Assembly (NCBI GenBank): GCA_000092065.1
Contig: CP000597.1
Length of the DNA: 64,000 nucleotides
Source of the DNA: Ostreococcus lucimarinus
Taxonomy: Eukaryota
Strand: one strand, 5' to 3'
The position numbers were made by a program, and so were the translations under genes. The notes beneath the pieces are model-generated. The model saw nothing but the letters and a program-made list of their open reading frames with translations. It did no database searches and was not told where the DNA came from. Below, piece by piece: positions 1 through 64,000 of this stretch. The first letter of the stretch is position 1. Each line of letters opens with the position of its first letter.

Positions 1-661
1 CGGATGCGCGTCGCCTCGAGCGGGCACAAGAAGACGTCGGCGATGAACTCGGCCACCGCGGCGGAGCCGAGGTAGATGGTGTTACGGTTATTCCACGCCT
101 CCCGTTCGGTCATGCTTTGCGCGGCGTTGATCTTGAAGTATTCAACACCACCGAACTTGAACCAACCTTGGATAAAATAACCCACCGCCGTCGGACCGAG
201 ACCGGTGAGCAAAGCCCCGGCGCCTTCCTCGGCAATCACCTTGGAGAAGCCAGACACCATACCGCCGTACTTGGACGGATCCAATTGCATGCGCGTCTGT
301 ACCGATATAAAATTAAATCACGCTCGTCAGTCGATATTCGCACCGCACGCGACGTCGCGCGCGCGTCCGTCGTCGTCGACGCCCCGTCGAGCGCTCGCTC
401 GCTCGTCGATTCATCCATCGCGGTTCGCGCGCGCGCCTCCGAGCGCACCTTGACCACATCCACCGGCGTCACCGCCCCGTGCGTGAACCCACAGCAGATC
501 CCGCCCGAGAGCGCTCCCCGAAGGTAATAATCCAGCGTGTACTCCTTCTTCGACGCCGCCGCGAACGCCGGATTCGCGTTTCGTTCCTTCAGCGCGCCCA
601 GCGTCGCCGTCGGCGCGTACAGGCTCGCCGGCGTCGCCCGCTTGATGAATTCTTGAAGCAT
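1..661 (-). CDS. Mitochondrial phosphate carrier (SLC25A3/PiC-like), 5' part of gene. Two exons, 449..661 and 1..296, separated by a 152-nt intron. The gene continues past the window start.
   Basis: Exon 1 (ORF 236..661 minus) gives ...YYLRGALSGGICCGFTHGAVTPVDVVK, the PiC TM1 signature. A different frame of the reverse complement of 1..296 gives TRMQLDPSKYGGMVSGFSKVIAEEGAGALLTGLGPTAVGYFIQGWFKFGGVEYFKINAA...AVAEFIADVFLCPLEATRIR, which continues the human PiC alignment (CRMQVDPQKY...). The frame switch is bridged by GT(gcgc)...(ac)AG. Confidence 0.8.
297..448 (-). other. Spliceosomal intron (GT...AG, phase 0) in the phosphate carrier gene.
   Basis: Donor GTGCGC lies immediately after codon K (449..451). 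Acceptor ACAG precedes ACG CGC ATG CAA TTG (T R M Q L). Splicing restores the conserved PiC sequence across the junction. Confidence 0.75.
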
Positions 662-1060
662 CTGCGTCGTCGCGCCGTCCGAACGTTCGCGCGCGCGTCA
701 GTCGCTCCGCGCGCGCGTAAGATGCGCGCGATCTATCGGGACACCGCGCGCGCGCGATCGCGTCGCTCGCGTCGCGCCCTCGCGCCGCGCGCGCGCGTCG
801 CGCGCGTCGATCGCGCGCGCGTCGTCGCGTCGCCCTCGCGCGCGCGCGCCGCGTCGAAACGCGCACCGTGATGGTTCGTCGAGGAGTGTCGCGCGCGCCG
901 CGCGTCGTCGCCGCCGTCGTCGACCGCGTCCGCGTCGCCTCGCGAACGACGCGCCGAGGTTCAAATCGTCGCGTCGATCGACGGCGCGAGGTTCGAGGCG
1001 CGACCGGCGAACCCGGACCGACCGACGGACCGACCGACGCGCGCGGCAGACGCGCGCGCG

Positions 1061-1882
1061 ATGGCGCGCGACGGCGCGGGCGACGGCGCGTCGCGCGCGA
1101 GCGCGCGCGCGTACGTGTTCGATCTCGACGGCACGCTGTACGCGATCGCGAACGGGTACGAGGCGGCGTGTCGACGACGCGTGTACGAATTCATGGCGAC
1201 GCGGTGCGCGGGCGTCGACGACGTCGCGGAGGCGCGCGTCGTGTGGGAAAAATGGTTCAAGAGGTATAATCAAACGCTGCGAGCGCTGCGACACGGCGCG
1301 GGGTACGAGTTCGACGCGGCGGAGTATTGGCGATTCACGCGCGGCGACGCGCGCGAGCACCTCGCGCCGAGCGCGGACGTGCGCGCGTTCGTCGAATCGT
1401 TACCGGGCGGGCGAGAGAATAAGTACGTGTTCACGAATTGCAACGAGACGCAGGCGCTGGAGGCGCTGGAGGCGCTCGGGTTGCGAGACTGTTTCGCGGA
1501 CCGCGTCTTCGGCGCGGGAGGCATGGGAGAGTGCTGCAAACCCGAACGCGAGGCGTTTGAAAAGTTCTTCGCGTTTTGCGGCGTCGACGTCGCGGACGCG
1601 TCGGAGTGCGTGTTTTTCGAGGACTCGCTCAAAAACTTGCGCGCGGCGAAGGAGATTTTCGGGATGACGACCGTGCTCGTCGCCGGCGAGACGTTTTACG
1701 AGGAGACGCGCGACGCGAAGACCGACGTCGCGGACGCGGCGCCGTCTTATGTCGATCTCGTGCCGTCTTACGTCGATCTCGTCGTTCACGGCGGCGAATT
1801 GACCGAGCGCGCCGTTTCTCGCGCGCTGCGCGACGTTCCGAGCGCCGCGCGCTGTCGCGTCGCGCTCGGTCTGGACGCCTGA
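1061..1882 (+). CDS. HAD-superfamily hydrolase, subfamily IA (pyrimidine 5'-nucleotidase/SDT1-like).
   Basis: Motif I VFDLDGTLY. Downstream are K...E(R/A)F and a C-terminal FFEDS...N motif typical of HAD-IA. Composition is non-biased. A 21-bp tandem duplication at 1741-1782 encodes PSYVDLV twice. Confidence 0.7.
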   Translation: MARDGAGDGASRASARAYVFDLDGTLYAIANGYEAACRRRVYEFMATRCAGVDDVAEARVVWEKWFKRYNQTLRALRHGAGYEFDAAEYWRFTRGDAREHLAPSADVRAFVESLPGGRENKYVFTNCNETQALEALEALGLRDCFADRVFGAGGMGECCKPEREAFEKFFAFCGVDVADASECVFFEDSLKNLRAAKEIFGMTTVLVAGETFYEETRDAKTDVADAAPSYVDLVPSYVDLVVHGGELTERAVSRALRDVPSAARCRVALGLDA

Positions 1883-2133
1883 TGTCCGAGAAAGTATTTA
1901 TATCATTGTTTCATCTGTATGCCTATACCCGTATGTCCGAACTACTATGTTATCCTACACGTACCCCTCTGCATCCACATAGCACTAAATCATCCCCCAT
2001 ACTGTTCCGGCATTCGCTATCCGCGTCACGATTGCCCTCGCCGCGCACCGCCCCGCACACGCGCGCGCGACCGCTCGCGCGCACGCTCGCCCATCGGAGC
2101 GCGCGACCGACGTTTCCCTCGTCCGCTCGAGCG

Positions 2134-4422
2134 ATGCGCGTCGCCCGCGAGCGCGTCCTCGCGCCCCGCGCGCCGCTTCGCGCCTCGCGCGCGCGCGCGC
2201 GCCGTCTCCACCGCGCGCGCCCGCGCGCGCTCGACCGCGTCGACGGCGCGAGCGATCCGGGCAAGCGACCGGAGCACGAGCGCGAAGAATTTCGCTCCAC
2301 GGATTTGACGCCTCGAAGCGCGCGCTTCGCGGTCGATCGCGACGGGGCGAGCGCGTTTTTGGATCGCGGGAGCGCGGCGCGTCGCGACGGGGCGAACGAC
2401 GGCGCGAGCGACGACGGCGACGGCGCGCGCGAGGGCGAGCGAGAGCAGACGGAGCAGAGATTTATGGCGGACGCCAGCGATCCGTTCGCGGCGGCGTCGG
2501 ACGCGGCGACGGCGCGGTTGAGGGCGCGACTGACGCGGAGCGGCGCGGGGGCGACGACGCGAGGCGACGACGGAGCGACGACGGAGCGACGACGAAGCGA
2601 CGCGGACGTGGTGTCGAGGTTTGATGATTTGGAGATTGAGGCGAGTGCGTTGGAGGCGCTGGAGGCGCAGCTTGAGGATGCGATTGAGAGTGAAGATTAC
2701 GCGAGCGCGGCGTCGTTGAAGCGGGCGGCGGATGCGCTGCGAGCGAGCGACGATACGGGACAAATGTGCGAGGCGTACGCGAAGGCGATCGCTGAGGATA
2801 GGTTTGAAGACGCCGTACGGTTGAGAGACGCTGGTGTGGGGCTGTGTGGATGGTGGGCGGGGATGGAGGAGGTGCCGCAGGGTGAGGACGACGGGGAGCG
2901 CGCGGAGGGAGACGAAGCGCGCGAGCATCCGACGGGGGTGATTATGAGGATATCTCGCGAGCACGGACGACTCGTGGGATCGACGTATTCGTCTCGAGAC
3001 TTGGCTGATATCGTGGAACTAAATAAAGCGTACCCGAAAGGGTACGATTACGACGCTGGACAGCCGGTGATGGAGATTATGTTGCAGGAGGACGCCGACG
3101 CCGCGGGTGGGTTTCGTCGCGACGTCATGCGGTTAAACTACATCCCGGTTTCGATTCCTCTCGTCGATGACGACGAGGAGGAGGAAACGACGTCGTCGGA
3201 AGCTTTGATTGAAGGCGGTGTCGGATTCATCGCGACGCAGAGCGAGTCTACGTCGTCGACCGCAGTCGTGGACGACGCGACGGCGGCGGCGGATGTCGAA
3301 GACGCGCTTCGCGGCGCCGCTCGCGAAGACATCGAAAGCGTCAAGGAAGAAATCAAAGCCAAGCTTCTCGGGCTCGATCCTTCGAGTGGAAAGACGCGCG
3401 ATGACGCGCTTGAAGAGATTGGTGCGATGTTGGATAAGTTTAACGACGCCATCAACGCAGAGGATGACGACGACGACGACGACGACGAGACGCTGTACGA
3501 CATCAAGCGTACCACGGCGGCGTTGCATCAAGAGGGTTTGCACGCGTTCGTGCTCACGAGCGACAACGAAATGTTATCTCTCGATGACGACGACGACGAC
3601 GACGGCGACGACCGCAGACCGTTCTCTCACGCGCTGGATAAGGAGATCGAAGGCTTCTTGGCCACAAAGTGGGAGAGCATGGTGCCCAACGCTGACGCGA
3701 CGGCGTCGCGAGGCTTGGGCGCTGGATCGCACACGGCTCTCGTGAACGCGGTGAAAGAGGCCGCGCAAGAGATGTTTGCGAGTCAAGACGAAAATGACGA
3801 AGATTTGGACGAGGAGTACTTTGGAGAAGGCGACGATGACGACGAAGACGTCGACGAGGTGAGCGCCGAGGAATTACTCGCGCTCATCGGTCAAGACGCC
3901 GTCTTGCACCGCCCGCTTCCGGGTCGAGTGCGATTTCAGCGCATCGATCCGCGCCTGGCGTCGGGTTCGCGAAACGATGTCTTCGACGGGCTTTATATCG
4001 GTGCTTTTGGCCCGCACGGTCCGGAAGTTTTGCGCATGGTTCGCGGGCGCTGGGGCGACGACGTCGGCGAGTCAAACGAGTGCGTCACCGCCGTCAAGCT
4101 CACGGGCGACGAAAACGTCCCGTGCGGCGCCGCGAGTTTCCGCGCCAAAGTGAGCAAGGAAAACTTAATCACCGAAGGCAGCTCTTATCCCGATGAGCTC
4201 GGCGTGTTGGCGAGATACAAGGGCGAAGGCCGCGTCGCCAAGCCCGGGTTCGCCGACTCGCACTGGGTCGAGGGTGAACTCTTGGTCTTGAACGGCAAGG
4301 GTGGATCTCTCACCGGCGGTGCCGAGCTCGGTTTCGTCTGGGCCGTCCCGGGTGAGCGAAGATTACTCATCTTATTCTCTTCGCTCGTCCTTCCGGACGT
4401 CGACGTCGCCAAGACGCGCTAA
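2134..4422 (+). CDS. EXECUTER-like protein (UVR motif plus C-terminal DUF3506-like domain), probably plastid-targeted. Start is uncertain (alternative ATG at 2464).
   Basis: UVR-type motif DDLEIEASALEALEAQLEDAIESEDYASAASLKRAADALRASDD. Long acidic low-complexity linkers. The C-terminal domain ...FDGLYIGAFGPHGPEVLRMVRGRWG...CVTAVKLTGDENVPCGAASFRAK... resembles the EXECUTER DUF3506 region. The N-terminus is R/A-rich and transit-peptide-like. The listed ORF start at 1576 overlaps the HAD gene in another frame and is not real. Confidence 0.5.
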   Translation: MRVARERVLAPRAPLRASRARARRLHRARPRALDRVDGASDPGKRPEHEREEFRSTDLTPRSARFAVDRDGASAFLDRGSAARRDGANDGASDDGDGAREGEREQTEQRFMADASDPFAAASDAATARLRARLTRSGAGATTRGDDGATTERRRSDADVVSRFDDLEIEASALEALEAQLEDAIESEDYASAASLKRAADALRASDDTGQMCEAYAKAIAEDRFEDAVRLRDAGVGLCGWWAGMEEVPQGEDDGERAEGDEAREHPTGVIMRISREHGRLVGSTYSSRDLADIVELNKAYPKGYDYDAGQPVMEIMLQEDADAAGGFRRDVMRLNYIPVSIPLVDDDEEEETTSSEALIEGGVGFIATQSESTSSTAVVDDATAAADVEDALRGAAREDIESVKEEIKAKLLGLDPSSGKTRDDALEEIGAMLDKFNDAINAEDDDDDDDDETLYDIKRTTAALHQEGLHAFVLTSDNEMLSLDDDDDDDGDDRRPFSHALDKEIEGFLATKWESMVPNADATASRGLGAGSHTALVNAVKEAAQEMFASQDENDEDLDEEYFGEGDDDDEDVDEVSAEELLALIGQDAVLHRPLPGRVRFQRIDPRLASGSRNDVFDGLYIGAFGPHGPEVLRMVRGRWGDDVGESNECVTAVKLTGDENVPCGAASFRAKVSKENLITEGSSYPDELGVLARYKGEGRVAKPGFADSHWVEGELLVLNGKGGSLTGGAELGFVWAVPGERRLLILFSSLVLPDVDVAKTR

Positions 4423-4652
4423 ATATTCTGCAATCAAAACGGCGACGCCTTCGTCGCTGACCACTAACGAGTAACCATTCTTTTCTCAGCACCAAGTCAC
4501 GCGCGCGCGAGCATATTTTTTGTATTGCATTTTTGCATTAGAAGAGTGTTGTAACAACATAAACTCTGTTTCTTAAAAACTTTTGCTCGTTTACTTACAA
4601 CCCCGCGCGCGAGCGCCTTCGCGGCGACGACGCCATTATCACTAAAATCTCT

Positions 4653-5192
4653 CTACTTCGCGTTCGGGTTGGCGGCCAAATAACTCACCGCCTCCGGAAT
4701 CGACTGTATCTTATCCGCCTCCGCGTCCGGGATCTCCACCGCGAATTCCTCCTCCATCGCCATGACCACCTCCACGGTGTCCAACGAATCCAGCCCGAGA
4801 TCGCCCGCGAACGCCGACGTCGCCGTCACCTTGCTCGCGTCCACCTTTGCGAAGTTCTTCACCACGCTCACCACGCGCGCCGTGACTTCGTCCTCGTTCA
4901 AAAATCCCGCGCCGTACGCCCGGCACGCGCTCTGCGTCGTCGCGCGCCCCGCGTTTCCATCGTCAGTCTCGACGCGTAGGGTTGATCGATCGTCCATCGT
5001 TCGCGCGCGCGTCTTCGCCGTCGCGCGCGTCGCTCGGCGCGCGCGTCGCCGTCGGCGCGCACCGCGATCGTTTGAGGCGCGCGTCGCCCGCCTCGAAGCG
5101 CGTCGCGCCACGCGCGGTTCGTGAGCTGTCGTCGAAACATGATGATCGCGTCGCGATGTGCCGCCGCGATCGCGTCGAAGCGCGCCGCGCAT
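4653..5192 (-). CDS. Mitochondrial acyl carrier protein (ACP), with a presequence.
   Basis: C-terminal ...KVTATSAFAGDLGLDSLDTVEVVMAMEEEFAVEIPDAEADKIQSIPEAVSYLAANP carries the canonical phosphopantetheine-attachment DSL motif and the ACP helix pattern. The N-terminus is R-rich and presequence-like. An alternative ATG lies at 4997. Confidence 0.8.
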   Translation of the reverse strand: MRGALRRDRGGTSRRDHHVSTTAHEPRVARRASRRATRASNDRGARRRRRARRATRATAKTRARTMDDRSTLRVETDDGNAGRATTQSACRAYGAGFLNEDEVTARVVSVVKNFAKVDASKVTATSAFAGDLGLDSLDTVEVVMAMEEEFAVEIPDAEADKIQSIPEAVSYLAANPNAK

Positions 5193-5245
5193 CGCGACGC
5201 GACGGCGCGCACGCGTCGTCGCGCGCGATCGCGATCGCGAAAATA

Positions 5246-6295
5246 ATGCGCCGTCGATCGGACGCGCGTCGCGGGGCGCGCGCGCGACGCGCGACGGTCC
5301 TGGCGGCGATGACGTCGGCGGCGTGTCTCGTCCACGCGGTGCGAACGCGCGCGTTCGGCGCGCGCGCGGACGCGGACGACGCGCTCGTCGCGGTCGGAGA
5401 CGCGCACGGGGACCCGGACGCGATGTTCGAGGCGCTGGCGCTCGCGGGGGTGACGCGCGAGCGCGGGCGAGGGTGGTGGCGACGGCCGGGCGAGGGCGCC
5501 GGCGCGCGCGCGACGTGCGTGCAGACGGGCGACTTGGTGGACCGAGGCGAGCGGTCGATCGAGGCCGTGGACGAGGTCGAGCGGTTGACGCGAGAGGCGA
5601 ACGCGGTCGGGGATGAGTTCGTGAGCTTGCTGGGGAATCACGAGCTGATGACGCTGCAGGGGGATCACAGGTTCGCGTCGCGGGACGAGCTGACGGCGCT
5701 CGGGCGGTCGGAGCTCGAACGCGAGGGCGTGGTGGAGGCGGATAAGGGCGTGGGGTTGGGCGTGCGGGCGTACTTTTACGCGGGGAAGTTGAAGTGGCGT
5801 CAGACGTTCGCGAAAGGGTCGACGCGAGGGGACGTTCTGCGGGAGAAGCCGTGGGCGGCGGTGCGAGGACGCGGACGATGCGCGACGGCGTTTTCGCACG
5901 CGGGACTGTTGCCCGAACACTTATTCGGGAGAGACGACGTCGACGAACTCAACGCGCGCGGGGCGAAGCTTTTGGCGGTGGATGAAGTCGGACGCGACGA
6001 TCCTTTACTGCTCGACCGCGGGCCGATGTGGACGAGGACGATTTCCATGGGCGACGAGTCGGAGGCGTGCGCGCTCGCCGCAGAGGTGATTCGTCGACTC
6101 GGCGTTCGGCGCATGGTCGTAGGTCACACCGTGACAAAGAGCGGTAAAATAGAAACGCGGTGCGATGGTTTGATTCACATGATCGATGTCGGCATGTCCA
6201 AGGCGTACGGAGGCTCGCCGAGCGTTTGGATGTGCACGGAGAGCGAAGGGCCGATGGCGATTTCGCGCGACAGTCGCGTTCCACTCGAGAATTAG
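5246..6295 (+). CDS. Calcineurin-like metallophosphoesterase (Shewanella-like PPP phosphatase, SLP type). Start is uncertain (upstream in-frame ATGs overlap the ACP gene).
   Basis: Conserved metal-binding motifs GDAHGD, GDLVDRGE, GNHE and a later VVGHT. The N-terminus (ATVLAAMTSAACLVHA) is signal/transit-like. Confidence 0.7.
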   Translation: MRRRSDARRGARARRATVLAAMTSAACLVHAVRTRAFGARADADDALVAVGDAHGDPDAMFEALALAGVTRERGRGWWRRPGEGAGARATCVQTGDLVDRGERSIEAVDEVERLTREANAVGDEFVSLLGNHELMTLQGDHRFASRDELTALGRSELEREGVVEADKGVGLGVRAYFYAGKLKWRQTFAKGSTRGDVLREKPWAAVRGRGRCATAFSHAGLLPEHLFGRDDVDELNARGAKLLAVDEVGRDDPLLLDRGPMWTRTISMGDESEACALAAEVIRRLGVRRMVVGHTVTKSGKIETRCDGLIHMIDVGMSKAYGGSPSVWMCTESEGPMAISRDSRVPLEN

Positions 6296-6361
6296 CGTAG
6301 TACAAGCGGTGTATTTTTTCACAATGGTTAGCTAGTCTAATAGCATGCGTATGCATCTAAA

Positions 6362-8263
6362 TCATTCGTCGATCTCGTGAGTTTTCGCGTCGGCGGCAAT
6401 CATTCGTCGAGCGTCGAAGATGCGCTTGAGGTTTTGCAGCGTATGTCGAGGTCCGACGGCGCTCAAACCGTGCGCGTTCAACAACTGCTCGAGATTTTTG
6501 TTCAGCAAAAACACACCGTAGGTGTATTTCGTTCGATCGCTCGGCGAGTCCATGAATAAGGGAAATTCTATGCGCGTGAGCGTCTTCTTCATCGCCGCGG
6601 CGTCAGCGCTGCCCGCTTTGGGCTTGACTTGATGAAAGTCGCAAATGTACGAACGACTGAGACTCGGACACACTGGATAACGAAGACGGACGTCGAGTAT
6701 GGCGGCGAGCTGAATACATATCTGCGCGATGTGACCGTACGCCGCCGCATCGCTCTCGAGATCTTCCACTGTCAGGGATTGCGTCTTCGACGGCGCCGGC
6801 CCGAGGTCCAGCGGCACGTCTCCGATTTGCAGCAGCGGATGTTCTCGTCGATTCGACGGGTCTTCAGGCGCGGATTCGATTGGAAAGATTTCAGCGAGAT
6901 CGCCCACTAATCGCCAGCGACGAGCGACGAGCGCCCGCTGCTTTTGGTACAACTTTCCTGTTCCATTTGGTCCGTTCAACGCGCGCTCCGCCTCGTCCAG
7001 ACGATCGTTCGCCTCGACGAGTTTCTCGCCCGCCTGACGCAGAGCTCGAATGCGTCGCCCGACGTCGTCCTTCATCAGCGCTAAACTTTCGCGCTCTTCG
7101 GCGAGCTCATTCGTCAGCGCGACGATGCGCTCGTCGGCGGTGATTCCGTCGTCGTTTGCCATGGACGCCGCCGCCGGCTTTTTGCAAATTCCCGCGGCGC
7201 CGCCGAAATCGCCCAACCGAGTTTGCATGCGCCTCGCCAATTCATCGCGCAAATCTCTCGCATCTTCCTCCGCACTCTTCGCCTCTATCACGTTTTCTAT
7301 CTTCGCCACCATCGCGCGCACGTCCACTTTCACCACGCTCTTCTTGTCCGCCGCGCGCGCCGACGCCGACGCCGTCGTCGGACTTCGCGAGCGACCGCCG
7401 CCGCCGAGGCGCTCGTCTTCCTCGTCCTCCGTGATGATCCGATCGATCACCGCCACCCCGTTCGACGCACCGCGCCGATGCTGACCACCGTTCTGTTCAT
7501 TCTTCGCCCGCACGGCGTCTATGAACGCTCGAACCGCGCGTCCCGACGCATCCGCCGCCGACGGCTCCGGCGAGTACACCCCCCCGTCGCTCAACCGCAA
7601 AAACACCGCGTTCGGCGGCATCGCCGTCCCGCTCGGCACGCGATTCCCCAGCCGCACCAACCGCGTCAGATCGATCGCCGCGCGACATATCAACACATCG
7701 CTCGTCGTCTCCCCGCCCGCGTCTCCCTCTCGCGTCGTTCGCAAGCCCTCGCCGCGGCGCCATCGCGCGCCGCTCGCGCGCGCGCTTCCCGCCTTCGCCG
7801 TCTCACCACCCCTCGCGCCCTCGCGCCCGTCCGCGCGCGCGCCGTACACGCACAGCTCGAATTTCGTTCCATCGCGCGTTCCGAGACGCTCGGACGCGCG
7901 TCCGAGCTCGATCGCGACGTCCCAATCCGGATTTAATCCTCGCTCGCCGCGCGCCGTCTCGCTCGCGAACGCCTCGCGCGCCGCGAATCGATCTCCCTCG
8001 TCCTCGCCGTCGTCGTCCACGCACACCTCGCCGTACGGCGTCGGCGCGTACACCGCGCCTCGCGCGCGGTGCGGTCGCAGCGTGCAGTACGTCCCGAGCG
8101 GCGCGACGTCGCGCGCGAATCCGTCGCCGTCGCGCGCATCGCGATTCGCGAATCGTTCACCATTCGCGCTCGGAACGCGCAGATTCCGCGCCGCGACGCC
8201 GCGCACGTGCCTGAGCGCGACGCGCGGCGCGTACCACGCGTCCTCGCCCCCCCCCGCGCGCAT
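6362..8263 (-). CDS. UVRAG/Atg14-family protein (Vps38-like class III PI3K complex subunit) with an N-terminal C2-like region and a central coiled coil. Start is uncertain.
   Basis: The long coiled coil (ADERIVALTNELAEERESLALMKDDVGRRIRALRQAGEKLVEANDRLDEAE) is followed by a conserved C-terminal block ...RIEFPLFMDSPSDRTKYTYGVFLLNKNLEQLL..., which resembles the UVRAG/Atg14 C-terminal domain. The N-terminal beta-rich region is C2-like. Confidence 0.45.
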   Translation of the reverse strand: MRAGGGEDAWYAPRVALRHVRGVAARNLRVPSANGERFANRDARDGDGFARDVAPLGTYCTLRPHRARGAVYAPTPYGEVCVDDDGEDEGDRFAAREAFASETARGERGLNPDWDVAIELGRASERLGTRDGTKFELCVYGARADGREGARGGETAKAGSARASGARWRRGEGLRTTREGDAGGETTSDVLICRAAIDLTRLVRLGNRVPSGTAMPPNAVFLRLSDGGVYSPEPSAADASGRAVRAFIDAVRAKNEQNGGQHRRGASNGVAVIDRIITEDEEDERLGGGGRSRSPTTASASARAADKKSVVKVDVRAMVAKIENVIEAKSAEEDARDLRDELARRMQTRLGDFGGAAGICKKPAAASMANDDGITADERIVALTNELAEERESLALMKDDVGRRIRALRQAGEKLVEANDRLDEAERALNGPNGTGKLYQKQRALVARRWRLVGDLAEIFPIESAPEDPSNRREHPLLQIGDVPLDLGPAPSKTQSLTVEDLESDAAAYGHIAQICIQLAAILDVRLRYPVCPSLSRSYICDFHQVKPKAGSADAAAMKKTLTRIEFPLFMDSPSDRTKYTYGVFLLNKNLEQLLNAHGLSAVGPRHTLQNLKRIFDARRMIAADAKTHEIDE

Positions 8264-8339
8264 TCAACGACGCATGCCGACGAACGGTACGAGATTCAAG
8301 CGTCACAATTTGCCGCGTTCGCGCGAGCGTCGCCCAAAC

Positions 8340-8927
8340 ATGCCCTCGCCGTCGTCCGCGGCGCCGTCCGCGCGCGCGTGCGTCGATCTCATCGCGCGGG
8401 CGGGAAAGCTCAAGGCGCTCAGGCGCGCGGGATGGGTCCAGCGCGGCGTGCGCGACGCGGAATCCGTCGCCGAACACTCGTGGAGAGTCGCGCTCATGAC
8501 GATGCTCGCCGCGGATCGCGACGACGCGTGCGATTCGGGGCGCGCGGTCGCGATGGCGCTCGTCCACGACCTCGCGGAGGCCGTCGTGGGAGACATCACG
8601 CCGAACGACGGCGTGAGCGACGAAGAGAAGGCGGCGATGGAGCGGGAGGCGATGGGGACGATGACGGCGGCGCTGGGCGCGCGAGGCGAGGCGTTGATGG
8701 CGCTGTGGGAAGAGTACGAGGCGGGAGAGAGCGCCGAGGCGAGGCTGGTGAAGGATATGGATAAGTTGGAGATGATCGCGCAGGCGATGGAGTACGAGAC
8801 GGAGGAGAACACGGGGAGGGGGGAGGATTTGGAAGAGTTTTTCGAGAGCACGCGAGGACGGTATCGAACGGCGACGGGCGAGGCGTGGAGCGAGGAAATC
8901 GAGCGACGTCGACCGCGGGCGGGGTAA
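8340..8927 (+). CDS. HD-domain phosphohydrolase (HDDC2/YfbR-like 5'-deoxynucleotidase). Alternative ATG at 8274.
   Basis: ...KLKALRRAGWVQRGVRDAESVAEHSWRVALMTML...AMALVHDLAEAVVGDITP...KDMDKLEMIAQAMEYE matches the HDDC2 motifs (H...HD...D). Confidence 0.75.
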   Translation: MPSPSSAAPSARACVDLIARAGKLKALRRAGWVQRGVRDAESVAEHSWRVALMTMLAADRDDACDSGRAVAMALVHDLAEAVVGDITPNDGVSDEEKAAMEREAMGTMTAALGARGEALMALWEEYEAGESAEARLVKDMDKLEMIAQAMEYETEENTGRGEDLEEFFESTRGRYRTATGEAWSEEIERRRPRAG

Positions 8928-8983
8928 AAGTACACGTAGGATGTAATACATCGTCGTCGAGATCGTGACGCGCGGGTGCGCGG

Positions 8984-10591
8984 CTACGCGAGCTTGATTT
9001 TCGCCCACGCGCCGCCTCGCCAAATGTTGGCGTACACCAAGCCTTGGATGAATCTGTAGGCGACGTACAGAGTCCAAACGACGGTGAGATTTTGGTCGAA
9101 CACCGCGACGGCGAGGTAGGCTGAGGGTAAAAATAGTGCCCATTGACTCAGGATGCTCACGAGCGCCACGCGCTTGGCGTCGCCGACGCCCAGGAGAGCG
9201 TTTTGCATCGTCAGGCTGACGGCGTCGCCGCACACGGTGAGACCCGTCATGCGAAGCGGGGTCACCGCGATGTCCACCGCGTGTGGATCCGTCAAAAACA
9301 CCCCTAAAACCACTCGAGGGCACAACGCGAGGCCGAAGCCGACGACGGACATCAAAAGAGCGGTGATTTTCGCGACGTCCCACGGCCACTGCTTGGCGTC
9401 TTCCACGTCCCCTCGACCGAGCGCTCGACCGCTCAGCGCGCCGGCGGCGAGACCCATACCCATGCACGGCAAGATCAAGAATAACATCAGATTGATGAGC
9501 ACGTTCACCGCCGCCACTTCCGTCGTGCCGAGGCGCCCGACAATTGAATACAACGTCATCATGCCCGACGCGTACAGCAAGTTGGTCACCGACGTCGGCA
9601 ACGCCTGCGTGGCGAGCACGCGCAAATCCGCCATCGTCGGTCTCTTTTGTAAGAATCCAAGTTTCGTCGCCCGTTTCATCCCTTGATACATGTACATCGC
9701 CGTCCCACACCAGATACTAAAGCTCGTCCCCAATCCCGCGCCCAGAGCTCCGAGCGGGGGCACGCCCAACTGGGGCACGCCCACAAATGTCAAAATCAAC
9801 GACAGCGTGAAATTCACCGTGTGCATGACGATCAACGTGTTCATGTACACCTGCGGCTGTTGAATCGCGTTCCAAAATCCTCTGAATGCGAAATTGATCC
9901 CCACTGCCGGCACCGCCAGCACTCTAGCTCGTAAATACGGCACCGCGTTGGCCACCACGCTCGCGTCCGTCGTGTACAGCGGAACCAGCGCGTCCGCGTA
10001 AACAAACGCCAATATCGCCAGTGGCACCCCCATCAAACACACTAATATCAAAGCCGCGTTCAACGGTCGCGCGACTTCGTCGTATCTCCCCTCACCCATT
10101 CGTCTCGCCGCCATCGCCTGGACGCCGCTCGCCACGCCCTGAAGCGCCGCTTGGCACTGAAAATTCATCGTGCTCCCCAGCCCCACCGCCGCGACGCTCG
10201 CGGTGCCCAACCTCCCCACCATGGCTGCATCCGCCAAATTCAGCACGTTTTGGCTCGCCATGCCGCCCATCACGGGCAGGGCTTGATCGAGCACCGCCGT
10301 CACGCGTTCGCTCGGGACGCCGACGACGCGCGCGACGGACCAGGGGTCCCCATCGCTCGCGCGCGCGGCGGGCGCCTCCGAATCGTCGACGATCGACGCG
10401 CACGCGCGCGTTCGCGCTCTTGCCGCGATCGACACCGCTATCGACGCGCGCGGCGCGACGTAGCGCGCGCGAACGCGTCGACCGGGACAGTTTGCCTCGT
10501 GGCGCACGCGGCGAGACGAAACGCGCGCGCACGGCGCGTGGAGGCGTCGCGCGGGCGCGAGCGTCGGCGTGCGAGCGGTGAGTGGTGTCAT
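8984..10591 (-). CDS. MATE-family (multidrug and toxin extrusion) efflux transporter with an N-terminal organellar targeting extension.
   Basis: ...VLDQALPVMGGMASQNVLNLADAAMVGRLGTASVAAVGLG... and 12 predicted hydrophobic segments. MATE signature at the start of the first and second halves. Confidence 0.8.
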   Translation of the reverse strand: MTPLTARTPTLAPARRLHAPCARVSSRRVRHEANCPGRRVRARYVAPRASIAVSIAARARTRACASIVDDSEAPAARASDGDPWSVARVVGVPSERVTAVLDQALPVMGGMASQNVLNLADAAMVGRLGTASVAAVGLGSTMNFQCQAALQGVASGVQAMAARRMGEGRYDEVARPLNAALILVCLMGVPLAILAFVYADALVPLYTTDASVVANAVPYLRARVLAVPAVGINFAFRGFWNAIQQPQVYMNTLIVMHTVNFTLSLILTFVGVPQLGVPPLGALGAGLGTSFSIWCGTAMYMYQGMKRATKLGFLQKRPTMADLRVLATQALPTSVTNLLYASGMMTLYSIVGRLGTTEVAAVNVLINLMLFLILPCMGMGLAAGALSGRALGRGDVEDAKQWPWDVAKITALLMSVVGFGLALCPRVVLGVFLTDPHAVDIAVTPLRMTGLTVCGDAVSLTMQNALLGVGDAKRVALVSILSQWALFLPSAYLAVAVFDQNLTVVWTLYVAYRFIQGLVYANIWRGGAWAKIKLA

Positions 10592-10788
10592 CGAACTTTG
10601 GTAGCGCTCGACGCGCGTCCGCGACCGCGAAACGGGTCGCGCGACGGCGTGTGCAGGAACCGCGGCGCCGCGACAAACCCAAACCGGGACGGCCAGGCGA
10701 CGCTCGAGAGGTTCTAGGACGACGACGTCGAATGGGACGAATTTCTGCTATCGCTCGCGAAATGAATAAATGCTAAGCCTCGAAGGCG

Positions 10789-12048
10789 CTATCGAGCGGC
10801 GGTGAGCGGTGGTTGATGACGTCGGCTTCGCGCGCCGACGGCGCGGTTGGTCTTGACGCTCGCGACGGCGGTGAAATCTCCGAGCGCCACGGCGTCGTCC
10901 ACGGAGATGAGACGGTGAGAGGGCGACGTGTGGTCGTCTTTTACGAACGGTTTGCTCTGGCGCGCGGCTTTGAGTCGCTCTTTACGTTGCCTGTAATGTT
11001 CGACGCCGACCACGGCGTTGGCTTGGACGAGCGCGTCGTCGTATTGATCAGCCAGAGCCTCGAACGGCATCTCGTGCGCCGGCGTTACGTCACGCTTCGT
11101 TCCAATTCTCGCGCGCGTCGATCGCCACGCGCGCGAGAATTCAACCGGCGTGAGCTGTAAGACGACGTCGGCGAGTTTGTTGCCCGGCGCGCCGCCTCGA
11201 GCCTTGGCGAGCGCATCCAGCTCGAGCCTCCGCTCGTCGTTCGAACACAAATCCATCAACACGAATCTCACGTCGGCGAACGGCTTGCCCTTCTCGGCGC
11301 ACAGCGCGTCTTTATCGATCATCACCTTCTTCGCGTCGTCCCGGTGGTACTCCAGCGCCGGCTTCAATCTCTCCAAAACCAAGTGAAACGGAGTCTCCTT
11401 GACGTCGCACCACCCCGGCGCGCGCCACGTCGGCGAACACAACAGCGACCGCTGCACTCGCACGCGTCGCGTCGCGTCGTCCCTGAACAGCGGACACATC
11501 GCGCCTTCGTGCGCGACGCTCGGTTCGCACGCGCGTCGTCCCAAATTCGCCCACTTCCCATCGTCGCCTCCGCGCTTGGCGTACAGCGAACACGCGAATC
11601 TCTCGCGCGTCATCTTTCGCTTCCCTCGCGCGTTCGCGTTCCCCAATCCGTCGACTTTATCTCGCAACCGCGGTTCGCCGTCCCGCTCGCGCCGCTCGCG
11701 CGCCTCGCGTTCAATCTCTCGCTCGTACTGCTCGCTCCGCAGCGCGCGCAGCGCGATCTCCACCGGCCCGCTGTCCGACGCGTCGACGACGCGCGTCGTC
11801 GCGCCCTCGATTCGCCCTCGCGCCGCGCCCGCGCCTTTCGCGCGCGTCCCGACGCCGCGACGCATTTCGTCCCGCGCGCGCGTTCGCCGCGCCTCGCGCC
11901 GCGCGAGCGCGTCGAGCGCCGCCACCGCGCCGTCGTCGTCGTCGTCGTCGTCCTCGCGCGCGCGCGCGTCCTCGGCGTCGCCCGCGGCGTCGTCGTCGCG
12001 CGATTTCCACGGCAGGCACGGCATCAACCGACGCGCGACGCGCGACAT
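10789..12048 (-). CDS. Hypothetical protein with a putative Cys/His metal-binding motif (zf-GRF-like: C...NLGRRAC...HEGAMCPLF).
   Basis: 419-aa ORF with mixed, non-R/A-biased composition (K, E, F, L, W). An acidic DDDDDDD tract sits near the N-terminus. Motif FACSLYAKRGGDDGKWANLGRRACEPSVAHEGAMCPLF. Confidence 0.4.
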   Translation of the reverse strand: MSRVARRLMPCLPWKSRDDDAAGDAEDARAREDDDDDDDGAVAALDALARREARRTRARDEMRRGVGTRAKGAGAARGRIEGATTRVVDASDSGPVEIALRALRSEQYEREIEREARERRERDGEPRLRDKVDGLGNANARGKRKMTRERFACSLYAKRGGDDGKWANLGRRACEPSVAHEGAMCPLFRDDATRRVRVQRSLLCSPTWRAPGWCDVKETPFHLVLERLKPALEYHRDDAKKVMIDKDALCAEKGKPFADVRFVLMDLCSNDERRLELDALAKARGGAPGNKLADVVLQLTPVEFSRAWRSTRARIGTKRDVTPAHEMPFEALADQYDDALVQANAVVGVEHYRQRKERLKAARQSKPFVKDDHTSPSHRLISVDDAVALGDFTAVASVKTNRAVGARSRRHQPPLTAAR

Positions 12049-12185
12049 CGCGCGTCGCGCACTGACGCCGGCGCGCCGGCGACGCCGGTTCGCGACGCGA
12101 CGCGCGTCGCGGCGCGTCGAACCGCGCCGTCGAAACGCGCGATCGCGCCGTCGCGCGCGCGGCGACCGCGCGGGACGGATTCGAC

Positions 12186-14048
12186 ATGGGACGCTCGACG
12201 ACGCGCGGGACGTCGCGCGACGGCGCGTTCGACGCGCGGTTCTGGATCGAGCGCGACGAGGACGCGCTCGCGTCGACGTCCGTCGTCGCCGGCGCGGACG
12301 GCGCGGCGATCGAGATCGAACGACGGACGGTGACCGCGCGCGGCGTCGACGCGAGCGCGACGCCGTACGCGCTCGCGCGAGGCGCGCGAGGCGGAGGCGC
12401 GAGGGCGCTGTTGGTGTACACGCACGGCACGGGATCGAGCAAGGAGGAAGTGCTGGATCGGGCGCGGGCGTACGCGCGCGAGGGGTGGGATTGCGCGGTG
12501 TTCGACGCGGTGGGACACGGCGAGCGAGCGCGCGGCGAGGACGACGCGTACGGACGCGTCTTGGCGGAGGCGTACGATCGAATTGAGCGCTCGGGAGAGA
12601 CGCGCGAGCGGTACGGGAACTCGCCGTACGTCGTGGACGGCGCGATAGATTGCCTGCGGGTGGCGCGCGCGGCGTTGGGGAACGCGCCGGGGACGACGCG
12701 AGCGTGCTTCGCGGGCGAGAGCTTGGGCGGGATGTACGCGGCGTGCGCCGCCGCGGGATGGTCGCTAGATTGGGGGTTTAAGCTCGTCGCGTGCGCGCCG
12801 ATGATTGGATTTTCGAGTTTTTCGTACGGCGTCGAACACGAGCGATGGTTCGCGCGCGCGATCTCGCTGCCGAAGCGCCTGTGGTCGCGCGTCTCCGACG
12901 GCGCGAGAGAGACGCCGACGCTCGCCGACGTCAAGGATTTTTATTCGCGCGTGTGTCCGGATATTTGCGGCGGTTCTCGCGACGGCGCTCGAGTGTTGGC
13001 GCGCATTCGAGCGAAACGGGTGCACTTTTGCGCGGTGAACGGGTCGGACGACGCGAGAAATCCTATGGAGGGCGTGATGGAGGCGTTCGCCGAGCAACCG
13101 TCGCGTGCGAAACAGTACGGCGCTCGAGCGCAGTGCACGATCGTCGCGCAAAAGGGCGTGGGACACGAGATCACGGACGCCATGCGCGACGTCGTGCGAA
13201 CGTTTCTCACCAACGTCGCCGCGAATTTCGTGGAACCAGAGGCGATGACGTTCGACGATAAAATTTGGGACGTCGTCTCGAACGAAGTCGCGGAGAACGT
13301 TCGCGAGCCCCTTCGCGCGAAGCTTGAATCGTGGGCAAACGGTGGCATAGATCTCGCGTCGTACCTCGACGACGCCGATCGCGAATTTTTGTCCGACCCA
13401 GCGTCGAGCGTCGCGCTCGCGTCCGAAGGCGTCGACGCCGTCGTGGCTTTGATAGAAAAAGCGCGCGAGCGCGCCGAAGTAAAGTACGTCTCGCCATTCG
13501 AGATTGCGAAGCGCGAGAAAGCCGAAAGGCTCGTTCGCGAACGCGAAGAAGCCGAGGAAGCAGAACGACGACGTCGAGTGGCTGAGCGAGAGGCAGAGCG
13601 AGAGGCGGAGCGCCGCCGCGTCGAAGAAGCCGAAGCGCGCCGACTCGCCGCCGAAGCCGAGCGCGTCGAACGCGCTCGTCTCCAGGCGGAAGAGGCGGAA
13701 AGACGGCGCGTCGAAGCAGAAAACGCCGAGCGCGCGCGTTTGGAGCGCGAAGAGCTCGCCCGTGAACGCGAGTTGGAGGCGGAAAAGAAGCGAGCCGAAG
13801 AGGCAGCCGAGCGCGCTCGAAAAGAGGCGGAAGAAACGCGGCGAGTCGAAGGTTTGGCTCGCGTTCGCGCATTGCTGACGAAGAAGAATTCTGTCAAGGA
13901 AGAGATGAAGGCGAGCGCGAAGGAACGCGTGAGTGATAAGTTAAAGGTGAGGCAGGCGTCGATAAGCGAGAGGTTGATGCGGTTGAAAAGCAGTCACTCG
14001 CGTCGTCTGCAAGAGGAGGAAGATAGCGAGAGGAATGGATTGATTTAA
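12186..14048 (+). CDS. Alpha/beta-hydrolase (dienelactone-hydrolase/BAAT-like) fused to a long C-terminal Glu/Arg-rich coiled-coil tail.
   Basis: ...ALLVYTHGTGSS..., nucleophile elbow GESLGG, ...HFCAVNGSDD..., ...KGVGHEIT. The last ~180 aa form a uniform E/R/A coiled coil (EAERRRVAEREAEREAERRRVEEAEARRLAAEAERVERARLQAEEAERRR...). Confidence 0.65.
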   Translation: MGRSTTRGTSRDGAFDARFWIERDEDALASTSVVAGADGAAIEIERRTVTARGVDASATPYALARGARGGGARALLVYTHGTGSSKEEVLDRARAYAREGWDCAVFDAVGHGERARGEDDAYGRVLAEAYDRIERSGETRERYGNSPYVVDGAIDCLRVARAALGNAPGTTRACFAGESLGGMYAACAAAGWSLDWGFKLVACAPMIGFSSFSYGVEHERWFARAISLPKRLWSRVSDGARETPTLADVKDFYSRVCPDICGGSRDGARVLARIRAKRVHFCAVNGSDDARNPMEGVMEAFAEQPSRAKQYGARAQCTIVAQKGVGHEITDAMRDVVRTFLTNVAANFVEPEAMTFDDKIWDVVSNEVAENVREPLRAKLESWANGGIDLASYLDDADREFLSDPASSVALASEGVDAVVALIEKARERAEVKYVSPFEIAKREKAERLVREREEAEEAERRRRVAEREAEREAERRRVEEAEARRLAAEAERVERARLQAEEAERRRVEAENAERARLEREELARERELEAEKKRAEEAAERARKEAEETRRVEGLARVRALLTKKNSVKEEMKASAKERVSDKLKVRQASISERLMRLKSSHSRRLQEEEDSERNGLI

Positions 14049-14113
14049 TTTTCGTACGTAGTCGTGTTGCAAAGCTAAAGTTCCAAATTGTATATCTATC
14101 AGATTTATGAGAT

Positions 14114-15760
14114 TTAGACGACACCCATCTTGGAGAGAAGCTTTTTTGATTCCGCGGCGTAGTTGACCGGGTTACACTTGACCGCCGTCATGCGACGCTT
14201 GCTTTCGCCTTGGTATTCCTCGGTGACGACCTTGACGAGGAAGGACCAGTGCTGGCACGTCATCTTCTTCACCGCACGTTCGTACGCCGCGAAGTCGTTT
14301 TCCTTCAACTCGTGCATTTCGTTCGCCGTCATGCCGAACATCTTCGTCGCTTCTTCGTTGAACGCGTTCAACCACGCGCCTTCGGAGCTATCCTGCGCCT
14401 TGAATCGCATAATATAACGGCGTTCGCAAGTGTCGTAGGTTTGCCCGTTCGCTTCGCAGTACCATTTACCATCGCTTTCGATCACCTTCTTGTTGTTTCC
14501 TTCTTCGGGTGTGGCGGTGTAGTACATGGTTTGATCTGGCTTGCACATGACGGTGTGCGCGCACACCCACGCAAACGTCGGCTTGTCGGTCACCGGGGCG
14601 ATTTCCTCCGGCTGGAGCTCGGCGAGGTTACTCGCCATAATTTCGCTCTTTTGACCTTGCTGCGCGCTGGTGAGACCTTCGCCCGCGGCCGTGGTTTCGG
14701 CGCTGGAGCCGCCCTCAGACCACCACTTTTTGATTTCGACGGCGCGCGGCACGTCCTCCGGATCGATGACGATGTCAGAGCGGGAGACGGTGCCGATGGA
14801 GACGCCTTCGTAATCACCGACGCGAACAGAACGAATAGCCACCACCGGGTTGGTCATCGACGCCAACTGTTCGCCGACTTCGACGGCGAGCGCGTTCCAA
14901 AGAGTCAACCTGACGGTTTTCGCCGAGTCGTCGACCAAGACGACTTCGCGCTTGTTCAACTCGGTGTTGTCGCTCTTGCGGCGAATGGACGACAGTTCGC
15001 TGACTTCCTTGACCACGGCGACGACGTCGACGTTGCCACGCGCACCAATCTTGCTCGCGAGCTTGTTGATGGGCACGAAGGCGTACGCGCGTTGCATCTT
15101 TTGCGCGCTCGACTGATCGATGTCGTTGCAGACGTCGATTTCGCACTTGCCGTCGAGGTTCATCTCGTAATCGTTACCCGAAGTCGAGTATCGCTTATCC
15201 GCCGGTTTGAGAGAACCCTTGGAGACGTAGTAAACCTTGCCGACTTCCAAAACTGAGTCGTACTTTTCAATCGCTTCGCGCCAGAGCGTCGCGCCGATGG
15301 CGGTACCCTCCTCGTCGACAAAGTCGACCGAGCAAACCTTACCCGGACCACGCGCGCTCTTGTACTCGCGCACGTTCCCCTTGTTCGTCAACTTCACCTT
15401 GACCGTCCACGGCGTGCGGTACGGGTTAAGCGCCGCGAGCGGCACCGCCGCGCGTTCCGCGCTCGCCGGCGTCTTCGGCTCCGTCTTCGCCGCCTTCGCC
15501 GCGGGCGTCGTCACCTTCTCCTTCACATCCGCGTCGACGACTTCGAACCCGTTGATCACCGCGAACGGTTTACGCTCAACGCCATCCGTTTCGAACGCCA
15601 CGTCCGTGAGCTTCAACACCGCGTTCTCCTTCACCGCGCCGCTCGACAGCTTCTCCCCGCACGTCGCCGCGAACTTCGCCGCGATGGTGTTCTCCCCGTC
15701 GTTCAGCGTCGCACTGCACCGCCCGAAATCCACGTCATCACCGTCAGTCAAACGAACCAT
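14114..15760 (-). CDS. RPA1: Replication protein A 70-kDa subunit (RPA1).
   Basis: N-terminal domain MVRLTDG...NAVLKLTDVAFETDG...FAVINGFEVV. Consecutive OB folds. C-terminal DBD-C with a zinc ribbon (WYCEANGQTYDTCERRYIMRFKAQDSSEGAWLNAFNEEATKMFG). Start chosen at MVRLTDG (15760). The ORF extends to 15838. Confidence 0.8.
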   Translation of the reverse strand: MVRLTDGDDVDFGRCSATLNDGENTIAAKFAATCGEKLSSGAVKENAVLKLTDVAFETDGVERKPFAVINGFEVVDADVKEKVTTPAAKAAKTEPKTPASAERAAVPLAALNPYRTPWTVKVKLTNKGNVREYKSARGPGKVCSVDFVDEEGTAIGATLWREAIEKYDSVLEVGKVYYVSKGSLKPADKRYSTSGNDYEMNLDGKCEIDVCNDIDQSSAQKMQRAYAFVPINKLASKIGARGNVDVVAVVKEVSELSSIRRKSDNTELNKREVVLVDDSAKTVRLTLWNALAVEVGEQLASMTNPVVAIRSVRVGDYEGVSIGTVSRSDIVIDPEDVPRAVEIKKWWSEGGSSAETTAAGEGLTSAQQGQKSEIMASNLAELQPEEIAPVTDKPTFAWVCAHTVMCKPDQTMYYTATPEEGNNKKVIESDGKWYCEANGQTYDTCERRYIMRFKAQDSSEGAWLNAFNEEATKMFGMTANEMHELKENDFAAYERAVKKMTCQHWSFLVKVVTEEYQGESKRRMTAVKCNPVNYAAESKKLLSKMGVV

Positions 15761-16042
15761 CCCCGCGCGCGCCCACGCCTCGCCTCGCGTCCCCCCCGCG
15801 CCCGCCCACGCGCGTCGCCCGCTCGATCGCTCATTCAAAACTTGAATTTAAATTCAAACTTCCAACGACCGTCCCCGCGTTCCGCGATCATCGCGTCGCG
15901 CGCGCACCTGTACGCCTCATCCGCGCTCTTAAAGTCGAGCACCTGCGCGCGATAAAACTCCACCCATCAGTCCGCGCCCTCGTCGTCGCCCCCCTCGATC
16001 GCGCGCGTCGTCGCGCTCGTCGCGACGCGCGCGCGCGTTTGA

Positions 16043-17506
<1,464 letters not shown>

Positions 17507-17842
17507 CCCCCGCGCGTGATGCATTCATCGTCGTCTTCATTCATTCATCGACCTCGGTCGTGCGTTCGCCTCGCGCGACCGCGCGATCGATCGACGCGCG
17601 CGTCGCCCCCGTCGTCGACGCGCGGCGTCCAACCGACCGACCGTCGAACGCCGCGGCTGAAATTCGGAACCTCGCCGCATTCGCACCTCCGTCGAGTCAC
17701 GACCCATCGAGTCCCTCTTTTTTACCCAGCCTGCCACCACACTGTTTACCCACACGTTTTTACATAAAAACGCGATCGCGCGATTTCAATCTCTGCGCGT
17801 TTATTCCCCCGCGCGCGCGCCCGCCGCACGTCGCGACGCGCC

Positions 17843-18235
17843 ATGACCTCGGTCGCGCGCCGACTCGGGCGCGTCGTCCCGCTCCCGAACCTGCGCCTGA
17901 CGCTCCAACCGCCTCGACTGTCGCGCGACGACCTCGCGCGCGGCGTCGACGAGGTCGTCTTTCGCGCCGACCCGCGCGTGACCAAGCTCGAGGTTCGCGC
18001 GTACCTCGAGCGCGCGCTGCGCGTGAAGACGACGGACGTGCGCACGAGCAACTACGACGGCGCGAAGCGACGCGATCGCGGCGGGTTTCACCGTCGCGCG
18101 GCGTTCAAGAAGGTGTACGTGACGCTCGGCGAGCGGTGGTTCCCGCCGGAGGCGTTCAGGGCCAAGGACGCGCGCGAGCGGGACGACGACGCGAGGGCGA
18201 GACGCGCGAGCGCGCGCGCGGGAGGATCGACGTGA
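17843..18235 (+). CDS. Organellar (mitochondrial-type) ribosomal protein uL23.
   Basis: VVFRADPRVTKLEVRAYLERALRVKTTDVRTSNYDGAKRRDRGGFHRRAAFKKVYVTLGE matches the uL23 core (F.V....K.EIK..LE....V.V..V.T.N..GK.KR......R.D.KKAYVTL). Confidence 0.6.
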   Translation: MTSVARRLGRVVPLPNLRLTLQPPRLSRDDLARGVDEVVFRADPRVTKLEVRAYLERALRVKTTDVRTSNYDGAKRRDRGGFHRRAAFKKVYVTLGERWFPPEAFRAKDARERDDDARARRASARAGGST

Positions 18236-18383
18236 GCGACGCGAGAGGGAGAGATTTTACGCGACGCGCGTCGGCGAATCGCGACGACGACGACGGCGCG
18301 GTAGCTTTAGCTTTTGCTTTTTAGAGTTTGCAAACGATGCGGAATCGGAATCGGACACGCGACGGCGCATCGCGACGCGCGCC

Positions 18384-20267
18384 ATGCCGTGGTTCGCGCG
18401 CGAGCGCGCGATCGAGATGGACGAAGATCTGCGTCGACGCGTCGTCGAGGATCCGGCGTTCGCGCTCGCGATGCCGCTCGAGGACGTCGCGCGCGTCGAA
18501 TCGGCCGCGGCCGAGCGCGAAGGTCAATTGTCGCTCGCGAACGGCGAGTGCGCGTACGCGGCGGCGTTCTACGGGCTGGCGCTGCGCGCGCTGGCGCTCG
18601 ATCGCGCGCGCGCGCCGATGGACGCGAGCGCGCGACGAAGGAAACGGATCGAGCTGCGGTTGAGGCTCGGGGACGCGCGCGCGGGGGCGAACGAGCCGGG
18701 ACGCGCGTGCGGCGCGTACGCGGCGGCGCTGCGAGGGCTCGGGTTGATCGCGAAGAAGCGCGCGACGCGCGAGGGCGAAGAGAATGAACCCGAGGGTGTG
18801 CTCGGGCGAGAGCGAAGGGACGGCGAGGAGTGCGAGGAGACGTACGATGACGGGGGGGACGAGGAGACGTTTGCGAAGGAGAAGCCGCGAATCGCGGCGG
18901 CGTTCTTGCGCAAGGCGAACGAGAGCTCGAGTAAGGCGTCGATCAAGGGATTGGTGGACGGAGAGGTGATGTTTCGCATCGGTCGCGCGTGTCAAATGGC
19001 GGGGAGGTATAATCGCGCGTTGTTGGCGTACGAGACGGCGCTCGTATTGCAACCCGACGGGCCGCGAGACGCGAGCGCGACGCAGGTGTACTTGGCGTGC
19101 GGAGAGATGTATTTGAGCTTGCAGATGGCGGATTACGCGCTGGAATGTTTTAGAAAAGTCATGAAACGACCGATGGAGGCATCGCTCGGGACTGGGGATG
19201 TTTTGTGCGAAATCGCGTCGTGTTATAGAGTATTACGCTTGCCCGAGGAGGAGTCTCGGTGCATGAAGTCGGTGTGTTCCGATCCTTTGCACAAGCCGAT
19301 TCGTACCACGAACGTCATCAGGGTGGCGTGGTACCGGTACGAGCGAGATAAAGACGCCGCGCGAGCGCTTCGCGAGCTCACTGAAGCGAATGTGGTGAAG
19401 AAAACGTCCGAAGGCTTGTACACGAAGGGGCGCGTGCACGCCGAGACGGGGAATTTCGACGCCGCGGACGCGTGCTACGTCGAGGCGTGCAAGATGGAAC
19501 CCACGAGCCCGAAGATTTGGCTCGAGATTGGAAATCTGTATTTGAATGGATTCCAGATCCCCACCATAGCGGTCAAGGCGTACGGGCGCGCGAAAGAACT
19601 GGCGACGTTCATGCAACTGCAGGAGGACGCGTTGCACGCCGCGCGCGGGTACGGGTGCGTGTCCGAGGGACAGACGAAATTCGCCGACAGTTCCGAGGTG
19701 ACGGCGACGCACGAAAACGCCGTCATCGGCCGTGGCGATGCATTCACCGAGTTAGGCCAAGTGAGCTCGGCGCTTCGTGAATACGAACAAGTTCCCGAAA
19801 CCGGTCGCGTGCAAATTCGAAAGATGAAAATTATGATTTGGGCCGTCGTCGCCTTGCAACGCGCCTACCGAAGGCACAAGGCGCGTATGAACGCCGAAAT
19901 TGCGAGTGGCATTCGTCGACCCGCGTTACTTCCAGCGGCGCGACCGCAGGAGGCGAGACCAAAGATATCTGAAGCGTTGCTTGCCAAACGCGCAAACCGA
20001 CCAAAGACAGAGGTCAAGCCGGCGAAGAACAAATACGAGACGATCACTCGCCAAATCACTCGCACAGCGACGCCGCGCGATCGCGCGCCGATGGACATGC
20101 TGAAAGATTTCACCATCAAACCGGCGAAGAATTACGTCAGCCCGAACGCGTCGCCCGCGACAAAGCGGAAGACGAAAGGCGTCGGTCTCTTCGACTTTTC
20201 TCGCGCCGAGCAAAAGACCCCCATCGCGACGGCGCCGTCCAGCGGACGCACATCCCTCTTCAAATGA
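18384..20267 (+). CDS. TPR-repeat protein with a C-terminal IQ (calmodulin-binding) motif.
   Basis: Several TPR-like helical pairs (AYAAAFYGLALRALALD; FRIGRACQMAGRYNRALLAYETALVLQP; VYLACGEMYLSLQMADYALECFRKVM; KGRVHAETGNFDAADACYVEACKMEP; WLEIGNLYLNG). IQ motif IWAVVALQRAYRRHKARM. Confidence 0.5.
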   Translation: MPWFARERAIEMDEDLRRRVVEDPAFALAMPLEDVARVESAAAEREGQLSLANGECAYAAAFYGLALRALALDRARAPMDASARRRKRIELRLRLGDARAGANEPGRACGAYAAALRGLGLIAKKRATREGEENEPEGVLGRERRDGEECEETYDDGGDEETFAKEKPRIAAAFLRKANESSSKASIKGLVDGEVMFRIGRACQMAGRYNRALLAYETALVLQPDGPRDASATQVYLACGEMYLSLQMADYALECFRKVMKRPMEASLGTGDVLCEIASCYRVLRLPEEESRCMKSVCSDPLHKPIRTTNVIRVAWYRYERDKDAARALRELTEANVVKKTSEGLYTKGRVHAETGNFDAADACYVEACKMEPTSPKIWLEIGNLYLNGFQIPTIAVKAYGRAKELATFMQLQEDALHAARGYGCVSEGQTKFADSSEVTATHENAVIGRGDAFTELGQVSSALREYEQVPETGRVQIRKMKIMIWAVVALQRAYRRHKARMNAEIASGIRRPALLPAARPQEARPKISEALLAKRANRPKTEVKPAKNKYETITRQITRTATPRDRAPMDMLKDFTIKPAKNYVSPNASPATKRKTKGVGLFDFSRAEQKTPIATAPSSGRTSLFK

Positions 20268-20322
20268 GAACGATTCCCATCGCATTAGATTCTGTGCATT
20301 AGGTACAATAATTGTTGTAACG

Positions 20323-21249
20323 TTACAAAGTGGAGGCGACGTGCGCCACGAGGTACAGAAACGCGTCCGCATGCCGCAGCGCCTCGTACGTTTGCTCTAA
20401 ATCAAAATCTAACCCAACCTCGACGCCTTGCGCGAGCACGATTTCAACGGCGTCTACGTCCACACCGAATGCGCGCAACGCGTCCCCCACCGTCGTCCCT
20501 CGCCGCTCAACGCTCGCCGGCGCGCTCGCGAACGTCGCGTTCGCGAAATCGTCGCCTCGCGTCTCGTACACTCGCACGGGCACCACCGCTCGCTTCCTCC
20601 CCTCTCGCACCGCGTCCCCTACTTTCTCCGCCCTGCGCAGCGTGTCTGCGTCCCCGCGCACCACCGCGTCCCACATCGCATCCGCGTCCTCGCTCGACAT
20701 CGTCATCGCCCTCGCCGCGCTCGCCCGCGTGGCGTACGTCGCCTCCTTCAACCCGTTGAAAAACGCGTGTCGACACTCCCGCTCCATTCGCCCCCAACCG
20801 TCGTCCGCCGCGGCGTCCGATGCGTCCAATCGCTCTCTCCCGTTCACCGCGCGCAGCGCGACGCCGTAGACGTCGTCCGAGCGACGTCTCGCGCCGTCCG
20901 CGCACGTCCCGACCGCCGTCCCGAGCGCCAACGCCCGACCGTCGCCCTCGCCGCCGTCCCATCGCGCCTCGAGCGCGTCGAAGTCCTCGGTCACGCGCAA
21001 GAGTTTCGTCAGCGCGCTTCGCGCGCGCGCCGTGGCGAGAAACGCGCCGAGCGGCGCGCAGCGCGGCGCGCGAACGAGCGTGGACTCGCCATCGTGGGAC
21101 AATCGAATCGTCACCTGCGCGGCGCGCGCGACGCGCGTCGACCGTCGTCAGTCGCGGCGCGAGCTCGAGCGAGGGTCGCGCGACGCGCCGGCGCGATCGA
21201 GCGGACGTACGGCGCCCGACAGCGCGTCCACGCGGTCTTGGAGCGTCAT
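20323..21249 (-). CDS. ATG5: Autophagy protein ATG5. Two exons, 21211..21249 and 20323..21114, separated by a 96-nt intron.
   Basis: Exon 2 aligns to human ATG5 over the helical and C-terminal UblB regions (HAFFNGLKEA...; RAVVPVRVYE vs RYIPFRIYQ; EIVLAQGVEVGLDFDLEQTYEALRHADAFLYLV vs [33 protein letters not shown]). The ORF track's M at 21114 is actually GTG. The upstream ATG at 21249 and the downstream GTACGT donor restore the N-terminal RVDALSGAVTIRLSHDGE (compare RDVWFGRIPTCFTLYQDE). Confidence 0.7.
21115..21210 (-). other. Spliceosomal intron (GTACGT...CAG, phase 0) in ATG5.
   Basis: Consensus-like donor GTACGT after codon A (21211). Acceptor CAG lies immediately before GTG ACG ATT CGA (VTIR). 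Confidence 0.6.
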
Positions 21250-21312
21250 TCAGTGACGATCGCGCTTCGCGCCGTCGCGGCGCGAAAACGACGCCGGCGA
21301 TCGCGAAGCGCC

Positions 21313-22932
21313 ATGGATGGCTTGCGCGCGCGCTCGCCCTCGGTCGCCGCGCGCGCGTTCGAGCGAAGCGACGGTCGGGACGACGCGACGTCGTCGGGGA
21401 CGATTGAATTTGCACTTTTTGAATGCAAAAGGATTACGCGCGGAAACGCCGCGATGCAGCGCGCGCGCGCGTCGGCGTCGAGCGCGGTGGTCGATGATTA
21501 CGTCGCGTATCTCGGCGGTGCGGTGTGGACGATGGATTGGCTCGCGCGCGCGAAGACGGCGGACGCGCGCGAAGGCGAAGGCGGCGGTTGGTTGGCGGCG
21601 GCGGCGCGAGGCGCGGGACATCACGCGCACGCCGTGCGCGACGTCGGCGCGTGCCGAGGAACGGGAATGGTGCAAGTGTGGCGCGTGGAGACGGGAAGGG
21701 GGGCGAACGGGACGGTGATGGTGAAAGGGCTGACGCACGCGGGGGGGTGCGCTTTGGACGTAAAGTGGTCGCCGACGATGGAATTTTTAGGAGATCGGGC
21801 GACGGATGACGCCGTGGGGGCGCTGGCGGTGAGCTCGGGCGATGGTGAGGTGAAGGTGTGCGTGGTGGAGGTGACGAAAGGGGGAGAGAACGGGGTGGTC
21901 GAAGAGGCGAAGGCGGAGTTCGTCGGCGTCGTGCCGAAAGAGTACGGGGCGCCGTGGCGGTTGGATTGGAACGCGGTCGTTCCGGGACGTCTCGCCGCGG
22001 GATGCACGAGTGGGCGAGTCGTCGTTTGGGATATTGACGAGAAATCGCTCGGTGGCGCGCCGACGTATCCGAAGTTTGTCGTAGCGGCGGCGGCGCAGGC
22101 GGGACCGTGTCGAGCCGTGCGATGGCCGCCGCGAGAGTTCGCCGAAGACGAGTCCGTGTGCGCGAACATCATCGCGTGTGGGAACGATTACGCGGTGAAG
22201 CCGCAGTTATTTGATCTGCGCGCGCCTTTCGCGCCGATCGGTGATGCGTACGAGCGAGGACAGCCGTGGACGCTCGACATGGCGTGGCTCCCCAGAGGCA
22301 CCCTCGTGGTGGGCTTTGAAACCTCCGATCGATCGTCGGGGAAGAAGAAAGGTGCGACGAAGATGCTGGTACAACAGTTTGATCTCACGGCGAATGCCTC
22401 GGACGATGGAGCGCGGCCTTCGACGCAGCACGCCGTGCCAGGGCGAGGCTCTCCCTGGAGCGTGGACGCTCGCGCGAGCTCGGATCCAACCTCCGCCGCC
22501 GCCATGGTCGCCTGTGCGTCGTCAAATGGCGTCATATGTGTGTCTCCGATGCGATACGTGAGTAGAACCATTAAATCACGACCCGACGTGTTCGATACGT
22601 GCGCGGGAATGCTAGCGTATGACGCGGCGACGAATCGCGTCGCGGATGCCAACCCGGTGACGCCGCCAGAGTGCTTCGACTTCATCACCTCGAGCGAGCA
22701 GGTCAGCTTGAAGGGCGGGACGGATTTGTTTCCCACCGATCGTGCGGCGATGCCAGGGACGCGAGAAACACCGACGACTGCACAACATTGCGTGCGATGG
22801 TCGAAGGATGAGAGCGGCGGTTGGTGGCTCGCGAGCGCGGGCGAAGCCGGCTTCTTGCGATTGCAAAGGTTCGACGGGAAGTGGGTGGAAGATAAAATAG
22901 CCAAACTCGAGCGCGCGCATCGGGGCGATTGA
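21313..22932 (+). CDS. WD40/beta-propeller-like protein, family unassigned.
   Basis: Repeated beta-strand-rich units with W/D dipeptide endings (AVWTMDW, VQVWRVE, LDVKWSP, RVVVWDID, WTLDMAW, GWWLASA). Non-biased composition. The ORF track start at 20428 overlaps ATG5 antisense. The first in-frame ATG clear of ATG5 is at 21313. Confidence 0.5.
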   Translation: MDGLRARSPSVAARAFERSDGRDDATSSGTIEFALFECKRITRGNAAMQRARASASSAVVDDYVAYLGGAVWTMDWLARAKTADAREGEGGGWLAAAARGAGHHAHAVRDVGACRGTGMVQVWRVETGRGANGTVMVKGLTHAGGCALDVKWSPTMEFLGDRATDDAVGALAVSSGDGEVKVCVVEVTKGGENGVVEEAKAEFVGVVPKEYGAPWRLDWNAVVPGRLAAGCTSGRVVVWDIDEKSLGGAPTYPKFVVAAAAQAGPCRAVRWPPREFAEDESVCANIIACGNDYAVKPQLFDLRAPFAPIGDAYERGQPWTLDMAWLPRGTLVVGFETSDRSSGKKKGATKMLVQQFDLTANASDDGARPSTQHAVPGRGSPWSVDARASSDPTSAAAMVACASSNGVICVSPMRYVSRTIKSRPDVFDTCAGMLAYDAATNRVADANPVTPPECFDFITSSEQVSLKGGTDLFPTDRAAMPGTRETPTTAQHCVRWSKDESGGWWLASAGEAGFLRLQRFDGKWVEDKIAKLERAHRGD

Positions 22933-23023
22933 ACGCACGAACGACGCGCCTAGCACTTGATATCACCTAGCACAACAAATTCTTTCTACTTTGAAACGAC
23001 ACGCGCTGAAGCTCGTGCAGTCT

Positions 23024-23974
23024 TTATCTCAGGCCGAAATCTGCTAAAACCCCCCCTTCGTCGTCGTTCACGCCGACCGACACGCAATAATGCGCCATGA
23101 TGAGTTTCCACTCCTCGAACTCATCGAATAATTCTATTCGCTCGATTCGCGCGCGCTCGACGGGATCTAACCTCGCGTACACTTCGTTCATGTCGTACGC
23201 CTCGGCGCGCCGCCACGCGTTCCGCTCAAACCTCGCTCGAGCGCCCGCAACGCTCGGGGCGTCCCTGATACCGGCGAACGCACACCCACGACTCTCAACG
23301 TTGCGCACCATCTGTCGTCCGAACGCATCGTCGGGCTCGATGGGATCGTACGAGATGAACGCCCCTCGCTCGACGCGTTCGCCGAAAAATCTAACCACCT
23401 CGTCCGACTTCCCCGGCGGCAAATACGCCAACACGCACTCCGCGATCACGAGCGTGGGCGCGGACCAATCCAATTTTACCTCCTCAAAAATCCGCGCCAG
23501 CGCCTCCCCGTCTCGCACGTCGCACGCCCGCAAATCGTACACCTCCGACGCCGCCGCCGCCGCCGTCCCCGCGCTCGCCTCGCTCCTCGCTCGCCTCTCC
23601 TTCGTCACCTCCTCGTGATCCACCTCCACGACCCGCGCGTTCGCCCACCGTTCCATCACATAAAATCCGATCGTGTCGTACCCGCATCCCACGTTCACGA
23701 CGTTGAACCGTCCATCGCCGACCGCGCTTCCGAACGCGTCGCTCAGCGCCCGCGTCGCCGTCGACCGCGCCCAGTACCCTCTGTGCACCAGCGGCGCGTG
23801 CCTCGCGCCGCTCGCGCCCGTCTCGCGCGCGAACGCCTCGACGTGCGCGTCGTCGACGTAGCCGAGTCGCGCGATGTCCCTGCGCGCGAGAGAGCGCGTC
23901 AGCGCGCGTCGAATCGTCGCCGCTTCGAGCTCGCGAATTCGCTTCGTCGACGCACCGCTTCGCGCGCGCGGCAT
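23024..23974 (-). CDS. LCMT1: Leucine carboxyl methyltransferase (LCMT1/PPM1; PP2A C-subunit methyltransferase).
   Basis: ...LVHRGYWARS... (compare INRGYFAR), VVNVGCGYDT, TLVIAECVLAYLPP, ISYDPIEPDDAFGRQMVRNVESRGCAFAGI match LCMT family motifs. Confidence 0.7.
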   Translation of the reverse strand: MPRARSGASTKRIRELEAATIRRALTRSLARRDIARLGYVDDAHVEAFARETGASGARHAPLVHRGYWARSTATRALSDAFGSAVGDGRFNVVNVGCGYDTIGFYVMERWANARVVEVDHEEVTKERRARSEASAGTAAAAASEVYDLRACDVRDGEALARIFEEVKLDWSAPTLVIAECVLAYLPPGKSDEVVRFFGERVERGAFISYDPIEPDDAFGRQMVRNVESRGCAFAGIRDAPSVAGARARFERNAWRRAEAYDMNEVYARLDPVERARIERIELFDEFEEWKLIMAHYCVSVGVNDDEGGVLADFGLR

Positions 23975-24110
23975 CGCTCGCCGTCTCGATCACGCCGCGC
24001 GCGTCGTCGCCGTCGTCGCGGGGCATCCGCGCCGGCGCGCGCGGCGTCGCGGCGCGCGCGCGGCGTCGCGGCGCGACGACGCGACGACGAGTGCCGCACA
24101 CGACGACGCG

Positions 24111-25382
24111 ATGGCGACGACGACGCGCGCGGCGACGGCGACGGCGCGCGCGACGGCTCGGACGCCGGCGACGGCGCGCGGGCGACGGCGCGCGGCGCGC
24201 GGCGCGCGCGCGGCGGCGCGCGCGCGGCGCGAGGGCGACGCGCGCGCGGAGGTCGAGGTCGAGGTTCGCGCGCGGGGACGGCGCGCGCGCGGCGCGAGGA
24301 CGGCGCGCGGGGACGCGCGCGCGGCGTCGAACGACGCGCGAGCGTTGGCGCGCGACGTGACGTGCGGCGCGGGCGCGAACGATGGCGCGCGGCGACGCGA
24401 GCGGAAGCCTCCGGCGGCGCAGCGCGCGCTGACGAAGTTTTTGGAACTCCCGGCGGTGCCGATCGGGTCGTTCGTGAGCTCGCCCACGTCGCCGTTGCAC
24501 AGGATGGACGCGAGGGTGAAGCAAGCGTGGTTGGCGGCGCTGTTGCTGCTTCCGGCGAGCGGAAGCGTGGATGATAAGATTGCGACGTGCGCGTTGTTGA
24601 CGGCGACGACTGTGGCGGCGTTGCCGCGGAGAGTGTGGAGACCGCAGTTGCAGTCGTTGATGACGGTTTGCGCGGTGTTTTTCGTCGCGGTGGCGATCGG
24701 AGCGGATTCCGTGGCGCCCGTGGTGTCGACCAGGGAGCCTCCGGCGAGTTTAGAGGGGTTGGAGGGGTTACCCGAGCTCGCGAGCTCGTACAAGTACGTG
24801 TTGTTTCATCTCGGGCCGCTACAGCTGACGAGGAAAGGGATCAATTTAGCTGTGACGTCGTCGGCGATGACGTTTACGGTGTTACAAAGCGCGCATTTAG
24901 CGCTGTGTGTGACGACGCCGGAGGCCATGGCGGCTGGGTTGCGCTGGTATCTCGCGCCGCTTCGCGCGCTTCGCGTGCCCGTGGAGGAGGTAATTTTCAC
25001 CCTGTTGCTATCGCTTCGCTTCACCTCGATCGTTTTCGAGGAAGTGCGGAATCTGAGCTTAGGATTAGCGGCGCGTGACATCGACTGGCGCGCGCTCGGG
25101 TGGCGCGGAAGCGTAGATTTATCGGGGCGATTGTTGGAACGGCTTTTAGACTCGCTCTTCGCCAACTCGGCGGCGATTAGCGACGCCGTGATATCGAGAG
25201 GGTACAAAGACGCAGCGAGCCATCGATTGATGTTGAGTGGCCGCACGAGTCCGGGTTTAGTCGAGAACGTCGTCGGCATCGTCGTTCTCGTGGCGTTCGT
25301 CGCACACTTCAACGAAGAGGCAATCGTGTGGTCGCTGGACGCGTTCAACACAGCCAACCGGCACGCGCTCGGGCGAGGTTAG
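24111..25382 (+). CDS. EcfT/CbiQ-family transmembrane component of an ECF/cobalt-type ABC transporter (likely plastid, ABCI12-like), with an R/A-rich targeting extension.
   Basis: ...FVSSPTSPLHRMDARVKQAWLAALLLLPA... (EcfT N-terminal LHRLDPRVK motif), followed by about 5 hydrophobic helices and a conserved ...AARDIDW.../...ISRGY... region. Confidence 0.5.
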   Translation: MATTTRAATATARATARTPATARGRRRAARGARAAARARREGDARAEVEVEVRARGRRARGARTARGDARAASNDARALARDVTCGAGANDGARRRERKPPAAQRALTKFLELPAVPIGSFVSSPTSPLHRMDARVKQAWLAALLLLPASGSVDDKIATCALLTATTVAALPRRVWRPQLQSLMTVCAVFFVAVAIGADSVAPVVSTREPPASLEGLEGLPELASSYKYVLFHLGPLQLTRKGINLAVTSSAMTFTVLQSAHLALCVTTPEAMAAGLRWYLAPLRALRVPVEEVIFTLLLSLRFTSIVFEEVRNLSLGLAARDIDWRALGWRGSVDLSGRLLERLLDSLFANSAAISDAVISRGYKDAASHRLMLSGRTSPGLVENVVGIVVLVAFVAHFNEEAIVWSLDAFNTANRHALGRG

Positions 25383-25461
25383 CACGGAGTGGTTGGTAGT
25401 CGCTTGTTGTTAAATTAAAACATATGTTGTAATGAGAAATAAATACAGCGTGCGCCTTCAT

Positions 25462-27051
25462 TTAAAACTTGCGGGTGCCGATTTCCGGCTCATCGTCGCC
25501 GACGGATTCGGTTTCTGAGGGTTTTTCTTCGGCGACGGCTTCAACCACCGCGGCAGGGGTTTCCACCTCTTGCGGTACCACTACCGGGAGCTCGGCGGCG
25601 CGCGGGAGTTCTTGACCATCGAATGGCTTGGAAAAGACCATGGTCTTCGAAACCCACGCCGTGGCGGTGGCTTCGTGACGCAAACCGGCTTCTTCAAAGA
25701 GCTCGACCAAGTTCGTCACCGCATAATCCTTGTAGTACGGTTCATGGTTGAACGCAGGGAAACGATCGAGGGCGAGCTCGAACGCGCCTTCCATCCCATT
25801 TTCTTTACCATCGCCAATTTGCACGCTATCGACGAAGAAAAGCTTGCCGCCCGGCTTCAACACGCGCGCCATTTCCTTGGCCACCGTCATGCGAACCGCG
25901 CGCGGAAGCTCGTGGAAGAGGTAGACGTTGGTGATCATGTCGAATTCGTTGTCCTCGAGAGGCATGTCTTCCGCGTTCGCTTCAACGAGGCGCAGGCTAC
26001 CGCCCTTGCCTTCGAAACGCTTGTTCAATTTGCGCGTGGACTCGAGGTAGTGCGGAGACAGCTCGAGCGCCGTACTTTGCAACTCGGGGTGGTTATCGCG
26101 CACGAAAGACAAAAAACGTCCGGTGCCAGACGCCACATCCAAGTGCTTCGTCGTGCTCGCGTCGCGATTGCGCATGAAATCAGCGATGTACGGCAACGCC
26201 CGACGACGCATGGCGTCGGCGGATCCCAAAAACAGCATCTCAACTTGGAAGTCGTACAATCGCGCGCTCTGCGCGCTCAACCACCCATCGGTTTGGTAGT
26301 GAAAGTTTTGTAAGTAATAGTCCGGATATCTCTTCGGATCGGCGACGTAAGTTTCGCGCAATTCTTGCCCCTTCTTCGCGTTTCTTCGCTCAGCGACGAC
26401 GCGTTGATCTCGCGCGTTCGCGTTCGCCAACGCGCTCACCGCCAAGGGATTCCACTGCGCCGCCGGCGCGGTGCTGGGATCCATATCATACGGAAACTTA
26501 TACGTCCCATTTTCGATGAACTCGCACTCGCGCTTGAACACGTCCAAAATCGCCCCCATGTGCTGTTCCAAAAATTCGCTCACCTCTTGCGCCTGCTCCT
26601 CCGACATATCGCTCCCATCCATCGTCTTCCGCACGATGGGCGTCGCCGACCCCGCGCTCGCGTTCCCATTCCCATCGTCACTCATCACCACTCTCGCCAC
26701 CGCCTGCGCGATCGCCCCGACGTCGATGTCTCGTCCATCCGTCCCGCGCGAGTTCCCCACGCCTTGGGACAGAAAAAACGCAAACCGAAGTCCCGCGCTC
26801 GAGGTGTACGCCGCGCGAAGCGCCGCCTTTTTCGCTTCCTCGGGCAGCGCGTCTTCGATGCGCGTTCGCAGGTCGTCCAGGAACGACAGCGGGTTCGCGC
26901 GCGACGCCGGCGCGCTCGTATCGAGCGCGGATGTTTTCACGCCACGACGCATCGGCGCCGCCGACGGCGTTCGCGACGTCGCGCGCGCGCGTCTTTGCGC
27001 TCGAGCGCACGCCGCGCGCGGTGCAGACGCGGTTGACATCGCGCGCGACAC
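25462..27051 (-). CDS. Class I SAM-dependent methyltransferase (Methyltransf_11 type) with a long N-terminal extension, probably plastid-targeted.
   Basis: Motif I LDVASGTGRFL. Post-I acidic D/E. Motif II/III ...EFDMITNVYLFHELP...LKPGGKLFFVDS. Confidence 0.6.
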   Translation of the reverse strand: MSRAMSTASAPRAACARAQRRARATSRTPSAAPMRRGVKTSALDTSAPASRANPLSFLDDLRTRIEDALPEEAKKAALRAAYTSSAGLRFAFFLSQGVGNSRGTDGRDIDVGAIAQAVARVVMSDDGNGNASAGSATPIVRKTMDGSDMSEEQAQEVSEFLEQHMGAILDVFKRECEFIENGTYKFPYDMDPSTAPAAQWNPLAVSALANANARDQRVVAERRNAKKGQELRETYVADPKRYPDYYLQNFHYQTDGWLSAQSARLYDFQVEMLFLGSADAMRRRALPYIADFMRNRDASTTKHLDVASGTGRFLSFVRDNHPELQSTALELSPHYLESTRKLNKRFEGKGGSLRLVEANAEDMPLEDNEFDMITNVYLFHELPRAVRMTVAKEMARVLKPGGKLFFVDSVQIGDGKENGMEGAFELALDRFPAFNHEPYYKDYAVTNLVELFEEAGLRHEATATAWVSKTMVFSKPFDGQELPRAAELPVVVPQEVETPAAVVEAVAEEKPSETESVGDDEPEIGTRKF

Positions 27052-27268
27052 GGTTCGTCGGTATCGCGCGACGCGAGCGCGCGGAGAAGTGTGGACACGG
27101 GACGAACGCGAGTGACGTCACATTTCAAGACCGCGCGGGGCGACGTCGAGCGCGACGGACATCGCGCGAAGAGACGGACATCGGGCGTCGATGACGCGGA
27201 AACGAACGTAAAACGTTGATATTAAACGATTCGTCGATGAATCGAGCGCGCGCGTTGGCGGTGGGCGC

Positions 27269-27790
27269 TCACGCCGCCGTCGCTTTGGCGCGCACGCGCT
27301 CGCGCCAGCCCACGAGCGCCGGACCGGGAATTTTCAACGCCTCCACGGTGTACGTCTTCTTCGATTTCGTCGACCGCTCGGAGTTTTCGCCGTCATCATT
27401 CGTTCGAACGCCGTCGTCGTCGTTTTCGTCGTCGTCGAACGAAAGACCGCGCTCGCACAACGTCGCCGCGTCCTCGTCGCGCGCGAACGTCACGAACGCG
27501 AAATCCTCTCCCTCCGGCACGTAACACCGCGTCACCTTCCCCCCGCGCACCGCTCTTTCGCACGCCTCGAGCACGTCCGACGCGTTTCTCTTACTCTCCG
27601 GCAAATCGTACGCCACGCACGGGTTCTTCAGCCGCGCGAACCGCTCCTGCCCGTCCTCCTCCATCGTCCACTCCGACTGCCACCCGTACTTCATCTGTCG
27701 ATACTCCGGCGTGTTCGGCTCGTCGATCGCGTACCCGGATCCCGCGATCTCGAAGAACGGGCCGAACGATCCCGCATCGCGTTCGCTCAT
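27269..27790 (-). CDS. Hypothetical small protein with an RRM-like segment (KVTRCYVPEGEDFAFVTFARDEDA) and an acidic tail.
   Basis: 173-aa ORF of balanced composition (W, Y, K, E, F). No R/A-rich bias. Family not recognised. Confidence 0.4.
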   Translation of the reverse strand: MSERDAGSFGPFFEIAGSGYAIDEPNTPEYRQMKYGWQSEWTMEEDGQERFARLKNPCVAYDLPESKRNASDVLEACERAVRGGKVTRCYVPEGEDFAFVTFARDEDAATLCERGLSFDDDENDDDGVRTNDDGENSERSTKSKKTYTVEALKIPGPALVGWRERVRAKATAA

Positions 27791-27892
27791 GTCGTCGCGT
27801 CGTTCTCCTCCGTCGCGCGATTCTGACGTCGCATCGATTCGATTGTTCGCTCGAAACGCTCGCGTAACGCCCGCGCGCCACCCCGGTCGAAA

Positions 27893-27925
27893 CCTAACTA
27901 TAAACTATAAACTATAAACTATAAA
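27893..27925. repeat. (CTATAAA)n microsatellite, 4-5 units.
   Basis: Sequence aactaa(ctataaa)x4 is directly visible. It is AT-rich within a GC-rich context and immediately abuts the interspersed repeat. Confidence 0.9.
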
Positions 27926-28132
27926 CTCGTCGAGTTTTCTACGTATTCACCGTGATTTAGATCTATTAGTGCCGAAATCGCGAAACCCGTTTTGTCCAGC
28001 CTGCACACTTACGCACAAACTTAGGGACTAAGAGCATCGCAATAACTTAAGTTCTCGTCGAGTTTTCTACGTATTCACCGTGATTTAGATCTATTAGTGC
28101 CGAAATCGCGAAACCCGTTTTGTCCAGCCTGC
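27926..28132 (+). repeat. Interspersed repeat family A, locus 1: 1.6 tandem copies of a ~128-bp unit (ctcgtcgagttttctacgtattcaccgtgatttagatctattagtgccgaaatcgcgaaacccgttttgtccagcctgcacacttacgcacaaactta...).
   Basis: Unit 1 is 27926..28053. Partial unit 2 is 28054..28132 and is nearly identical. The same element recurs at 41550..41772. The repeat lies between the divergent genes starting at 27790 (-) and 28202 (+). Confidence 0.9.
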
Positions 28133-28201
28133 GCCCGGGCGCGCCGGCGACGCCGCGCGCATTGGACGCTGCGCGACGCATTACCGCGCGCGTCGCGCGT
28201 C

Positions 28202-29749
28202 ATGGCGTCTCCGACGCCGCACGCGCGCGCGCTCTGCCGCAGCGTAAACGTCCCGATCGCGCTCGACGACCGACGCGGTGCGCGCGCGATCAGACGACGC
28301 GCGACGCGCGCGAATGCGTCGACGAATGGGACGCCCGCGAGCGGGGACGCGCGCGCGAACGTCGACGACGACGACGAGAGACGACCGGGAAGCGTCGGGC
28401 GAGGGAACGACGGTGACGTGATGTTCGTGAACGGCGACGGCGCGACGCGGCGCGCGATCGGGGGCCGACGCGCGATGGAGGGACGCGCGGCGAATGGCGA
28501 CGAGGGGGAGAGGTTAAGAGACGGCGGCGCGCGCGGCGACGACGACGCGAGACGGGATTCGCGCGCGAGAGACGCGTCGTCGTCGTCGCCGGGGATGGCG
28601 AGAGGAAGTGGTGCGCGCGCGAGGTCGTCGAGCGGGGGCGCGAGCGCGATCAGAGGCGCGAACGCGGCGCGAGCGCAAACGGCGGAAATCTTGCTCACGC
28701 GAGGGTTGATTCTGAATAAGCTCGTCGTGACGCGCACGAGCGGGTCGCGATTGGGCGTGGCGACGGATTTGTGGGTGGACACCGATACGTGGGAGGTCGT
28801 GGCGTTAGATATTCGACAAAACGCGTTCGTGGGGACGGTAGACCACGTGCTGCTGGAGTCGCTGAGGCAAGTCGGGGACGTGATTTTGGTACACGACGAG
28901 CGCGCGGTGGAGCGGCGATGGAGCTCGTACGGATACAGCGCGGTGGTGGGGAAGGACGTCGTCACCGAGAGTGGGCAGTTTATCGGTCGAGTGCGGGATT
29001 TCGAATTCGATCCCGAGGACGGCGCCATCGCGAGGTTGATCGTCGACGCGTGGGGCGTGCCCACGGTGCCCGAGGGCGTGGTGTCGACGTACGCCGTGGA
29101 CGTCGTTGAGATTTTAGACTGCGGAACCGAACGCATCATCGTCGCCGAAGACGCCGAAAGTCGAGTCGAACAACTCAGCATGAGCGTTTTACAGCGCTTG
29201 GCGTTGACCGTGCCGCCGTGGGAGGAGGAAGAGATGATGTTCGGAAGCGACGCCTACTACGACGACGTCTACTACGACGACTACGGCCGCGCCGTGCCGT
29301 CGCGATCGCGCCGTCGCGCCGACGTAGACGAGTACGAAGCCTTCTTCCGACGTCGCGGCGGCGCCGCGCGCGGCGTCGAGCAGCGCCAATCGTCCGGAAG
29401 CCCCGTTCGCGAGGGCATCCCGCTGATGCGTCCGACGCAAGCGTACGAACGTCGCGACGTCGACGGCGGCTACGGCGACCGCCCCGGTTTCTCCGATTGG
29501 GTCGTCCGCGACGATCGCCGTCAATCGCGCGAGTACGAAACCGTCGACGCGTACTGGGATCCTCCCGCGAGACGCGAGCGCGCCGCCGCGCGTCGTCCGC
29601 CCGCCGACGCCCGCGACGTCCGCGACGTCCGCGCGTCGCCGCCGCCGCGCGACGCTCGCCCCCCGCCGCGTTCGCGCCGCGCGCCGCCGCCGCGTTCGCG
29701 CCGCGCGCCGCCCTCGGGCGCGTTCGACGCGTCCGAGGACATGCTCTGA
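28202..29749 (+). CDS. PRC-barrel domain protein (tandem PRC barrels), probably plastid-targeted, with a Pro/Arg-rich C-terminal tail.
   Basis: ...ILLTRGLILNKLVVTRTSGSRLGVATDLWVDTDTWEVVALDI... and ...AVVGKDVVTESGQFIGRVRDFEFDPEDGAIARLIVD... fit the PRC-barrel pattern (L.G..V....G..LG.V.D...D...G.I..L.V). The ORF track start at 28097 is a translation of the repeat (MPKSRNPFCPAC) and is not real. Confidence 0.45.
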   Translation: MASPTPHARALCRSVNVPIALDDRRGARAIRRRATRANASTNGTPASGDARANVDDDDERRPGSVGRGNDGDVMFVNGDGATRRAIGGRRAMEGRAANGDEGERLRDGGARGDDDARRDSRARDASSSSPGMARGSGARARSSSGGASAIRGANAARAQTAEILLTRGLILNKLVVTRTSGSRLGVATDLWVDTDTWEVVALDIRQNAFVGTVDHVLLESLRQVGDVILVHDERAVERRWSSYGYSAVVGKDVVTESGQFIGRVRDFEFDPEDGAIARLIVDAWGVPTVPEGVVSTYAVDVVEILDCGTERIIVAEDAESRVEQLSMSVLQRLALTVPPWEEEEMMFGSDAYYDDVYYDDYGRAVPSRSRRRADVDEYEAFFRRRGGAARGVEQRQSSGSPVREGIPLMRPTQAYERRDVDGGYGDRPGFSDWVVRDDRRQSREYETVDAYWDPPARRERAAARRPPADARDVRDVRASPPPRDARPPPRSRRAPPPRSRRAPPSGAFDASEDML

Positions 29750-29934
29750 CGCGCGCGGTTTCGCCGACGCTGTAACTCCAAATGTCCAAATGTTCCGTGT
29801 GCATCGCTCGATCGGTCTCGCGCGCGTGACGTCACTTATCCATCCCGTCGACGACGGCGCGCGCGCGCCGCACTCCGTCGCGCGCGCCGCGTCCGACTCG
29901 CCGAAGCGCGCACTCGCGCCGAAGTTCGCGCACG

Positions 29935-31083
29935 ATGCAACCGCTCGCGATGCACCGCGCGACGATGCGCGAGACGTTCGCGCGAACGCGGCGAACGACG
30001 ACGTCGATGGGGACATCGGGAAAAGCGACGGGACGGCGCGCGACGCGCGCGGTGCGCGTGCGCGCGGAGAGCGGCGGTGAATCGGCGCCGACGAGCGAAG
30101 GCGCGGCGACGAGCGGAACGCCGGTGCGCAAGACGTCGATGCTGGTGATCGGCGCGACGGGAACGCTCGGGAGACAGGTGGTGAGACGGGCCCTGGACGA
30201 GGGCTACGACGTGCGGTGCTTGGTGCGACCGAGACAAAATCCGGCGGATTTCTTGCGGGATTGGGGCGCCACGACGGTCAGCGCGGATCTGACGAAACCC
30301 GAAACGCTGCCGCCGGCGTTCGTGGGGGTGCACACGGTGATTGACGCGTCGACGGCGAGACCGGAGGAGGACTCGTACGCGATCGACTGGGAAGCCAAGT
30401 GCGCGACGATTCAAACGGCCGCGGCGATGGGGATCTCGCGATACGTGTTTTACTCCATCGATCAGTGCGATAAGCACCGAGAAGTACCGTTGATGAACAT
30501 GAAGTACGCCGTGGAGGAGTACTTGAAAGTGAGCGGGATGGATTACACGGTGCTGCGATTGTGCGGTTTCATGCAACCGCTCATCGCGGGATACGCCGTG
30601 CCGGTGCTCGAGGAGCAGCCGCTTTGGGGTACGGATGATGACACGCGCACGGCATACTTGGACACGCAAGATGTGGCGAAGATGACTCTCGCCGCCGTTC
30701 GCAGAGACGAAGCCGCGAACAAGATCATGACGCTCGCCGGCCCGAAGTCGTACAGCGTGCGCGAAGTCATCGCTTTGTGCGAAAAGCTCGGCGGCGCCGA
30801 AGCCAAGGTCAGCAACGTACCGGTTGGTTTGTTGAAGTTCACCCGTGCCTTCACGCGTTTCTTCCAATGGTCTTCGGCGGCGAGCGACCGCCTGGCTTTC
30901 GCGGAAGTGTTGGCGAGCGGCATCAAGTTTGAAGCCGACATGACGGAGACTTACAAGACTTTGGGGATGAGCGAAGACGAGGTGACGACGCTCGAACAAT
31001 ATTTAGAAGAATACTTCTCCAAGATTTTGAAGAAGTTGAAGGAAGTCGGCGGGGAATCGAGACAACGCGACTTCTACCTCTAA
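29935..31083 (+). CDS. HCF244: HCF244/Ycf39-like NAD(P)-binding atypical SDR (PSII assembly factor), plastid-targeted.
   Basis: Near-collinear match to plant HCF244: MLVIGATGTLGRQVVRRALDEGYDVRCLVRPR...ADFLRDWGATTVSADLTKPETLP...VIDASTARPEE...VDWEAK...YVFYSIDQCDKHREVPLMNMKY...LRLCGFMQPLIAGYAVPVLEEQPLWGTDD...AYLDTQDVAKMT...RLAFAEVLAS...MTETYKTLGMSEDEVTTLEQYLEEYFSKILKKLK. Confidence 0.85.
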   Translation: MQPLAMHRATMRETFARTRRTTTSMGTSGKATGRRATRAVRVRAESGGESAPTSEGAATSGTPVRKTSMLVIGATGTLGRQVVRRALDEGYDVRCLVRPRQNPADFLRDWGATTVSADLTKPETLPPAFVGVHTVIDASTARPEEDSYAIDWEAKCATIQTAAAMGISRYVFYSIDQCDKHREVPLMNMKYAVEEYLKVSGMDYTVLRLCGFMQPLIAGYAVPVLEEQPLWGTDDDTRTAYLDTQDVAKMTLAAVRRDEAANKIMTLAGPKSYSVREVIALCEKLGGAEAKVSNVPVGLLKFTRAFTRFFQWSSAASDRLAFAEVLASGIKFEADMTETYKTLGMSEDEVTTLEQYLEEYFSKILKKLKEVGGESRQRDFYL

Positions 31084-31204
31084 ATCGCCCGCTCGCGAAC
31101 TGTAATAGTGCCACAGATTTCTGATTTCTTTCCTCTTTCACGAAATTTCTAATGTCATCGCGTGTTCGATTCGATCGCGCGTCGTTTTCGTGCGCGTTAA
31201 CGTC

Positions 31205-31606
31205 CTATTGATCATCTGCGGCCGACGCGGGCGCGGGCGTGGCGTTCGTCATGTTGTCCACTCGCGTGCGAAACGCGCCTCGTCCGATCGCAAAGCGCCG
31301 TGGCGTCCAGCGCAAGACGTTGGTATCGCCCGGAGCGTCCAAAATGTCGTCGATTCCGTTCGACGCGTCCTCGATGACGTGTCGAAGTGTGCGATGCAGC
31401 CCATCTTCGACGCTGATTTCGTCCAGAACGGCTCGTTCGGCGTCGGTCAACTTCGTCAGTCGGTCGCGCACTGCCTCGGCATGGTCTGGTTTGGTCAACA
31501 GGGCGTTCTCGCGACGGCGCCGGGCCTCGCCAGCTTCCCACGCCATGGCGAGGTCCACGGGATCGCCGTCATCGACGTAGGCATCGTAAGCGTCGGTTTG
31601 CTCCAT
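31205..31606 (-). CDS. Hypothetical small acidic protein.
   Basis: 133-aa ORF with balanced, non-R/A composition (D, E, L, T, W). The opposite-strand ORF 31190..31699 is R/G-rich junk. No recognised domain. Confidence 0.35.
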   Translation of the reverse strand: MEQTDAYDAYVDDGDPVDLAMAWEAGEARRRRENALLTKPDHAEAVRDRLTKLTDAERAVLDEISVEDGLHRTLRHVIEDASNGIDDILDAPGDTNVLRWTPRRFAIGRGAFRTRVDNMTNATPAPASAADDQ

Positions 31607-31717
31607 GTCGAGTCGATCGAGGCGTCGAGGTGTGTGGGCGCCGAGGAGGCGAGACGAGAAGGCGACAACGCGCGGCTACGTGTAGTATTCGTTGGCTAAG
31701 GTCGCCCGGGCGGGCCT

Positions 31718-33565
31718 CTAATCATCCTTCTCGCACTGTTCGAACAGCAAATCGTGGTTCTGGCACACGCTTCGCGGACAAAGCGCGAAAACGGAGGACG
31801 CGCCGCGCACGCTTCGCGTGGCGCACATGCGACACGACGATTTCCCGATGGCGATGCACCCGGCGTAGTCCACGTCGATGTGGCCGAATGTGCGGCAGTA
31901 ACGCTCGGTATATTGAAATATCCCTCGCTTGGCATCTTCGAGGTTGGGCAGGCAGTTTTCGTCTTCGACGTTGACCGTCGGCGTGACTCCAAGGGTGGGT
32001 TTCGCGCGAACGGTGGGCGCCGTGTCGGCGGTGTCTTCGTCGTCGGCGTTGCCATCCTCCGCATCGCTTTCGTCGTCGTCACTCTTTGCCTTCGCTGGTT
32101 TGGGATCGCAACCCTCAACGCTGTACGCGCTGCACACGTGATGAGAGCATCGCGAATACGAACTGCTCTGCGTCGCGGCCGGGGAGTCGTCGAGGTAACA
32201 ACTTTGACAACCTTCGCTCGATTTTTCGACGCACCCGAGGACATCGCCGGAATCTTCCATGCAAGCCTTGTTGTATTGTCTATAAATACCGTGCTTAGAC
32301 TCAATTTGCACGGGTGCACACGATGGCGTGGCCTTGACGTCGTCATCTTCCTCCTCCTCCTCGTCTTCTTCGTCTTTGATGGACGGCGTGACGCCGAGCG
32401 ACGCCTCCGATGGCTTCGACTTTTTGCTAGACTTCTTACGCTTTGTCGACTTTTTCTCGTCGGTGTCATCCGTGTCGTCGACGACTGCATCATCAACGTC
32501 GACATCGACGTCGTCGTCTGCGTCGAGGTCATCGTTCTCATCCTCTTCATCCTTCGTGGTTGAAGACTTTTTCTTCAAAGCTGATTTTGTCTTTGACGTC
32601 TTCGACGAGGATTCCTCGGTTTCGTCGGCGACGTCGTCTACACTGCTCGTGCCCGCGGTCACGCGTTTCAAGCTTCCTTTTAAGCCTTTCAAAATCTTAT
32701 CCGTCGTCGCTTTTAACGGTTGAAGCGTGGGATCAGCCGTCGTAAGCGTCCCCGCGCCACCTCTGATTTCCATCGTTCTCGGCGATGCGGCGCTCGAGTA
32801 AAGCACGGCGCCGACGCCACACGCGACGACGGCGGAGACCGCGACGACGGTGTACGTGACGACGTGACTCTTAATCCCGAAAAACGACCGCCGAACCTTG
32901 CGCTTGCGACCGCCATCTAGCAATGAAGCAGTCTCGCTCTCCTCGCGAGCGCGCTCGCGGTCGCGCTTCGCCTCGCGCTTGGCTTCCTTCTTGGCCAACT
33001 TTTCCGCCTTTCGGCGCGCGCGTTCCGCCTCCAAAGCGCGCCGCTCTTCTTCGCGTTTCTTTCGCGCGCGCTCTTCCTCGCGCCTCGTCAAATCAGCCTG
33101 AGAAACGAACCCGAATCCTTCCTCTTCGTCCCCGCCTCGTCGTCTCGCGCTTCGCGCCCGCTCCAACCCGCTCGCGAACTCATCGTCATCGCTCTCATCG
33201 CTGTCGACCCCGCCCAAGCGCTCGGCGACGAGTTTCGACGTCTTACGCATCCTTCGCCTCCGTTCGCTGTCTCTACCGAACGTGCTGTGCGACGGCGACT
33301 CGTCCCCGTCGCTCGCGCCGTCGCCGCCCGCGCGATCCCACGCGCTTCGTCGCCCCCCCCCTCCGCGCCCGTCCCCCCCGCCCGCCTCCACGTCCTCGTC
33401 GCGATCCCTCGCGAACGCATCGTCGTCGTGATCGTCGACGACGCGCGTCTCCTCGTCGCTCTCCGACGCCGTCGTCGCCGTTCGGCGCGCGTCTTCGTCG
33501 TCCGAGCTCTCGCGCGAGCGCACCGACCGCGCGTCGCTCGACGCGTTCTTCGCGCAGCACACCAT
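31718..33565 (-). CDS. Type II single-pass membrane protein. It has an acidic/charged cytoplasmic N-terminus with a coiled coil, one TM helix, and an ectodomain with K/S/D-rich linkers and two Cys-rich repeats.
   Basis: TM helix VVTYTVVAVSAVVACGVGAVLY. Cys-rich repeat 1: ...CAPVQIESKHGIYRQYNKACMEDSGDVLGCVEKSSEGCQSCY...CSHHVCSAYSVEGCD. Repeat 2: ...CLPNLEDAKRGIFQYTERYCRTFGHIDVDYAGCIAIGKSSCRMCA...CPRSVCQNHDLLFEQC. Coding-like composition throughout. No family recognised. Confidence 0.5.
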   Translation of the reverse strand: MVCCAKNASSDARSVRSRESSDDEDARRTATTASESDEETRVVDDHDDDAFARDRDEDVEAGGGDGRGGGGRRSAWDRAGGDGASDGDESPSHSTFGRDSERRRRMRKTSKLVAERLGGVDSDESDDDEFASGLERARSARRRGGDEEEGFGFVSQADLTRREEERARKKREEERRALEAERARRKAEKLAKKEAKREAKRDRERAREESETASLLDGGRKRKVRRSFFGIKSHVVTYTVVAVSAVVACGVGAVLYSSAASPRTMEIRGGAGTLTTADPTLQPLKATTDKILKGLKGSLKRVTAGTSSVDDVADETEESSSKTSKTKSALKKKSSTTKDEEDENDDLDADDDVDVDVDDAVVDDTDDTDEKKSTKRKKSSKKSKPSEASLGVTPSIKDEEDEEEEEDDDVKATPSCAPVQIESKHGIYRQYNKACMEDSGDVLGCVEKSSEGCQSCYLDDSPAATQSSSYSRCSHHVCSAYSVEGCDPKPAKAKSDDDESDAEDGNADDEDTADTAPTVRAKPTLGVTPTVNVEDENCLPNLEDAKRGIFQYTERYCRTFGHIDVDYAGCIAIGKSSCRMCATRSVRGASSVFALCPRSVCQNHDLLFEQCEKDD

Positions 33566-33900
33566 GCGCGCGCGATCGGGACGCGTTCGCGCGCGCGTCC
33601 TCGTCGCTCGCCGATCGTCGTCGCGCGCGCGCGAGCGCGTCGGGGTGTTACGCGTTCCTCACGCCGGCTGGGTGTTACGCGTGCCTCACGAGGACTCTGA
33701 CGAGTCATGACTCAAGCGTAAATAATACACGTATGGACACTTGAATACGTTGGACATGTGGATATGAATCGACATACGAAACAAAAACAATCCGTTCCCG
33801 CGTTGACGGGTGAAGTGAAGATTAAATACTGTACCGTCCACGGCGTTTGAGGTTTCGGGCGGGCGCGGCGCGACTGCGGACGACGAACGACGCCGCGCGC

Positions 33901-33941
33901 GACGACGACGACGACGACGACGACGCGCGACGACCGCGTCG

Positions 33942-33975
<34 letters not shown>
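33901..33975. repeat. Inverted trinucleotide repeat (GAC)8 - GCGCGACGACCGCGTCG - (GTC)11, a potential hairpin/cruciform.
   Basis: Directly visible: gacgac x8 followed by its reverse complement gtcgtc x11 around a short GC spacer. It lies in intergenic DNA between 33565 and 34887. Confidence 0.85.
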
Positions 33976-33976
<1 letters not shown>

Positions 33977-34886
33977 GGGACGCGCGCGCGCGTCGCCGTC
34001 CGTCGCGCGCGCGCATCCCTCGACGCGCGCGACGACGGCCGACGCCCGACGCGCGCGCGCGCGTCGCTTGACGGAAACGACCGCGCCGACGGAAACGACG
34101 CTTCGTTCGAATTCAAACGCGCACGCGCGCCGCGCGCGCGCGACGTCGAGATTTTTCCTCGAGTGCGGACCCGCGGCGCGAAAAAAGCGCGACGCGCGGG
34201 AACCGCGGCGAAAAAGATTAATTTCCGCGTCAGCACCCGCGGCGACCCCGCGCGCGCGGCGCGCGCCCGCGATCGCGACGTTTTTCGTATATAGATGCAT
34301 CACGGGGTTCAATGCGTACACGCGCGTGGGTAAATATGTCGACACGCGTGTCGCCGCGATCGCGGGCGCGCGCCGCGCGGCGAAAATTTATCGCATTTAT
34401 CGCTCGCGCGCGGAGTCACGACTCGCCGACGCGCGAATCCCGCGAAATCCCGCGCGGGGGTGGATAATATCTTCCCGTAGTGCGTCGCGTCGATCGCCCA
34501 TGAGGGCTGTGAAAAAAACCCGCGCGCGAGATTTCGATTTTCACGAACGGTTCATGGTGTTCGTGCGCGCGCGAATGCGTGATCGCCGCGCGTCCGGCGT
34601 GGGTTCGGACGTTCGGGCGATACGAACGGACGTCCGGCGCGTGGCCCGGAGACGACGCCCGACGCGCGCGTGCGCCCGGCGCGCGTTACGCGGGGCGCGC
34701 GCGCGCGGCCGCACACGCGCGCGCACGCCGGGCGCACGCGAGCGACGCGCGCGGTTCGCGGTCGATCGATTCGAACGTCGCTCGATCGATCGACGCGCGC
34801 GCGAGACGCCGACCCGCGACGCCGACCCGACCCGCGACGTCGTTGTTAACGTCGCCGCGATCGATCGGCGTCGCGCGACGCGGGCG

Positions 34887-36379
34887 ATGATGGCGACGCC
34901 GCGCGAGCTCGACGCGCCGAGCGCGGGCTCGCCCGCGCGCGACGACGGCGCGAAAGATTTTCGTCGAACCGAATCCGTCGACGGCGAGGCCATCGCGCGC
35001 GAGCGCGCGCACTCGTTCAGCACGCAGTGCTCGTCGCAGACGACGATCGCGGACTTGGGCCAGGGGCGCGACGACGACGACGACCGCGTCGAGGACGAAC
35101 GCGTCGCGTTCGACGTCGCGCGCGATCGCGACGCGCGCGCGATCGACGAACGGGCGGAGAGAGAAACGCGCGATGCGATGGTAGCGCTCGCGCGCGCGCG
35201 CGCGGACGCGATCGGGCCGGACGGCGCGGATTTATGCGCCGACGTCGCGCGCGAGCTCCTGCGGCGCGAGCGCGCGGATCACGGGGCGTTCGTGTTGGAC
35301 GGCGCGACGGCGCATCACGCGGCGTACCGGGCGCAGTTGGTGGAGTGGATTTTGGACGTGTGCGCGGGGGAGCGGTACGGGCCGACGACGGCGGACGTCG
35401 CGATCGGATACATGGTGCGTGGACGATGCGATGCGACGCGATCAACTGTCTCGCCTCCTGGCTGGCTGATTCCGGGGGAGGGGGCCAGGGGCGATCTTGA
35501 TCTTATCTTCGCCGCGACCGACCGCGATGTTCGGACGAACGGCGAAAAAAATAAAACGTCGGAAACGATTCGAAACGCACGAACGCGCGCGATGGGGACG
35601 ATGGCGAACGATTGAACGAACGACTGACGACGAACGCGGACGCGACGAATGCGCAGGATCGAGTGTTGTCGAAAACCGTGGTGCCGAAGACGTCTTTACA
35701 TCTCGTCGCGCTGTGCTGCTTGCAGATTGCGGTGAAATACGAAGAGATTGAGGAACGTGTGCCGACGATGGCGAAACTTCGCGCGTGGACGTCGAACATG
35801 TACTCGCCGGATATCATTCAAAAGATGGAGTTGGCGGTGTTGATCGAGCTCAAATGGGAGCTCGGCATTCTGACGCCGGCGCACTTTTTGGAATCTTTCT
35901 TGACCATGATGAACGGTGGGACGACGAGCGAGGACGAAGTGGACGTCGGTGTGTGGACGCCGCAGTATCAAGAGGAGTTGAGACATTTGGTGTGTCAAAT
36001 GTACTCGTTGTGCGTGCAAGACGTGAGCTTGGCCAACGAGCTGCCGTCGCGCGTCGCCGCCGCCGTCATCGCAGCGTCGAGGTTGAACTTGGGCATCAAG
36101 CCCTTGTGTCCACCGACGCTCCGAGTTGCGGCGAACGTGACACCGCAGCAAATCTATCCTCTCGTGACGCACATGCACAGAATGTGGGAAGAAGCGTACG
36201 AAGACGACGAGACGACGATGATGGAAGCCGACGTCAAGGCCCACGCGGATTTCAACTCGCTCGCCATCGCCATTCCGCAACAAGAAGGTGTGGTGTATGC
36301 CGATAAACCCGGGTTCGAGCAGCGCATCACTGAAAACGCATCGCCGACGTGTCCGTTGGATATGCAGTGGGACGAATGA
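34887..36379 (+). CDS. Cyclin (A/B/D-type cyclin box). Two exons, 34887..35414 and 35657..36379. Start is uncertain.
   Basis: Exon 1 ends ...YRAQLVEWILDVCAGERYGPTTADVAIGYM (cyclin-box helix 1-2). Exon 2 begins DRVLSKTVVPKTSLHLVALCCLQIAVKYEEIEERVPTMAKLRAWTSNMYSPDIIQKMELAVLIELKWELGILTPAHFLESF (helices 3-5, KYEEI motif). The ORF track splits the gene into ORFs 34068..35615 and 35612..36379. Confidence 0.7.
35415..35656 (+). other. Spliceosomal intron (GTGCGT...GCGCAG, phase 0) in the cyclin gene.
   Basis: Donor GTGCGT lies directly after ATG (M, 35412-35414). Acceptor ...aatgcgcag|GAT CGA GTG TTG (DRVL). Splicing joins ...AIGYM to DRVLSK..., reconstituting a continuous cyclin box. Confidence 0.7.
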
Positions 36380-36770
36380 GCCGACGCGTTTCAGAGTCGA
36401 GAAATGGAGAGAGAAAGGGGTGAGATTCTGTGAGAATCGAGAGACCGAATCGAGAGACCGAATCGGTTAGTAAGTATGGACGGGATTATCGCGGTAACTA
36501 TTATCCTACCGCGGTACGCCCATCGTACCCCAAGGCGATCAAGGAGTATTCCATCATGTCGGGTAACCAAGCGAGCGCGACGGCGGTATCGTCATCACGA
36601 GACAACGCCGACTGCGCGGTGTATTATTTGTTTGATTTGTGCCAAATGTATTCTATTTTAATCAAAAGAGAAAGATATTTCGATACAACAAATCACACGT
36701 ACTTTACAAGAATCTAAATGCGTGGCGCGCTATCTTTTGTTCGTTCAATCGTCGCGCGCGCGCGCTACGT

Positions 36771-37769
36771 TTAACATCGCATGCCTTCCTCGGTGACCGT
36801 GTACGCGCCTCCGTGGCGGCGCACCGGTACGTCCCACGTCGCTACGCCCGCGTACTCACCGTATCCAACGCGTTTGTTCGACGGCGCCAACAAGACGCGC
36901 TGCGTCACCGCGTTCGTCCACTCCACGGGTAAGAAATCCTTGTACTGCCCACCCCGTCGACCATCGTTCGACGACAACGTCGTCTTTGTCACCACAACCG
37001 CCGCCCTATGCGCGCTCGCTAGGCGCTTGAACAATCTCGCCGCGGCGGAAAACACGCGCTGAATGTTAAACGGCGCCCCGTGGTCCTTCCTCGATGCTCG
37101 ATCGAGCCAGTAAAACGCCGCCACGTTGTCACAAATCACCAACCGCTGCGACGCGAATTTCGCCATCTCACCGCTTTTGGCACCGTTCGTACCTCCACCC
37201 TCTGCGTCCTCCCCCGTCTCCCTCGTCTCCGCCGTCTCCGCGTCCACGAACAGTCCGTCTCTTTTCGCGCTCTCGATCGCTCCGCTCCACGCCGCGTCCA
37301 GCGCCGTCAGCGTCTTCAACGCGTCCACCATCCCGTGCGCCCTCACCAGCGTGAATCTCGACATCGATTCCTCGTACACCTCATCTCGCATCGTCACTCG
37401 CTGATTCTCTCGCACGTTCGCCAGCTTTTCCTCAATCTTTCGATTCAGCGCTCGCAGCAGCCGCAGTTGGTCAAACTTTCCATCGCAATCGATGACGATC
37501 ACCCGCGCCTCGCTCCCGTCGTACCGCACCCCGTCCCGCGCTCGCGGCAGCACGGCGTGCGCGGCGATCTCGGTGACGAACTCCGTCTTCCCCGACCCCG
37601 GCGCGCCGACGATCTCGACGATCTCTCCCGCGCGAAGCGCCGGTTCGGGGTCGCGCGCGTCGACGAACGGAATCCCGCTCCGCAGCGGCTCTCGCAGCGC
37701 GCGGTCGAGGTACGCGCGCGCCGTCTCGCTCGGCGCGAGGAACGCGAGCGTTTCTTCCAGCGTGTTCAT
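36771..37769 (-). CDS. RAD51 paralog (RecA/RAD51-family ATPase; XRCC2/XRCC3/RAD51C/D-like). Alternative start at 37871.
   Basis: Walker A EIVGAPGSGKTEFV. ...RVIVIDCDGKFD... . A hydrophobic Walker B-like LVICDNVAAFYW. Short protein (~330 aa) typical of RAD51 paralogs. Confidence 0.55.
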   Translation of the reverse strand: MNTLEETLAFLAPSETARAYLDRALREPLRSGIPFVDARDPEPALRAGEIVEIVGAPGSGKTEFVTEIAAHAVLPRARDGVRYDGSEARVIVIDCDGKFDQLRLLRALNRKIEEKLANVRENQRVTMRDEVYEESMSRFTLVRAHGMVDALKTLTALDAAWSGAIESAKRDGLFVDAETAETRETGEDAEGGGTNGAKSGEMAKFASQRLVICDNVAAFYWLDRASRKDHGAPFNIQRVFSAAARLFKRLASAHRAAVVVTKTTLSSNDGRRGGQYKDFLPVEWTNAVTQRVLLAPSNKRVGYGEYAGVATWDVPVRRHGGAYTVTEEGMRC

Positions 37770-37869
37770 CCGCGCGTCGCGCGCTCGCGCGACATCAACC
37801 GCGACGCGTCGACGAGTGCGACCGACTCGCGGCGTCCGCCGAACGAATCGCCATCGCGCGGCGCGCGGC

Positions 37870-38604
37870 ATGCGCGCGTCGACGCGCGATCGCCCGGGGG
37901 AGGTGTCGCGAAGCGCGTTCGATCACCTGTGCGCGGAGATGGTGCGCGAGGCGTTCAGGGCGACGCGCGCGGGCGCGGCGAGAGGCGACGCCGGGGAGGA
38001 ATTCATGGACGACGCCGCGGACTGGATGCGACGCGTCGACGGCGAGACCGCGCGCGCGGCGTGCGACAGGCTCGAACGCGTGGGATTTCGCATCGGCGAG
38101 CGCGTCGGCGAGCGCGTGAGCGCGCACGAGGATCCGTTCGCGGACGAGCAGAGCGCGATCATGTGCGCGTGCAAAGAGTTTTGGACCTTCGCGCACGGCA
38201 AGCGCGTCGACGCGCTCAAGACGAACAACAAGGGCACGTTCGTGTTTCACGACGATCAGTTTCGAGCGATGCGAGGCGTGCGATGCTCGAGCTCGAGCGC
38301 GGGCTCGAGCGCGGGCTCGAGCGCCGCCGCGTCGTCCGCCGCCGACGCGCTCGCCGACGCCGCGCTCGACGCCGTCGAGCGCGCCTACCTCGCCCTTCAC
38401 GCCGGCGTCGTTCGCGGCGGCTTAAAATCCTTCGGCATCACCGCTCGCGTGCGCGGCGAGCTTCGCGCGTCGCCGTCGTCGGCGTCGCGCGACGCGCGTC
38501 GACGCCCTTCGCGTCCGGGCTTCGCGTTCGCGCCCGCGCCGTCGCCCGCCGTCGCGTTCGTCGTCGACGTCGCGCGTCCGTCCCGCGCCGCGCCGGCGTC
38601 GTGA
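37870..38604 (+). CDS. TRAPPC6: TRAPP complex subunit TRAPPC6/Trs33 (Bet3 family).
   Basis: SAFDHLCAEMVREAF...LERVGFRIGERVGERVS...EQSAIMCACKEFWTFAHGKRVDALKTNNKGTFVFHDDQFRAM...AYLALHAGVVRGGLKSFGI aligns with human TRAPPC6A (FEFLHTEMVAEL...LEGMGFRVGQALGERL...LKFLCKDLWVAVFQKQMDSLRTNHQGTYVLQDNSF...AFTCGLLRGALYTLGI). Confidence 0.75.
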   Translation: MRASTRDRPGEVSRSAFDHLCAEMVREAFRATRAGAARGDAGEEFMDDAADWMRRVDGETARAACDRLERVGFRIGERVGERVSAHEDPFADEQSAIMCACKEFWTFAHGKRVDALKTNNKGTFVFHDDQFRAMRGVRCSSSSAGSSAGSSAAASSAADALADAALDAVERAYLALHAGVVRGGLKSFGITARVRGELRASPSSASRDARRRPSRPGFAFAPAPSPAVAFVVDVARPSRAAPAS

Positions 38605-38830
38605 CGCAAGTATCATCGTTGTAACACCGCGCGCGTTCTCGTCGCCGCGCGCGTCCATCGCGACCCTTCGACGCCCGGTCGCCGCGCCGCGCGTGTTCGG
38701 CGCGTGTTCGCCGCGCGTTTTCGGTGCGTTTCGGCGCGATCGCTCGCGACGCACTTAGGGTTCGCGCGCGTCGAATACGAACGACCCTCGCGTTCGCGAA
38801 GGCAAACGCAAAAAAAATAAAAAAAATAAT

Positions 38831-38900
38831 ACCCGACCCCTGAGGGGTCACCTCAGATTTCGCGAGGGGTCGGCACTCGTCGCGAGGGGTCACTCGCACC
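38831..38900. repeat. Palindrome/direct-repeat element: gacccctgaggggtc palindrome plus 2x direct repeat cgcgaggggtc. It is preceded by an A-rich tract (38808-38830).
   Basis: Visible in the sequence: cccgacccctgaggggtcacctcag...cgcgaggggtcggcactcgtcgcgaggggtcactcgc. It lies intergenic between TRAPPC6 (end 38604) and the ABHD17-like gene (start 39393). Confidence 0.7.
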
Positions 38901-39392
38901 GAATGTCCGAACCATACCCCCTCCTCACTGTTTGCCCTATACGCCCCCAGCGCGCGCGTCGGCGCCGGTCGGTCGGCGCCGCGTCGGCACCGCATCGGCG
39001 CCGCATCGGCGCCGCGTCGGCGCGCCATCGCGCCGCGCGCGCGACGACCGCGCGCGCGACGACGACGGCGACCGCGCGCGCGACGACGACGGCGACGACG
39101 CGAACGACGACGACGGCGCGCCGAATCGAATCGCGCGCGCCGTCGTCGTCGAACGAAGCATCGATCGACCGACCGGGACATCGATCGAACGACGATGTTC
39201 GCGGCGTGCGCGCGCCGGGAGAAGACGCGCGGACGCGCGACGCGAGATCGAATCGACGCGCGCGTGGACGCGGTGGTGCGCGCGATGACGCGCGCGGACG
39301 CGACGGAGGAGGCGACGACGAGCGAGGGACGACGCGCGACGGCGGACGACGAACCGCTGACGCACGAGGGCGAGTGGCCGCGCGCGGAGGGA

Positions 39393-40595
39393 ATGTCGCT
39401 GATCAATAAGGCTATATTTCAGGCGCCCGCGAGCTCGTACGGGGCGCGGTCGCACCCGTGGTCGCCGGCGCACTGCGCGAGGGTGCGGTCGGGGGCGGGG
39501 TACGAGTTTCCGTGCGTGTGGATCGCGTGCAAGCGCGCGCCGGCGGAGCGAGTCGTCATACACTGTCACGCGAACGCGTGCGATATCGGACACATACACT
39601 CGCTCTGCGCGCGAGACGCGGAGTGCTGGCGGGCGAACGTGCTGCTGGTGGAGTATCCGGGATACGGGACGTCGGAGGGCGTGGCGTACGAACGCGCGGT
39701 CGATCGACACGTCGCGGCGGCGTACGTGTACGTCACGGAAGAGTGTGGGGTGAATCCGCGAGACGTCGTAGTGCTCGGACGATCGCTCGGGACGGGACCG
39801 GCGACCAAGCTCGCGGCGGCGGTGGAGCGACTCGACGGCGCGCAGTTGGGCGGGGTGATTTTGCACTCCCCTTTCACGAGCGTGAAACAGGCTGGGTTAG
39901 TGCTTTTGGGGCAAATCGCGCACATTATGGATGATCGATGGGATAATCGCGAATGGGTGCGCGCGTATAAGGCGAGAACGCTCATCGTGCACGCGATCGA
40001 GGACGAAGTCGTGCCGTTTGCCCACGCCCAGGAGCTCGACGAAATCAGGCGCGCGGCGGGGCTACACTGCAAACTCCACTCCACGCACGGCACGCACAAC
40101 TATTTTTCCTATTACCGAGACTACTTGCAGCCGATATTGGAGTTCATCGATTCGAACATCAAGCCCGGGACAGGGGCACGCAAGCTCGCCCCGCTCGCCG
40201 ATCCGATTCCTCGGTGCGCGTTCTCCGAGGCGCAGGTCAGAAACATCATGGCCATGGTCAAGGCTCAGGTTCCGAACGAAGCGGAAGCGAACGTTCCGTT
40301 GGGTTTGCGATTTTACGGCATGGTGGATTCGGTCGGGGATACGATTTCCCCCGTCTCGACTTCGCCGACCAAGAGCGGGTTCTCGCGCTTTGGCTCGTCT
40401 GGCGCCTTGAGCACGGGCTCGTGGCCGCCCAAAAGCGGACGCACATCGCCGAAAACGCCACAGAAAACCGGCAAGTCGAAATCAATCTCACCCACATCCA
40501 CGATCGTGGGTGACATCGATCCCGAGAACGACGCAGACGACATGATTCTGACGCCGGGCGGCGCCAAGCCGAGGCTCACGCCTCTGCGCGGTTGA
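39393..40595 (+). CDS. Alpha/beta-hydrolase ABHD17/FAM108 (Bem46-like) family protein with a Ser/Pro/Thr-rich C-terminal tail.
   Basis: MSLINKAIFQAPASSY (compare ABHD17 MNGLS...KLAFLPPEPTY). ...VLLVEYPGYGTSEGVAYE...VVVLGRSLGTGPA (GxSxG)...ILHSPFTS...LIVHAIEDEVVPFAHAQEL. Confidence 0.7.
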   Translation: MSLINKAIFQAPASSYGARSHPWSPAHCARVRSGAGYEFPCVWIACKRAPAERVVIHCHANACDIGHIHSLCARDAECWRANVLLVEYPGYGTSEGVAYERAVDRHVAAAYVYVTEECGVNPRDVVVLGRSLGTGPATKLAAAVERLDGAQLGGVILHSPFTSVKQAGLVLLGQIAHIMDDRWDNREWVRAYKARTLIVHAIEDEVVPFAHAQELDEIRRAAGLHCKLHSTHGTHNYFSYYRDYLQPILEFIDSNIKPGTGARKLAPLADPIPRCAFSEAQVRNIMAMVKAQVPNEAEANVPLGLRFYGMVDSVGDTISPVSTSPTKSGFSRFGSSGALSTGSWPPKSGRTSPKTPQKTGKSKSISPTSTIVGDIDPENDADDMILTPGGAKPRLTPLRG

Positions 40596-40671
40596 GAATT
40601 TCTTCGTCTGTATATGTATCACAAGCGCGCGCGTGAAACTGTATGTTTATTTGTAATGATAATCTGACGTA

Positions 40672-41460
40672 TCACGCAATCAAGCGCAGGAGCTGTCCGG
40701 AGAGCTGAAACGACTTCCCAGTCTCCTCGAGGCACCGATCCTTCTCTTCGCGCGACCACGCCTCGGCGGTTTCGTTTAACAAATTTCTCACCCGAGCCAA
40801 AGATTCATCCAAGCCCCCGTTCGCGCGCCACTCGTAAAATTCCAGTTCTTTACCATCCAAAATGAGCTCGCTCACCTTGCGTCCGATCATCCGTCCCCCC
40901 GCGCTGTGCGCAAAGTAGACGTTGTAAAAGTGACAAATAAACTCGGGCGGCGACGTCGCCGCGAGCGCCTTGAGCGTCTCCGCGTACTCCTTCCCCGCCC
41001 CCGTCGCTTCCCTCGGCGCCAACCCGAATCGCTCCTCCATATACTTAATATCCTTCCTCAGCGCCTCCGAGCGCTCTAACCCACAATTATTAAACTTTCC
41101 ATACGTTTTTTCGTTTTCGTTCGCCGCCACGACGCGCTCCATCGCCTCGTACACCGCCAGCGACTCCACCAAAAAGTTCAAGTATCCCTCCGCCGTCGGC
41201 GTCCATCGCGCCACGGGCTTTTGTTCCGACTTCGTCGCGTCCGTCTTTTTCTCTCCCTCCCTCGGCGCTTGCTCCCGCGTGTGCAGCGACATCGCGACGC
41301 GTCGCATCTCTTCGACGAAGCCTTTTTGTTGTCCCATCGACGCGCCGTGTCCGTGTCCGTGCGCGCGCGCGCGCGCGTGAGACGCCCGCGCGCGCGACAG
41401 AGAGGGCGCGCGCGCGACGTGCGCGCGCGACGACGGCGCGGCGGCGCGCGCCAGCGGCAT
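40672..41460 (-). CDS. HO1: Plant-type heme oxygenase 1 (HY1/HO1-like), plastid-targeted.
   Basis: ...EGYLNFLVESLAVYEAME...EFICHFYNVYFAHSAGGRMIGRKVSELILDGKELEFYEW...LARVRNLLNETAEAWSREEKDRCLEETGKSFQLSGQLLRLI matches the plant HO1 C-terminal consensus. The ORF track start at 41547 extends 5' to the edge of repeat family A. ATG 41460 (MPLARAAAPS..., transit-peptide-like) is preferred. Confidence 0.85.
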   Translation of the reverse strand: MPLARAAAPSSRAHVARAPSLSRARASHARARAHGHGHGASMGQQKGFVEEMRRVAMSLHTREQAPREGEKKTDATKSEQKPVARWTPTAEGYLNFLVESLAVYEAMERVVAANENEKTYGKFNNCGLERSEALRKDIKYMEERFGLAPREATGAGKEYAETLKALAATSPPEFICHFYNVYFAHSAGGRMIGRKVSELILDGKELEFYEWRANGGLDESLARVRNLLNETAEAWSREEKDRCLEETGKSFQLSGQLLRLIA

Positions 41461-41549
41461 GTCGGCGCTTCTACGTGCGCGCGAGCGCGTCGGACGGTGA
41501 CGTCGAGATTCATTCGTTGGGTTTCGAGCTCTCGTCCCGTCGTGCACCC

Positions 41550-41772
41550 TGGATTGGTTCTCGTCGAGTTTTCTACGTATTTACCGTGATTTAGAGCCAT
41601 GCGTGCCGAAATCGCGATTGCGTTTTGTCCAGCCTGCACACTTACGCACAAACTTAGTGCAGGGCGACTAACAGCATCGCACATAACTTAAGTTCTCGTC
41701 GAGTTTTCTACGTATTTACCGTGCTTTAGATCTATTAGTGCCGAAATCGCGAAAACCGTTTTGTCCAGCCTG
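41550..41772 (+). repeat. Interspersed repeat family A, locus 2: 1.6 tandem copies of a ~135-bp unit (about 85-90 % identical to locus 1).
   Basis: Unit 1 is 41550..41684. Partial unit 2 is 41685..41772. It shares ctcgtcgagttttctacgtatt(c/t)accgtg...gtgccgaaatcgcga...gttttgtccagcctgcacacttacgc with 27926..28132. It lies about 90 bp upstream of the HO1 ATG and about 100 bp beyond the stop of the helicase. Confidence 0.9.
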
Positions 41773-41872
41773 CACACTTACGCGTGGGTTGACGACTCTG
41801 CTCCACGACTTCGATTACACGAGTGGAGTGAGTGCGTGCGTGACTACAGAAAAACAACGCGTGGTAAATGAA

Positions 41873-44800
41873 TTAGTTGCCGCGGCGCTGAGCGCCGCGG
41901 AAACCGCCGCCGCGATCGCCGCGATCGTAATCGGCGTCGCGACGGCGGAACTGACGCTGGCGAAACGCGTCTCGCTCGTCGAGGATGCGGAATAAACCGC
42001 CCACGGCGTCGACGATGTTTTCGCTGGCGTCCGGAAGTGGTTTGCGAGGAGCCATGACTTTGAAAGCCAGCGCGGCATCGATCTCGCGACGGACGTCGGT
42101 GAGTAGATCCATGGTATCGGCGCACTGCGAATCGATGACGATCCAGTCGTCGAGCATGGCTCGGTGAGAGGTGGTTCGCTTGTCGCCGTCATCAGACGCG
42201 CCATCGGCGTCGCTCGACGACGCGAGTTCGCCGGATTCGTTCAATAGTCCCGCTTCGGGCGCCTTCGATGCCGTGGCGGCGTCATCACCATCCAGAAAGT
42301 CTCGCTTGGAGAGCTCGTGACCGCCGAGGAGCATGAGCTGCTCGGGGCGCATCGCCGTGACGTCTCGCAAGAACACTTGCGAGCTGAGCATCATCTCTCG
42401 ATACAAGAACCATCGAGGAAGAGGCGTGCGGTCGCGCGGTGGTTTGCGATGGAAAGCTACGCTCGAGGGGTGTAATCCGGCGTGGTCCTCGGTGCGCGTT
42501 CGCAGGGTGCCAAAGTTGCCAAACTGCCGCCGAGCCGCGATGTTCCCGGGGAGTCCTGCCGCCCAAACCGCGGTGAAGAGCGATTCGTTGGCGGCGTTAT
42601 AGTTCACCGATGCATCGTATCGCAGCGTCTTCTTACTCATCGATCGCCCGTCCAAATCGTAATCTTGAACCAATCCGATACGGTTTAGCTCGTGCAAGAG
42701 CTGCGAGCGAACCGAAGTGATGGTGTTCAAAGCGGCGATGGATATGAAATTATCGCTCGCCCAACGCCGAGCGCCGTCCCAGCCTTGATCGTACTGGATA
42801 GTCTGGAACGCATCGTACGCGCGAACAGTGGCGAGTAAATCTGAAGTCGCGCAGAACGATTGTCTGATTTGCCGCGCCTCGTCTCGCATCCCCGGAGGGA
42901 CGTAAAACGGATCCCGAGAGCTGAAACACGCCGCAGCGGTGAGCACTGGATCGAGACATTTCATCACTGCTCCCATGATGAGCATCCGTCCAGTCCCAGG
43001 ATCGAGCGGGAGGATGGACAGCAATCGTCCCATGGGCGTGAGGACTTCGCCTCCAGACGCCTCGTTCGTCTTGATGGCGCCGAGTTTAAAAAGCCTATCC
43101 ATCGCATACTCCACAGTCTCGTCCGACGGAGGGTCCATGGCTTTGGACAAGAAGTGTTGTACTCCGGTGTTGGTCATCGAGCACGTCTGCAAACAAGTCG
43201 CTTCGAGCGCCGTGCGCTGGATCTCTGGCGTCGGTCGTTCCGCCATGGCGTGCAGAGTACCGTGAGAATATATTCGGTAGCACGATCCAGGGGCGACACG
43301 TCCAGCGCGACCGGTTCGTTGTGTCGCGCTTGCGCGCGACGTTCCGACCGTGCCCATCGTCGACATTCCGCTCTCGGCGTTCCAAGACATCTCTCGTACC
43401 AGACCGCTGTCCACCACGGCGAGCACGTCGTTGATGGTGACAGAAGATTCGGCAATGTTCGTCGCTAATATGACCTTCACCACGCCATCTGGCGCCGGTA
43501 TGAACACTTTTTGTTGCTCTTCTTGAGGAATCGTCGAATGAAGTGGTATAACGTTCAACTTCTCGTAAAGCTCGGGGTCGGTGGTCTCCTCCAGTATCGC
43601 CATCGCCGACTTTATCTCATCCCAACCGGGTAGGAAGCACAAGATACTACCCTTACGTCCGGCGTCGGTTTCGATAGCCGCGACGTGTTTAGCGACTTCG
43701 GCGAGGAGTTGAATCGTGAGTTCGCTCACTTCCTTCGTTTCGTTCGCGCCGAATCGCTTACCAGCTCCACTCTTGCCCATGGACGACTCGCCCGTGCGCG
43801 CGTCGCGCATAGCCACCGCTCGACGAAGAGCACGCACGCGAGACGACGCTCGCATGCGACGAGGTGACATTCCTCGATTATTTTCGACGTCTTCCAACTT
43901 CATCGCCATGTCTTCGAGCGCAGGGTCGACGTCGTCGACGTCGTCGTCGTCATCGTCGACATCGTCTTCGTCCTCAGACACTTCCACTTCCACCTGCTCG
44001 TCCTCCGCCGCCGATATGCGCTCAAGTTGCTGCGCAGCGATTTCTTCGGCTTCGGCTTCCTCGAGTTCGCGCTGCAACGCGCGATCCTGCGCCGCGAGCA
44101 AATCTTTCGCAAGCTTTTTCAATCGACTTGGGATTTCTCGCTTACGAGCGTTGAATTCCTCCTCGCTTACAAGACTTTCATCTTCGACTTCGAGCTCGCC
44201 TCCACCGTCTAGCATATCCTCGAGGTGGACGATCTCTACAGGCCATCGCGGTTTCGTCGGTACGCTCATCAAAGGTACCTTTTCCTGCGTATCTTCACCC
44301 GCAAAGTAGTCACTGAACGATTCCGCGTCGAGCGTCGCGCTCATCAAAACGACTCGCAAATCCGGTCGAGTGGTGATGAGTTCGCGGAGCAAGACGAGCA
44401 GAAAGTCGGTGTTAATGTCGCGCTCGTGAACTTCGTCGATCATAACGTGCGAGATACCTTCCAAATTTTGATCTCTCATGAGTCTGCGAAGTAAAACCCC
44501 GGTCGTGACGAATTCAATGTTCGCCGCGTCGCGCGGTGAATTACCGTGTAATCGCACGGCGAAACCCACCGAGTTCCCAATCGGTTCGTCGCGCTCCGCC
44601 GCGACGCGCTCAGCGACAGATATCGCGGCGATACGTCGTGGTTGGGTGACGATAATGCGCGTGTTCGGCCCTTCGCCTTGTTGGATGGCGTCTTCTAAGA
44701 TGTACTGCGGACACTGGGTCGATTTCCCGCTCCCCGTGCCTCCGCTCACGACGACCACTTGATGTGTTTGCAACGCTTTCACGAGATCTTCGCGAATGGC

Positions 44801-46498
44801 TTTGATGGGCAGCGCATCGCGAATTCTCTTCATCTCTGCTTGAGGGCTTTGCTCGTTCTCGACGGCTCTTCGCAATCGCTTTGCCTCTTCCTCGGCGTAT
44901 TCGCTATTCTCCGCCGCAACGCGTTCCGCCGCACGCGACTCGCGCGCAGCCTTGAGTATTTCTTCCGCTTTCGACGGTCCATCGGAGCTTTTACGCCATT
45001 TTGACTCTTGTCGCGCCGAAAACTTGGCCTCAAACTCCGCTTGTAATTCCACTAGCTCAGACATTCTACCGTCGTGTTCCTCGGGCGAACCCATGGCCTC
45101 GACGAGAATATCGATTCCTTTATCCGGTAACGCGGGCATTGACATCATTGATACGTGATTCGCAGGCGAGGCGTCGATGATTCGATTCAACTCTTCGAGC
45201 CGCCTCTCGCCGACGACAGCGGCGAGCGGTTCGCGGACCGCGTTGATTATTGCCTCGGCTTCGCTCGATGCTTTACTCGCACCTTTCCCACTTCCCTCGA
45301 GCTTCTTCCCACCATCAACGAGCATGCTAACTTCAGTGACGAAATTTCGCTGCTTTTGCGACGTCACCATGGACGGTCGCGTCGAATTCAGCATTTCCAA
45401 GAGCATCTGCGCCCTGTTCTTCTTCGCCTGTTGCGACTCCTTCGCTCGCTCCATGAGCATCTTACGCACGTCCGGTGGATCTTTGGGATTGATCCCGCAC
45501 TGCGTGAACTGTTCGTACAAATCTATCAGCGCCAGCGCCTGCGACTCTTTCTTCCCGAACGCCACCCCCGTGTTGACGAGTTCCACCGCGTCGTCCTCCA
45601 TCGCCGTCGCGTCCGCGGGCGTCGGTTGAATCGCCCCGTGCGGCACCACCGTCCTCACCGTCGTGATGAACGTCTGATCGTGCGCCGGTCCGTTCATCGT
45701 CGTCGACATTCTTTGCTTAAACAGCATTTTCATAGCCGCCTTGTGTAAAATATTCCGTACGTTCTGCCCGTCGACGCCGAGTCGCTCCTTGACGCCCTTC
45801 GCGAGTTGCCGCGTCATGATCGCTCGTCCGTTTTCCCCGTGCGTCACCACCGCCGCGGGCGGCGCTTTACTCGATCGTTTCCCTCCCCCTCTCGACTTCG
45901 TTCGCGCGTCCTCGCGTCCCTGCCGCCCCCCTCGTCCTCCCCGTCCGCCCCGTCCGCCGCGTCCTCCGCGCCCTCGTCCCCCGCCTCGCCCTCGACCGCC
46001 TCGCCCTCGACGCTCATCCCTCCCGCCGCCCTCCTCCGCGCGCGCCGCCGTCGCCGTCGCTTTCGCGCGCCCTTCCTTCGTCGCCCACGCGCCGTCGCGC
46101 GCGTTCCCGCGTCCCGGCGCGTTCGCGCGCGCGTCGCCGCTCGCGCGTCGCGTCCCGCCCGCGTCGCCGCTCGCGCGCGCGCGCGCCGTCGTCGTCGCGC
46201 GCGCCGCGGCGAATCGATCGAGCGCGTTCCGGACGCTTCTCGCGCTTCCCGCGCGCGCGACGACCGCGCACGCGCCGAGCGCGCGCCTCGGCGTCGCGCA
46301 CGCCGCCGGCGCGCGCGCGTCGACGCGCGCGCGCGCGCGCGCCGTCGCCGCGACGCGCATCGCCGCCAGCGCGCTCCGGCGCATGCGACCGCGGCGCGCT
46401 CGGGTCGACGCCGCCGGCGCGCGTCGCGCGCGTGTGCGGCGCCGAGGCGCGCGCGCGCGCGCGGCGCGCGGCCGCGCGGCGATGTCGCGTATGCGCAT
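41873..46498 (-). CDS. DEAH-box ATP-dependent RNA helicase (DHX36/DHX57-like) with an N-terminal RGG/RG-rich region. Start is uncertain.
   Basis: RGG box GGRGRGGGRGRGGRGGRGGRGGRGG. Motif I VVVVSGGTGSGKSTQ, Ia TQPRRIAAISVAERVA, II IDEVHER, III SATLD, VI QRTGRAGR. C-terminal HA2/OB region. An internal acidic insert (DEDDVDDDDDDVDDVD) is present. Confidence 0.85.
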   Translation of the reverse strand: MRIRDIAARPRAARARAPRRRTRARRAPAASTRARRGRMRRSALAAMRVAATARARARVDARAPAACATPRRALGACAVVARAGSARSVRNALDRFAAARATTTARARASGDAGGTRRASGDARANAPGRGNARDGAWATKEGRAKATATAARAEEGGGRDERRGRGGRGRGGGRGRGGRGGRGGRGGRGGRQGREDARTKSRGGGKRSSKAPPAAVVTHGENGRAIMTRQLAKGVKERLGVDGQNVRNILHKAAMKMLFKQRMSTTMNGPAHDQTFITTVRTVVPHGAIQPTPADATAMEDDAVELVNTGVAFGKKESQALALIDLYEQFTQCGINPKDPPDVRKMLMERAKESQQAKKNRAQMLLEMLNSTRPSMVTSQKQRNFVTEVSMLVDGGKKLEGSGKGASKASSEAEAIINAVREPLAAVVGERRLEELNRIIDASPANHVSMMSMPALPDKGIDILVEAMGSPEEHDGRMSELVELQAEFEAKFSARQESKWRKSSDGPSKAEEILKAARESRAAERVAAENSEYAEEEAKRLRRAVENEQSPQAEMKRIRDALPIKAIREDLVKALQTHQVVVVSGGTGSGKSTQCPQYILEDAIQQGEGPNTRIIVTQPRRIAAISVAERVAAERDEPIGNSVGFAVRLHGNSPRDAANIEFVTTGVLLRRLMRDQNLEGISHVMIDEVHERDINTDFLLVLLRELITTRPDLRVVLMSATLDAESFSDYFAGEDTQEKVPLMSVPTKPRWPVEIVHLEDMLDGGGELEVEDESLVSEEEFNARKREIPSRLKKLAKDLLAAQDRALQRELEEAEAEEIAAQQLERISAAEDEQVEVEVSEDEDDVDDDDDDVDDVDPALEDMAMKLEDVENNRGMSPRRMRASSRVRALRRAVAMRDARTGESSMGKSGAGKRFGANETKEVSELTIQLLAEVAKHVAAIETDAGRKGSILCFLPGWDEIKSAMAILEETTDPELYEKLNVIPLHSTIPQEEQQKVFIPAPDGVVKVILATNIAESSVTINDVLAVVDSGLVREMSWNAESGMSTMGTVGTSRASATQRTGRAGRVAPGSCYRIYSHGTLHAMAERPTPEIQRTALEATCLQTCSMTNTGVQHFLSKAMDPPSDETVEYAMDRLFKLGAIKTNEASGGEVLTPMGRLLSILPLDPGTGRMLIMGAVMKCLDPVLTAAACFSSRDPFYVPPGMRDEARQIRQSFCATSDLLATVRAYDAFQTIQYDQGWDGARRWASDNFISIAALNTITSVRSQLLHELNRIGLVQDYDLDGRSMSKKTLRYDASVNYNAANESLFTAVWAAGLPGNIAARRQFGNFGTLRTRTEDHAGLHPSSVAFHRKPPRDRTPLPRWFLYREMMLSSQVFLRDVTAMRPEQLMLLGGHELSKRDFLDGDDAATASKAPEAGLLNESGELASSSDADGASDDGDKRTTSHRAMLDDWIVIDSQCADTMDLLTDVRREIDAALAFKVMAPRKPLPDASENIVDAVGGLFRILDERDAFRQRQFRRRDADYDRGDRGGGFRGAQRRGN

Positions 46499-47667
46499 AC
46501 AGCGCGCGGTTGGTTTTCACGGTCGCGTCGCCCCCGATGCGGTTTACGTGCGCTTTGAAGGGTGCTCGATGTCCGATGAAAGTGCGCGGTGTGACGATAT
46601 ATGCGATGTTCGGACAAACGGCGCGCGCGCGCCGCGATTCGACGATTCGACGATTGGACGACGGGACGCGCGCGACGCGATCGTGATGATAAGTACGCGT
46701 TCGTCGTCGGTTACAACGCGAATAAAACGCGACGCCTCGAGGCGTCGCGCGTCGACGCGGGCGCGCGACGACGACGGCGGCGCGACGAGCGCGCGCGAGC
46801 GGCGCGACGAGCGCGCCGGTCGCGATGGACGGCGAGGCGGCGCTTACATGCCGGCAGCCTTGCGCTCTTCCTCCATCTTCTTCGCGGCGGCGGCGCGACG
46901 GGCTTGGATTTCCTTCTCCTCGGCCGCGTTCTTCGCGCGAAGCTCCTCGGGAGAGAGCGTCTTCTCGTCGGAGCCTTCGTAGGCGTTCCAGTTGGACTTG
47001 CCGGCGACGGAATCCTTGAATCCGGCGCTGCGAGCGGACGACGCGACGACGACGGCGCGCGCTTCGTCAGTCTTCCGCGGTTCGAATTTTTTCGCGTCGT
47101 CGCGACGTCGTCGAACCCTCGCGCCCGTCCTCGCGCGATTTCGACGACGCCGTCCTCGTCATCCTCGTCATCCTCGTCAGCATCGTCGACGTCGCCGCGG
47201 CGTCGTCGCCGCGACGTCGACGACGAGAAAATTTCCCTCGCGACGCCCCTCGACCCGCCCTCGCGCGCGTCGCGCCGCCGTATTTCTCCCGTGCCGACGC
47301 GCGTCGCGTCGCGTTCGCCCGCGCGTCGCGCGCGCGCCCGCGCGCGCGCGCGCGCGTAACGCATAGGGGGGCCCATCGCGCGAAATCGCGCGTCGCGTCG
47401 TCGCGGCGTCCCGCGTCGCGCGACCTCGCGTCGCGTCGCGCGTCGCTCGAGACGCACCGCGCGGAGACGTTGCGCTTGAATTGCGCCGGCGCGTTCGCGC
47501 GAACGGCCGCGGAGGAGGTGACGAGGGCAAACATCGTGTCGGAGCGCGTGCGTGTGTGTCGCGCGGGGTCGACGCGCGCGCGCTGGATAAGGATAAACCC
47601 TTGTATTTTTTCGCGAAAATCGGGTATGTTCGTCGCGTTTTCGGGTGACGGGCGTCGGTTACGCGTA

Positions 47668-47835
47668 ATTAGCCATTTCGGCGCTAATATACGTGTCGTT
47701 TCCATGTGATTAGGCGTTTCGGCGGTCGTATACGTGCCGGTCGCGTGCATCCCGCGTGATGCGCCGTTTCGGCGCTCGTATGCGTGTGAATTCCATGTGA
47801 TTAGGCGTTTCGGGGCTCGTGTACGCGTCAGCGCC
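47668..47835. repeat. Degenerate tandem array, 4 units of ~42-50 bp: attaggcgtttcggcgctcgtatacgtg...(tt)ccatgtg.
   Basis: Units start at 47668, 47709, 47759 and 47800. Each unit begins att(a/g)(g/c)c...tttcggcg(c/g)t and ends ...(tt)ccatgtg. The array is about 110 bp upstream of the start of the coiled-coil gene (47942). Confidence 0.8.
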
Positions 47836-47941
47836 GCGCGCGGGTGCGATTCGGCCGTTGCGCGGTCGCGCGCGGTCGCGCGCGCACATCGCGACGCCGC
47901 GACGCCGCGCGAAACGCGTCGCGCGCGACGCGAGCGTCGCC

Positions 47942-50371
47942 ATGCGCGCGGACGATCCCGACGCCGACGCGTGCCTGTCCGACGGCGCGCGCGCGCGCGT
48001 GGACGCGCGACGCGCGCTCGCGGACGCCGAGAGGGGAACCGACGCGCGACGCGCGACGCGACGGCCGCGGACGCTCGCGCGCGTCGATCGCGACGACGGG
48101 CGAGGCGCGAGGGCGAGCGAGACGATCGCGGACGTCGACGGCCGACGACGGGCGATCGAAGCGAGCGTCAGGCGGGAGTACGAGCGAGCGCTGCGACGAC
48201 GCGCGGCGCGGTGCGAGACGCTCGAGCGCGAGGGCGAGGCGCGCGAGCGAGCGACGCGCGAGCTCGAGGCGCGACGCGCGGCGGAGGCGGAGAGGTTGAG
48301 GACGGAGTTGGAGGCGCGGACGGAGGAGCTGGCGCGCGCGAGAGGAGAGGGCGAGGAGATGGCGAAGGTGAAGGCGCGGGCGGAGGCGGAGGCGGAGACG
48401 CGCGCGCGCGCCGAGGCGGAGAACGAGACGCTGCGACGGCGGTGTGAGGAGGCGTGCGCGAGCGAAAAGAGCGCGAGGGAAAGCTTGGAAGAGCGCACGC
48501 GCGAGCTCGAGCGTTTGGCGAGCGCGATGGAGGCGGTGAAGGCGGATGCGACGCGAGCGAGGACGGCGAGCGAAAAGGCGAGCGAGCGGTGCGCCGAGCA
48601 AGAGGCGCGCGTATTTCGAGCGGTGCGTGCGGCGGAGAGAATGAAGCAGCGCGTCGAGGAAGCGGAACAACGCGCCAGTCGTGCGCAACGCGCTATGGCG
48701 TCGAGCGATGAGTCCAACGCGGCGCACAGTTGCGAGCTCGTCGAGCGTGCGAAGAGAGAAATCACCGACGCGCGTCGGCGAAACGAAGATTTGGAAACTC
48801 GTCTGACGCAGACGACGAGCGAGTTGGAGGCGTTGAGAGAAAAACTCGGTCCGGACATGGAGCGTGCGCGGTTAGAGGGTGCGCAATCCTATCGCGTTCG
48901 CATCGAGGCTCTGACGACCGCGCGAGACGACCTTCAACGCGAAGTCGAGGCGAGGCAGAGCAAAATCGACGAGCTCGAACGCGCCGACGCCAAAGCGCGC
49001 GCGCGGTACGACGAACTCAGGCGTGGAGCGGAGTTTAAGATTCAGACTCTCGAGCAACGCTGCGCGAACGCCGAGCGGCGCGTGTTGGAGAAGGAGGCGA
49101 GCGTGCGCGTGGCTGCGACGGCGCGCGACGCGGCTGAGCGACGGTGCGAAGAGCACGAAAAGATTCTCGAGAAGTCGTCGTCGCAAGACGTCGTCATCAC
49201 TTCTTTGCTCGCTAAGCTCGAGCAACGCGTGTGCGAGCTGTATGCCAAAGCCGACAGCGCGGCAAAGCTCATGCAAACGCAGCGTAAAGGAGACGCGACA
49301 AAAATGGCAAAGTTGCAGGCTCGCGTTCGCGCGGCGAGACGCGCGCGAGACGCCGCGAAGACGCGAGCGTCGCGACTCGTTCGAGAAAATGAAGAGTCCT
49401 TGATGCGCATTGGAATCATGGAAGTTCAATTGAAAGATGCCGAGCGTATGATCGAGAACGCCAACCGCGAGTGGTTGGCGGAATGTAGACGTCGCGAAAC
49501 CGCGGAGAGCGTCTCGTCCCGCGCCGAGGACGAACTCGGGGAGATCAGAGCGAAGATGAACGCGCTCGAGAGCGACAGAGCGGTGGTGCAGCGCGAAAAC
49601 CAAAAGTCATACGCCATGGCGCTCGAGCAAAACGTTCACGCCGAGGAGCGCATCGCTGAATTGACGAGTCAACTGGAGGCTTTGAAGTCGGACCTTGCCG
49701 CCGCTTCGGAAGCGTTGGCGGCGGCTCAAGTGGACGTGAATGCGGCGACAACCCGCGAGCAGTCGCTTCGCTGGAAATCTCAGGAGTTGGAGTCGTCGAA
49801 CGCCAACCTTCAGCGCGCGATCGACGAGCAGCGCGCCGCAATCGACGAACGCGACGGCGTCGAAGCCACCTTGGCCAAGCGAGAGGAAGAGCTCGCCAAC
49901 GCCGAGGCGCGCTCAGCTCGACTCGACTGTGAGCTCACGGATGCGAAGATCGACGCGCGACGCGCGAAAGAGGCGATGGCAAAAATGCAAAGCGAGTTGG
50001 ACGCGCTGCGAGCCCAGAGACCGGCGTCATCGCTCTCGAGCGAGCTCGCCGTCGTCGAGGCGATTCGCCGCGACCTTGCCACCCCCGAACCCGCGAAGAC
50101 AGTTCCAGGCGCGCTCGCACTGAGCCCCGACCAAGTTCAGCCATCATCCACGACGGCGACGACGACGACGACGATCATCGTCGACGCACCGCCGGAACAG
50201 AAGGAACAGACTCGGTCGACGCAACCGTCGCCCGCGCGTCGCGCGCGACGCCGCGCCAATCCGTTCGCCGACAAGGAGAACCCCGACGCCTCTCCCAAGC
50301 TCACCGCCGTCCCTCGCCGACAACACACCAACGCCCCTCTGTCCCCGTTATCACTCCTAGGCGTGCGATAA
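47942..50371 (+). CDS. Large coiled-coil protein (myosin-tail/SMC-like heptad-rich) with a Thr/Pro-rich C-terminus.
   Basis: About 700 aa of continuous E/R/A/L/K heptad-like sequence with varied residues (...LEERTRELERLASAMEAVKADATRARTASEKASERCAEQEARVFRAVRAAERMKQRVEEAEQ...ESLMRIGIMEVQLKDAERMIENANREWLAECRRRE...). ORFs on the other strand are R/S-rich junk. Confidence 0.5.
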   Translation: MRADDPDADACLSDGARARVDARRALADAERGTDARRATRRPRTLARVDRDDGRGARASETIADVDGRRRAIEASVRREYERALRRRAARCETLEREGEARERATRELEARRAAEAERLRTELEARTEELARARGEGEEMAKVKARAEAEAETRARAEAENETLRRRCEEACASEKSARESLEERTRELERLASAMEAVKADATRARTASEKASERCAEQEARVFRAVRAAERMKQRVEEAEQRASRAQRAMASSDESNAAHSCELVERAKREITDARRRNEDLETRLTQTTSELEALREKLGPDMERARLEGAQSYRVRIEALTTARDDLQREVEARQSKIDELERADAKARARYDELRRGAEFKIQTLEQRCANAERRVLEKEASVRVAATARDAAERRCEEHEKILEKSSSQDVVITSLLAKLEQRVCELYAKADSAAKLMQTQRKGDATKMAKLQARVRAARRARDAAKTRASRLVRENEESLMRIGIMEVQLKDAERMIENANREWLAECRRRETAESVSSRAEDELGEIRAKMNALESDRAVVQRENQKSYAMALEQNVHAEERIAELTSQLEALKSDLAAASEALAAAQVDVNAATTREQSLRWKSQELESSNANLQRAIDEQRAAIDERDGVEATLAKREEELANAEARSARLDCELTDAKIDARRAKEAMAKMQSELDALRAQRPASSLSSELAVVEAIRRDLATPEPAKTVPGALALSPDQVQPSSTTATTTTTIIVDAPPEQKEQTRSTQPSPARRARRRANPFADKENPDASPKLTAVPRRQHTNAPLSPLSLLGVR

Positions 50372-50438
50372 ACATCAAATTCGTCTCTTCGCGCGTCGCC
50401 GCCGCCGCGCCCCGTCGCCTCACAACGAGTCGCTCGCC

Positions 50439-51533
50439 ATGCGCACCGACGGAGGCGTCGACGCCTCCGTCGGCGCCCTCGATCCGATGCGCGATGAGGT
50501 CACGCTTCGAACGCGCGTCGTCGCCAGCGCTTGCGCCGCGAGCGTCGCCGCCGTCGTCACCAATCCACTCGACGTCATCAAGACACAAATCCAAGCCAAC
50601 CACGCCGCGCTGGCGCGAATCAACCGCCTGAACCTCGCGCCGTACAGCGCAAAGTCGTGCCCGACGACGTGCCCGACGACCGGCAGCGCGACGTACATGT
50701 GCGCGCCCGAGTGCGCGCTGCCGACGAAGACGCTGGACGCGGCGCGAACGCTGGCGAGACGCGAGGGCGCGCGAGGGTTCTGGCGAGGCACCGGTGGGGC
50801 GCTGTTCGTCGCGCTGCCGGCGGTTGGCATATATTTGCCGTGCTACGACTACGCCCTGCGATGGTTGATCGAGAGTGGGGGCGTGGGAGAGAACGCGGCG
50901 CCGGCGCTCGCGGGGGCGGCGAGTCGAACGTTGGCGGTGTCGGCGTGCGCGCCGTTAGAGTTGGCCCGCACGCGCGTGTTAGCGACGCGTCGCGGGAGTC
51001 CGGGGGTGTATGGACAGAGCGGGGGACGGGCGTTCGTGGGAGCGCTCAGAGAGAGCGCGGGGGGAAGAGGAGGCGGGATGTTGGCGGGCGCTCGAAACGC
51101 GTGGACGGGCGTCGGGCCGACGCTGGCGAGAGACGTGCCGTACAGTGCGATGTATTGGTACGCCGTCGAGCAGTTCCGGTCGATACTCGGAGGCGACGTC
51201 GCGGGACATCGTCGAGAACGAACGACGCGAGAGTTGGCGGGGATCAATTTCGTGAGCGGGTGCGCGGCGGGCGCCGCGGTGGCGGCGCTCACGACGCCTC
51301 TGGACGTCGTGAAGACTCGCGTGCAAATACGCGATATCGCGCCAGTAGACTTTGCTTCTTCCACTGAGACCGTTCCGGGTGTATCTCGTCGTGGGATCGT
51401 GGGTGAACTCGCACACATCGCGCGCACCGGGGGAGTCGACGCGTTGTTCGCGGGGTGGGGCCCCAGAGCCGCTCGAGCGGCGCCTACGGGTGCGATCGTC
51501 CTGGTTGCGTACGAGGTCGTGAAGACGATGTGA
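50439..51533 (+). CDS. Mitochondrial carrier family protein, SLC25A39/40 (Mtm1)-like, with a Cys-rich matrix loop.
   Basis: Three carrier repeats (PLDVIKTQIQ; ...PLELARTRV; PLDVVKTRVQ). An extended loop 1 carries 4-5 cysteines (YSAKSCPTTCPTTGSATYMCAPECALP), as in SLC25A39/40 and yeast Mtm1. Confidence 0.75.
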   Translation: MRTDGGVDASVGALDPMRDEVTLRTRVVASACAASVAAVVTNPLDVIKTQIQANHAALARINRLNLAPYSAKSCPTTCPTTGSATYMCAPECALPTKTLDAARTLARREGARGFWRGTGGALFVALPAVGIYLPCYDYALRWLIESGGVGENAAPALAGAASRTLAVSACAPLELARTRVLATRRGSPGVYGQSGGRAFVGALRESAGGRGGGMLAGARNAWTGVGPTLARDVPYSAMYWYAVEQFRSILGGDVAGHRRERTTRELAGINFVSGCAAGAAVAALTTPLDVVKTRVQIRDIAPVDFASSTETVPGVSRRGIVGELAHIARTGGVDALFAGWGPRAARAAPTGAIVLVAYEVVKTM

Positions 51534-51629
51534 AAGATAGATTTAGATAGCGCGTTAACGATGAGCGACTTAGCACTAGCTAGCATTACAGAATATTATT
51601 TAGTCGATTGTTTTGACGAGAACAGCGCA

Positions 51630-53063
51630 TTAGAACCACGAAGCCTCGGCACGGGTATTTTGCCTCGTCCCGGCGAGTGTCGATCGGCAAATCACGCATT
51701 GCCCGGTCTCGAACGCCGCTTTTGTCGAATGAAGCGCCCCGCACGCTTTGCATTCGATCCCGTTCGCACTTTTCGGGATAGATTCCAGAGTCGCCGCGCA
51801 CATCTTCTTAGGATCTTCGGTTTCCGGAACGTCGTCGGTCCTTTGGCCTCGCATCTCACACTGCGCCAGCATGGCTTCCAAATTTCCCCAATTTGACGAT
51901 GATGTTATCGACATTAGCTCTTTGATCATCTCCCCCGCCACCCCGGCGTTGCCTACCTTGAAATTTTTCGCGCTGGCGAACCGAAGCGACGCCCGGCGGT
52001 GTCGATCCTCGACTCTAGGCAGTGCTACGAGGTGCCGCGTCAACCGAGCGCACTCGCTGACGTTACCTGCCAGAAACGTCGAGCAGTCGCGCAATATTTT
52101 GCACGTTGTCGCGTACGCCGCGCATCTAAGCGCGATAGGATCTCCACTGTGCACCGCATTCACGGCTCCCGCGACAAACGCGAACAGCGCCTCGCTAAGC
52201 TTGTTGGCGTCGAACAGCTCGACTCCGCGATTGAACTCGCGTTGCGGGTTGATGGTATCGGTATCGGGTAGCGAAATTTGCGCTAGTTCTTCATAGAATG
52301 CCGATGATTCCGCTCCGAACGATCCTCTTGAGACGCCCCCGCGCGGGCTCACTACTCCGGACGTCGACCCTCCGCCTATCGATCGATTCGATGTTCGTCC
52401 TTCGTGCTCGCGACCACCTCCTCTTCCATTCAGGGCGTTTAATTCACGATTTTGTAGACTGGATCGACTCGGTGGAGACGATGTATGATGTCTGTCAACC
52501 GTGACGCTATCTATTCCCGACGAATCGGCCGTCGGTGTGCCGACGATGGCGTCGAGCATATCGTAAGGATCGACCGCAAGTGGCTTCGGCCTCGGCGTCG
52601 AGCGGGTAGGCGCCGCGACCGATTTCGACGCCGTCATCGTCGTGAAAGCCTCTAAATCACGCGTTAGCTGCGACAGACCTCCACGTTTCGTCGTTTGCGC
52701 CTCGTCTGATCCATCTTTCGCTACATCAACCGCCGCAGACGTCCCCGGCGCTTCATTTTCCGGTCGATCCGTCGTCGACGTCGCGTTTGAGTCAGCGTTC
52801 ACACCCTCGACGGCGTCCACGCGCGCCGACATCCTCGCCCGCGGCGGCGGTGCGAAAGAAAACGCATCTAACGGCTTCTCGTTCGTTTTCGCGTTCGTCA
52901 TCGCGGATAACGGCTTGATTTCAATCATAATCTTCCCCGGCGCACCGCGTCCAGACGCGCCCGGCCCTTCGGTTTCGTCGTCCGAAGAATCCACCGCACC
53001 ACCCTTCTTCGCGTAAAACGACGACGCATCGAGCGACATCTCCTTATCGTCGACCGCCTCCAA
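51630..53063 (-). CDS. Hypothetical protein with an alpha-helical C-terminal half that ends in a CxxC...CxxC zinc-ribbon/RING-like motif.
   Basis: Disordered S/T/P/G-rich N-terminal half. C-terminal half ...FAFVAGAVNAVHSGDPIALRCAAYATTCKILRDCSTFLAGNVSECARLTRHL...ECKACGALHS...GQCVICRSTL. Composition is coding-like. No family recognised. Confidence 0.4.
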   Translation of the reverse strand: MEAVDDKEMSLDASSFYAKKGGAVDSSDDETEGPGASGRGAPGKIMIEIKPLSAMTNAKTNEKPLDAFSFAPPPRARMSARVDAVEGVNADSNATSTTDRPENEAPGTSAAVDVAKDGSDEAQTTKRGGLSQLTRDLEAFTTMTASKSVAAPTRSTPRPKPLAVDPYDMLDAIVGTPTADSSGIDSVTVDRHHTSSPPSRSSLQNRELNALNGRGGGREHEGRTSNRSIGGGSTSGVVSPRGGVSRGSFGAESSAFYEELAQISLPDTDTINPQREFNRGVELFDANKLSEALFAFVAGAVNAVHSGDPIALRCAAYATTCKILRDCSTFLAGNVSECARLTRHLVALPRVEDRHRRASLRFASAKNFKVGNAGVAGEMIKELMSITSSSNWGNLEAMLAQCEMRGQRTDDVPETEDPKKMCAATLESIPKSANGIECKACGALHSTKAAFETGQCVICRSTLAGTRQNTRAEASWF

Positions 53064-53580
53064 CGCCCTCGTGCCCGGACGCCGCGCGGCCTCGAGCGCT
53101 ACACCGCGTCAAACACGCGCGAGTGCGTTCCGATTGCGTTTTACACCGTCCACGAAATCAACCGCGCGCGTCGCCCTCGACGCGTCGATCGTCCGTCGCG
53201 CGTCGCCGCGCGCCCGCGCGGGATCCGTGCGCCCGCGCGCCCGCGCCTCGGGCTCGCGACGCGCCGGACGATCGCGACCCGGCGCGCGCGGAATGCCGCG
53301 GGTGCGTCCCCCCATCCTCACCTCCGTGGACCCGAGCGCGGTCGGTCGGTGTCGATCGCCATCGACCATCACCCAACCCCGTTTCGGGTTCACGACGTAA
53401 AAAACGAAACACGCGCGGGTTCGCGAAACGCAACGTGGTTCGATGACCGCGGATCGAACGTCATCGCGCGCATCGGAGATCGCGAAATCCAGTCGATCGC
53501 GAACGACCGAATCGAACCGCGCGCGTCGTCGATCGATGCGTTCGACGCGATCGATGGGACGAGGTTCGATGTGATCGCGC

Positions 53581-53603
53581 CGATCGATCGATCGATCGAT
53601 CGA
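53581..53603. repeat. (GATC)5 microsatellite.
   Basis: gatcgatcgatcgatcgatcgac is visible. It lies upstream of, or inside the 5' extension of, the JMJD6-like gene. Confidence 0.8.
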
Positions 53604-53648
53604 CGCGGCGCCGCGCGCGCGCGAATCGTCGGCACATCGCGCCGACGG

Positions 53649-55148
53649 ATGGTGCGCGCGATGGACGTCGACGTCGTCGACCGGGCGTCGCGCGAGGGCG
53701 ATGAGATCGCGAAACGCGCCTCGCTGGACGTCGAGACGGGTCGGGACGCGAAGATGGGCGACGCGGGGGCGAGTTCGCGGTCGAATTCGTCCGCCGCCAC
53801 GGAGACTATGCGAAATGTCGATCGCGAATGCGGGACGACGGCGGAGCGACGAGGGAAGTACAGGTCGAGCGAGACGCACGAGGAGCACGTGAATAAGAAG
53901 ATACACGCGGCGAAGCGGCGGACGAGGAGCGAGCTGTCGGTGCGACAGGGAGGGTGGGCGAAGCACGGGTACGCGTACGAGGACGCGGACGCGACGTCGC
54001 GGTCGTTGAAACATTTACACGCGATCGAGCGGATATCGGTGAAGACGACGACAAAGGAAGAGTTTATCGAAAGGTTCGAGAGGACACGGACGCCGTGCGT
54101 GATCACGGACGCGATGGAGGATTGGGGGTGTTATAAAAACGACGGCGGGCGGTTTTGGAGCGTAGACACGCTCGCGGAGCGGTTTCGAGAGGTCAAGTTC
54201 AAGGTGGGGACGGACGACGATGGGTACCCGGTGCGGTTGAAGATGAAGCACATTCAGCATTACGTGAACGATCCGGTGCACATGCGAGACGATAGTCCGA
54301 TGTATGCGTTCGACGGGAGCGTCTTTGACAAGCCGGAGACAAAGTCGTTATTGGAGGACTTCAAGATTCCAGATTGGTTCGAGGAGGATTTGTTCAAGCA
54401 CGTCGGGGCGAAGCGTCGACCGCCTTATCGATGGATCGTTTTTGGGCCGCCTCGGAGCGGTTCGTCCGTGCACGTTGACCCGTTGGCGACGAGCGCTTGG
54501 AATGCGTTGATTTCGGGACGCAAGCGTTGGGCGCTTTATCCGCCGCGCTCGGTGGACAAGGCGACGATCAAGCCGCGAGGAATTGGTCTGGATGGTGAAT
54601 CGGTGACCTGGTTCAACAAAATGTACCCTCGAACGACGACAGAGGAGTGGAAGCGCCAAGGATTGCCCCCACCCATTGATGTCATCCAACATCCTGGGGA
54701 AATCATGTTCGTTCCAGACGGTTGGTGGCACGCAGTGCTGAATCTCGACCACACCATGGCGGTGACGCAAAACTTTTCGACTTCCGCCCGATTCGACGCG
54801 GTGTGGCGCATCACGCGTCGAGCGCGACCGAAAATGTCTGCTAGATGGCTGGAAAAGTTGCGACGGGTTCGTCCAGATTTAGCCGAGGTGGCGGATGCGC
54901 AGCCTCGTCGAAGCGAAGTCAGCGCAGGTGAACAAACGAGTTCGACGAGCAGTTCATCCTCTGGTTCAAGCGATACCGAAGCCGAAGCCGAGGACGAGGT
55001 CATGACGAAAGAACGCGAGACCTTTGAGCGAGCCGCGGGGGGCGGCGGCGACGCCTCGACCAAACGCACGAGAACTGGAGACGGTTTGATCGCCGACCTG
55101 GCCGCGGAAAAGATGCGCGCGGCGTCGAAATCGATGGACATCAACTAA
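53649..55148 (+). CDS. JMJD6: JmjC-domain protein JMJD6 (bifunctional arginine demethylase/lysyl hydroxylase). Start is uncertain.
   Basis: Collinear with human JMJD6: ...EEFIERFERTRTPCVITDAMEDWGCYK...KFKVGTDDDGYPVRLKMKHIQHYV...RDDSPMYAFDGSVFD...LLEDFKIPDWFEEDLFKHVGAKRRPPYRWIVFGPPRSGSSVHVDPLATSAWNALISGRKRWALYPP...WFNKMYPRT...IDVIQHPGEIMFVPDGWWHAVLNLDHTMAVTQNF. Fe-binding H..D...H residues are present. Acidic/Ser-rich C-terminal tail. Confidence 0.85.
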   Translation: MVRAMDVDVVDRASREGDEIAKRASLDVETGRDAKMGDAGASSRSNSSAATETMRNVDRECGTTAERRGKYRSSETHEEHVNKKIHAAKRRTRSELSVRQGGWAKHGYAYEDADATSRSLKHLHAIERISVKTTTKEEFIERFERTRTPCVITDAMEDWGCYKNDGGRFWSVDTLAERFREVKFKVGTDDDGYPVRLKMKHIQHYVNDPVHMRDDSPMYAFDGSVFDKPETKSLLEDFKIPDWFEEDLFKHVGAKRRPPYRWIVFGPPRSGSSVHVDPLATSAWNALISGRKRWALYPPRSVDKATIKPRGIGLDGESVTWFNKMYPRTTTEEWKRQGLPPPIDVIQHPGEIMFVPDGWWHAVLNLDHTMAVTQNFSTSARFDAVWRITRRARPKMSARWLEKLRRVRPDLAEVADAQPRRSEVSAGEQTSSTSSSSSGSSDTEAEAEDEVMTKERETFERAAGGGGDASTKRTRTGDGLIADLAAEKMRAASKSMDIN

Positions 55149-55212
55149 AAATTACGATATCAGAGGCACTCATCATTAATTCATTGTACAATTGTTGTGA
55201 AACACATATAAT

Positions 55213-56322
55213 CTACACATTCAATGTCCACGCCATATCAATCTCTGTCTCGGTCAGGCGCTCCGAGTACGAGCTCCTGACGCCACTTTCGTCTAAGAAC
55301 GCCGTCAAACAAAATCCTAAATATTCCGTCGAGGGCGATCCGAGTCCTCGCGAGACAAGCTCGCGAGCGCCCCACAGCGTGGCCGGTCCGTTGACGCGAA
55401 CGCGAACGCGTCGCTCGCGCTCAGCCGAGGACGCCATCTCGGCATCCGACTGCGCGGCACCCCTCAAATCGTAATCCACGCTGATCCTCAACGCGTACCC
55501 GCTCCTCACGAACACCTCCGCGATATCTCGCATACCCTCCACCGCGAGATCGAGCCGCTCCTTCCCTCCCCTCGCCGATACCGGTGCCGGCGTGCCCTTG
55601 AAGTACGCCACGTCGAAATCCTCCCCGCGATCGAACCCTCTCCGCAAGCGTTCATAAATCTTTTTCCCACACCTCTCCGCGATCGCCTCGGGCAAGTTCG
55701 CGTTATCCATCAACGCGGGATCCCTCCGCACGACCGTCACGAGACCCTCCGCTCCCGTACGTTCCTCAAAAACCTTCGCCGCCTTTGGAATCGCTCGCGA
55801 CGCGCACGCCATCTGCACGAACGTCACAAAGTCGAAATACAGCGGATCCGTGATTTTCCCTTGCTCGATCCGCAGCGGTTCGTACAAATACTTGTACGGC
55901 TCCCACTCCGACGCTCGAAACTTCCACGACGTCGCCTGGAACTCGTCCATCGGGAGCATGTCCACGTCGTCGATCGCCTCGTACGCCGACCGCAGCAGCA
56001 GCACCGCGAACGCGCCCTCGAGCGGCTTTCGCGGGAACTTCACCGGCACCGGCGCGCTCGGCGGCGGCGCGAACGCGAAATTTCCCGCGTTTTCGCGCGT
56101 CGGCGCGTACGCGTTCGCGCGCGCGTCCCTCGCCGCGCGCCGTCGGCCGTCGTCGTCGTCGTCGTCACCGTCCCTCGTCGCGCTCTCCGCGCGCCTCGTC
56201 GTCGCGATCAGGGGCGCCAACGCCGCGTACGCGGACATGACGTCGCGACGCGTCATCGCGCGCGCCGTCACGCGCCGACGCGGCGCCACCGACGCGCGCG
56301 GCGCGACGCGCGCGCGGCACAT
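55213..56322 (-). CDS. Hypothetical protein with a twin-arginine (Tat) signal-like N-terminus, possibly bound for the thylakoid lumen. Family unassigned.
   Basis: N-terminus ...MTRRDVMSAYAALAPLIATTRRAESA (RR motif, then a hydrophobic h-region, then AxA). Mature part has balanced composition (W, Y, F, K, E). Confidence 0.45.
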   Translation of the reverse strand: MCRARVAPRASVAPRRRVTARAMTRRDVMSAYAALAPLIATTRRAESATRDGDDDDDDGRRRAARDARANAYAPTRENAGNFAFAPPPSAPVPVKFPRKPLEGAFAVLLLRSAYEAIDDVDMLPMDEFQATSWKFRASEWEPYKYLYEPLRIEQGKITDPLYFDFVTFVQMACASRAIPKAAKVFEERTGAEGLVTVVRRDPALMDNANLPEAIAERCGKKIYERLRRGFDRGEDFDVAYFKGTPAPVSARGGKERLDLAVEGMRDIAEVFVRSGYALRISVDYDLRGAAQSDAEMASSAERERRVRVRVNGPATLWGARELVSRGLGSPSTEYLGFCLTAFLDESGVRSSYSERLTETEIDMAWTLNV

Positions 56323-56333
56323 CGCGGCTCGAA

Positions 56334-58283
56334 ATGATGCGAGTCGTCGTCGCGCGCGCGCTCCGCGCGCACGCGCTCGAGCGCGCGCGCGGCGATCGCT
56401 CGACGAAGACCGTCGTCGTCGCGCGCGCGCTTCGTCGGCGGTCGAGCGCGATCGAGGCGACGCCGAGCGCGAGCGGTGGCGGCGGCGGCGGCGGTTGGGC
56501 GAGCGGATTGCGACGCGCCGCGGGCGACGAGCGCGACGACGACGACCGCGACGCGTACGAAGACGACGGTCGAGCTTCGCGCTCGCGCGCGAGCGCGCGC
56601 GAGGGGCGAACGAGCGCGGGAGGGTTCGGGGAAGGACGAGAGGAGTGGCGCGGACGCGGCGACGGGGACGACGGCGCGCGGCGACGACGGTCGCGACCGA
56701 CGGGCGATCGAGCGCGCTCGCGCGGGAGACACGATCAGAGGCACGGCGCGCAGTCGTACGGACGAGGCGGACGAAGAGACGACGCGAGGGAGGGCGCGAG
56801 AGGGCGAGATCGGGAGGCGGCGCGGGAGGACGAGGGGCCGAAGCCGGTTCGAGCGGGACATCGGAGGTTTTACGCGACGTGTCATCCGGGTTTGGAGGAC
56901 GTCGTGGCGCGAGAGTTGGCGTCGCCGATGATAAATGCGAGTGATATCGTGATCGGGAAGTCTGGGGTGTCGTTTACGGGGACGCAAAGAGTTGGGTACG
57001 ACGCGAACGTGTGGCTGCGGAGCGCGGTTCGCGTGCTCGTGGAGCTCAAGCGAGGATATTTGGATCCATACGTGAGCGGGACGCAGAGTGTGTACGAGTT
57101 CGTGAAGCACGCCGTGCCTTGGGAAGAGGTCATACCGGGAGGCGAGCGCGGAGATGGGCTGAAGTTCGGCGTGGAGACGCGCCTGTGGGACTGCTCGCAG
57201 ATTACTTCGTCGCACGCCGCGAAGATTCGCGTCAAGGACGCCGTGTGCGACGCCCTCGTGGACGCCACGGGAACGAGGCCTTCGCCGCCGGATAATTACG
57301 CCGCCGCGGATGTGCCTCTTTACGTCACCCTGTATCGCGACGAGATCATCATGTACCGCGATATGAGCGGAGAATCGCTGCACAGACGGGGATACCGCAA
57401 CGCCATGCATCGCGCGTCGCTGAGCGAAAGCGCGGCGGCGGGGATGTTAAGTTTGGCGGGATGGCCCGATATGCTCGAAGAGTGGCAACGCGACCCCGCT
57501 GGATCGCCGCCACCCGTACTCATCGATCCCATGTGCGGAAGCGGGACGTTCCTCATCGAGGGCGCGCTCATGGCGGCCAACGTCGCCCCCGGTTTGATTC
57601 GCAGCGAAACCATCGGGTACGCGTTTGAGCGATGGCCCGATCACAATCCGAGAACTTTTGAGGAGTGCTTAGAAAATGCCAGAAGAATAGGAGCAGAAAC
57701 GCGCACGGCGGTACCGACGCCGCCCGTGATCATCGGGAACGATATACATCCAGGGGCGGTGACGTTGGCGGGTCAAGGATCAGAGACGGCGCGCGTGGCG
57801 GGCATGATCGACGTCTTCAGAAACGATTGCGAGATGTTCAACATCACCGCATCGAGCGCTGGGGCGAAAATCGCCCCGAACGCACCCAAACTCGTCGTGA
57901 CGAACCCACCGTGGGGTAAACGAATCGGCGCGGGCGAACCCGCCGGTAGACGACGCGTGGGCCCTGGGGATTACGACGACGAATACGGCGACGAAGACTC
58001 GTTCGATCGCGACACGACGGTTGGTTCGAACGACATCAGCGCAGAAGAAGCGCTCGAGCAGGTGTGGAATTCATTAGGCGTATTCTTAAAGCGCGAGTGT
58101 CCCGACTCTTCGGCTTTCGTGCTCAGTGGAAACCCAGAGGTATCTCGCGCGATTCGCATGCGAGCGTCTCGTAAACACGTCGTCGGCATCGGCGGCGTCG
58201 ATTGCCGGCTGCTCCGGTACGATATTTTGCCCCCCAAACCACCCGGCTACGCCCCAAGGCAGCGATTAGAGGAGCGCGATTGA
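56334..58283 (+). CDS. THUMP-domain RNA methyltransferase (RlmL/RlmK-type N6-adenine/m2G methyltransferase, UPF0020 family) with a long R/G/D-rich N-terminal extension. Start is uncertain.
   Basis: THUMP-like region (FYATCHPGLEDVVARELA...GKSGVSFTG...). MTase motif I LIDPMCGSGTFLIEGALMA. Motif IV VVTNPPWGKRIG (NPPY-type). Confidence 0.65.
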   Translation: MMRVVVARALRAHALERARGDRSTKTVVVARALRRRSSAIEATPSASGGGGGGGWASGLRRAAGDERDDDDRDAYEDDGRASRSRASAREGRTSAGGFGEGREEWRGRGDGDDGARRRRSRPTGDRARSRGRHDQRHGAQSYGRGGRRDDAREGARGRDREAAREDEGPKPVRAGHRRFYATCHPGLEDVVARELASPMINASDIVIGKSGVSFTGTQRVGYDANVWLRSAVRVLVELKRGYLDPYVSGTQSVYEFVKHAVPWEEVIPGGERGDGLKFGVETRLWDCSQITSSHAAKIRVKDAVCDALVDATGTRPSPPDNYAAADVPLYVTLYRDEIIMYRDMSGESLHRRGYRNAMHRASLSESAAAGMLSLAGWPDMLEEWQRDPAGSPPPVLIDPMCGSGTFLIEGALMAANVAPGLIRSETIGYAFERWPDHNPRTFEECLENARRIGAETRTAVPTPPVIIGNDIHPGAVTLAGQGSETARVAGMIDVFRNDCEMFNITASSAGAKIAPNAPKLVVTNPPWGKRIGAGEPAGRRRVGPGDYDDEYGDEDSFDRDTTVGSNDISAEEALEQVWNSLGVFLKRECPDSSAFVLSGNPEVSRAIRMRASRKHVVGIGGVDCRLLRYDILPPKPPGYAPRQRLEERD

Positions 58284-58340
58284 ACGACGAGGCGCGAACG
58301 GTCGCAAGAATGTGTGATGTTGTAATATTTCAGCGAGCTT

Positions 58341-59180
58341 TTACTTCAAGAACGTGCACGTGATCCACATCGCGACAAAGCTGAACAACGCGAGTATCAG
58401 CTCCGGGGCCACACCCTGCGGGAACAGTGGGATGTACACCGGCACGATCGACCCCACGAGCCACGCGAGCAAAAGCGCGATGAGAGAGTCCCTAAAAGCC
58501 TTTCCGAGCGTTCCCTGACCCCCGCGCTTTTCGTTCAAAAAGTACACGCACGTCCCGAACGCGCACGCCATCTGAAACGCCGGTCCACTCGTCGCCGGCG
58601 CCGCGATCGCCCATCCAGATATGATCACATACAGCATCGTCCGTCTGATCAGCGTCTGTTGATCCGGTTTCGCGAACATCGCCTTCACCCGCTGCACCAA
58701 CGGCGCGTCGTAATCGACCCCATCCTTATTCTTCTCCTTCTTCATCTTCCTAAGTCCCTTCTGCATCTTCCGCGTCGACAGTCTCTCGGATATCACCTTA
58801 TCGTACGCCGCCTCGATCGCCTCCACCCCTCGTTCGTCTCCCGCGTGCTCGCGAATCAAGTAATTAAACGCGCTCGACACCTCCTCGCTCGTCGCGTCCG
58901 CGTCGATCCCTAACCTCTTGTACGGGTCCTTCTCCTTCGTCCGCGCGAACGCGTTCGTCGGCCGCTTCGCCGCCGCGCCTCGAGCGTCGCTCTCGGCGTC
59001 GCCGCGCGCGTCGAACCCGCCGTCGTCGGCGCTCGCGCCGTCCATCGCGGCGTCGGCGCGTCGGACGAGCGAATCGCGGCGTCGCGCGCCGCCTCGCGCC
59101 TCGGCGCCTCGGCGCGCGCTCGAGAGGCGCGCGCGCGCGCGAACGGCGACGCGCGGGCGCGCGACGACGACGCGCGACAT
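58341..59180 (-). CDS. J-like (DnaJ-like, no HPD) membrane protein, CPP1/CDF1-type (chaperone-like protein of POR), plastid-targeted.
   Basis: J-like domain DPYKRLGIDADATSEEVSSAFNYLIREHAGDERGVEAIEAAYDKV, with no HPD tripeptide. It is followed by 3-4 C-terminal TM helices (LYVIISGWAIAAPAT...; ACAFGTCVYFL; LIALLLAWLVGSIVPVYIPLF; LILALFSFVAMWI). R/A-rich transit-peptide-like N-terminus. Confidence 0.55.
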   Translation of the reverse strand: MSRVVVARPRVAVRARARLSSARRGAEARGGARRRDSLVRRADAAMDGASADDGGFDARGDAESDARGAAAKRPTNAFARTKEKDPYKRLGIDADATSEEVSSAFNYLIREHAGDERGVEAIEAAYDKVISERLSTRKMQKGLRKMKKEKNKDGVDYDAPLVQRVKAMFAKPDQQTLIRRTMLYVIISGWAIAAPATSGPAFQMACAFGTCVYFLNEKRGGQGTLGKAFRDSLIALLLAWLVGSIVPVYIPLFPQGVAPELILALFSFVAMWITCTFLK

Positions 59181-59566
59181 CGCGGCGCGCGCGCGTGGGA
59201 GTGCGCGCGCGCGAGCCCGGCGCGCGGCGCGAGGGCGCGCAAAGCCCTCGGAGTCCGTCCGTCGAGTCGTGAACGGTCAATCAGTCGATCGAGGGAAATC
59301 AGAGGAGGACCGAGACGACCGAGCGACGAAGAGAGACGAAGGAGAGATGAAGAAAGAAAGATTGTTATTCGCGAGAACGTCAGAGATGGCGTCGAAACGA
59401 CCGATGGCGATGGCGCGATGGCGCGACGACGATCGTCGACGCGAATCGCCGGCGGTTCCTCGCGGAACGGCGCGCGGAGGCGACGACGACGATCGTCGAC
59501 GCGGAATCGACGACGATGAATGAGATGTCTTGGTACAGCGACGGTGAGGCGAGAGGGCGTCGCCGT

Positions 59567-60394
59567 TTACGCGGTGATCGCCGTGGGCATGACGCGCTTA
59601 CCGATGGCGACGGCGTACTTGCCGCCGGCGACGGCGTACGGCGCGGCGACGTCGATGGCTTTGCTCACGACGGGCTGCGCCAACACGCGCTCGGCGACCG
59701 GGGTCGCCTTTTCGACGACCGCCACGACGCGCGGATTGGTGATGACCTGCTCCCACAACGACTTGACGCGAGCGAAGAGCTTATCGGAATCGAGAGCCGC
59801 GCGCGCTTGCGCGATGGCCATCTTCAACGCCGTCATCGCCTCCTCCGGGAGCTTCACCGCGCGCGTCTTCAATTCCTCGATCGCGTGCTCAACCTTGGAC
59901 AAGTACTCCGATCTCGCTTGTTTCAGCGCATCTAAGTTATCCGGATACTGTTCCTTCGCCTTGATCGCGTACGCGTACGCCGCGTTCGCCGTCTTCACCG
60001 GCGCCGAATTCTTCACGCGCGTCTCGTACGCCTCGTTCAGCACCTTCACCGCCCGGTCCACGTTCGCGTCCGCCTTCATCAGCGCCACCGGATACGTCTC
60101 ACACACCTTCTTCGCCACCGGTTGTCCGTAATGCGCGATCAAGCTTTCAATCTTGGTCAACGACCCTCGCAGCGCGGTCGCGTCTCGCGCCTTTTCGTAC
60201 GCCGCCGTCGCCCGCTTCGTCAACGCGTGCGTCTTCACGTACTCCAGCGACGTCTCCGTCGCGTTCACCACGAACGCCAACTGCTTCAATTCGTTCGTCG
60301 CGGTCGTCGTTTCGCCCTTTTCGACCACCGGGGCGACCGTTTTCGGCTTGGGCATCTTTTTAATCTTTTCCACGGACGGTTGCTCGAGGCTCAT
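59567..60394 (-). CDS. REF/SRPP-like (lipid-droplet/stress-related) protein; tentative.
   Basis: N-terminal LKQLAFVVNATETSLEYVKTHALTKRATAAYEKARD...LRGSLTKIESLIAHYGQPV is analogous to the REF/SRPP N-terminus (LKYLDFV.AAGVYAV.S.LY.YAKD.SGPLKPGV.TIE..V). Ala/Lys-rich amphipathic helices follow. Confidence 0.4.
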   Translation of the reverse strand: MSLEQPSVEKIKKMPKPKTVAPVVEKGETTTATNELKQLAFVVNATETSLEYVKTHALTKRATAAYEKARDATALRGSLTKIESLIAHYGQPVAKKVCETYPVALMKADANVDRAVKVLNEAYETRVKNSAPVKTANAAYAYAIKAKEQYPDNLDALKQARSEYLSKVEHAIEELKTRAVKLPEEAMTALKMAIAQARAALDSDKLFARVKSLWEQVITNPRVVAVVEKATPVAERVLAQPVVSKAIDVAAPYAVAGGKYAVAIGKRVMPTAITA

Positions 60395-60620
60395 CTTTTC
60401 GTGCGCGTCGTAAAACGTCTCCTCGGGCGCGTCGTCGCGGGCGTCGATCGTCGATCGTTTGATCGTTTTCGTCTGTGCGCGCGCGTCGCGCGATTCACGG
60501 AACGGAATCGTGACGGTGCGTCGCGATGTGATGCATCAGCGGCGCGCGCGGTGCCCTCTGCCAGCGCTGGCGCCGACGCGCGCGACGGAAGGCGAAAGCG
60601 GGACGTCGATTACAACAAGA

Positions 60621-61808
60621 TCAAGACGAGAAAGAGTCGAGGTAGCCGTGTAAAGAGGTGGCGCCGCCGGTGTGCAAGAAACAGACTCGATCGCCCGGTT
60701 TGAAGACGCCGCGCGCGCAATAGTCAATCAAACCGGCGCCGGCTTTGCCGCTGTAGACGGGATCGAGGAGGACGCCCTCCGTCGACGCGAAGAGCCTGAT
60801 GGCGTCGATGGTTTGCGAGGTCGGGATGCCGTAGCCGTCGCCGACGTAATTGGTGTCGGCGACGATCTTGGAACGCTCGATCGGACGGATGCCGAGCTCG
60901 GCGCACGTCGCGAGGGCGAGCGCGTGCACGTTGGCTTCTTGCGTCGGTTGCGGCGCGCGGACGCCGAACCCGAGCAAGGGAAGGGAAGAATCGACGGAGT
61001 GTAAGCCGACGGCGAGTCCCGCCTGCGTACCCGCGCTACCGGTGGCGTGCACGAGATGATCGAACTCGATATCCATCTCGCGCGCTTGATCCAAGAGCTC
61101 GTGCGCCGCGCGCACGTATCCCAAAGCGCCTCGCGGGCACGACCCGCCGCCTACGATGGTGTACACTTTCTCGCCTTTCGCGCGAAACTCGTCCGCCACG
61201 CGCTCAAGCTCTTCGTTCATGTTTAACCCCTGGTCACCCGGACGGTATTCTCGCGTCGCACCGAACAAATCATCCAACAAAACGTTCCCGTTTCGCGTGT
61301 AGTTTTCGTCCTCGCGTCCCGTCCGATCCTCGAGCAAGACGTGACACTTCAATCCCAATTTCGCACACGCCGCCGCGGTTTGCCGCGCGTGATTCGATTG
61401 CGTCGCCCCTTGCGTCATCACCATCGTCGCCCCCACGGCGAGGGCTTCGGCCATGAGATACTCCAGCTTTCGCGTCTTATTCCCTCCCGTCAGCACGCCG
61501 TACGCGTCGTCCCGCTTCGCGTACACTCGCACGCCGTTCAACTTCTCGCTCAATCGCGGCAAGTACTCCAACGGCGTCGGTCCGTGCGCGAACGATTCAA
61601 CTCTCGGAAACGCTTTCAACGCCTCGCGCGCGTTCACCGCCGACGTCGCGTCCAGCGCCGCGTCGTTCGCGATCGCGCGTCGTCGCGACGCTTCGGATCC
61701 TCGCGATGTCGACCGCATCGTCTTCGACGCCGCGCTTCGGCGTCCTCCTCGCGTCGTCGCCCCGAGCGCGGGCGCGCGCGTCTTCATCGTCTTCATCGTC
61801 GTCTTCAT
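60621..61808 (-). CDS. PLP-dependent D-cysteine desulfhydrase / ACC deaminase family enzyme, with an N-terminal targeting extension.
   Basis: ...[83 protein letters not shown]...[16 protein letters not shown]...[12 protein letters not shown]...DPVYSGKAG matches the ACCD/DCyD family. The PLP lysine lies in the GGNKTRKLE motif. Confidence 0.85.
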
Positions 61809-62072
61809 TCGTCTCGCGCGTCGGTCGCGTCGCGCGCGCGCGCGTGTGCGCGGTCGGCACCCGCGCGTCGGCGTCGACGCCCAACCGTCGGCGACCGACC
61901 GATTTTATCCGATCCCGACGCGAACGACAGCGCATATACGAGACGACGCGACGCTTATGTGCGAAAAGCATACACGCGCCGCACACGGTACGGGATTTCA
62001 TACCGCGCGCGCCCGCGCGCGCGGCGCCGCGACGCGCGCGCGGCGCGACGCGACGCCTCGACGCCGACGGCG

Positions 62073-62615
62073 ATGGCGGCGACGGCGGCGACGACGACGA
62101 CGTCGATGAACGCGACGTCGGCGCGCTCGAGCGCGCGCGCGACGCGCGCGCGACGCGCGGATAAAACGACCGCGCGCGCGCGCCGACGCGCCGACGACGG
62201 CGACGACGACGGACGCGCGGCGACGACGACGACGCGCGCGGCGTGCGCGGCGATCGCGGCGATGGCGATGGCGTGCTCGAGCGCGCGGGCTTACGTCCCG
62301 GGATTCTTCGCGGCGAGCGCGGAGGCGAGCGAGACGACGACGACGACCTTCGCGGGGCGGTACGCCGACCCGAAACACCCGGGGTGCCTGCGAGAGATCT
62401 CGGCCGACGGCACGGTGCGAGGCGAAGACGGCGATCCGGGGTGCGGGAAGACGACGCGGACGCGGCCGTGGACCCTGAGCGGGGTGATCGACGTGAACGA
62501 CGACTCGATATTCATCGACTTTAGCCCGAAGGGCGGACCGGCGAACTTGCTCGGCGAACGCGTCGAGGGGGGGGTGAAATTTCCCGACGGTAACGTCTGG
62601 CGCAAGCTCGAGTGA
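62073..62615 (+). CDS. Hypothetical small secreted/targeted protein.
   Basis: Signal-like AACAAIAAMAMACSSARA, then a balanced C-terminal domain ...FAGRYADPKHPGCLREISADGTVRGEDGDPGCGKTTRTRPWTLSGVIDVNDDSIFIDFSPKGGPANLLGERVEGGVKFPDGNVWRKLE. The upstream part of ORF 61341.. is antisense to the desulfhydrase gene and is rejected. Confidence 0.35.
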   Translation: MAATAATTTTSMNATSARSSARATRARRADKTTARARRRADDGDDDGRAATTTTRAACAAIAAMAMACSSARAYVPGFFAASAEASETTTTTFAGRYADPKHPGCLREISADGTVRGEDGDPGCGKTTRTRPWTLSGVIDVNDDSIFIDFSPKGGPANLLGERVEGGVKFPDGNVWRKLE

Positions 62616-62815
62616 GGGCTCGGACGATCGGATTGGGACTCGGAACGACGCGCGCGCGCGTCGTTTTCGCGTCGTTCGCGCGTTCGTTGTCGCACATTTT
62701 TCTCGCTCGCGCGTCGTTCTTGTAATGCGCCGACGCGACGCCTCGCCGCGTAACGCGACGCTCGAACGACGCGCGTCGATACGCGAGTCGCGCGCCCGGA
62801 CGCGCGATCGCGAGT

Positions 62816-63205
62816 ATGGTCTTCTCCACCGTCGCGTCCGTCGCGAGGCGCGCGATGACGTCCGCGCTCGCCGGGACGTCGAAAACGGCGCCGAGTGCGA
62901 TCGCCGCCCCGTTCGCGCTCGCGAGCGCGAGCGCGCTCGCGAACGCGCGTCAGCCGTCGATCGCGACGCGGCCGATGATCACCATCCCAGTCGAGCGTGG
63001 GGACGCCGAACGGGCGTATAAACGACTGCGGAGGATCATGATGAGCGAAGGGATTTATAAAGATTTGCGCGCGAGCACCGAGGGGCATCGAAAGCCGTCG
63101 CAGTTGCGCGTGTTGGCGCGGAAAGAGCGCGAACGGCGGACGAAGCGGAGCAAGTTGAACTCTAAGCTCGGATGGATCATGCGTCAGAAGGAGCGTGGGT
63201 TTTAG
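62816..63205 (+). CDS. Organellar (mitochondrial-type) ribosomal protein bS21 with a presequence.
   Basis: ITIPVERGDAERAYKRLRRIMMSEGIYKDLRASTEGHRKPSQLRVLARKERERRTKRSKL matches the bS21 consensus (V.V...E..E.ALRRFKR.V...GI..ELR.R..YEKPS..RKRK...). Confidence 0.65.
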   Translation: MVFSTVASVARRAMTSALAGTSKTAPSAIAAPFALASASALANARQPSIATRPMITIPVERGDAERAYKRLRRIMMSEGIYKDLRASTEGHRKPSQLRVLARKERERRTKRSKLNSKLGWIMRQKERGF

Positions 63206-63366
63206 GAGGTTGGTCATCGTCGACGAAGCGGCGGCGGCGGCTTTGCGAGGTTTTACTTTAGCGTTAGAGTTGTTTTGTGACGACGGATGGTTCAGGATTG
63301 TGAATGAAAATAAGCGTCTGGGCAACAATTACACCACCAACTACACACGGTAAAGCTACATCGAAT

Positions 63367-63924
63367 CTAATCCTCGCACGCCGGGTCTTTCGCCATCTCG
63401 CTGCCCGGCGCGAAGAGCACCGCGCTCTTGTCCACGATGCCGACCAACAATCCCTCGAATCCACTCGTCTCTTTCTTCGTCGTGAACACGCTGGCGGATG
63501 AATTCTCGCTGATATCGTCCCCATCCGCGGCCATGGCGTCGCACTCATCGCTACAAGCGTCCGCACAGTACCCGTCGCTGCCGGGCGCGATGCGCAGGCA
63601 CTCCTTCACGCACTTGCTCTGACAAAACTGCGTGTCCGCCGCGGCCACGCTCGCGCCGACGTTCGTCGCCGAGACGGCGGCGAACACCATCGCCGACACG
63701 GCGAACGCAAATCGTCGCTCGCGCGCGGTATCGGTCGAGGCGGACGACCGGGACACGGCGGAGGGAGTCATCCTATCCACTCGAGAAGCGCGACTTTGGC
63801 GTTCGTTCGCTCGGCGCGGCGTCGCCGGGAGCGTCGGTCGGCGGGTGGTGTGGGCGAGCGTCATTACACACGCCGTGCTCGCGCGTTCAAGGGCGACGAA
63901 GGCGTCGGGAAGTGAGGTAAACAA
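63367..63924 (-). CDS. Hypothetical small Cys-rich secreted/lumenal protein.
   Basis: Signal-like RRFAFAVSAMVFAAVSATNVGASVAAA, then CQSKCVKECLRIAPGSDGYCADACSDECD (6 Cys in CxxxC spacing) and an acidic tail. Coding-like composition. No family recognised. Confidence 0.3.
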   Translation of the reverse strand: MFTSLPDAFVALERASTACVMTLAHTTRRPTLPATPRRANERQSRASRVDRMTPSAVSRSSASTDTARERRFAFAVSAMVFAAVSATNVGASVAAADTQFCQSKCVKECLRIAPGSDGYCADACSDECDAMAADGDDISENSSASVFTTKKETSGFEGLLVGIVDKSAVLFAPGSEMAKDPACED

Positions 63925-64000
63925 AATTTTGTTGTTGGAAGTTTACATGAGGTGTCCGAAGTATTAATTTCTAGAACTGTCGAGAGAGACGGACGCTCTC

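What the first reader, a model, noticed from the sequence alone, without database searches (positions are those of the whole stretch)
297..448. ORF track mis-models spliced genes: three introns recovered by protein-level reasoning
(i) The phosphate carrier is split at ...PVDVVK|TRMQLDP by a 152-nt intron. (ii) ATG5 is missing its first 13 codons in the track; the listed start is a GTG, and a 96-nt intron with a GTACGT donor links an upstream ATG. (iii) The cyclin box is split between two listed ORFs and is joined by a 242-nt intron. All introns are phase 0 with GT...AG ends. Further short introns may be hidden in genes whose N-termini look wrong (the EXECUTER-like, JMJD6, CDA-like and RlmL-like genes).
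Basis: partly seen in the sequence, partly recalled or inferred. Interest (0 to 1): 0.5.

Follow-up and report, generated by a model that had tools for sequence, protein, structure and literature searches.

The report
Ordinary introns in an Ostreococcus genome

Summary
All three claimed introns are in the sequence at the stated coordinates. They are PiC 448..297 (-, 152 nt), ATG5 21210..21115 (-, 96 nt) and cyclin 35415..35656 (+, 242 nt). All are GT..AG and phase 0.

Removing them restores the mitochondrial-carrier signature PVDVVK|TRMQ, a conserved 13-codon ATG5 first exon, and the cyclin-box motif GYM|DRVLSK. Orthologues in related marine genomes carry an intron at the same three sites. In those orthologues the exons are conserved and the intron interiors are scrambled.

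The annotated O. tauri Cyclin-D gene has a 253-nt phase-0 intron at the identical codon boundary. All three introns carry the published Ostreococcus consensus: 5' splice site GTGCGTG-like, branch GACTGACG 29-33 nt before the AG.

The introns are not introner repeats, not structured RNAs and not assembly errors.

I found four more supported introns:
- one in the mitochondrial ACP gene
- two in RPA70, flanking a 35-nt micro-exon
- one 430-nt phase-2 intron in a small 86-aa protein gene

A fifth, in the PiC 5'UTR, is probable.

Verdict: correct observation, correct interpretation, routine eukaryotic gene structure, low novelty.

The parts
1..296 (-). Mitochondrial phosphate carrier (PiC/SLC25A3-like), coding exon 2. 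It starts TRMQLDP and runs off the left end of the window.
   Evidence: Identical metagenome ORFs P0035/P0040 (P0054 is 99% identical) begin at MQLDP, just inside this exon.
297..448 (-). PiC intron: 152 nt, phase 0. Donor GTGCGCT, branch GACTGACGA 30 nt before the 3' end, acceptor TACAG.
   Evidence: Spliced Mito_carr scores 72.4 bits against 20.6 unspliced. Homologues are contiguous over PVDVVK|TRMQLDP. The same site carries an intron in relative L002/L003; flanking exons are 83% identical with no gaps, the intron 60% with 22 gap openings. Fold z-score -0.31; no Rfam match.
449..661 (-). PiC coding exon 1: ATG at 661, 71 codons, ends PVDVVK.
662..866 (-). Probable PiC 5'UTR intron: 205 nt, GTGCGCG...GACTGACGC...36 nt...CGCAG, ending immediately before the start ATG.
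   Evidence: Relative L002 keeps GACTGACGA followed by CACAG one base before its ATG, although the surrounding sequence has diverged. The donor could not be seen in a relative.
20323..21114 (-). ATG5 exon 2. It begins GTG ACG ATT = VTI (the track's 'GTG start') and includes the stop codon.
   Evidence: Pfam ATG5_HBR and ATG5_UblB match.
21115..21210 (-). ATG5 intron: 96 nt, phase 0. Donor GTACGTC, branch GACTGACGA 33 nt before the end, acceptor CGCAG. An in-frame TGA lies inside the branch motif.
   Evidence: An intron at the same site is seen in L004 (85% aa), L005 (56%), L027 (52%) and L026 (47%), each with ACTGACG and CAG|GTG.
21211..21249 (-). ATG5 exon 1: 13 codons, MTLQDRVDALSGA.
   Evidence: The peptide core RVD[AV][LS]xx is conserved in four relatives: MTLQDRVDVLSGV, MGAERRVDVLAGE, MNSADARVDASAGA, MPTVSIEDRVDVLASK.
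34887..35414 (+). Cyclin-D-like exon 1 (ATG 34887 or 34890), ends ...TTADVAIGYM.
35415..35656 (+). Cyclin intron: 242 nt, phase 0. Donor GTGCGTG, branch GACTGACGA 29 nt before the end, acceptor CGCAG.
   Evidence: Spliced Cyclin_N scores 87.8 bits over profile positions 21-126; exon 2 alone gives 62 bits and exon 1 alone gives nothing. The O. tauri annotated gene has a 253-nt intron at AIAYT|DRVLSK. The same site carries an intron in L011 and in sister strains L007/L009.
35657..36379 (+). Cyclin exon 2. It starts DRVLSKTVVPKTSLHL... and includes the stop codon.
4932..5062 (-). Additional intron (not in the finding): mitochondrial acyl carrier protein, 131 nt, phase 0, GTGCGCG...GACTGACGA...CGCAG. 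Exon 1 is 5140..5063 (26 codons); exon 2 is 4931..4653.
   Evidence: Relatives L016, L021 and L024 keep a 26-codon exon 1, the donor and the branch, with very different intron interiors. The upstream ATG of the unspliced 179-aa ORF is not conserved.
15943..16103 (-). Additional intron: RPA70 intron 1, 161 nt if the donor is GTGCAG at 16103, or 155 nt if the donor is GCGCGTG at 16097. Branch GACTGATGG, acceptor CGCAG. Exon 1 starts at ATG 16184.
15908..15942 (-). RPA70 35-nt micro-exon (VLDFKSADEAY + 2 nt).
   Evidence: Conserved in L015, L016 and L024, with mostly third-position changes and conserved flanking CAG| and |GTGCG.
15714..15907 (-). Additional intron: RPA70 intron 2, 194 nt, phase 2, GTGCGCG...GACTGACGG...TGCAG. 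Exon 3 is 15713..14114.
   Evidence: After splicing, the Pfam Rep-A_N match extends from profile positions 39-99 to 1-99 (16.3 to 21.9 bits).
47028..47457 (-). Additional intron: small 86-aa protein gene, 430 nt, phase 2, GTGCGTC...GACTGACGA...39 nt...CGCAG. Exon 1 is 47534..47458; exon 2 is 47027..46844.
   Evidence: Exon 2's frame has no upstream ATG. The 87-aa homologue P0182 (70% identical) is contiguous over NVSAR|AGF.

Best explanation
The window is nuclear DNA of an Ostreococcus-like picoalga (Mamiellophyceae). The three features are ordinary U2-type GT-AG spliceosomal introns of the 'intron-poor' class described for Ostreococcus outside chromosome 2.

The inferred mechanism follows the standard model and was not measured here. 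The pre-mRNA is recognised through an unusually strict 5' splice site (GTGCGTG-like) and a strict branch sequence (GACTGACG). A YAG acceptor lies about 24-39 nt further on. Lariat splicing removes 152, 96 and 242 nt and joins the exons in phase 0.

Splicing restores three things:
- the carrier signature Px[DE]xx[KR]x[RK] of the phosphate carrier
- the true Met-initiated N-terminus of ATG5
- an intact cyclin box

A bacterial-code ORF list cannot represent this. It therefore shows split ORFs and false GTG/TTG starts.
For: Sequence: exact GT..AG boundaries and phases.

Domain continuity:
- Mito_carr 72.4 bits spliced against 20.6 unspliced.
- Cyclin_N 87.8 bits over profile 21-126 spliced; exon 2 alone gives 62 bits, exon 1 alone gives nothing.

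Homologue continuity:
- PiC homologues, including the MERC-sourced P0003, read TPVDVVKTRMQLDP without a gap.
- O. tauri, Micromonas and the MMETSP-sourced P0156 cyclins read Y[MT]DRVLSK without a gap.

Annotated orthologue: the O. tauri Cyclin-D gene (CAID01000018.2) is 1378 nt for 374 aa. Its single 253-nt phase-0 intron lies at AIAYT|DRVLSK and reads GTGCGT..GACTGACG..TAG. The surrounding gene order is syntenic with the window.

Comparative pattern, flanking-exon identity against intron identity:
- PiC vs L002: 83% with 0 gaps, against 60% with 22 gap openings.
- ATG5 vs L004: 85-86% against 75%.
- Cyclin vs L007: 98-99% against 83%.
- Cyclin vs L011: 77-80% against 49%.
- Cyclin vs O. tauri: 84-88% against 53%.

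The ATG5 intron site and exon-1 peptide are conserved in four further lineages.

Signals: all three introns have GACTGACGA 29-33 nt before the AG. The window holds only 16 ACTGA[CT] sites.

Literature (PMC2483917): O. lucimarinus non-chromosome-2 introns have 5' splice site GTGCGTG; 87% contain ACTGAC and 66.5% contain GACTGACG.

Intron frequency: six of about 40 genes here contain an intron. 16-20% is reported for O. lucimarinus (PMC2367439).
Against: - No RNA from this organism was available, so splicing itself is inferred.
- ATG5 exon 1 is too short and the N-terminal domain too diverged for Pfam (no UblA hit) or PDB sequence search to see it. Its support is purely comparative.
- The species was not identified beyond 'Ostreococcus-like, not O. 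tauri'.
- The sister-strain contigs L001 and L007-L009 come from assemblies with frameshift errors (P0054), so single-base indels in them are weak evidence.
Confidence: 0.95

Rival explanations
1. The ORF breaks are assembly or sequencing errors, or the genes are pseudogenes, rather than introns.
For: Some related long-read-style contigs do carry frameshift errors (L001 product P0054).
Against: The interruptions are 96-242 nt long and have no counterpart in orthologous proteins. The ATG5 exon 2 and ACP domain read at 99.6-100% in the independent assembly L013, the ACP exon-1/intron stretch is near-identical there, and L013 and L014 match the window at the RPA70 donor. Introns occur at the same sites in several species, with conserved splice signals. 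Flanking exons change mostly at third codon positions. O. tauri annotates the same cyclin intron.
Confidence: 0.01
2. The introns are introner elements, meaning recently inserted, transposon-like repeated introns as in Micromonas pusilla.
For: Related Mamiellophyceae (Micromonas) carry introner families (PMC4540971, listed). Intron lengths of 100-250 nt are in a similar range.
Against: No intron resembles another intron or any other place in the window beyond GC-rich low complexity. The best hits are 67-75% identity over under 100 nt, or about 20-nt runs. The positions are shared with relatives as distant as O. tauri and with a 47%-identity ATG5 lineage, so the introns are old.
Confidence: 0.02
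3. Introns exist, but with different boundaries or starts than the reader proposed. For example, ATG5 might start at an internal ATG with no intron, or alternative nearby GT/AG sites might be used.
For: Many GTGCGC and AG strings occur nearby, and a permissive scan gives 299 frame-compatible combinations. The first in-frame ATG of ATG5 exon 2 lies at the Met of GWGRMERECRH.
Against: Only the proposed boundaries give gap-free alignment to orthologues. Only they coincide with the conserved donor, branch and acceptor in relatives. An internal ATG5 start would delete more than 100 conserved residues.
Confidence: 0.03

Closest known systems
Ostreococcus lucimarinus 'non-chromosome-2' spliceosomal introns (Irimia & Roy 2008, PMC2483917)
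   Same: Same atypical strict 5' splice site (GTGCGTG-like) and same extended branch motif GACTGACG at a short distance from the 3' splice site. Introns are about 100-250 nt long in a very compact, intron-poor genome where roughly 15-20% of genes have introns.
   Different: A different Ostreococcus-like lineage; the proteins are not those of O. tauri. One donor is GTACGT rather than GTGCGT. Here the signals were read from 8 introns, not from a genome-wide set.
Annotated intron of the Ostreococcus tauri Cyclin-D gene (GCA_000214015.2, CAID01000018.2; protein P0136)
   Same: Same codon boundary (Y[MT]|DRVLSK), same phase 0, GTGCGT donor and GACTGACG branch. Neighbouring gene order is syntenic.
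   Different: 253 nt against 242 nt; TAG against CAG acceptor; interior only about 53% alignable.
Micromonas introner elements (Simmons et al. 2015, PMC4540971)
   Same: Short introns in a Mamiellophyceae genome.
   Different: Introners are multi-copy families of near-identical sequence and are lineage-specific. These introns are unique in sequence and shared in position across species.

Membership tests
U2-type spliceosomal intron, Ostreococcus intron-poor class | GT...AG termini | tested here: met
   GTGCGC..CAG, GTACGT..CAG and GTGCGT..CAG.
U2-type spliceosomal intron, Ostreococcus intron-poor class | Strict 5' splice site resembling GTGCGTG | tested here: met
   GTGCGCT, GTACGTC and GTGCGTG. 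The consensus is from PMC2483917.
U2-type spliceosomal intron, Ostreococcus intron-poor class | Branch motif ACTGAC / GACTGACG a few tens of nt upstream of the 3' splice site | tested here: met
   GACTGACGA at 30, 33 and 29 nt before the intron end. Only 16 ACTGA[CT] sites occur in the window.
U2-type spliceosomal intron, Ostreococcus intron-poor class | Removal restores an uninterrupted, homologous reading frame | tested here: met
   Pfam continuity. Gap-free alignments to orthologues across the junctions.
U2-type spliceosomal intron, Ostreococcus intron-poor class | Non-coding evolution: interior diverges faster than the exons and tolerates non-3n indels, while the position and signals are kept | tested here: met
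U2-type spliceosomal intron, Ostreococcus intron-poor class | Absent from the mature mRNA of this organism | not testable with these tools
   No RNA-seq or cDNA for this organism. The only indirect support is homologues from the MERC and MMETSP sources in related taxa (P0003, P0156), which are contiguous across the junctions.
Introner elements | Many near-identical intron copies within one genome | tested here: not met
   No intron-to-intron or intron-to-window similarity beyond low complexity. Only 64 kb plus the fetched loci could be searched.
Self-splicing group I/II introns or other structured RNA | Conserved RNA secondary structure or a covariance-model match | tested here: not met
   No Rfam family reached its gathering score in the window. 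Nothing was found within 297-448 at E<=1. The intron's fold energy is no better than shuffles, z = -0.31.
Intein or in-frame insertion | Insert is translated in frame with its host (length a multiple of 3, no stops) | tested here: not met
   152 and 242 nt are not multiples of 3. The ATG5 insert has an in-frame TGA.

The most novel reading that the evidence does not exclude
The most novel reading left open concerns a neighbouring gene, not the three introns. In this species the ancestral GT donor of RPA70 intron 1 has mutated. The window, L013 and L014 all read CAG|GCGCGTG, where three related lineages read CAG|GTGCG.

Either the spliceosome of this strict-consensus genome uses a GC-AG donor here, or splicing has shifted 6 nt upstream to GTGCAG and deleted Val-Gln from a conserved motif. 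Either outcome would be a small natural experiment on splice-site strictness in an intron-poor genome.

For the three reported introns themselves, the only unexcluded novelty is that their conservation of position reflects a regulatory role, such as intron retention controlling cyclin D or ATG5. Nothing here points to that.
Probability: 0.35. Interest if true: 0.2.

Novelty: already known. Interest (0 to 1): 0.1.

Why it matters
The value is practical, not conceptual.

Bacterial-style ORF calling on picoeukaryote DNA produces truncated or chimeric proteins. The same errors sit in public metagenome protein catalogues:
- PiC ORFs start at MQLDP.
- Cyclin ORFs read through the donor or start inside the intron.
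- One ATG5 'N-terminus', MKTDERN..., is actually the translated branch site.

In this genome the strict GTGCG...GACTGACG...YAG signature is a cheap and specific intron detector. Half of all ACTGA[CT] sites in the window mark introns (seven supported, one probable).

Nothing here changes what is known about splicing or about these gene families.

Tried and rejected
**Introner hypothesis.** BLAST of all introns against each other and against the window gave only GC-rich low-complexity hits. Rejected.

**Structured or functional RNA in the intron.** Rfam gave nothing at gathering score. A lenient search gave only a sub-threshold riboswitch-like hit outside the intron, at 681-774, E = 0.06. The fold z-score is -0.31. 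Rejected.

**Direct homology support for ATG5 exon 1.** Pfam UblA was not detected, and PDB phmmer aligns only residues 128-270. This led nowhere, so I used comparative DNA instead.

**An error of my own, corrected.** I first read P0131's contiguous N-terminus (MKTDERNANTTNQ|VALRF) as an intron-less orthologue. The DNA shows it is read-through of the intron's 3' end: ATG AAA ACT GAC GA... is the branch site. The real exon 1 lies further upstream.

**Permissive donor/branch/acceptor scan with ORF-length filters.** It returned 299 candidates. This is not discriminating, because all frames are long and open in 64% GC DNA.

**Codon-usage segmentation.** It recovered the PiC and cyclin frame switches but was too noisy for short exons.

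**Indels in L001 and L007-L009 as evidence.** I down-weighted these after seeing that L001's PiC product is frameshifted.

**GACTGACGC at 2529 in the EXECUTER-like gene.** There is no YAG 10-60 nt downstream and no consensus donor upstream. Not an intron.

**GACTGACGA at 31460.** It lies inside a strain-specific insertion. A splice from 31826 would be frame-compatible but would delete conserved C-terminal residues. Left as unexplained.

**Species identification.** Neither GC content nor the literature settled it.

Full report
**What the window is**

The window is 64% G+C and densely packed, with about 40 genes on both strands. The genes are eukaryotic and plastid-lineage in type: mitochondrial carriers, ATG5, a cyclin, RPA70, EXECUTER-like (PF12014), CPP1-like and heme oxygenase.

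The cyclin is 59-62% identical to the annotated O. tauri Cyclin-D and only 41-44% identical to the Micromonas pusilla protein. Window positions of about 25-46 kb have the same gene order as O. tauri chromosome record CAID01000018.2. The organism is therefore an Ostreococcus-like Mamiellophyceae alga, but not O. tauri. I could not name the species.

Identical or 94-95% identical contigs occur in several marine metagenomes.

**Checking the observation**

All three claims are literally true of the sequence.

*PiC (minus strand).* Exon 661..449 ends ...PVDVVK. Positions 448..297 are 152 nt, GTGCGC...TACAG. Position 296 onward reads TRMQLDP.

*ATG5 (minus strand).* The ORF list gives 20323..21114 with a GTG start. 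ATG 21249 opens 13 codons, followed by GTACGT, then 96 nt to GCGCAG|GTG. Read without splicing, the frame meets a TGA inside the segment, and the first in-frame ATG of exon 2 lies more than 100 codons in.

*Cyclin (plus strand).* ORFs 34068..35615 and 35612..36379 are joined by removing 35415..35656, which is 242 nt, GTGCGT...GCGCAG.

All three introns are phase 0.

**Protein-level tests**

Splicing PiC raises the Pfam Mito_carr score from 20.6 bits (below the cut-off) to 72.4 bits, as a single match. It also recreates the carrier signature P-x-D-x-x-K-x-R.

Splicing the cyclin gives one Cyclin_N match over profile positions 21-126 at 87.8 bits. Exon 2 alone gives 62 bits and exon 1 alone gives nothing.

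More than ten PiC homologues, including the MERC-sourced P0003, read TPVDVVKTRMQLDP without a gap. O. tauri, Micromonas and the MMETSP-sourced P0156 cyclins read Y[MT]DRVLSK without a gap.

Bacterial-style ORFs from metagenomes of the same species make the same errors as the ORF track. P0035 and P0040 (and P0054, at 99% identity) start at MQLDP. P0140 and P0147 read through the cyclin donor. P0135 starts inside the cyclin intron.

**Annotated orthologue**

The O. tauri Cyclin-D gene spans 1378 nt for a 374-aa product. The first 135 codons match up to AIAYT and the last 239 codons start at DRVLSK. The gene therefore has one 253-nt phase-0 intron at exactly the homologous boundary. That intron reads GTGCGT...GACTGACG...TAG.

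**Comparative DNA**

*PiC.* A relative with about 95% protein identity (L002/L003) has an intron at the same site. The flanking 120-nt exons are 83% identical with no gaps. The intron is 60% identical with 22 gap openings, yet keeps GTGCGC, ACTGACGA and CAG.

*ATG5.* Four further lineages each have a short first exon, then a GT[AG]CG donor, an ACTGACG branch and CAG|GTG:

| Locus | Protein identity | Exon 1 peptide |
|---|---|---|
| L004 | 85% | MTLQDRVDVLSGV |
| L005 | 56% | MGAERRVDVLAGE |
| L027 | 52% | MNSADARVDASAGA |
| L026 | 47% | MPTVSIEDRVDVLASK |

I corrected one early misreading. The contiguous N-terminus of P0131 is the translated 3' end of the intron (ATG AAA ACT GAC GA...), not an intron-less gene.

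*Cyclin.* The same site carries an intron in the sister strains L007/L009, in L011 (AIGLT|GTGCGTG...AGACTGAT...CGCAG|DRVLSK) and in O. tauri. In each comparison the interior diverges far more than the exons.

**Signals and the literature**

Each of the three introns has GACTGACGA 29-33 nt before its end. ACTGA[CT] occurs only 16 times on both strands of the window.

Irimia & Roy 2008 (PMC2483917) report that EST-confirmed O. lucimarinus introns outside chromosome 2 have the atypical 5' consensus GTGCGTG. Of those introns, 87% contain ACTGAC and 66.5% contain GACTGACG. The introns here are textbook members of that class.

**Alternatives examined**

- *Introner elements:* the introns share no sequence with each other or with the rest of the window, and their positions are ancient.
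- *Structured RNA:* no Rfam match and no unusual fold.
- *Assembly error or pseudogene:* excluded by agreement with independent assemblies (L013 over the ATG5 exon, the ACP domain and its intron; L013 and L014 at the RPA70 donor) and by conservation across species.
- *Other boundaries:* only the proposed ones give gap-free homology and coincide with the conserved signals.

**Beyond the finding**

1. *Mitochondrial ACP.* Exon 1 is 5140..5063 (26 codons). The intron is 5062..4932 (131 nt, phase 0). It is confirmed in three related lineages. The ATG of the alternative unspliced 179-aa ORF is not conserved.

2. *RPA70.* Exon 1 starts at ATG 16184. Intron 1 runs to 15943. A 35-nt micro-exon follows at 15942..15908. 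Intron 2 is 15907..15714 (194 nt, phase 2). The arrangement is conserved in relatives. After splicing, the Pfam Rep-A_N match extends to profile positions 1-99, still below the family cut-off.

3. *A small 86-aa protein.* Exon 1 is 47534..47458. The intron is 47457..47028 (430 nt, phase 2). An 87-aa homologue is contiguous across the junction.

4. *A probable PiC 5'UTR intron.* It spans 866..662 and ends at the start codon. Its branch and acceptor are conserved in L002.

Six of about 40 genes are therefore spliced, in line with the 16-20% reported for O. lucimarinus.

Each has an in-frame ATG upstream of its domain. Non-consensus introns cannot be excluded for them. The published figure is that roughly 7-13% of introns lack the branch motif.

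**Verdict**

The biology is routine and already described for the genus, and one of the three introns is annotated in a sister species. The finding is useful for correcting gene models but not surprising. The only missing piece is direct transcript evidence from this organism.

Noticed in passing
window 4932-5062 (-): The mitochondrial acyl carrier protein gene has a 131-nt phase-0 intron after a 26-codon presequence exon. The ORF track instead shows an unbroken 179-aa ORF from an upstream ATG that is not conserved in relatives.
   Followed up: yes
window 15714-16184 (-): RPA70 has two 5' introns flanking a 35-nt micro-exon. The ORF track starts the protein at MVRLTDG..., which is intron sequence containing the branch site.
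   Followed up: yes
window 16092-16109 (-): At the RPA70 intron-1 donor, this species (window, L013, L014) reads CAG|GCGCGTG where three related lineages read CAG|GTGCG. This implies either a GC-AG intron or a donor shifted 6 nt upstream to GTGCAG, which would remove Val-Gln.
   Followed up: partly
window 46844-47534 (-): A small 86-aa protein with a transit-peptide-like start (MFALVTSSAAVRANAP...) has no Pfam family but has conserved homologues. Its gene is split by a 430-nt phase-2 intron.
   Followed up: yes
window 662-866 (-): Probable 5'UTR intron of the phosphate carrier, ending exactly at the start codon. Its branch motif and CAG are conserved in relative L002.
   Followed up: partly
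window about 31185-31711: A segment of about 527 nt lies directly after the stop codon of the 615-aa gene. It is absent from the sister strain (L007/L009) and from O. tauri. It holds a 155-aa ORF (31208..31675, -) with no Pfam hit, and no clear terminal repeats. Its origin is unknown.
   Followed up: partly
window 41548-41872; L007 17019-18263: Sister-strain contigs carry an extra gene of about 1.5 kb for a Cys-loop ligand-gated channel (Neur_chan_LBD/memb), between heme oxygenase and the DEAH helicase. The window and O. tauri lack it.
   Followed up: no
whole window: CTGAC is under-represented: 65 observed against 92 +/- 9 in shuffles, and every shuffle had at least 65. This could reflect avoidance of cryptic branch sites in a genome with a strict branch consensus.
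   Followed up: no
window 37692-37784 (+): ARAGORN calls a 93-nt tRNA-Arg(TCG) antisense to the Rad51-like gene. Rfam finds no tRNA there at gathering score, so it is probably a false positive.
   Followed up: partly
L001, L007-L009 (ENA ERZ106465xx contig_N records); proteins P0035, P0054, P0121, P0126, P0131, P0135, P0140: Public metagenome protein catalogues hold truncated, frameshifted or intron-read-through versions of these algal proteins. L001's PiC product is frameshifted, which suggests indel errors in that assembly.
   Followed up: partly

What the first reader, a model, noticed from the sequence alone, without database searches (positions are those of the whole stretch)
27926..28132. 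Interspersed ~130-bp repeat family (family A) at two loci, each as 1.6 tandem copies, in promoter-proximal intergenic DNA
An almost identical element (ctcgtcgagttttctacgtattcaccgtgatttag...gtgccgaaatcgcgaaacccgttttgtccagcctgcacacttacgcacaaactta...) occurs at 27926-28132 and again at 41550-41772. Both loci have the same architecture: a full unit plus a 5' partial unit. Both sit 70-140 bp upstream of start codons, on gene 27269-27790(-) and the PRC-barrel gene, and on HO1. Its translation (MPKSR(N/K)PFCPAC...) creates spurious ORF starts at 28097 and 41738. It could be a MITE/introner-like mobile element that has landed in 5' flanks, or a shared cis-regulatory module.
Basis: seen in the sequence. 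Interest (0 to 1): 0.7.

Follow-up and report, generated by a model that had tools for sequence, protein, structure and literature searches.

The report
Hypervariable promoter repeat family in Ostreococcus
The repeat is real, but it is not a Micromonas introner or a MITE: it is a small, lineage-specific family of length-variable tandem repeats lying between genes in the picoalga Ostreococcus lucimarinus, useful as a strain marker and probably not essential.

Summary
Nearly identical repeats lie at 27926-28132 and 41557-41783.

The real anatomy is a conserved 78-80-bp core separated by interchangeable spacers of 34-65 bp. The "128-bp unit" is one core plus one spacer.

The window is Ostreococcus lucimarinus, not Micromonas.

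In metagenome contigs of the same loci, core number runs from 1 to 6 at locus 1. At locus 2 it runs from a 32-nt remnant to 3.

A pattern scan of JGI metagenomes found only five distinct loci, each hit 3-8 times. All are short intergenic regions next to gene starts.

Identical cores and spacers are shared between loci within a lineage. A sibling lineage only about 5.5% diverged at four-fold sites carries a different core subtype and unrelated spacers at the same loci. This indicates fast turnover and concerted evolution.

More distant Ostreococcus species keep the gene order but have no core at either locus.

I found no Rfam match, no conserved RNA fold, no terminal inverted repeats or target-site duplications, and no viral or prokaryotic matches.

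Best reading: a low-copy, dispersed complex minisatellite (VNTR) family, reshaped by unequal exchange and exchange between loci, and probably dispensable. Interest is modest.

The parts
27881..27925 (+). Left arm of locus-1 array. It is a spacer-like remnant (ccccggtcgaaacct...) that has been expanded here by an (AACTATA)4.6 microsatellite at 27896-27927.
   Evidence: TRF. Other haplotypes read 'caactctaat' instead of the microsatellite. In the sibling lineage the same 'ccggtcgaaacctcaaacctatt' precedes the first core at both loci and recurs inside a spacer.
27926..28004 (+). Locus 1, core copy 1 (79 nt).
   Evidence: nhmmer 88.9 bits over the full model. It is 100% identical to copy 2. Both copies carry a private C at core position 23 that is seen in no other haplotype.
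28005..28053 (+). Locus 1, spacer S1 (a 49-nt variant of the 57-nt S1).
28054..28132 (+). Locus 1, core copy 2 (79 nt). The array ends exactly at the end of the core.
41535..41559 (+). Locus 2, left arm. It is a variable, spacer-like remnant before the first core.
   Evidence: This stretch differs among haplotypes (for example ...ggattggtt...ggtaaaccgaccgtt...tttaccgagaattgaactcggtaaaccgtt), whereas the outer flank is constant.
41560..41637 (+). Locus 2, core copy 1 (78 nt, subtype 'agagccatgcg...gattgcg').
   Evidence: nhmmer 82.3 bits.
41638..41694 (+). Locus 2, spacer S1 (57 nt).
   Evidence: The identical 57-mer also occurs at locus 1 in other haplotypes.
41695..41773 (+). Locus 2, core copy 2 (79 nt).
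   Evidence: nhmmer 88.2 bits.
41774..41783 (+). Locus 2, first 10 nt of S1 (acacttacgc). This partial unit forms the right edge of the array.
27269..27790 (-). Flanking gene: a 173-aa protein with no Pfam hit. Its ATG lies 135 nt from the array.
28202..29749 (+). Flanking gene: a PRC-barrel protein. Its ATG lies 69 nt from the array. It forms a divergent pair with the 173-aa gene.
   Evidence: PF05239, E 4.5e-12.
40672..41460 (-). Flanking gene: heme oxygenase HO1. Its ATG lies 99 nt from the array.
   Evidence: PF01126.
41873..46498 (-). Flanking gene: a DEAH-box helicase. Its stop codon lies 89 nt beyond the right edge of the array. The 46498 start is only the ORF limit, not a verified start codon.
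   Evidence: DEAD, Helicase_C, HA2_C, OB_NTP_bind.

Best explanation
This is a young, low-copy, dispersed complex minisatellite (VNTR) family specific to the Ostreococcus lucimarinus lineage. The repeating entity is a 78-80-bp core (CTCGTCGAGTTTTCTACGYATTTA ... GATTTAG ... TCGCGA ... CGTTTTGTCCAGCCTGC). Its two ends are invariant in the copies recovered and its middle is variable. Cores are separated by interchangeable spacers of 34-65 bp.

Short arrays of 1-6 cores occupy a handful of short intergenic regions next to gene starts.

Shown: arrays differ in core number and in spacer order between individuals. Identical cores and spacers are shared among paralogous loci within a lineage, while orthologous loci of a very close sibling lineage carry another subtype. 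More distant species lack the element at both loci studied. One natural haplotype has lost nearly all of the locus-2 array.

Inferred: arrays expand and contract by unequal exchange or replication slippage. They are homogenised or replaced by ectopic gene conversion between loci. The original seeding of new loci was a non-transposase event, such as capture of array fragments at breaks in open promoter DNA.

The element forms part of the promoter or 5' region of its neighbours and so can alter spacing. It is probably not required for their expression.
For: Tandem structure and copy-number variation:
- At locus 1 the intergenic length runs from 264 to 885 bp, with 1, 2, 3 or 6 cores in ten contigs.
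- At locus 2 it runs from 173 to 516 bp, with a 32-nt remnant or 1, 2 or 3 cores.
- Spacer types S1 (49-57 nt) and S2 (34-36 nt) are interspersed in different orders, and there is a hybrid 86-nt spacer.
- Both cores of the window's locus 1 share a private base, which points to a very recent in-situ duplication or conversion.

Low copy number:
- The metagenome scan returned 27 contigs that fall into 5 loci, each seen 3-8 times with no singletons.
- The window holds only 4 cores.

Concerted evolution and turnover:
- The commonest 79-mer core occurs 9 times at locus 1 and 6 times at locus 2.
- Identical S1 and S2 spacers are shared by loci 1, 2 and E.
- An identical sibling-type core is shared by loci 1 and 2 of the sibling lineage.
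- The two lineages differ at 2.5-7.5% of four-fold sites in six flanking genes. Their cores differ at 15 of 79 positions, all within core positions 19-62, and their spacers are unrelated.

Lineage-specific gain:
- Ostreococcus species at about 75-78% coding identity keep helicase-HO1 and small-gene/PRC synteny, with intergenic regions of about 160 bp and 134-143 bp.
- None of them gives a core hit at nhmmer E<=10.

Dispensability:
- Four independent contigs (L015, L019, L049, L050) carry the same deletion, which removes the array and 51 nt of unique HO1-proximal flank.

Not an RNA gene and not a transposon:
- No Rfam hit.
- Folding z-scores range from -1.0 to +1.0.
- Consensus fold energies are -4.3 and -3.3 kcal/mol with 1 and 0 compensated pairs.
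- There are only internal palindromes, no terminal inverted repeats.
- Array edges fall at different phases of the unit.
Against: - The two ends of the core are identical in every subtype recovered. Internal blocks (TTTAG, TCGCGA) are invariant while the rest of the middle differs by up to about 40%. That pattern suggests constraint, either on host function or on the element's own propagation. However, 28 of the end positions were fixed by my search pattern, so only about 13 of them are an unbiased observation.
- All five loci touch at least one gene start. At locus E the array fills almost the whole space between two ATGs (14 nt and about 40 nt from its edges), so promoters must overlap it.
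- Copy-number differences come from metagenome assemblies. Units of 114-136 bp can be collapsed by short-read assemblers. The 1-, 2-, 3- and 6-core alleles do occur on contigs of 43-350 kb whose naming suggests long-read assembly, but I could not verify the sequencing technology.
- How new loci were seeded was not observed.
- Loci C, D and E are assigned to these genomes only by sharing of repeat variants and by co-occurrence in the same metagenomes.
Confidence: 0.6

Rival explanations
1. A shared cis-regulatory module. On this reading the core is a platform of transcription-factor sites: the palindromes CTCGTCGAG, TACGTA, TAGATCTA and TCGCGA, and the inverted pair GCGATTT...AAATCGC. It would be duplicated in tandem to tune bidirectional promoters, and kept by selection.
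For: - Every locus abuts a start codon, and four of five appear to be divergent gene pairs.
- At locus E the array is essentially the whole intergenic region.
- The core has invariant blocks separated by fast-evolving sequence.
- It holds several palindromes of the kind dimeric factors bind.
Against: - The element is absent from both orthologous promoters in other Ostreococcus species, although gene order is conserved there.
- A deletion haplotype lacking the array and adjacent upstream DNA is present in four independent samples.
- Core number varies 1-6 with no preferred value.
- The 17-18-nt invariant blocks occur nowhere else in the window's roughly 30 other intergenic regions, even with 3 mismatches.
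- The flanking genes have no evident common function: HO1, PRC-barrel, Mpv17/PMP22, an RBM39-like protein and unknowns.
- In a genome this compact, almost any tolerated intergenic insertion lies near a start codon, so the promoter location is weak evidence (inference).
Confidence: 0.2
2. A non-autonomous mobile element (MITE-, Helitron- or introner-like) of about 100-115 bp that targets promoter DNA and then amplifies locally into short tandem arrays.
For: - The family is dispersed over at least five loci.
- The arrays are insertions relative to other Ostreococcus species.
- The right edge is nearly constant (end of core plus 0-10 nt) while the left edge is ragged. This recalls elements with one fixed end.
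- On the minus strand, S1 plus a core reads GTAAGT...AG.
Against: - There are no terminal inverted repeats and no target-site duplication at any locus.
- There are only about five loci, with no singletons in the scan.
- The copies are not inside genes.
- S2-type units lack the GTAAGT motif.
- No copy was seen with coding capacity or a poly-A or simple-repeat tail.
- Sharing of identical cores and spacers among loci that predate the lineage split fits gene conversion better than repeated transposition into the same sites.
Confidence: 0.12
3. A tandem cluster of small non-coding RNA genes (for example snoRNA-like or pol III transcripts), one per core.
For: - The arrays are low-GC islands in a 64% GC genome.
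- Tandem intergenic arrangement is typical of plant snoRNA clusters (general knowledge).
- O. tauri has over 100 medium-sized ncRNAs, some of them intergenic (bioRxiv 10.64898/2026.07.10.737489).
- The core contains T-runs.
Against: - No Rfam match, even at E<=10, and no tRNA-like fold.
- The core folds no better than shuffled sequence on either strand.
- There is almost no covariation.
- Reading the sequence shows no C/D boxes (RUGAUGA/CUGA) in proper positions.
- Copy number is not conserved, and the element is absent in sister species.
Confidence: 0.03

Closest known systems
Promoter minisatellites / VNTRs (for example unstable tandem repeats in yeast promoters, the human INS VNTR)
   Same: Head-to-tail units of tens of base pairs in 5' regulatory DNA. 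Copy number differs between individuals. Variant units are interspersed within arrays. Change occurs by unequal exchange or slippage.
   Different: Here the same unit family occupies several unlinked or loosely linked promoters and is homogenised among them. The unit is composite: a conserved core plus swappable spacers.
Dispersed euchromatic satellite blocks (for example Drosophila 1.688 g/cm3 satellite arrays of 1-5 units near genes)
   Same: Short arrays of one repeat family scattered at many gene-proximal sites. There is rapid turnover between close species and evidence of exchange between loci. There are no transposon termini.
   Different: The copy number of loci is far smaller, about five. 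No heterochromatic parent array is known. The comparison rests on my own knowledge of that literature and was not tested here.
Micromonas introner elements
   Same: A lineage-specific repeated element in a Mamiellophyceae genome, with near-identical copies and presence/absence differences between close lineages.
   Different: Introner elements sit inside transcription units in sense orientation, are spliced out, and number hundreds or more (PMC4540971). This family is intergenic, tandem and low-copy, and it is in Ostreococcus.
Promoter length polymorphisms used as strain markers in Bathycoccus prasinos (the yrdC and TOC1 promoter INDELs)
   Same: Multi-allelic length variation of a few hundred bp in promoter regions of a Mamiellophyceae alga, detectable directly in environmental DNA (PMC11539686).
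   Different: That paper does not describe a shared repeat family across loci. The sequence basis of those INDELs was not compared here.
MITEs
   Same: Short, non-coding, interspersed and gene-proximal.
   Different: No terminal inverted repeats, no target-site duplication, no high copy number, and ragged array edges.

Membership tests
Minisatellite / VNTR | Head-to-tail tandem units of roughly 10-150 bp | tested here: met
   The period is 113-136 bp (a 78-80-bp core plus a 34-57-bp spacer) at both window loci and in the related contigs.
Minisatellite / VNTR | Copy number polymorphic among individuals of one species | tested here: met
   1, 2, 3 or 6 cores at locus 1. A remnant or 1, 2 or 3 cores at locus 2. 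These contigs have flanks 98-99.9% identical to the window. Caveat: the alleles come from metagenome assemblies.
Minisatellite / VNTR | Interspersion of variant units within arrays | tested here: met
   38 distinct core sequences and about 20 spacer variants occur in different orders (the strict pattern gave 36 distinct cores).
Micromonas introner element | Lies inside a transcription unit, in sense orientation, and is removed by splicing | tested here: not met
   The arrays lie between start codons of divergent genes, or between a start codon and the neighbour's stop codon. Splicing itself could not be tested because no RNA data were available.
Micromonas introner element | Hundreds or more near-identical copies per genome | tested here: not met
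   27 matching contigs collapse to five loci, each seen 3-8 times. The 64-kb window holds four cores.
Micromonas introner element | Conserved 5' splice site, branch point and 3' splice site in every copy | tested here: not met
   GTAAGT...AG is seen only on the minus strand of S1-bearing units. S2-, S4- and S5-bearing units lack it.
MITE | Terminal inverted repeats | tested here: not met
   The only inverted matches are internal palindromes paired between successive copies.
MITE | Target-site duplication flanking each insertion | tested here: not met
   The flanks of the five loci share no direct repeat. Left edges start at different positions within the spacer, and right edges lie 0-10 nt past the core.
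Structured non-coding RNA gene (snoRNA, tRNA-derived or other Rfam family) | A match to a known family, or a conserved secondary structure with covariation | tested here: not met
   Rfam gave nothing at the gathering threshold or at E<=10. ARAGORN found nothing at the loci. Folding z-scores range from -1.0 to +1.0. Alifold gave -4.3 and -3.3 kcal/mol, with at most 1 compensated pair.
Conserved cis-regulatory module | Retained at orthologous promoters of related species | tested here: not met
   The core is present in the sibling lineage, but as a different subtype. It is absent from both loci in species of four or more contig sets at about 75-78% coding identity.
CRISPR-like repeat-spacer array (architecture only) | Unique spacers derived from foreign DNA between identical repeats | tested here: not met
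   The few spacer types are shared between loci. Exact-match scans of IMG/VR with the core and with three spacers found nothing. The core is absent from bacterial and archaeal genomes.

The most novel reading that the evidence does not exclude
The arrays may be more than passive minisatellites. They could be preferred recombination or integration sites through which whole genes are gained and lost, acting as cassette-like boundaries.

Two observations point this way. At locus C, two independent contigs carry a 1.0-kb low-GC segment encoding an EGF-like membrane protein. It sits inside a spacer between two cores and is bounded by a 20-bp direct repeat of spacer sequence. At locus 2 of the sibling lineage, a 414-aa Cys-loop-channel-like gene lies immediately beside the array and is absent from the window.

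A related reading is that the core is a portable bidirectional promoter copied between loci.
Probability: 0.1. Interest if true: 0.6.

Novelty: new member of a known kind. Interest (0 to 1): 0.3.

Why it matters
Ostreococcus genomes are among the most compact of free-living eukaryotes, so repeats that persist in their tiny intergenic regions are rare.

This family offers three things:
- ready-made, multi-allelic length markers for tracking O. lucimarinus genotypes directly in metagenomes or by PCR;
- a clear natural example of concerted evolution between short arrays at different promoters, on a timescale shorter than about 5% synonymous divergence;
- a natural series of promoter alleles (0.4 to 6 cores) upstream of HO1 and a PRC-barrel gene, which could be used to test whether promoter repeat number tunes expression in a picoalga.

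It also corrects the taxonomic assumption and removes this element from the list of candidate introners.

Tried and rejected
1. Rfam at gathering and E<=10 thresholds, ARAGORN, single-sequence folding and alignment folding on both strands gave no RNA gene.

2. A CRISPR-like or viral origin of the spacers. The core and three spacers have no exact match in IMG/VR, and the core has none in GTDB genomes.

3. Surveying the family through spurious ORFs. I translated the core and searched the 5.8-billion-protein database. A doubled 52-aa profile returned only two weak hits, with E about 1. This was not informative.

4. Looking up genes of loci C and E, to learn whether they lie on the window's chromosome.

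5. Origin of the core from the native locus-1 promoter. An apparent resemblance (TCGAGTT..TTTTATAC) in an O. mediterraneus-like contig scores no better than shuffled sequence: 504 and 591 of 1000 shuffles reach the observed score.

6. A telomere-box reading of the invariant TTTAG. The two following bases vary freely among subtypes, so there is no conserved TTTAGGG.

7. The window-wide repeat finder was swamped by CG-rich low-complexity matches and was replaced by blastn and nhmmer.

8. Literature searches for an Ostreococcus or Mamiellophyceae repeat of this kind found no description.

9. The gene-sized indels next to arrays are not clearly special. Another small gene (window 31183-31711) is missing from the sibling lineage with no array nearby.

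Full report
**Observation.** The two regions were read directly and compared with the whole window by blastn.
- 27926-28132 matches 41560-41773 at 89.8% over 215 columns (E 4e-79).
- Within locus 1, 27926-28004 and 28054-28132 are identical over 79 nt.
- Within locus 2, 41557-41647 and 41692-41783 are 90% identical.
- A profile built from all recovered cores finds exactly four copies in the 64 kb and nothing else above noise.
- The 17-18-nt end blocks occur only there, even with three mismatches; shuffles give 0.12-0.19 expected matches.

The reported distances to start codons are correct.
- Locus 1 lies between the divergent starts of a 173-aa gene (ATG 27790, minus strand) and a PRC-barrel gene (ATG 28202).
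- Locus 2 lies between the HO1 start (41460, minus strand) and the stop codon of a DEAH helicase gene (41873).

**Organism.** Exact look-ups show that the window's HO1 and NmrA-like proteins contain the annotated Ostreococcus lucimarinus CCE9901 proteins XP_001422256.1 and XP_001422150.1 without a mismatch. The window is therefore O. lucimarinus or a conspecific, not Micromonas. The 173-aa protein is indexed in 1091 blocks of public assemblies, so this genome is heavily sampled in marine metagenomes. That made population comparison possible.

**True anatomy.** Ten contigs carrying locus 1 and nine carrying locus 2 were fetched by exact protein look-up, and their intergenic regions were laid out. 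The constant entity is a 78-80-nt core: ctcgtcgagttttctacgtatttaccgtgatttagatctattagtgccgaaatcgcgaaaaccgttttgtccagcctgc. Cores are separated by one of a few spacers.
- S1 is 49-57 nt (acacttacgcacaaactta...aacttaagtt).
- S2 is 34-36 nt (tgaaccccgatttctaaacccgttgttaacccatt).
- There is one hybrid 86-nt spacer.

Every array starts with a partial spacer-like arm and ends with a core followed by 0-10 nt of spacer.

**Copy-number variation.**
- At locus 1 the ATG-to-ATG distance is 264, 284, 378, 412, 492, 513, 534 or 885 bp, corresponding to 1, 2, 3 or 6 cores.
- At locus 2 it is 173 to 516 bp, corresponding to a 32-nt core remnant or 1, 2 or 3 cores.
- The remnant allele also lacks 51 nt of unique HO1-proximal flank. 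It is found with the same junction in four independent contigs: L015, L019, L049 and L050.
- Both cores of the window's locus 1 share a private base seen nowhere else, which indicates a very recent duplication or conversion.

Caveat: these are metagenome assemblies. The different alleles do occur on contigs of 43-350 kb, but I could not verify the sequencing platform.

**Family size and context.** One scan of JGI metagenomes used the pattern CTCGTCGAGTTTT-N44-58-TTTTGTCCAGCCTGC and returned 27 contigs. Flank comparison sorts them into five loci.
- Locus 1 and locus 2.
- Locus C, between a 47-aa ORF and an Mpv17/PMP22 gene.
- Locus D, upstream of a roughly 1000-aa gene.
- Locus E, between an RBM39-like RRM gene and a 173-aa gene.

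Each locus was hit 3-8 times and none only once, so few pattern-matching loci are likely to have been missed. More diverged copies would escape this exact-match scan. All five loci touch a gene start, and four appear to be divergent pairs. At locus E the array leaves only 14 nt and about 40 nt to the two ATGs. In a genome with intergenic regions of 130-400 bp, closeness to a start codon is nearly unavoidable for any tolerated insertion. I treat the promoter location as weak evidence (inference).

**Evolutionary behaviour.** Some contigs (L025, L029, L034, L045) come from a sibling lineage. Its flanking genes differ from the window at only 2.5-7.5% of four-fold degenerate sites. Its arrays sit at the orthologous positions but differ in two ways.
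- They use a different core subtype, with 15 of 79 positions different, all within core positions 19-62.
- They use unrelated spacers of 47 and 65 nt.

Within each lineage, by contrast, paralogous loci share identical cores and identical spacers.
- The commonest 79-mer occurs 9 times at locus 1 and 6 times at locus 2.
- S1 and S2 are shared by loci 1, 2 and E.
- The sibling-type core is shared by that lineage's loci 1 and 2.

This is the signature of concerted evolution: exchange between loci and replacement within arrays that runs faster than point substitution.

More distant Ostreococcus species (coding identity about 75-78%) retain the helicase-HO1 and small-gene/PRC-barrel arrangements. 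Their intergenic regions are about 160 bp and 134-143 bp, and none gives a core match at nhmmer E<=10. The arrays are therefore lineage-specific insertions, not ancient promoter elements.

**What it is not.**
- Not an RNA gene. There is no Rfam hit at the gathering threshold or at E<=10 and no tRNA-like fold at the loci. Folding energies are indistinguishable from shuffles on both strands (z from -1.0 to +1.0). Consensus folds of 14 diverse units give -4.3 and -3.3 kcal/mol, with one and zero compensated pairs.
- Not a classical transposon. Inverted-repeat search finds only the internal palindromes (CTCGTCGAG, TAGATCTA, TCGCGA) paired between successive copies. No flank shows a target-site duplication, and left edges begin at different phases of the unit.
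- Not of viral or prokaryotic origin by exact-match scans. Neither the core nor three spacers match IMG/VR contigs, and the core is absent from GTDB genomes.
- Not an introner element. The defining introner features are residence inside a transcription unit in sense orientation, splicing, and hundreds of copies (PMC4540971). None is met. The minus strand of S1 plus a core does read GTAAGT...AG, but units with other spacers lack it. A spliced 5'-UTR intron cannot be formally excluded without RNA data.

**Mechanism.**

Shown:
- tandem structure;
- allelic copy-number and spacer-order variation;
- sharing of identical variants among loci;
- subtype replacement between very close lineages;
- absence in more distant species;
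- a naturally occurring near-complete deletion.

Inferred:
- expansion and contraction by unequal exchange or replication slippage. This is consistent with the AACTATA and (AT)n microsatellites that grow at the same junction;
- homogenisation by ectopic gene conversion;
- seeding of new loci by a process without fixed termini.

The invariant core ends, and the internal TTTAG and TCGCGA blocks against a fast-changing middle, hint at some constraint. Twenty-eight of those end positions were imposed by my search pattern, so the unbiased evidence is thin. A regulatory role stays a live rival at about 0.2. It is disfavoured by absence in sister species, by the deletion allele and by unconstrained copy number.

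**Side observations bearing on a bolder reading.**
- At locus C, two independent contigs (L043, L038) carry a 1.0-kb low-GC segment inside a spacer. It encodes an EGF-like, Ser/Thr-rich membrane protein and is bounded by a 20-bp direct repeat of spacer sequence.
- A 92-97% identical paralogous gene lies at a PFK-linked locus without cores.
- In the sibling lineage, a 414-aa Cys-loop-channel-like gene lies directly beside the locus-2 array and is absent from the window.

These suggest that arrays might be recombination hot spots. However, another small gene (window 31183-31711) is missing from the sibling lineage with no array nearby. Gene-sized indels are therefore common here, and the association may be coincidental.

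**Verdict.** It is wrong on organism and class: this is not a Micromonas element, an introner or a MITE. The feature is a new member of a known kind, namely a low-copy, dispersed, hypervariable complex minisatellite family with inter-locus concerted evolution in O. lucimarinus. Literature searches found no prior description. The nearest practical parallel is the promoter INDEL markers of Bathycoccus (PMC11539686). Interest is modest (0.3). Its main value is as a population marker and as a natural allelic series for testing promoter-repeat effects.

Noticed in passing
window 27896-27927: An (AACTATA)4.6 microsatellite abuts the first core. Other O. lucimarinus haplotypes read 'caactctaat' here. 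Locus C haplotypes have (AT)n runs at the equivalent junction. The base just 5' of the first core therefore seems prone to slippage.
   Followed up: partly
L043 250-1300 and L038 8060-8355 (locus C): A 1.0-kb low-GC insertion lies inside a spacer between two cores. It encodes a 242-aa EGF-like, Ser/Thr-rich membrane protein and is flanked by the 20-bp direct repeat ATTTCTTAAACCCTTTTCAT. A 92-97% identical paralog lies next to a PFK gene (L066, L067) with no cores nearby.
   Followed up: partly
L025 250-1744 (sibling lineage, locus 2): A 1.5-kb segment lies between the array and the helicase 3' end and is absent from the window. It carries a 414-aa gene that looks like a Cys-loop ligand-gated channel by eye; this was not tested against Pfam.
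   Followed up: no
L024 600-760; L025 1600-1720: There is another short repeated motif near the arrays: gg(g/a)tccg(c/t)t(t/a)tag..gg and tttagtgggacgaatcaga, several copies about 20-80 bp apart. It may be a second repeat family.
   Followed up: no
window 31183-31711: A small minus-strand ORF here is missing from the sibling-lineage contig L045. This is a roughly 530-bp presence/absence difference that is not associated with any core.
   Followed up: partly
window 37692-37784: ARAGORN calls a 93-nt tRNA-Arg(TCG) in very GC-rich DNA, but the Rfam gathering scan of the window reports no tRNA. It is probably a false positive, or an intron-bearing gene.
   Followed up: no
L051 294-4975: This contig is a perfect palindrome carrying two head-to-head HO1 copies joined inside the HO1 5' region. 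It is most likely an assembly artefact.
   Followed up: no
L008 (locus 1, 6-core allele), first spacer: The 86-nt spacer consists of S1 truncated after 42 nt, then the last 9 nt of a core, then S2. It is an internal deletion product and shows that the arrays are also remodelled by small deletions.
   Followed up: yes

What the first reader, a model, noticed from the sequence alone, without database searches (positions are those of the whole stretch)
31718..33565. Uncharacterised type-II membrane protein with two Cys-rich ectodomain repeats and a highly charged cytoplasmic domain
The N-terminal ~230 aa are acidic and basic with a KR/E coiled coil (REEERARKKREEERRALEAERARRKAEKLAKKEAKREAKRDRER). 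A single TM helix follows, then K/S/T/D-rich linkers, then two ~80-aa repeats. Each repeat has about 8 cysteines in a conserved spacing (HGIYRQYNKAC...GCVEKSSEGCQSCY...C..HVC / RGIFQYTERYC...GCIAIGKSSCRMCA...C..SVC). I recognise no known domain. It is a candidate novel surface or secretory-pathway protein.
Basis: partly seen in the sequence, partly recalled or inferred. Interest (0 to 1): 0.55.

Follow-up and report, generated by a model that had tools for sequence, protein, structure and literature searches.

The report
Alga-specific membrane protein, new cysteine module
This is a real, conserved gene of the tiny marine alga Ostreococcus lucimarinus that encodes a single-pass membrane protein: two copies of an undescribed eight-cysteine module sit on a charged stalk outside the cytosol, and the cytosolic tail carries a conserved sorting signal; its function is untested and it is of moderate interest.

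Summary
ORF 31718-33565 (minus strand, 615 aa) is identical to XP_001422254.1 / UniProt A4S9Z0, a "predicted protein" of Ostreococcus lucimarinus CCE9901.

What the sequence shows:
- One hydrophobic segment (aa 235-257), with 7 basic residues on its N side and 2 on its C side, and no signal peptide. This predicts N-in/C-out (type II) topology.
- Two 8-Cys modules (aa 412-490 and 534-615). Family-wide profiles show they are homologous (hhalign 98.4%, E 6e-15).

An exhaustive HMMER search of 1.84 billion proteins found only 29 clusters. The few I could place are Mamiellales or Mamiellales-like: Ostreococcus, a Micromonas-like positional orthologue, a Bathycoccus-like contig and Mantoniella. Every full-length relative has one hydrophobic segment, and those not cut short have two modules.

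The module matches nothing in Pfam, NCBIfam or PDB sequences. An AlphaFold2 model (pLDDT 81) matches no PDB or viral structure.

New points:
- A [DE]xxxL[LI] acidic dileucine motif is in 20 of 21 cytosolic tails, which chance does not explain.
- An N-terminal Cys-Cys pair is conserved.
- The "coiled coil" has no hydrophobic heptad and reads better as an ER/K-type charged helix.
- A weak fibronectin-II hit did not hold up.

Best reading: a receptor-like membrane protein sorted by adaptor (AP) complexes. Its ligand and location are unknown.

The parts
31718..33565 (-). Complete single-exon CDS, 615 aa plus stop. Identical to XP_001422254.1 / ABP00571.1 / UniProt A4S9Z0, 'predicted protein' of Ostreococcus lucimarinus CCE9901.
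   Evidence: orthologue alignment
33554..33559 (-). N-terminal Cys3-Cys4 (M-x-C-C followed by a basic residue). Candidate dual S-acylation site.
   Evidence: Conserved at or near the start of Ostreococcus-clade orthologues and as FACCSRR in the Micromonas-like positional orthologues. These are the only Cys in the 234-aa tail of the window protein. Acylation itself is inferred.
33095..33355 (-). Conserved cytosolic block, aa 71-157: RRSAWDRA, SP(T/S)HSTFGRDSERRRRMRKTS, LGG, acidic cluster DSDESDDDEF (aa 121-130) and EE-GFGFVS.
   Evidence: 62% mean pairwise identity among orthologues, against 25% for aa 1-70. R-x-x-S/T and S-x-x-D/E consensus sites are listed.
32936..33094 (-). ER/K-rich charged helix, aa 158-210 (R15 E14 A9 K8 of 53). 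Not a canonical coiled coil. Present only in the Ostreococcus clade.
32918..32935 (-). Acidic dileucine motif E211-T-A-S-L-L216 ([DE]xxxL[LI]), 19 residues before the hydrophobic segment and followed by a basic cluster.
   Evidence: E, T, S, L, L are invariant in 15 orthologues. The motif is present in 20 of 21 full-length family tails; per-tail shuffle probability is 0.006-0.27.
32795..32863 (-). Single transmembrane / signal-anchor segment, aa 235-257.
   Evidence: Kyte-Doolittle 2.05 and the only hydrophobic segment. Flanks carry 7 K/R on the N side and 2 on the C side.
32333..32794 (-). Low-complexity D/K/S/T/E-rich stalk, aa 258-411, net charge -17, no Cys. It includes the conserved juxtamembrane ADPTLQPLKATTD and, at aa 387-391 (window 32393-32407), the invariant E-A-x-L-G motif.
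32096..32332 (-). 8-Cys module 1, aa 412-490.
31967..32095 (-). Acidic inter-module linker, aa 491-533, with a second x-T-L-G-V-T-P motif.
   Evidence: 22% mean pairwise identity
31721..31966 (-). 8-Cys module 2, aa 534-615. The most conserved part of the protein.
   Evidence: 78% mean pairwise identity. AlphaFold2 model pLDDT 81.3. HMM hit.

Best explanation
The gene encodes a single-pass type II (N-in, C-out) membrane protein of the secretory and endosomal system.

Lumenal or extracellular side: the 358-aa C-terminal part is a long, acidic, S/T/K-rich disordered stalk that carries two homologous modules of about 75 aa. Each module is held together by four disulfides. These modules, especially the very conserved second one, are the working head and most likely bind a conserved partner.

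Cytosolic side: the 234-aa N-terminal tail carries an acidic dileucine signal (ETASLL) of the kind bound by AP clathrin-adaptor complexes, acidic Ser-rich clusters and basic-kinase consensus sites. It also has an N-terminal Cys-Cys pair that is probably S-acylated.

I therefore read it as a receptor-like cargo protein that AP complexes sort between the trans-Golgi network, plasma membrane and endosome or vacuole.

Shown by the sequence: the architecture, the internal duplication, the conservation and the restricted distribution. Inferred: topology, disulfides, AP binding, acylation and any ligand.
For: - Real gene and orthology: the protein is identical to an annotated protein. It has full-length orthologues 40-56% identical. 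The neighbourhood is conserved (cyclin, this gene, then NmrA-like), with a Vta1 gene in the intervening slot in the related Ostreococcus-clade contig and in a 65%-GC Micromonas-like contig.
- Topology: every member has one hydrophobic segment, the N flank is more basic than the C flank, and the N terminus is hydrophilic. Paralogues replace the stalk with SPPPP-type poly-proline, a secretory-pathway feature.
- Disulfides rather than metal sites: C2 and C3 are lost together in module 1 of P0030, P0037 and P0038.
- Duplication: hhalign 98.4%, E 6e-15. A single-module HMM hits both copies in every member that is not cut short.
- Functional head: module 2 is 78% identical on average, against 22-27% for the linker and stalk. 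Environmental variants show almost no change in the modules.
- Sorting signal: [DE]xxxL[LI] is in 20 of 21 tails across about 8 divergent lineages. In some tails its two leucines are the only ones present. AP complexes recognise this motif through their sigma subunits, including in plants (PMC8905187).
Against: - Nothing is experimental. Localisation, topology, disulfides, acylation and AP binding are all untested.
- No transcript evidence for this gene was obtained here.
- The dileucine motif sits 19-100 residues from the membrane in different members. One member (P0038) has ETTPLF instead.
- The ectodomain of the window protein has no N-glycosylation sequon.
- There is no clue to a ligand.
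- The structural model rests on only 43 sequences.
Confidence: 0.45

Rival explanations
1. It is a static cell-surface coat or matrix protein. The charged stalk and the Cys modules would form or cross-link a glycocalyx-like layer on the naked cell. It would not be a trafficked receptor, and the tail motifs would serve only for delivery.
For: The stalk is long, polyanionic and S/T-rich. Paralogues have extensin-like poly-proline stalks and His/Asp/Lys-rich C-terminal tails, like green-algal hydroxyproline-rich glycoproteins. Cys-rich heads on rods are typical of algal wall proteins (background knowledge).
Against: The 87-aa cytosolic block, the dileucine motif and the Cys-Cys pair are strongly conserved. 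That is more than a passive anchor needs. The long invariant surface stretches of module 2, such as LPNLEDAKRG, suggest a specific partner.
Confidence: 0.2
2. The modules bind metal. Either they are zinc-finger-like CxxC...CxxxxC domains, or the protein acts as a metal sensor or scavenger using its Cys, His and acidic residues.
For: Each module holds a CxxC and a CxxxxC pair. There are weak hits to zinc-finger families: piggyBac CRD at E 0.18 and C5HCH, PHD_NSD and zf-C2HC5 at E 0.04-0.25. Ostreococcus orthologues have conserved His (HG, CSHHVC, HDLL). Paralogues have His-rich acidic tails.
Against: All of these hits are insignificant and point to different families. The His residues are not conserved across the family. 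C2 and C3 are lost as a pair, as expected for a disulfide and not for a four-ligand site. The predicted topology puts the modules in the oxidising lumen or outside the cell.
Confidence: 0.07
3. The modules are divergent kringle or fibronectin type II domains.
For: An Ostreococcus-only profile of module 2 hit the three FN2 repeats of MMP-9 (1l6j) at E 0.007. The spacing of YSxC ... WC ... FCP was similar.
Confidence: 0.03
4. It is a spurious ORF in a GC-rich genome.
For: GC-rich genomes produce long ORFs in wrong frames, and several overlap this locus.
Against: Orthologues show protein-level conservation with invariant Cys. GC3 exceeds GC1 and GC2 in this frame. Relatives appear in a transcriptome-derived entry (MMETSP Mantoniella) and under a source label I take to be a metatranscriptome catalogue (merc).
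Confidence: 0.01

Closest known systems
Type II endocytic receptors with an N-terminal cytosolic dileucine signal (for example CD74/invariant chain and DC-SIGN/CD209)
   Same: N-in/C-out single-pass topology, a cytosolic N-tail with a dileucine motif and acidic clusters, and a stalk that presents disulfide-bonded binding domains at the C terminus. The comparison is by analogy, from background knowledge.
   Different: There is no sequence or fold relationship. The head is not a C-type lectin or any other curated domain. The cytosolic tail is far longer (234 aa). Nothing here has been tested experimentally.
Plant membrane cargo sorted by AP complexes through [D/E]xxxL[L/I] (VIT1, NRAMP3/4, INT1)
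   Same: The same motif sits in a cytosolic N-terminal region of a green-lineage protein. AP sigma subunits recognise it (PMC8905187).
   Different: Those are polytopic transporters. This protein is single-pass with a large lumenal domain. AP binding has not been tested.
Green-algal hydroxyproline-rich glycoproteins with Cys-rich globular heads (pherophorins, sexual agglutinins)
   Same: The layout is a stalk plus Cys-rich heads. Group-b paralogues (P0031, P0033, P0034, P0039) have SPPPP-type poly-proline between the membrane segment and the modules.
   Different: The window protein has no poly-proline; its stalk is acidic and S/T/K-rich. It is membrane-anchored. None of the family members scanned matched any Pfam family above its threshold, pherophorin included.
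Fibronectin type II / kringle domains
   Same: A small disulfide-rich extracellular module, with a weak profile hit to MMP-9 FN2 repeats.
   Different: The hit was not reproduced with the wider profile. No fold match was found and the Cys pattern differs.
GAP-43-type N-terminal dual-cysteine S-acylation sites
   Same: M-x-C-C followed by basic residues, conserved across genera.
   Different: Here it sits on a protein that already spans the membrane. Acylation has not been tested.

Membership tests
Type II (signal-anchor, N-in/C-out) membrane protein | No cleavable N-terminal signal peptide | tested here: met
   The N terminus MVCCAKNASSDARSVRSRESSDDED is hydrophilic, and no hydrophobic window occurs before aa 228.
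Type II (signal-anchor, N-in/C-out) membrane protein | A single hydrophobic segment long enough to span a bilayer | tested here: met
   One segment at aa 233-261 (Kyte-Doolittle 2.05). The next best window scores 0.67. All 16 family members checked show the same.
Type II (signal-anchor, N-in/C-out) membrane protein | Positive-inside charge bias that places the N side in the cytosol | tested here: met
   7 K/R and 0 D/E in the 15 residues before the segment, against 2 K/R and 1 D/E after it. The Ostreococcus-clade orthologues show the same clear bias; most other full-length members lean the same way, P0049 being an exception.
Type II (signal-anchor, N-in/C-out) membrane protein | Experimentally determined orientation | not testable with these tools
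   Needs protease protection, glycosylation mapping or epitope accessibility.
AP-complex cargo with an acidic dileucine signal | [DE]xxxL[LI] in the cytosolic part, conserved among relatives | tested here: met
   ETASLL at aa 211-216, with its E, T, S and both L invariant in 15 orthologues. The motif is in 20 of 21 tails; per-tail chance is 0.006-0.27.
AP-complex cargo with an acidic dileucine signal | Binding to an AP hemicomplex, and mis-sorting after LL-to-AA mutation | not testable with these tools
   Needs yeast three-hybrid or pull-down assays and localisation of mutants.
Kringle / fibronectin type II | Significant profile match | tested here: not met
   E 0.007 with the narrow profile. 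No hit with the family-wide profile. No Pfam hit.
Kringle / fibronectin type II | Kringle-like fold | tested here: not met
Zinc-finger-like Cys modules | Significant match to a zinc-finger family, and a cytosolic or nuclear location | tested here: not met
   Best E-values are 0.04-0.25 and are scattered over different families. The modules lie on the predicted lumenal side. C2 and C3 are lost as a pair.
Extensin / hydroxyproline-rich glycoprotein | Ser-Pro(3-5) repeats | tested here: not met
   The window protein has none; its stalk holds 5 Pro in 154 aa. They are present in paralogues P0031, P0033, P0034 and P0039.
   The best register has 13% strong hydrophobics at a/d positions. 74% of the residues are charged.
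Any curated protein domain family (Pfam-A 2025, NCBIfam 20.0) | Score above the family threshold | tested here: not met
   Pfam returned no family at E <= 10 for the whole protein. Ten distant relatives and 43 isolated modules gave nothing above any curated threshold and nothing consistent. NCBIfam gave only low-complexity noise far below its threshold.

The most novel reading that the evidence does not exclude
The 8-Cys module (C-x9-G-x8-C ... GC ... CxxC ... C-x3-VC ... C) would be a previously undescribed disulfide-rich fold. It would define a Mamiellales-restricted family of type II surface receptors sorted by AP complexes, in three paralogous groups. That would give a first handle on receptor-mediated endocytosis or cell-surface recognition (for example of viruses, gametes or particles) in the smallest free-living eukaryotes.
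Probability: 0.25. Interest if true: 0.6.

Novelty: new variant of a known kind. Interest (0 to 1): 0.4.

Why it matters
Ostreococcus and its relatives are abundant marine primary producers with very reduced cells and no wall. Little is known about what they display on their surface or how they sort membrane proteins.

A lineage-restricted family with a conserved adaptor signal and a new extracellular module offers concrete candidates for three things: surface recognition, including prasinovirus attachment; post-Golgi sorting studies; and a new domain entry in the databases.

The case rests on sequence alone, and the protein may turn out to have a mundane structural role.

Tried and rejected
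- AlphaFold2 on the whole ectodomain with 9 sequences gave pLDDT 34.5 and was unusable.
- The kringle/FN2 lead was rejected.
- Zinc-finger leads (piggyBac CRD, C5HCH, PHD_NSD) are insignificant and inconsistent.
- Two of the three word-index homologue searches, run with alignments, added almost nothing.
- AFDB Foldseek was not available.
- The viral structure library and viral contigs gave no relative, so there is no sign of a prasinovirus copy. The first viral-contig attempt failed because the alignment was too diverse.
- Literature searches for the accessions of this protein and of the O. tauri fragment found no paper. A keyword search gave nothing specific.
- A look-up for transcript-like contigs returned only metagenomic genomic contigs.
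- I tested whether the downstream 133-aa ORF is the Vta1 gene seen at this position in relatives. It shows no similarity.
- No further copy of the module occurs in the 64-kb window.

Full report
**1. The observation**

The minus-strand ORF 31718..33565 runs from ATG to TAG and encodes 615 aa. GC content at the three codon positions is 0.61, 0.49 and 0.72, as expected for the true frame in this 64%-GC window.

The protein is residue-for-residue identical to XP_001422254.1 / ABP00571.1 / UniProt A4S9Z0, "predicted protein [Ostreococcus lucimarinus CCE9901]". So the window is O. lucimarinus nuclear DNA and the gene model is already annotated, but it has no name. The same protein is encoded on at least 23 marine-metagenome and sequencing-run contigs.

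Each repeat has exactly eight cysteines. The protein has one hydrophobic segment, at aa 233-261 with a Kyte-Doolittle score of 2.05. The next best window anywhere scores 0.67.

**2. Conservation and distribution**

A first search found 21 unnamed proteins. The 14 aligned are 40-56% identical to the window protein and align from the M-x-C-C start to the C terminus with all 16 Cys invariant. The exception is P0013, a broken gene model whose module 1 is cut short.

One cluster contains an O. tauri entry, OUS45104.1, which is only a 192-aa fragment.

Synteny is conserved. In the window the order is NmrA-like gene, a 133-aa ORF, this gene, then a divergently transcribed cyclin. A related 176-kb contig has cyclin, this gene, Vta1, NmrA.

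An exhaustive HMMER search of 1.84 billion representative proteins, using an ectodomain profile, found only 29 clusters at E <= 1e-3. They fall into three groups:
- Group a holds the orthologues with long tails. It includes P0030, on a 65%-GC contig, which is again followed by Vta1, NmrA and a PRC-domain gene. I treat it as a Micromonas-like positional orthologue, despite E of only 1.6e-13.
- Group b has a short tail, the membrane segment, an extensin-like poly-proline stretch with SPPPP, then two adjacent modules. These genes sit next to PsaK. One cluster member is a Mantoniella antarctica MMETSP transcript.
- Group c has a short tail and two modules with CRFC...WPxCPxxVC. One contig has 47.6% GC, which is Bathycoccus-like.

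The few relatives that carry a taxon label or a diagnostic context are Mamiellales or Mamiellales-like; most clusters are unlabelled metagenome sequences. No viral relative was found. The generic assignments from GC content are inferences.

**3. Anatomy**

- Cytosolic tail, aa 1-234. It carries 57 K/R and 59 D/E, and its only cysteines are C3 and C4.
  - The block at aa 71-157 is well conserved (62% mean pairwise identity). It contains RRSAWDRA, SPxHSTFGRDSERRRRMRKTS, an acidic Ser cluster DSDESDDDEF, and EE-GFGFVS.
  - The KR/E stretch at aa 158-210 has no heptad register with a hydrophobic core; the best has 13% strong hydrophobics at a/d positions. 74% of its residues are charged, which is the composition of an ER/K single alpha-helix rather than a coiled coil. 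The Micromonas-like orthologues lack it.
- ETASLL, aa 211-216. This fits the acidic dileucine consensus [DE]xxxL[LI], and its E, T, S and both L are invariant in the 15-sequence alignment. The motif occurs in 20 of 21 full-length family tails. Those tails are otherwise unalignable and span 36-295 aa. In some of them its two leucines are the only ones present. Per-tail shuffle probabilities are 0.006-0.27. Over about eight divergent lineages that is far below chance.
- Membrane segment, aa 235-257. It has 7 K/R before it and 2 after it.
- Stalk, aa 258-411. It is D/K/S/T/E-rich with net charge -17 and no Cys. It shows only 27% mean pairwise identity. It ends in an invariant E-A-x-L-G motif.
- Modules 1 and 2. 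They are separated by a 43-aa acidic linker.

**4. The module**

Aligning 43 non-redundant instances gives nine invariant positions: C1, a Gly, C2, C3, C4, C5, C6, a Val and C7. C8 is also always present but shifts by two residues between module types. The pattern is C-x9-G-x8-C-x(6-20)-C-x(5-10)-C-x2-C-x(13-30)-C-x3-V-C-x(6-8)-C.

Family-wide profiles of first and second modules align at 98.4% probability, E 6.2e-15, over 70 columns. The duplication is therefore real, and it predates the split of the three groups.

C2 and C3 are missing together in module 1 of P0030, P0037 and P0038. That is the behaviour of a disulfide pair, not of a metal site.

No curated family matches:
- Pfam returned nothing at E <= 10 for the whole protein, and nothing above threshold or consistent for ten relatives or for the 43 isolated modules.
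- NCBIfam gave only low-complexity noise.
- PDB sequence profiles gave no significant hit.

An AlphaFold2 model of module 2 built on the 43-sequence alignment reached pLDDT 81.3 and pTM 0.65. It shows a small alpha/beta arrangement: H9-13, E16-20, H22-25, E45-49, a two-residue strand at 61-62 and H65-70.
- Foldseek against PDB found nothing at E <= 0.001, and no TM-score exceeded 0.2.
- Foldseek against the viral structure library also found nothing at E <= 0.001; no TM-score exceeded 0.3.

The fold may be new, but the claim is tentative. The model is of medium confidence, the domain is small, and the AlphaFold database could not be searched.

Module 2 is the most conserved part of the protein (78% mean pairwise identity, 67% minimum). 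It has long invariant polar runs such as CLPNLEDAKRG. That is more conservation than a scaffold needs and points to a conserved binding surface. Fourteen near-identical environmental variants differ at 14 alignment columns, only one of which lies in a module.

**5. How it most likely works**

The sequence directly shows the architecture, the duplication, the conservation and the motif statistics.

Established knowledge supports three inferences:
- A hydrophilic N terminus plus one hydrophobic segment with a basic N flank gives type II insertion.
- [DE]xxxL[LI] motifs are read by AP adaptor complexes through their sigma subunits at the trans-Golgi network, plasma membrane and endosomes. In plants this is documented for VIT1 with AP-1 and for NRAMP3/4 with AP-4 (PMC8905187).
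- N-terminal Cys-Cys next to basic residues is a classic S-acylation site, as in GAP-43 (background knowledge).

My best account is therefore a receptor-like type II protein. Its two disulfide-rich heads are held away from the membrane on a polyanionic stalk. Its phospho-regulatable, probably acylated tail directs AP-dependent sorting between the trans-Golgi network, plasma membrane and endosome or vacuole. I give the whole account a confidence of 0.45. The architecture alone I would put at about 0.85 and AP sorting at about 0.5. The ligand is unknown.

**6. Rivals**

- A static surface-coat or matrix protein (0.2). The hydroxyproline-rich-glycoprotein-like paralogues and the charged stalk support it. 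The elaborate conserved tail argues against it.
- Metal-binding or zinc-finger modules (0.07). Only insignificant, scattered hits support it. The joint loss of C2 and C3, the predicted topology and the non-conserved His residues argue against it.
- Kringle or FN2 (0.03). The hit was not reproduced and there is no fold match.
- A spurious ORF (0.01). Conservation refutes it.

**7. Comparison with what is known, and novelty**

In how it works, the protein resembles type II endocytic receptors with N-terminal dileucine signals, and plant cargo sorted through dileucine motifs. By membership it belongs to no curated domain family.

The protein is in the databases only as "predicted protein", and no paper cites its accessions. 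I rate it a new variant of a known kind: a receptor-like single-pass membrane protein built on an undescribed, lineage-restricted Cys-rich module.

Interest is moderate (0.4). The finding is solid and gives testable handles on sorting and surface biology in picoeukaryotes, but nothing in it overturns expectations and the function remains inferred.

Noticed in passing
window 32393-32407 and about 31985-32005 (aa 387-391 and 522-528); relatives: A short [A/S/T]-x-L-G motif (EASLG, then PTLGVTP) lies 5-26 residues before module 1 in groups a and c, and often before module 2 as well. In the window protein the two copies read SLGVTPS and TLGVTPT. The purpose is unknown. It could be a processing or shedding site, or an N-terminal extension of the module.
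   Followed up: partly
window 33900-33975: An inverted trinucleotide repeat, (GAC)n facing (GTC)n, with arms up to 33 nt at 94% complementarity and 26 nt at 100%. It lies about 340-410 nt upstream of the ATG, in the divergent region shared with the cyclin gene. Many metagenome contigs that carry the identical gene end 335-445 nt upstream of the ATG, so it probably breaks assemblies.
   Followed up: partly
window about 33640-33690: A 17-nt direct repeat, GAGG(C/A)ACGCGTAACACCC, occurs twice just upstream of the start codon, and a third ACGCGT lies about 20 nt before the ATG. ACGCGT is the MluI cell-cycle-box hexamer, but in a 64%-GC genome this may be chance.
   Followed up: no
window 31205-31606 (minus strand): A 133-aa ORF sits between this gene and the NmrA-like gene. 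It recurs unchanged in metagenome contigs. It has no Pfam hit and no similarity to the Vta1 gene that fills this slot in the related Ostreococcus-clade and Micromonas-like loci (L001, L008).
   Followed up: partly
L003 5001-6299; L007 8001-9176: Group-b paralogues (P0039, P0031) have an extensin-like poly-proline stalk and a His/Lys/Asp-rich C-terminal tail. In both contigs they sit next to a PsaK gene and a glycosyltransferase-like gene, so they form a separate conserved locus.
   Followed up: partly
L005 2480-3946 and 5295-6371: A group-c relative (P0047) lies two genes away from a hydroxyproline O-arabinosyltransferase (HPAT) gene. This is adjacency only.
   Followed up: no
protein clusters: The only named O. 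tauri entry for the orthologue (OUS45104.1) is a 192-aa fragment, while metagenome ORFs of the same cluster are 582 aa. P0013 (784 aa) looks like a gene model with a false N-terminal extension and a frameshift inside module 1. Public gene models for this family are unreliable.
   Followed up: no
window 34068-36379 (plus strand): The cyclin gene upstream appears split between two ORFs or frames. Cyclin_N and Cyclin_C hits occur only in 35612-36379, and 34068-35615 has no Pfam hit. An intron or a long unconserved N-terminal region could explain this.
   Followed up: no

What the first reader, a model, noticed from the sequence alone, without database searches (positions are those of the whole stretch)
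41550..41772. Second copy of repeat family A, between the helicase 3' end and the heme-oxygenase start
Same unit and same 1.6-copy architecture as at 27926. It is diverged at several positions (tatttaccgtg vs tattcaccgtg, and an internal segment gagccatgcg vs atctattagt in unit 1). This suggests an old insertion or duplication and not assembly redundancy. It lies about 90 bp upstream of the preferred HO1 ATG (41460), so it may lie within the HO1 promoter/5'UTR.
Basis: seen in the sequence. Interest (0 to 1): 0.6.

Follow-up and report, generated by a model that had tools for sequence, protein, structure and literature searches.

The report
Hypervariable intergenic minisatellite in Ostreococcus lucimarinus
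The repeat upstream of the heme oxygenase gene is real: it is one locus of a small family of 81-bp repeats, found only in the Ostreococcus lucimarinus group, that form short tandem arrays between genes, change copy number from strain to strain and stay alike across loci; nothing shows that it regulates the gene.

Summary
Window 41558-41783 and 27926-28132 both read core X (81 bp) - spacer S1 - core X, are 90% identical, and have no other copy in the window.

The organism is the Ostreococcus lucimarinus clade. In 17 wild alleles of this locus the neighbouring heme oxygenase (HO) gene is about 99.7% identical. The array nevertheless holds 1, 2 or 3 X cores, with S1 or S2 spacers in varying order. 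The sister locus holds 1-6 cores.

O. tauri and four other Ostreococcus lineages keep the helicase-HO gene order. Their spacer is only about 140-170 bp and contains no X. The array is therefore a clade-specific insertion.

X copies group by lineage and not by locus: 94% identity between loci within a lineage, 82% between lineages at the same locus. This is concerted evolution. The ends of X are invariant and the middle varies.

X has no terminal inverted repeats, target-site duplications, LTR signals, Rfam match or conserved RNA fold.

Best reading: a low-copy interspersed minisatellite, probably derived from a mobile element. It expands and contracts by unequal recombination between X cores and is homogenised by exchange between loci. 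Its position, 97 bp upstream of the HO ATG, fits a promoter or 5'UTR location, but a regulatory role is untested. Interest is moderate to low.

The parts
41558..41637 (+). X core, copy 1 of the HO-upstream array (80 nt, 'Xb' subtype: ...TTTAGAGCCATGCG...CGCGATTGCG...)
   Evidence: blastn against the X consensus, 90% over 81. Sequence read. The same subtype occurs in other strains at this locus.
41638..41692 (+). Spacer S1 (55 nt). With the end of X it forms a 7-bp inverted repeat, CCTGCAC...GTGCAGG.
   Evidence: The same spacer lies between X cores at locus A and at locus C (L025), and is replaced by S2 in other strains at this locus.
41693..41773 (+). X core, copy 2 (81 nt, common 'Xa' subtype)
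   Evidence: 97.5% to the X consensus. Identical copies occur in L007 (locus B) and L028 (locus A).
41774..41783 (+). Remnant of a further S1 (ACACTTACGC) at the helicase-proximal edge of the array
   Evidence: Present and invariant in all lineage-1 alleles of this locus (column RF).
27926..28004 (+). Sister locus A, X copy 1
28005..28051 (+). Sister locus A, spacer S1 carrying an 8-nt deletion (47 nt)
28052..28132 (+). Sister locus A, X copy 2
27896..27927 (+). (AACTATA)4.6 microsatellite abutting the 5' edge of the locus A array. It is polymorphic among strains.
   Evidence: TRF. Alleles with CAACTCTAA in its place are shown.
40672..41460 (-). Heme oxygenase CDS (262 aa). Its ATG lies 97 bp from the array.
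   Evidence: ORF; Pfam PF01126 on the identical gene calls; the protein cluster contains O. lucimarinus XP_001422256.
41873..46498 (-). DEAH-box helicase ORF. Its stop codon lies 89 bp from the array.
   Evidence: ORF; DEAD / Helicase_C / HA2_C / OB_NTP_bind on the orthologous gene calls.
27269..27790 (-). 173-aa ORF of unknown function. Its ATG lies 135 bp from the locus A array.
   Evidence: no Pfam match; the identical protein is listed in 1091 blocks of the collection.
28202..29749 (+). PRC-barrel protein gene. Its ATG lies 69 bp beyond the locus A array.
   Evidence: 515-aa gene calls with PF05239.

Best explanation
The element is one locus of a low-copy family of interspersed minisatellites specific to the Ostreococcus lucimarinus clade.

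**Structure**
- The building block is an 81-bp core X with invariant ends: TTCTCGTCGAGTTTTCTACGTATTTA ... CGTTTTGTCCAGCCTGC.
- X is about 42% G+C in a 64% G+C genome.
- Cores are joined head to tail by a few spacer types: S1 (55 nt) and S2 (33 nt) in this lineage.

**Shown**
- The array was inserted into the helicase-HO spacer after the split from O. tauri and four other Ostreococcus lineages.
- It was inserted before the split of two O. lucimarinus-like lineages.
- It now varies between 1 and 3 cores among wild strains.
- Its copies stay alike across loci within a lineage.

**Inferred**
- Copy number changes by unequal recombination or replication slippage between X cores. This mechanism cannot remove the last core, which fits every allele seen keeping at least one.
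- Spacer types and X subtypes move between loci by ectopic gene conversion.
- The family originally reached its loci as a small non-autonomous mobile element. Its conserved termini were needed for that movement; its class cannot be assigned.
- It has no demonstrated function. It sits in the one tolerated place of a compact genome, between the 3' end of one gene and the promoter of the next. It may passively shift or add promoter sequence for HO.
For: **The repeat is real and non-random:**

**Organism:**

**Copy-number and spacer polymorphism**
- This locus: 289-555 bp intergenic, 1-3 X cores, S1 or S2 in varying order.
- Locus A: 1, 2, 3 or 6 cores.
- This includes contigs of 230-362 kb.
- 12 of 12 complete alleles are distinct, while the HO coding sequence is 99.7% identical and the 85-nt helicase-side flank is 99.6% identical.

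**Insertion is specific to the clade**
- Five outgroup lineages, including O. tauri chromosome 18, keep helicase-HO synteny with a spacer of about 140-170 bp.
- They give no X hit at E<0.01 in 84 kb.

**Present in the sister lineage:** X arrays lie upstream of HO and at locus A in lineage 2.

**Concerted evolution**
- X identity is 94.0% between loci within lineage 1.
- It is 81.8% at the same locus between lineages.
- Each lineage has its own spacer types, shared among its loci.
- One locus A allele carries the spacer subvariant otherwise seen at locus C.

**Ends conserved, middle variable:** 0 of 43 end columns against 13 of 39 middle columns differ between lineages 1 and 2, Fisher p = 2e-5.

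**Different lineages hold X at different loci:** 8 loci in all, in intergenic DNA, mostly on the 5' side of genes.

**Behaves as a repeat in assemblies:** many short-read contigs end inside arrays.
Against: - No hallmark of any transposon class was found: no terminal inverted repeats, target-site duplications, TG..CA ends, primer-binding site or polypurine tract, CTRR end, or autonomous partner.
- The family is small. All 11 lineage-1 hits of the metagenome scan fall in only 3 loci. 'Mobile' therefore rests on lineage-specific locations and not on observed insertion polymorphism.
- No empty allele was seen within the clade.
- The invariant ends could equally reflect a protein-binding function.
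- Metagenome assemblies, especially k141 short-read ones, can collapse or chimerise arrays of near-identical 114-136 bp units, so some individual alleles may be wrong.
- No transcript or expression data were available.
Confidence: 0.6

Rival explanations
1. Co-opted cis-regulatory module. X is a binding platform for a DNA-binding protein (two conserved end blocks, a TATTTA and a TACGTA motif). It acts as a promoter, enhancer or insulator piece for the flanking genes, and copy number tunes HO expression.
For: - The ends are invariant across three lineages while the middle drifts.
- Arrays are retained directly upstream of HO in two lineages, even though a gene was inserted on, or lost from, the helicase side.
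- At locus C, X ends 15 nt before an ATG, so that gene's transcript must start in or at the array.
- Most loci are on the 5' side of genes.
- X is A+T-richer than its surroundings.
Against: - Five related Ostreococcus lineages run HO from a spacer of about 140-170 bp without X.
- The genes next to arrays have no evident functional link: HO, an unknown 173-aa protein, a PRC-barrel protein, an RBM39-like RNA-binding protein, a TPR-like protein.
- One locus lies between two 3' ends, and another starts 12 nt after a stop codon.
- Retention of the last core is expected under neutral unequal exchange.
- No expression data are available.
Confidence: 0.2
2. Miniature terminal-repeat retrotransposon (TRIM-like). 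X is a tiny LTR and S1/S2 the internal domain. Single cores are solo LTRs and X-S-X-S-X alleles are tandemly arrayed TRIMs.
For: The solo / L2I1 / L3I2 series seen at both loci is the pattern described for tandemly arrayed TRIMs (PMC4717578).
Against: - X does not begin with TG or end with CA.
- No spacer starts with a tRNA-complementary TGG... site next to X.
- No polypurine tract abuts the downstream X.
- No 5-bp target duplication flanks any locus.
- An 81-bp LTR with a 33-55 bp interior is far below described TRIMs.
- A survey found no TRIMs in O. lucimarinus or O. tauri.
Confidence: 0.05
3. Small RNA gene or self-cleaving (retrozyme-like) tandem repeat. X, or X plus its spacer, is transcribed into a structured RNA, and the gene copies are homogenised like snRNA or 5S families.
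For: A conserved core with variable spacers, together with concerted evolution, is the pattern of tandem small-RNA gene families.
Against: - No Rfam family matches at the gathering threshold in the window, and none with E<0.1 in 41300-42000.
- RNAalifold on 32 X variants finds no consensus structure on either strand.
- Single-sequence folds are no better than shuffles, z = -0.04 to +0.85.
- 1-nt length differences between subtypes, and stops in most frames, exclude a peptide.
Confidence: 0.04
4. Recombination-site cassette system. X is an att-like site, and S1 or S2 together with one X travel as small DNA circles that integrate into, and excise from, any genomic X. This would produce the swapped spacers and the variable arrays.
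For: - The same spacer types appear between complete X cores at three loci and in varying order.
- At one orthologous position (locus C) the spacer is S1 in one strain and S2 in another.
- Junctions between X and spacers are always precise.
- Structural changes cluster at array edges: the Cys-loop channel gene in lineage 2 and a 480-bp insert in L027.
Against: - Ordinary unequal crossing-over plus ectopic gene conversion explains all of this without a dedicated enzyme.
- No recombinase gene is associated with any locus.
- No circle junction can be observed with these data.
Confidence: 0.06

Closest known systems
Hypervariable minisatellites (VNTRs), including promoter VNTRs
   Same: - Head-to-tail units of about 113-136 bp.
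- Copy number differs between individuals (1-6).
- Variant units are interspersed within arrays.
- Flanks are nearly invariant.
   Different: - The same unit family sits at several unlinked or 13.6-kb-distant loci and evolves in concert across them.
- Units are composite: a conserved core plus alternative spacers.
- The arrays are very short.
Tandemly arrayed TRIMs / solo-LTR series in plants (PMC4717578)
   Same: A series of one repeat, repeat-interior-repeat, and three repeats with two interiors at a single locus.
   Different: TG..CA ends, a primer-binding site, a polypurine tract and target duplications were all looked for and not found. The size is several-fold smaller.
'Accordion' tandem repeats on the small outlier chromosome of O. 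tauri / O. mediterraneus (PMC13390643)
   Same: Same genus; tandem arrays that expand and contract between closely related lines; species-specific sequence.
   Different: - Those units are about 1.8 kb, carry ORFs and sit on the outlier chromosome.
- This family has units of 0.11-0.14 kb, is non-coding, and lies between ordinary genes in 64% G+C DNA.
Bacterial interspersed mosaic elements (REP/BIME) - from general knowledge, not tested here
   Same: Short intergenic repeats assembled as mosaics of a conserved core with a small set of alternative linkers. They are found between genes in a compact genome.
   Different: BIME cores are palindromic and alternate in orientation. X is not palindromic and is always head to tail. 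The host here is a eukaryote.
Introner elements of Micromonas (same order, Mamiellales) - from general knowledge, not tested by sequence
   Same: A lineage-specific family of short non-coding interspersed repeats in a very compact picoalgal genome.
   Different: Introners lie inside genes as introns and number in the thousands. X lies between genes, forms tandem arrays and is seen at only a handful of loci.

Membership tests
Minisatellite / VNTR | Head-to-tail tandem units of tens to about 100+ bp | tested here: met
   X plus spacer has a period of 113-136 bp, always in the same orientation.
Minisatellite / VNTR | Copy number polymorphic among individuals while flanks are conserved | tested here: met
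   1-3 cores at this locus and 1-6 at locus A. 12 of 12 alleles are distinct, while the HO CDS is 99.7% identical. Caveat: the alleles come from metagenome assemblies.
MITE (miniature inverted-repeat transposable element) | Terminal inverted repeats | tested here: not met
   The 5' end TCTCGTCGAGTTTTC and the reverse complement of the 3' end, GCAGGCTGGACAAAAC, do not match.
MITE (miniature inverted-repeat transposable element) | Target-site duplication flanking each insertion | tested here: not met
   No shared short repeat lies at the two edges of any of 8 loci.
TRIM / LTR retroelement | Terminal direct repeats starting with TG and ending with CA | tested here: not met
   X starts TTCTCG / TCTCG and ends CCTGC. 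On the other strand it runs GCAGG...GAGAA.
TRIM / LTR retroelement | Primer-binding site next to the 5' repeat and polypurine tract next to the 3' repeat | tested here: not met
   Spacers S1-S4 were read on both strands. None has TGG... abutting X. The only purine run (GAAAAAAGGGG, in lineage-2 spacer S4) is about 30 nt from the next X. The Ostreococcus tRNA set was not available for a full PBS test.
TRIM / LTR retroelement | 5-bp target-site duplication | tested here: not met
Helitron | 5'-TC ... CTRR-3' ends, a subterminal 3' hairpin, and insertion between A and T | tested here: not met
   - The 5' TC is present.
- The 3' end is CCTGC, not CTRR.
- The base before X is T or A and the base after is G, A or T.
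- A CGCGATCGCG palindrome occurs upstream of the 3' end only in some subtypes.
SINE | Internal Pol III A and B boxes, a simple-repeat or A-rich tail, and a target duplication | tested here: not met
   - No A/B-box match was found by eye on either strand.
- Conserved T4 runs would terminate Pol III.
- A/T-rich variable tails such as (TTTATAG)n lie next to one end.
- There is no target duplication.
Known structured RNAs, including self-cleaving ribozymes (retrozyme-type repeats) | Match to a covariance model, or a conserved and covarying secondary structure | tested here: not met
   Rfam gives no match. RNAalifold finds none on either strand. Fold z-scores are about 0 or positive (-0.04 to +0.85).
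Micromonas-type introner elements | Located within genes as spliceable introns | tested here: not met
   All arrays lie between ORFs. Sequence similarity to introners could not be tested.

The most novel reading that the evidence does not exclude
X is a recombination (att-like) site and not a passive repeat. Small X+spacer units move between X-bearing loci as excised circles or by directed conversion. Array edges are preferred entry points for foreign DNA, for example the Cys-loop channel gene in the sister lineage and the 480-bp ORF-bearing insert in L027. On this reading, a compact picoalgal genome would hold a handful of 'landing pads' that generate rapid promoter-side structural variation.
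Probability: 0.06. Interest if true: 0.7.

Novelty: new member of a known kind. Interest (0 to 1): 0.35.

Why it matters
- **Rare feature in this genome type.** Ostreococcus genomes are among the most compact and repeat-poor in eukaryotes. A repeat family outside the outlier chromosomes that differs in nearly every wild genome sampled is therefore a useful finding.
- **Strain marker.** The arrays are ready-made, highly discriminating markers for population studies of an abundant marine picoalga.
- **Evidence of ectopic recombination.** The lineage-wide homogenisation of copies 13.6 kb or more apart shows that exchange between dispersed sequences operates in these genomes.
- **Cause of assembly breaks.** The arrays explain why short-read metagenome contigs break at these points.
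- **Possible expression variation.** If copy number alters HO or neighbouring promoters, the arrays would be a source of fast expression variation. That remains to be tested.

Tried and rejected
- **Rfam** at gathering (whole window) and permissive (41300-42000) thresholds: nothing relevant.
- **tRNA/SINE origin:** the only tRNA in the window is elsewhere.
- **Consensus RNA structure** on 32 X variants, both strands: none. Single-sequence folds are no better than shuffles.
- **Prasinovirus or other viral origin:** 0 hits for a 20-mer in viral contigs. The ten 16-mer hits extend no further than 16-18 nt.
- **Prokaryotic genomes:** 22 hits for a 17-mer, all extending only 17-22 nt, so they are chance matches.
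- **Coding potential:** two frames of X are open, but subtypes differ by 1-nt indels.
- **The 122-aa ORF next to a half X in L027** was checked as a possible autonomous partner. It has no Pfam match. Its homologues are unnamed metagenome ORFs. Its other copies (L083, L085) have no X beside them, so it is an unrelated insert.
- **Literature:** searches for Ostreococcus with transposable elements/repeat, minisatellite, MITE, tandem repeats in promoters or repetitive elements, and for the X sequence itself, found no description of this family. The O. lucimarinus genome paper was not available.
- **The repeat finder on the whole window** was swamped by CG-rich low-complexity matches and did not show the family.
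- **TRF** misses both arrays because they have fewer than 2 copies.

Full report
**1. Is it there?**

Yes. The window sequence at 41558-41783 reads X (80 nt) - S1 (55 nt) - X (81 nt) - first 10 nt of S1. The region 27926-28132 reads X - S1 (47 nt, with an 8-nt deletion) - X.

- blastn aligns the two loci at 90.2% over 215 bp (E 1e-75), and each locus aligns to itself at the expected offset.
- No further copy exists in the 64-kb window, even at word size 7.
- An 18-mer from the core occurs 4 times, all on the + strand, against 0.03 expected.
Its coordinates are about 8-11 bp off at each end.
- TRF misses both arrays because they have fewer than two copies.
- The whole-window repeat finder was swamped by CG-rich low complexity.

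**2. Where is it?**

The window is 64% G+C eukaryote-like DNA.

- On the minus strand, a 1541-aa DEAH helicase ORF ends at 41873 and a 262-aa heme oxygenase (HO) ORF starts at 41460.
- The array occupies 226 bp of the 412-bp spacer. It lies 89 bp after the helicase stop and 97 bp before the HO ATG.
- The sister array lies between two divergently transcribed genes: a 173-aa ORF with ATG at 27790, and a PRC-barrel protein with ATG at 28202.
- The HO protein is in the same 90% cluster as O. lucimarinus CCE9901 XP_001422256. The organism is therefore O. lucimarinus or a very close relative.

**3. Population view of this locus**

An exact look-up of the HO protein returned nine metagenome contigs with a 100% identical HO. 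The helicase-HO spacer in them is 289, 405, 408, 418, 421, 429, 516, 517 or 555 bp.

Reading these spacers and parsing them into modules shows:
- 1, 2 or 3 X cores;
- two spacer types, S1 (55 nt) and S2 (33 nt), in varying order;
- two X subtypes that recombine.
- a variable junction on the HO side.

With the contigs from a DNA-pattern scan, 17 lineage-1 alleles of this locus were seen. All 12 complete ones differ from each other. Their HO coding sequence is 99.7% identical, and the 85 nt next to the helicase are 99.6% identical.

The sister locus behaves the same way, with 1, 2, 3 or 6 cores and S1 and S2 mixed.

Contigs of 230-362 kb also differ from one another. From their size and naming they look like long-read assemblies, which is my inference. 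The variation is therefore not only a short-read artefact, although individual k141 alleles could be collapsed or chimeric. Many short-read contigs stop inside arrays.

**4. Age and distribution**

HO orthologues at 73-80% protein identity were traced to their contigs. One of them is O. tauri chromosome 18.
- All five outgroup lineages keep the helicase-HO-...-TRAPP-Rad51-like gene order.
- Their helicase-HO spacer is only about 140-170 bp.
- X gives no hit at E<0.01 in 84 kb.

A sister lineage ('lineage 2') has 93-95% DNA identity in the neighbouring genes. It does have X arrays upstream of HO (2-3 cores) and at locus A.
- Its spacers are different (S3, S4).
- It has a 414-aa Cys-loop channel gene between the helicase and the array.

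The array was therefore inserted after the split from the other Ostreococcus species and before the split of lineages 1 and 2.

The pattern scan also found X at six other intergenic loci in three lineages. All 11 lineage-1 hits fall in just three loci (A, B, C), so the family is small. X is absent from viral contigs and prokaryotic genomes apart from chance 16-22-mers.

**5. Concerted evolution**

Among 82 X copies:
- identity is 94.0% between different loci within lineage 1, and 95.2% within a locus;
- between lineages 1 and 2 it is 81.8% at the same locus and 82.2% at different loci.

Unique non-coding flanks are 71-82% identical between the lineages. X has therefore diverged at roughly the neutral rate between lineages while being homogenised across loci within each.

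Spacer types tell the same story:
- S1/S2 are shared by loci A, B and C in lineage 1, and S3/S4 by loci A and B in lineage 2.
- At locus C one strain has S1 and another S2 in the same position.
- A six-core allele of locus A carries the S2 subvariant otherwise seen at locus C.

**6. What kind of element?**

Substitutions between lineages avoid the ends of X. Between lineages 1 and 2, 0 of 43 end columns differ against 13 of 39 middle columns (p = 2e-5). Such conserved termini fit a mobile-element origin or a protein-binding role.

None of the class hallmarks is present:
- no terminal inverted repeats;
- no target-site duplications;
- no TG..CA ends;
- no primer-binding site or polypurine tract abutting X;
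- no CTRR end.

The edge of the array next to the TTCTCG end carries variable A/T-rich simple sequence: (AACTATA)n, TATATACATATATATA, and GGTTTA-type motifs. This resembles a retroposon tail on the opposite strand, but no Pol III boxes or target duplications accompany it.

There is no Rfam match, no consensus RNA structure on either strand and no unusual folding energy. One-nucleotide indels between subtypes exclude a peptide.

A survey of plant and algal TRIMs found none in O. lucimarinus (PMC4717578). No paper describing this family was found. The nearest phenomenon in the genus is the 1.8-kb 'accordion' repeat on the outlier chromosome (PMC13390643).

**7. Mechanism**

*Shown:*
- a clade-specific insertion;
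- hypervariable copy number;
- exchange of modules between loci.

*Inferred:*
- Unequal recombination or slippage between X cores changes copy number. This cannot delete the last core, which matches the fact that no allele lacks X.
- Ectopic gene conversion homogenises the loci.
- The first arrival at each locus was by a non-autonomous element of unresolved class.

*Regulatory role: possible but unsupported.*
- The array is within about 100 bp of the HO ATG.
- At locus C, X ends 15 nt before an ATG, so arrays must sometimes be in promoters or UTRs.
- X carries TATTTA and TACGTA motifs.
- Against this, five related species express HO without X, and the neighbouring genes share no theme.

**8. 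Verdict**

This is a real and previously undescribed, as far as the searchable literature shows, but conceptually ordinary element: an interspersed, concertedly evolving minisatellite in intergenic DNA of the O. lucimarinus clade.

Its dating argument does not hold, because the differences are segregating, recombining subtypes.

Interest is moderate to low (0.35). It would rise only if the arrays prove to tune expression or to act as recombination landing pads.

Noticed in passing
L075:4302-5546 and L014:261-1505: The sister lineage has a 414-aa Cys-loop ligand-gated ion-channel gene (Pfam Neur_chan_LBD, 1.7e-18) between the helicase and the X array. It is absent from the window and from five outgroup Ostreococcus lineages. 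Its stop codon lies 12 nt from the first X.
   Followed up: partly
window 27896-27927: A perfect (AACTATA)4.6 microsatellite abuts the locus A array. Other strains have CAACTCTAA or CAAACTCTAT there instead, so the microsatellite is itself polymorphic.
   Followed up: partly
L002, L006, L008 and L021, between the last X and HO (equivalent to window ~41550-41557): The junction between the array and the HO-side flank is polymorphic. Alleles read CGGTCGGTTTACC, an imperfect ~29-nt palindrome (GGTTTACCGAGTTCAATTCTCGGTAAACT), TATATACATATATATA, or nothing. The palindrome looks like a separate small insertion.
   Followed up: no
L027:1300-1950; L084:553-1023; L085:196-684; L083:10193-10493: A ~480-bp A+T-richer segment (48% G+C) with a 122-aa ORF of unknown function replaces half an X plus a spacer in L027. 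Copies 85% identical occur elsewhere without X. One is in a 48% G+C contig with KDO/sugar-metabolism genes that is labelled as a Euryarchaeota MAG (PBNL01000023.1) and is probably mis-binned picoalgal DNA.
   Followed up: partly
L075:4100-4200 and L014:1600-1720: A 22-mer, GTCTGATTCGTCCCACTAAAAA, is repeated in the spacer between the helicase and the Cys-loop channel gene in the sister lineage.
   Followed up: no
L011:2440-2620 and L013:580-760: Just after a single X there is a run of related motifs (GGTCCGCTTTA, GGATCCGTTATAG, GGGTCCGCTGTAAG), followed by GGTTAAACCCTA, which resembles a plant-type telomere repeat or telo-box.
   Followed up: no
L027:5250-5320: Three tandem copies of GTCGCGGGCATTTTTGCC lie just upstream of a truncated half-X (it ends after GATTTAG), in a spacer between two gene 3' ends.
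   Followed up: no
window 40672-41460: The NCBI protein model for this HO (XP_001422256, 221 aa) starts at the internal MGQQKG. The 262-aa ORF from ATG 41460 adds an Arg/Ala-rich, transit-peptide-like N-terminus. The 262-aa form is the one called on most metagenome contigs, and this N-terminus is where sister-lineage variants differ.
   Followed up: partly
window 37692-37784: tRNA-Arg(TCG) predicted at 93 nt, long enough to contain an intron. It overlaps long spurious ORFs in the mechanical ORF list.
   Followed up: no
window-wide, e.g. 16235-16262, 24028-24373, 46150-46470: Dense (CG)n and CG-rich imperfect repeats lie at many gene boundaries. They dominate every generic repeat search of this window.
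   Followed up: no
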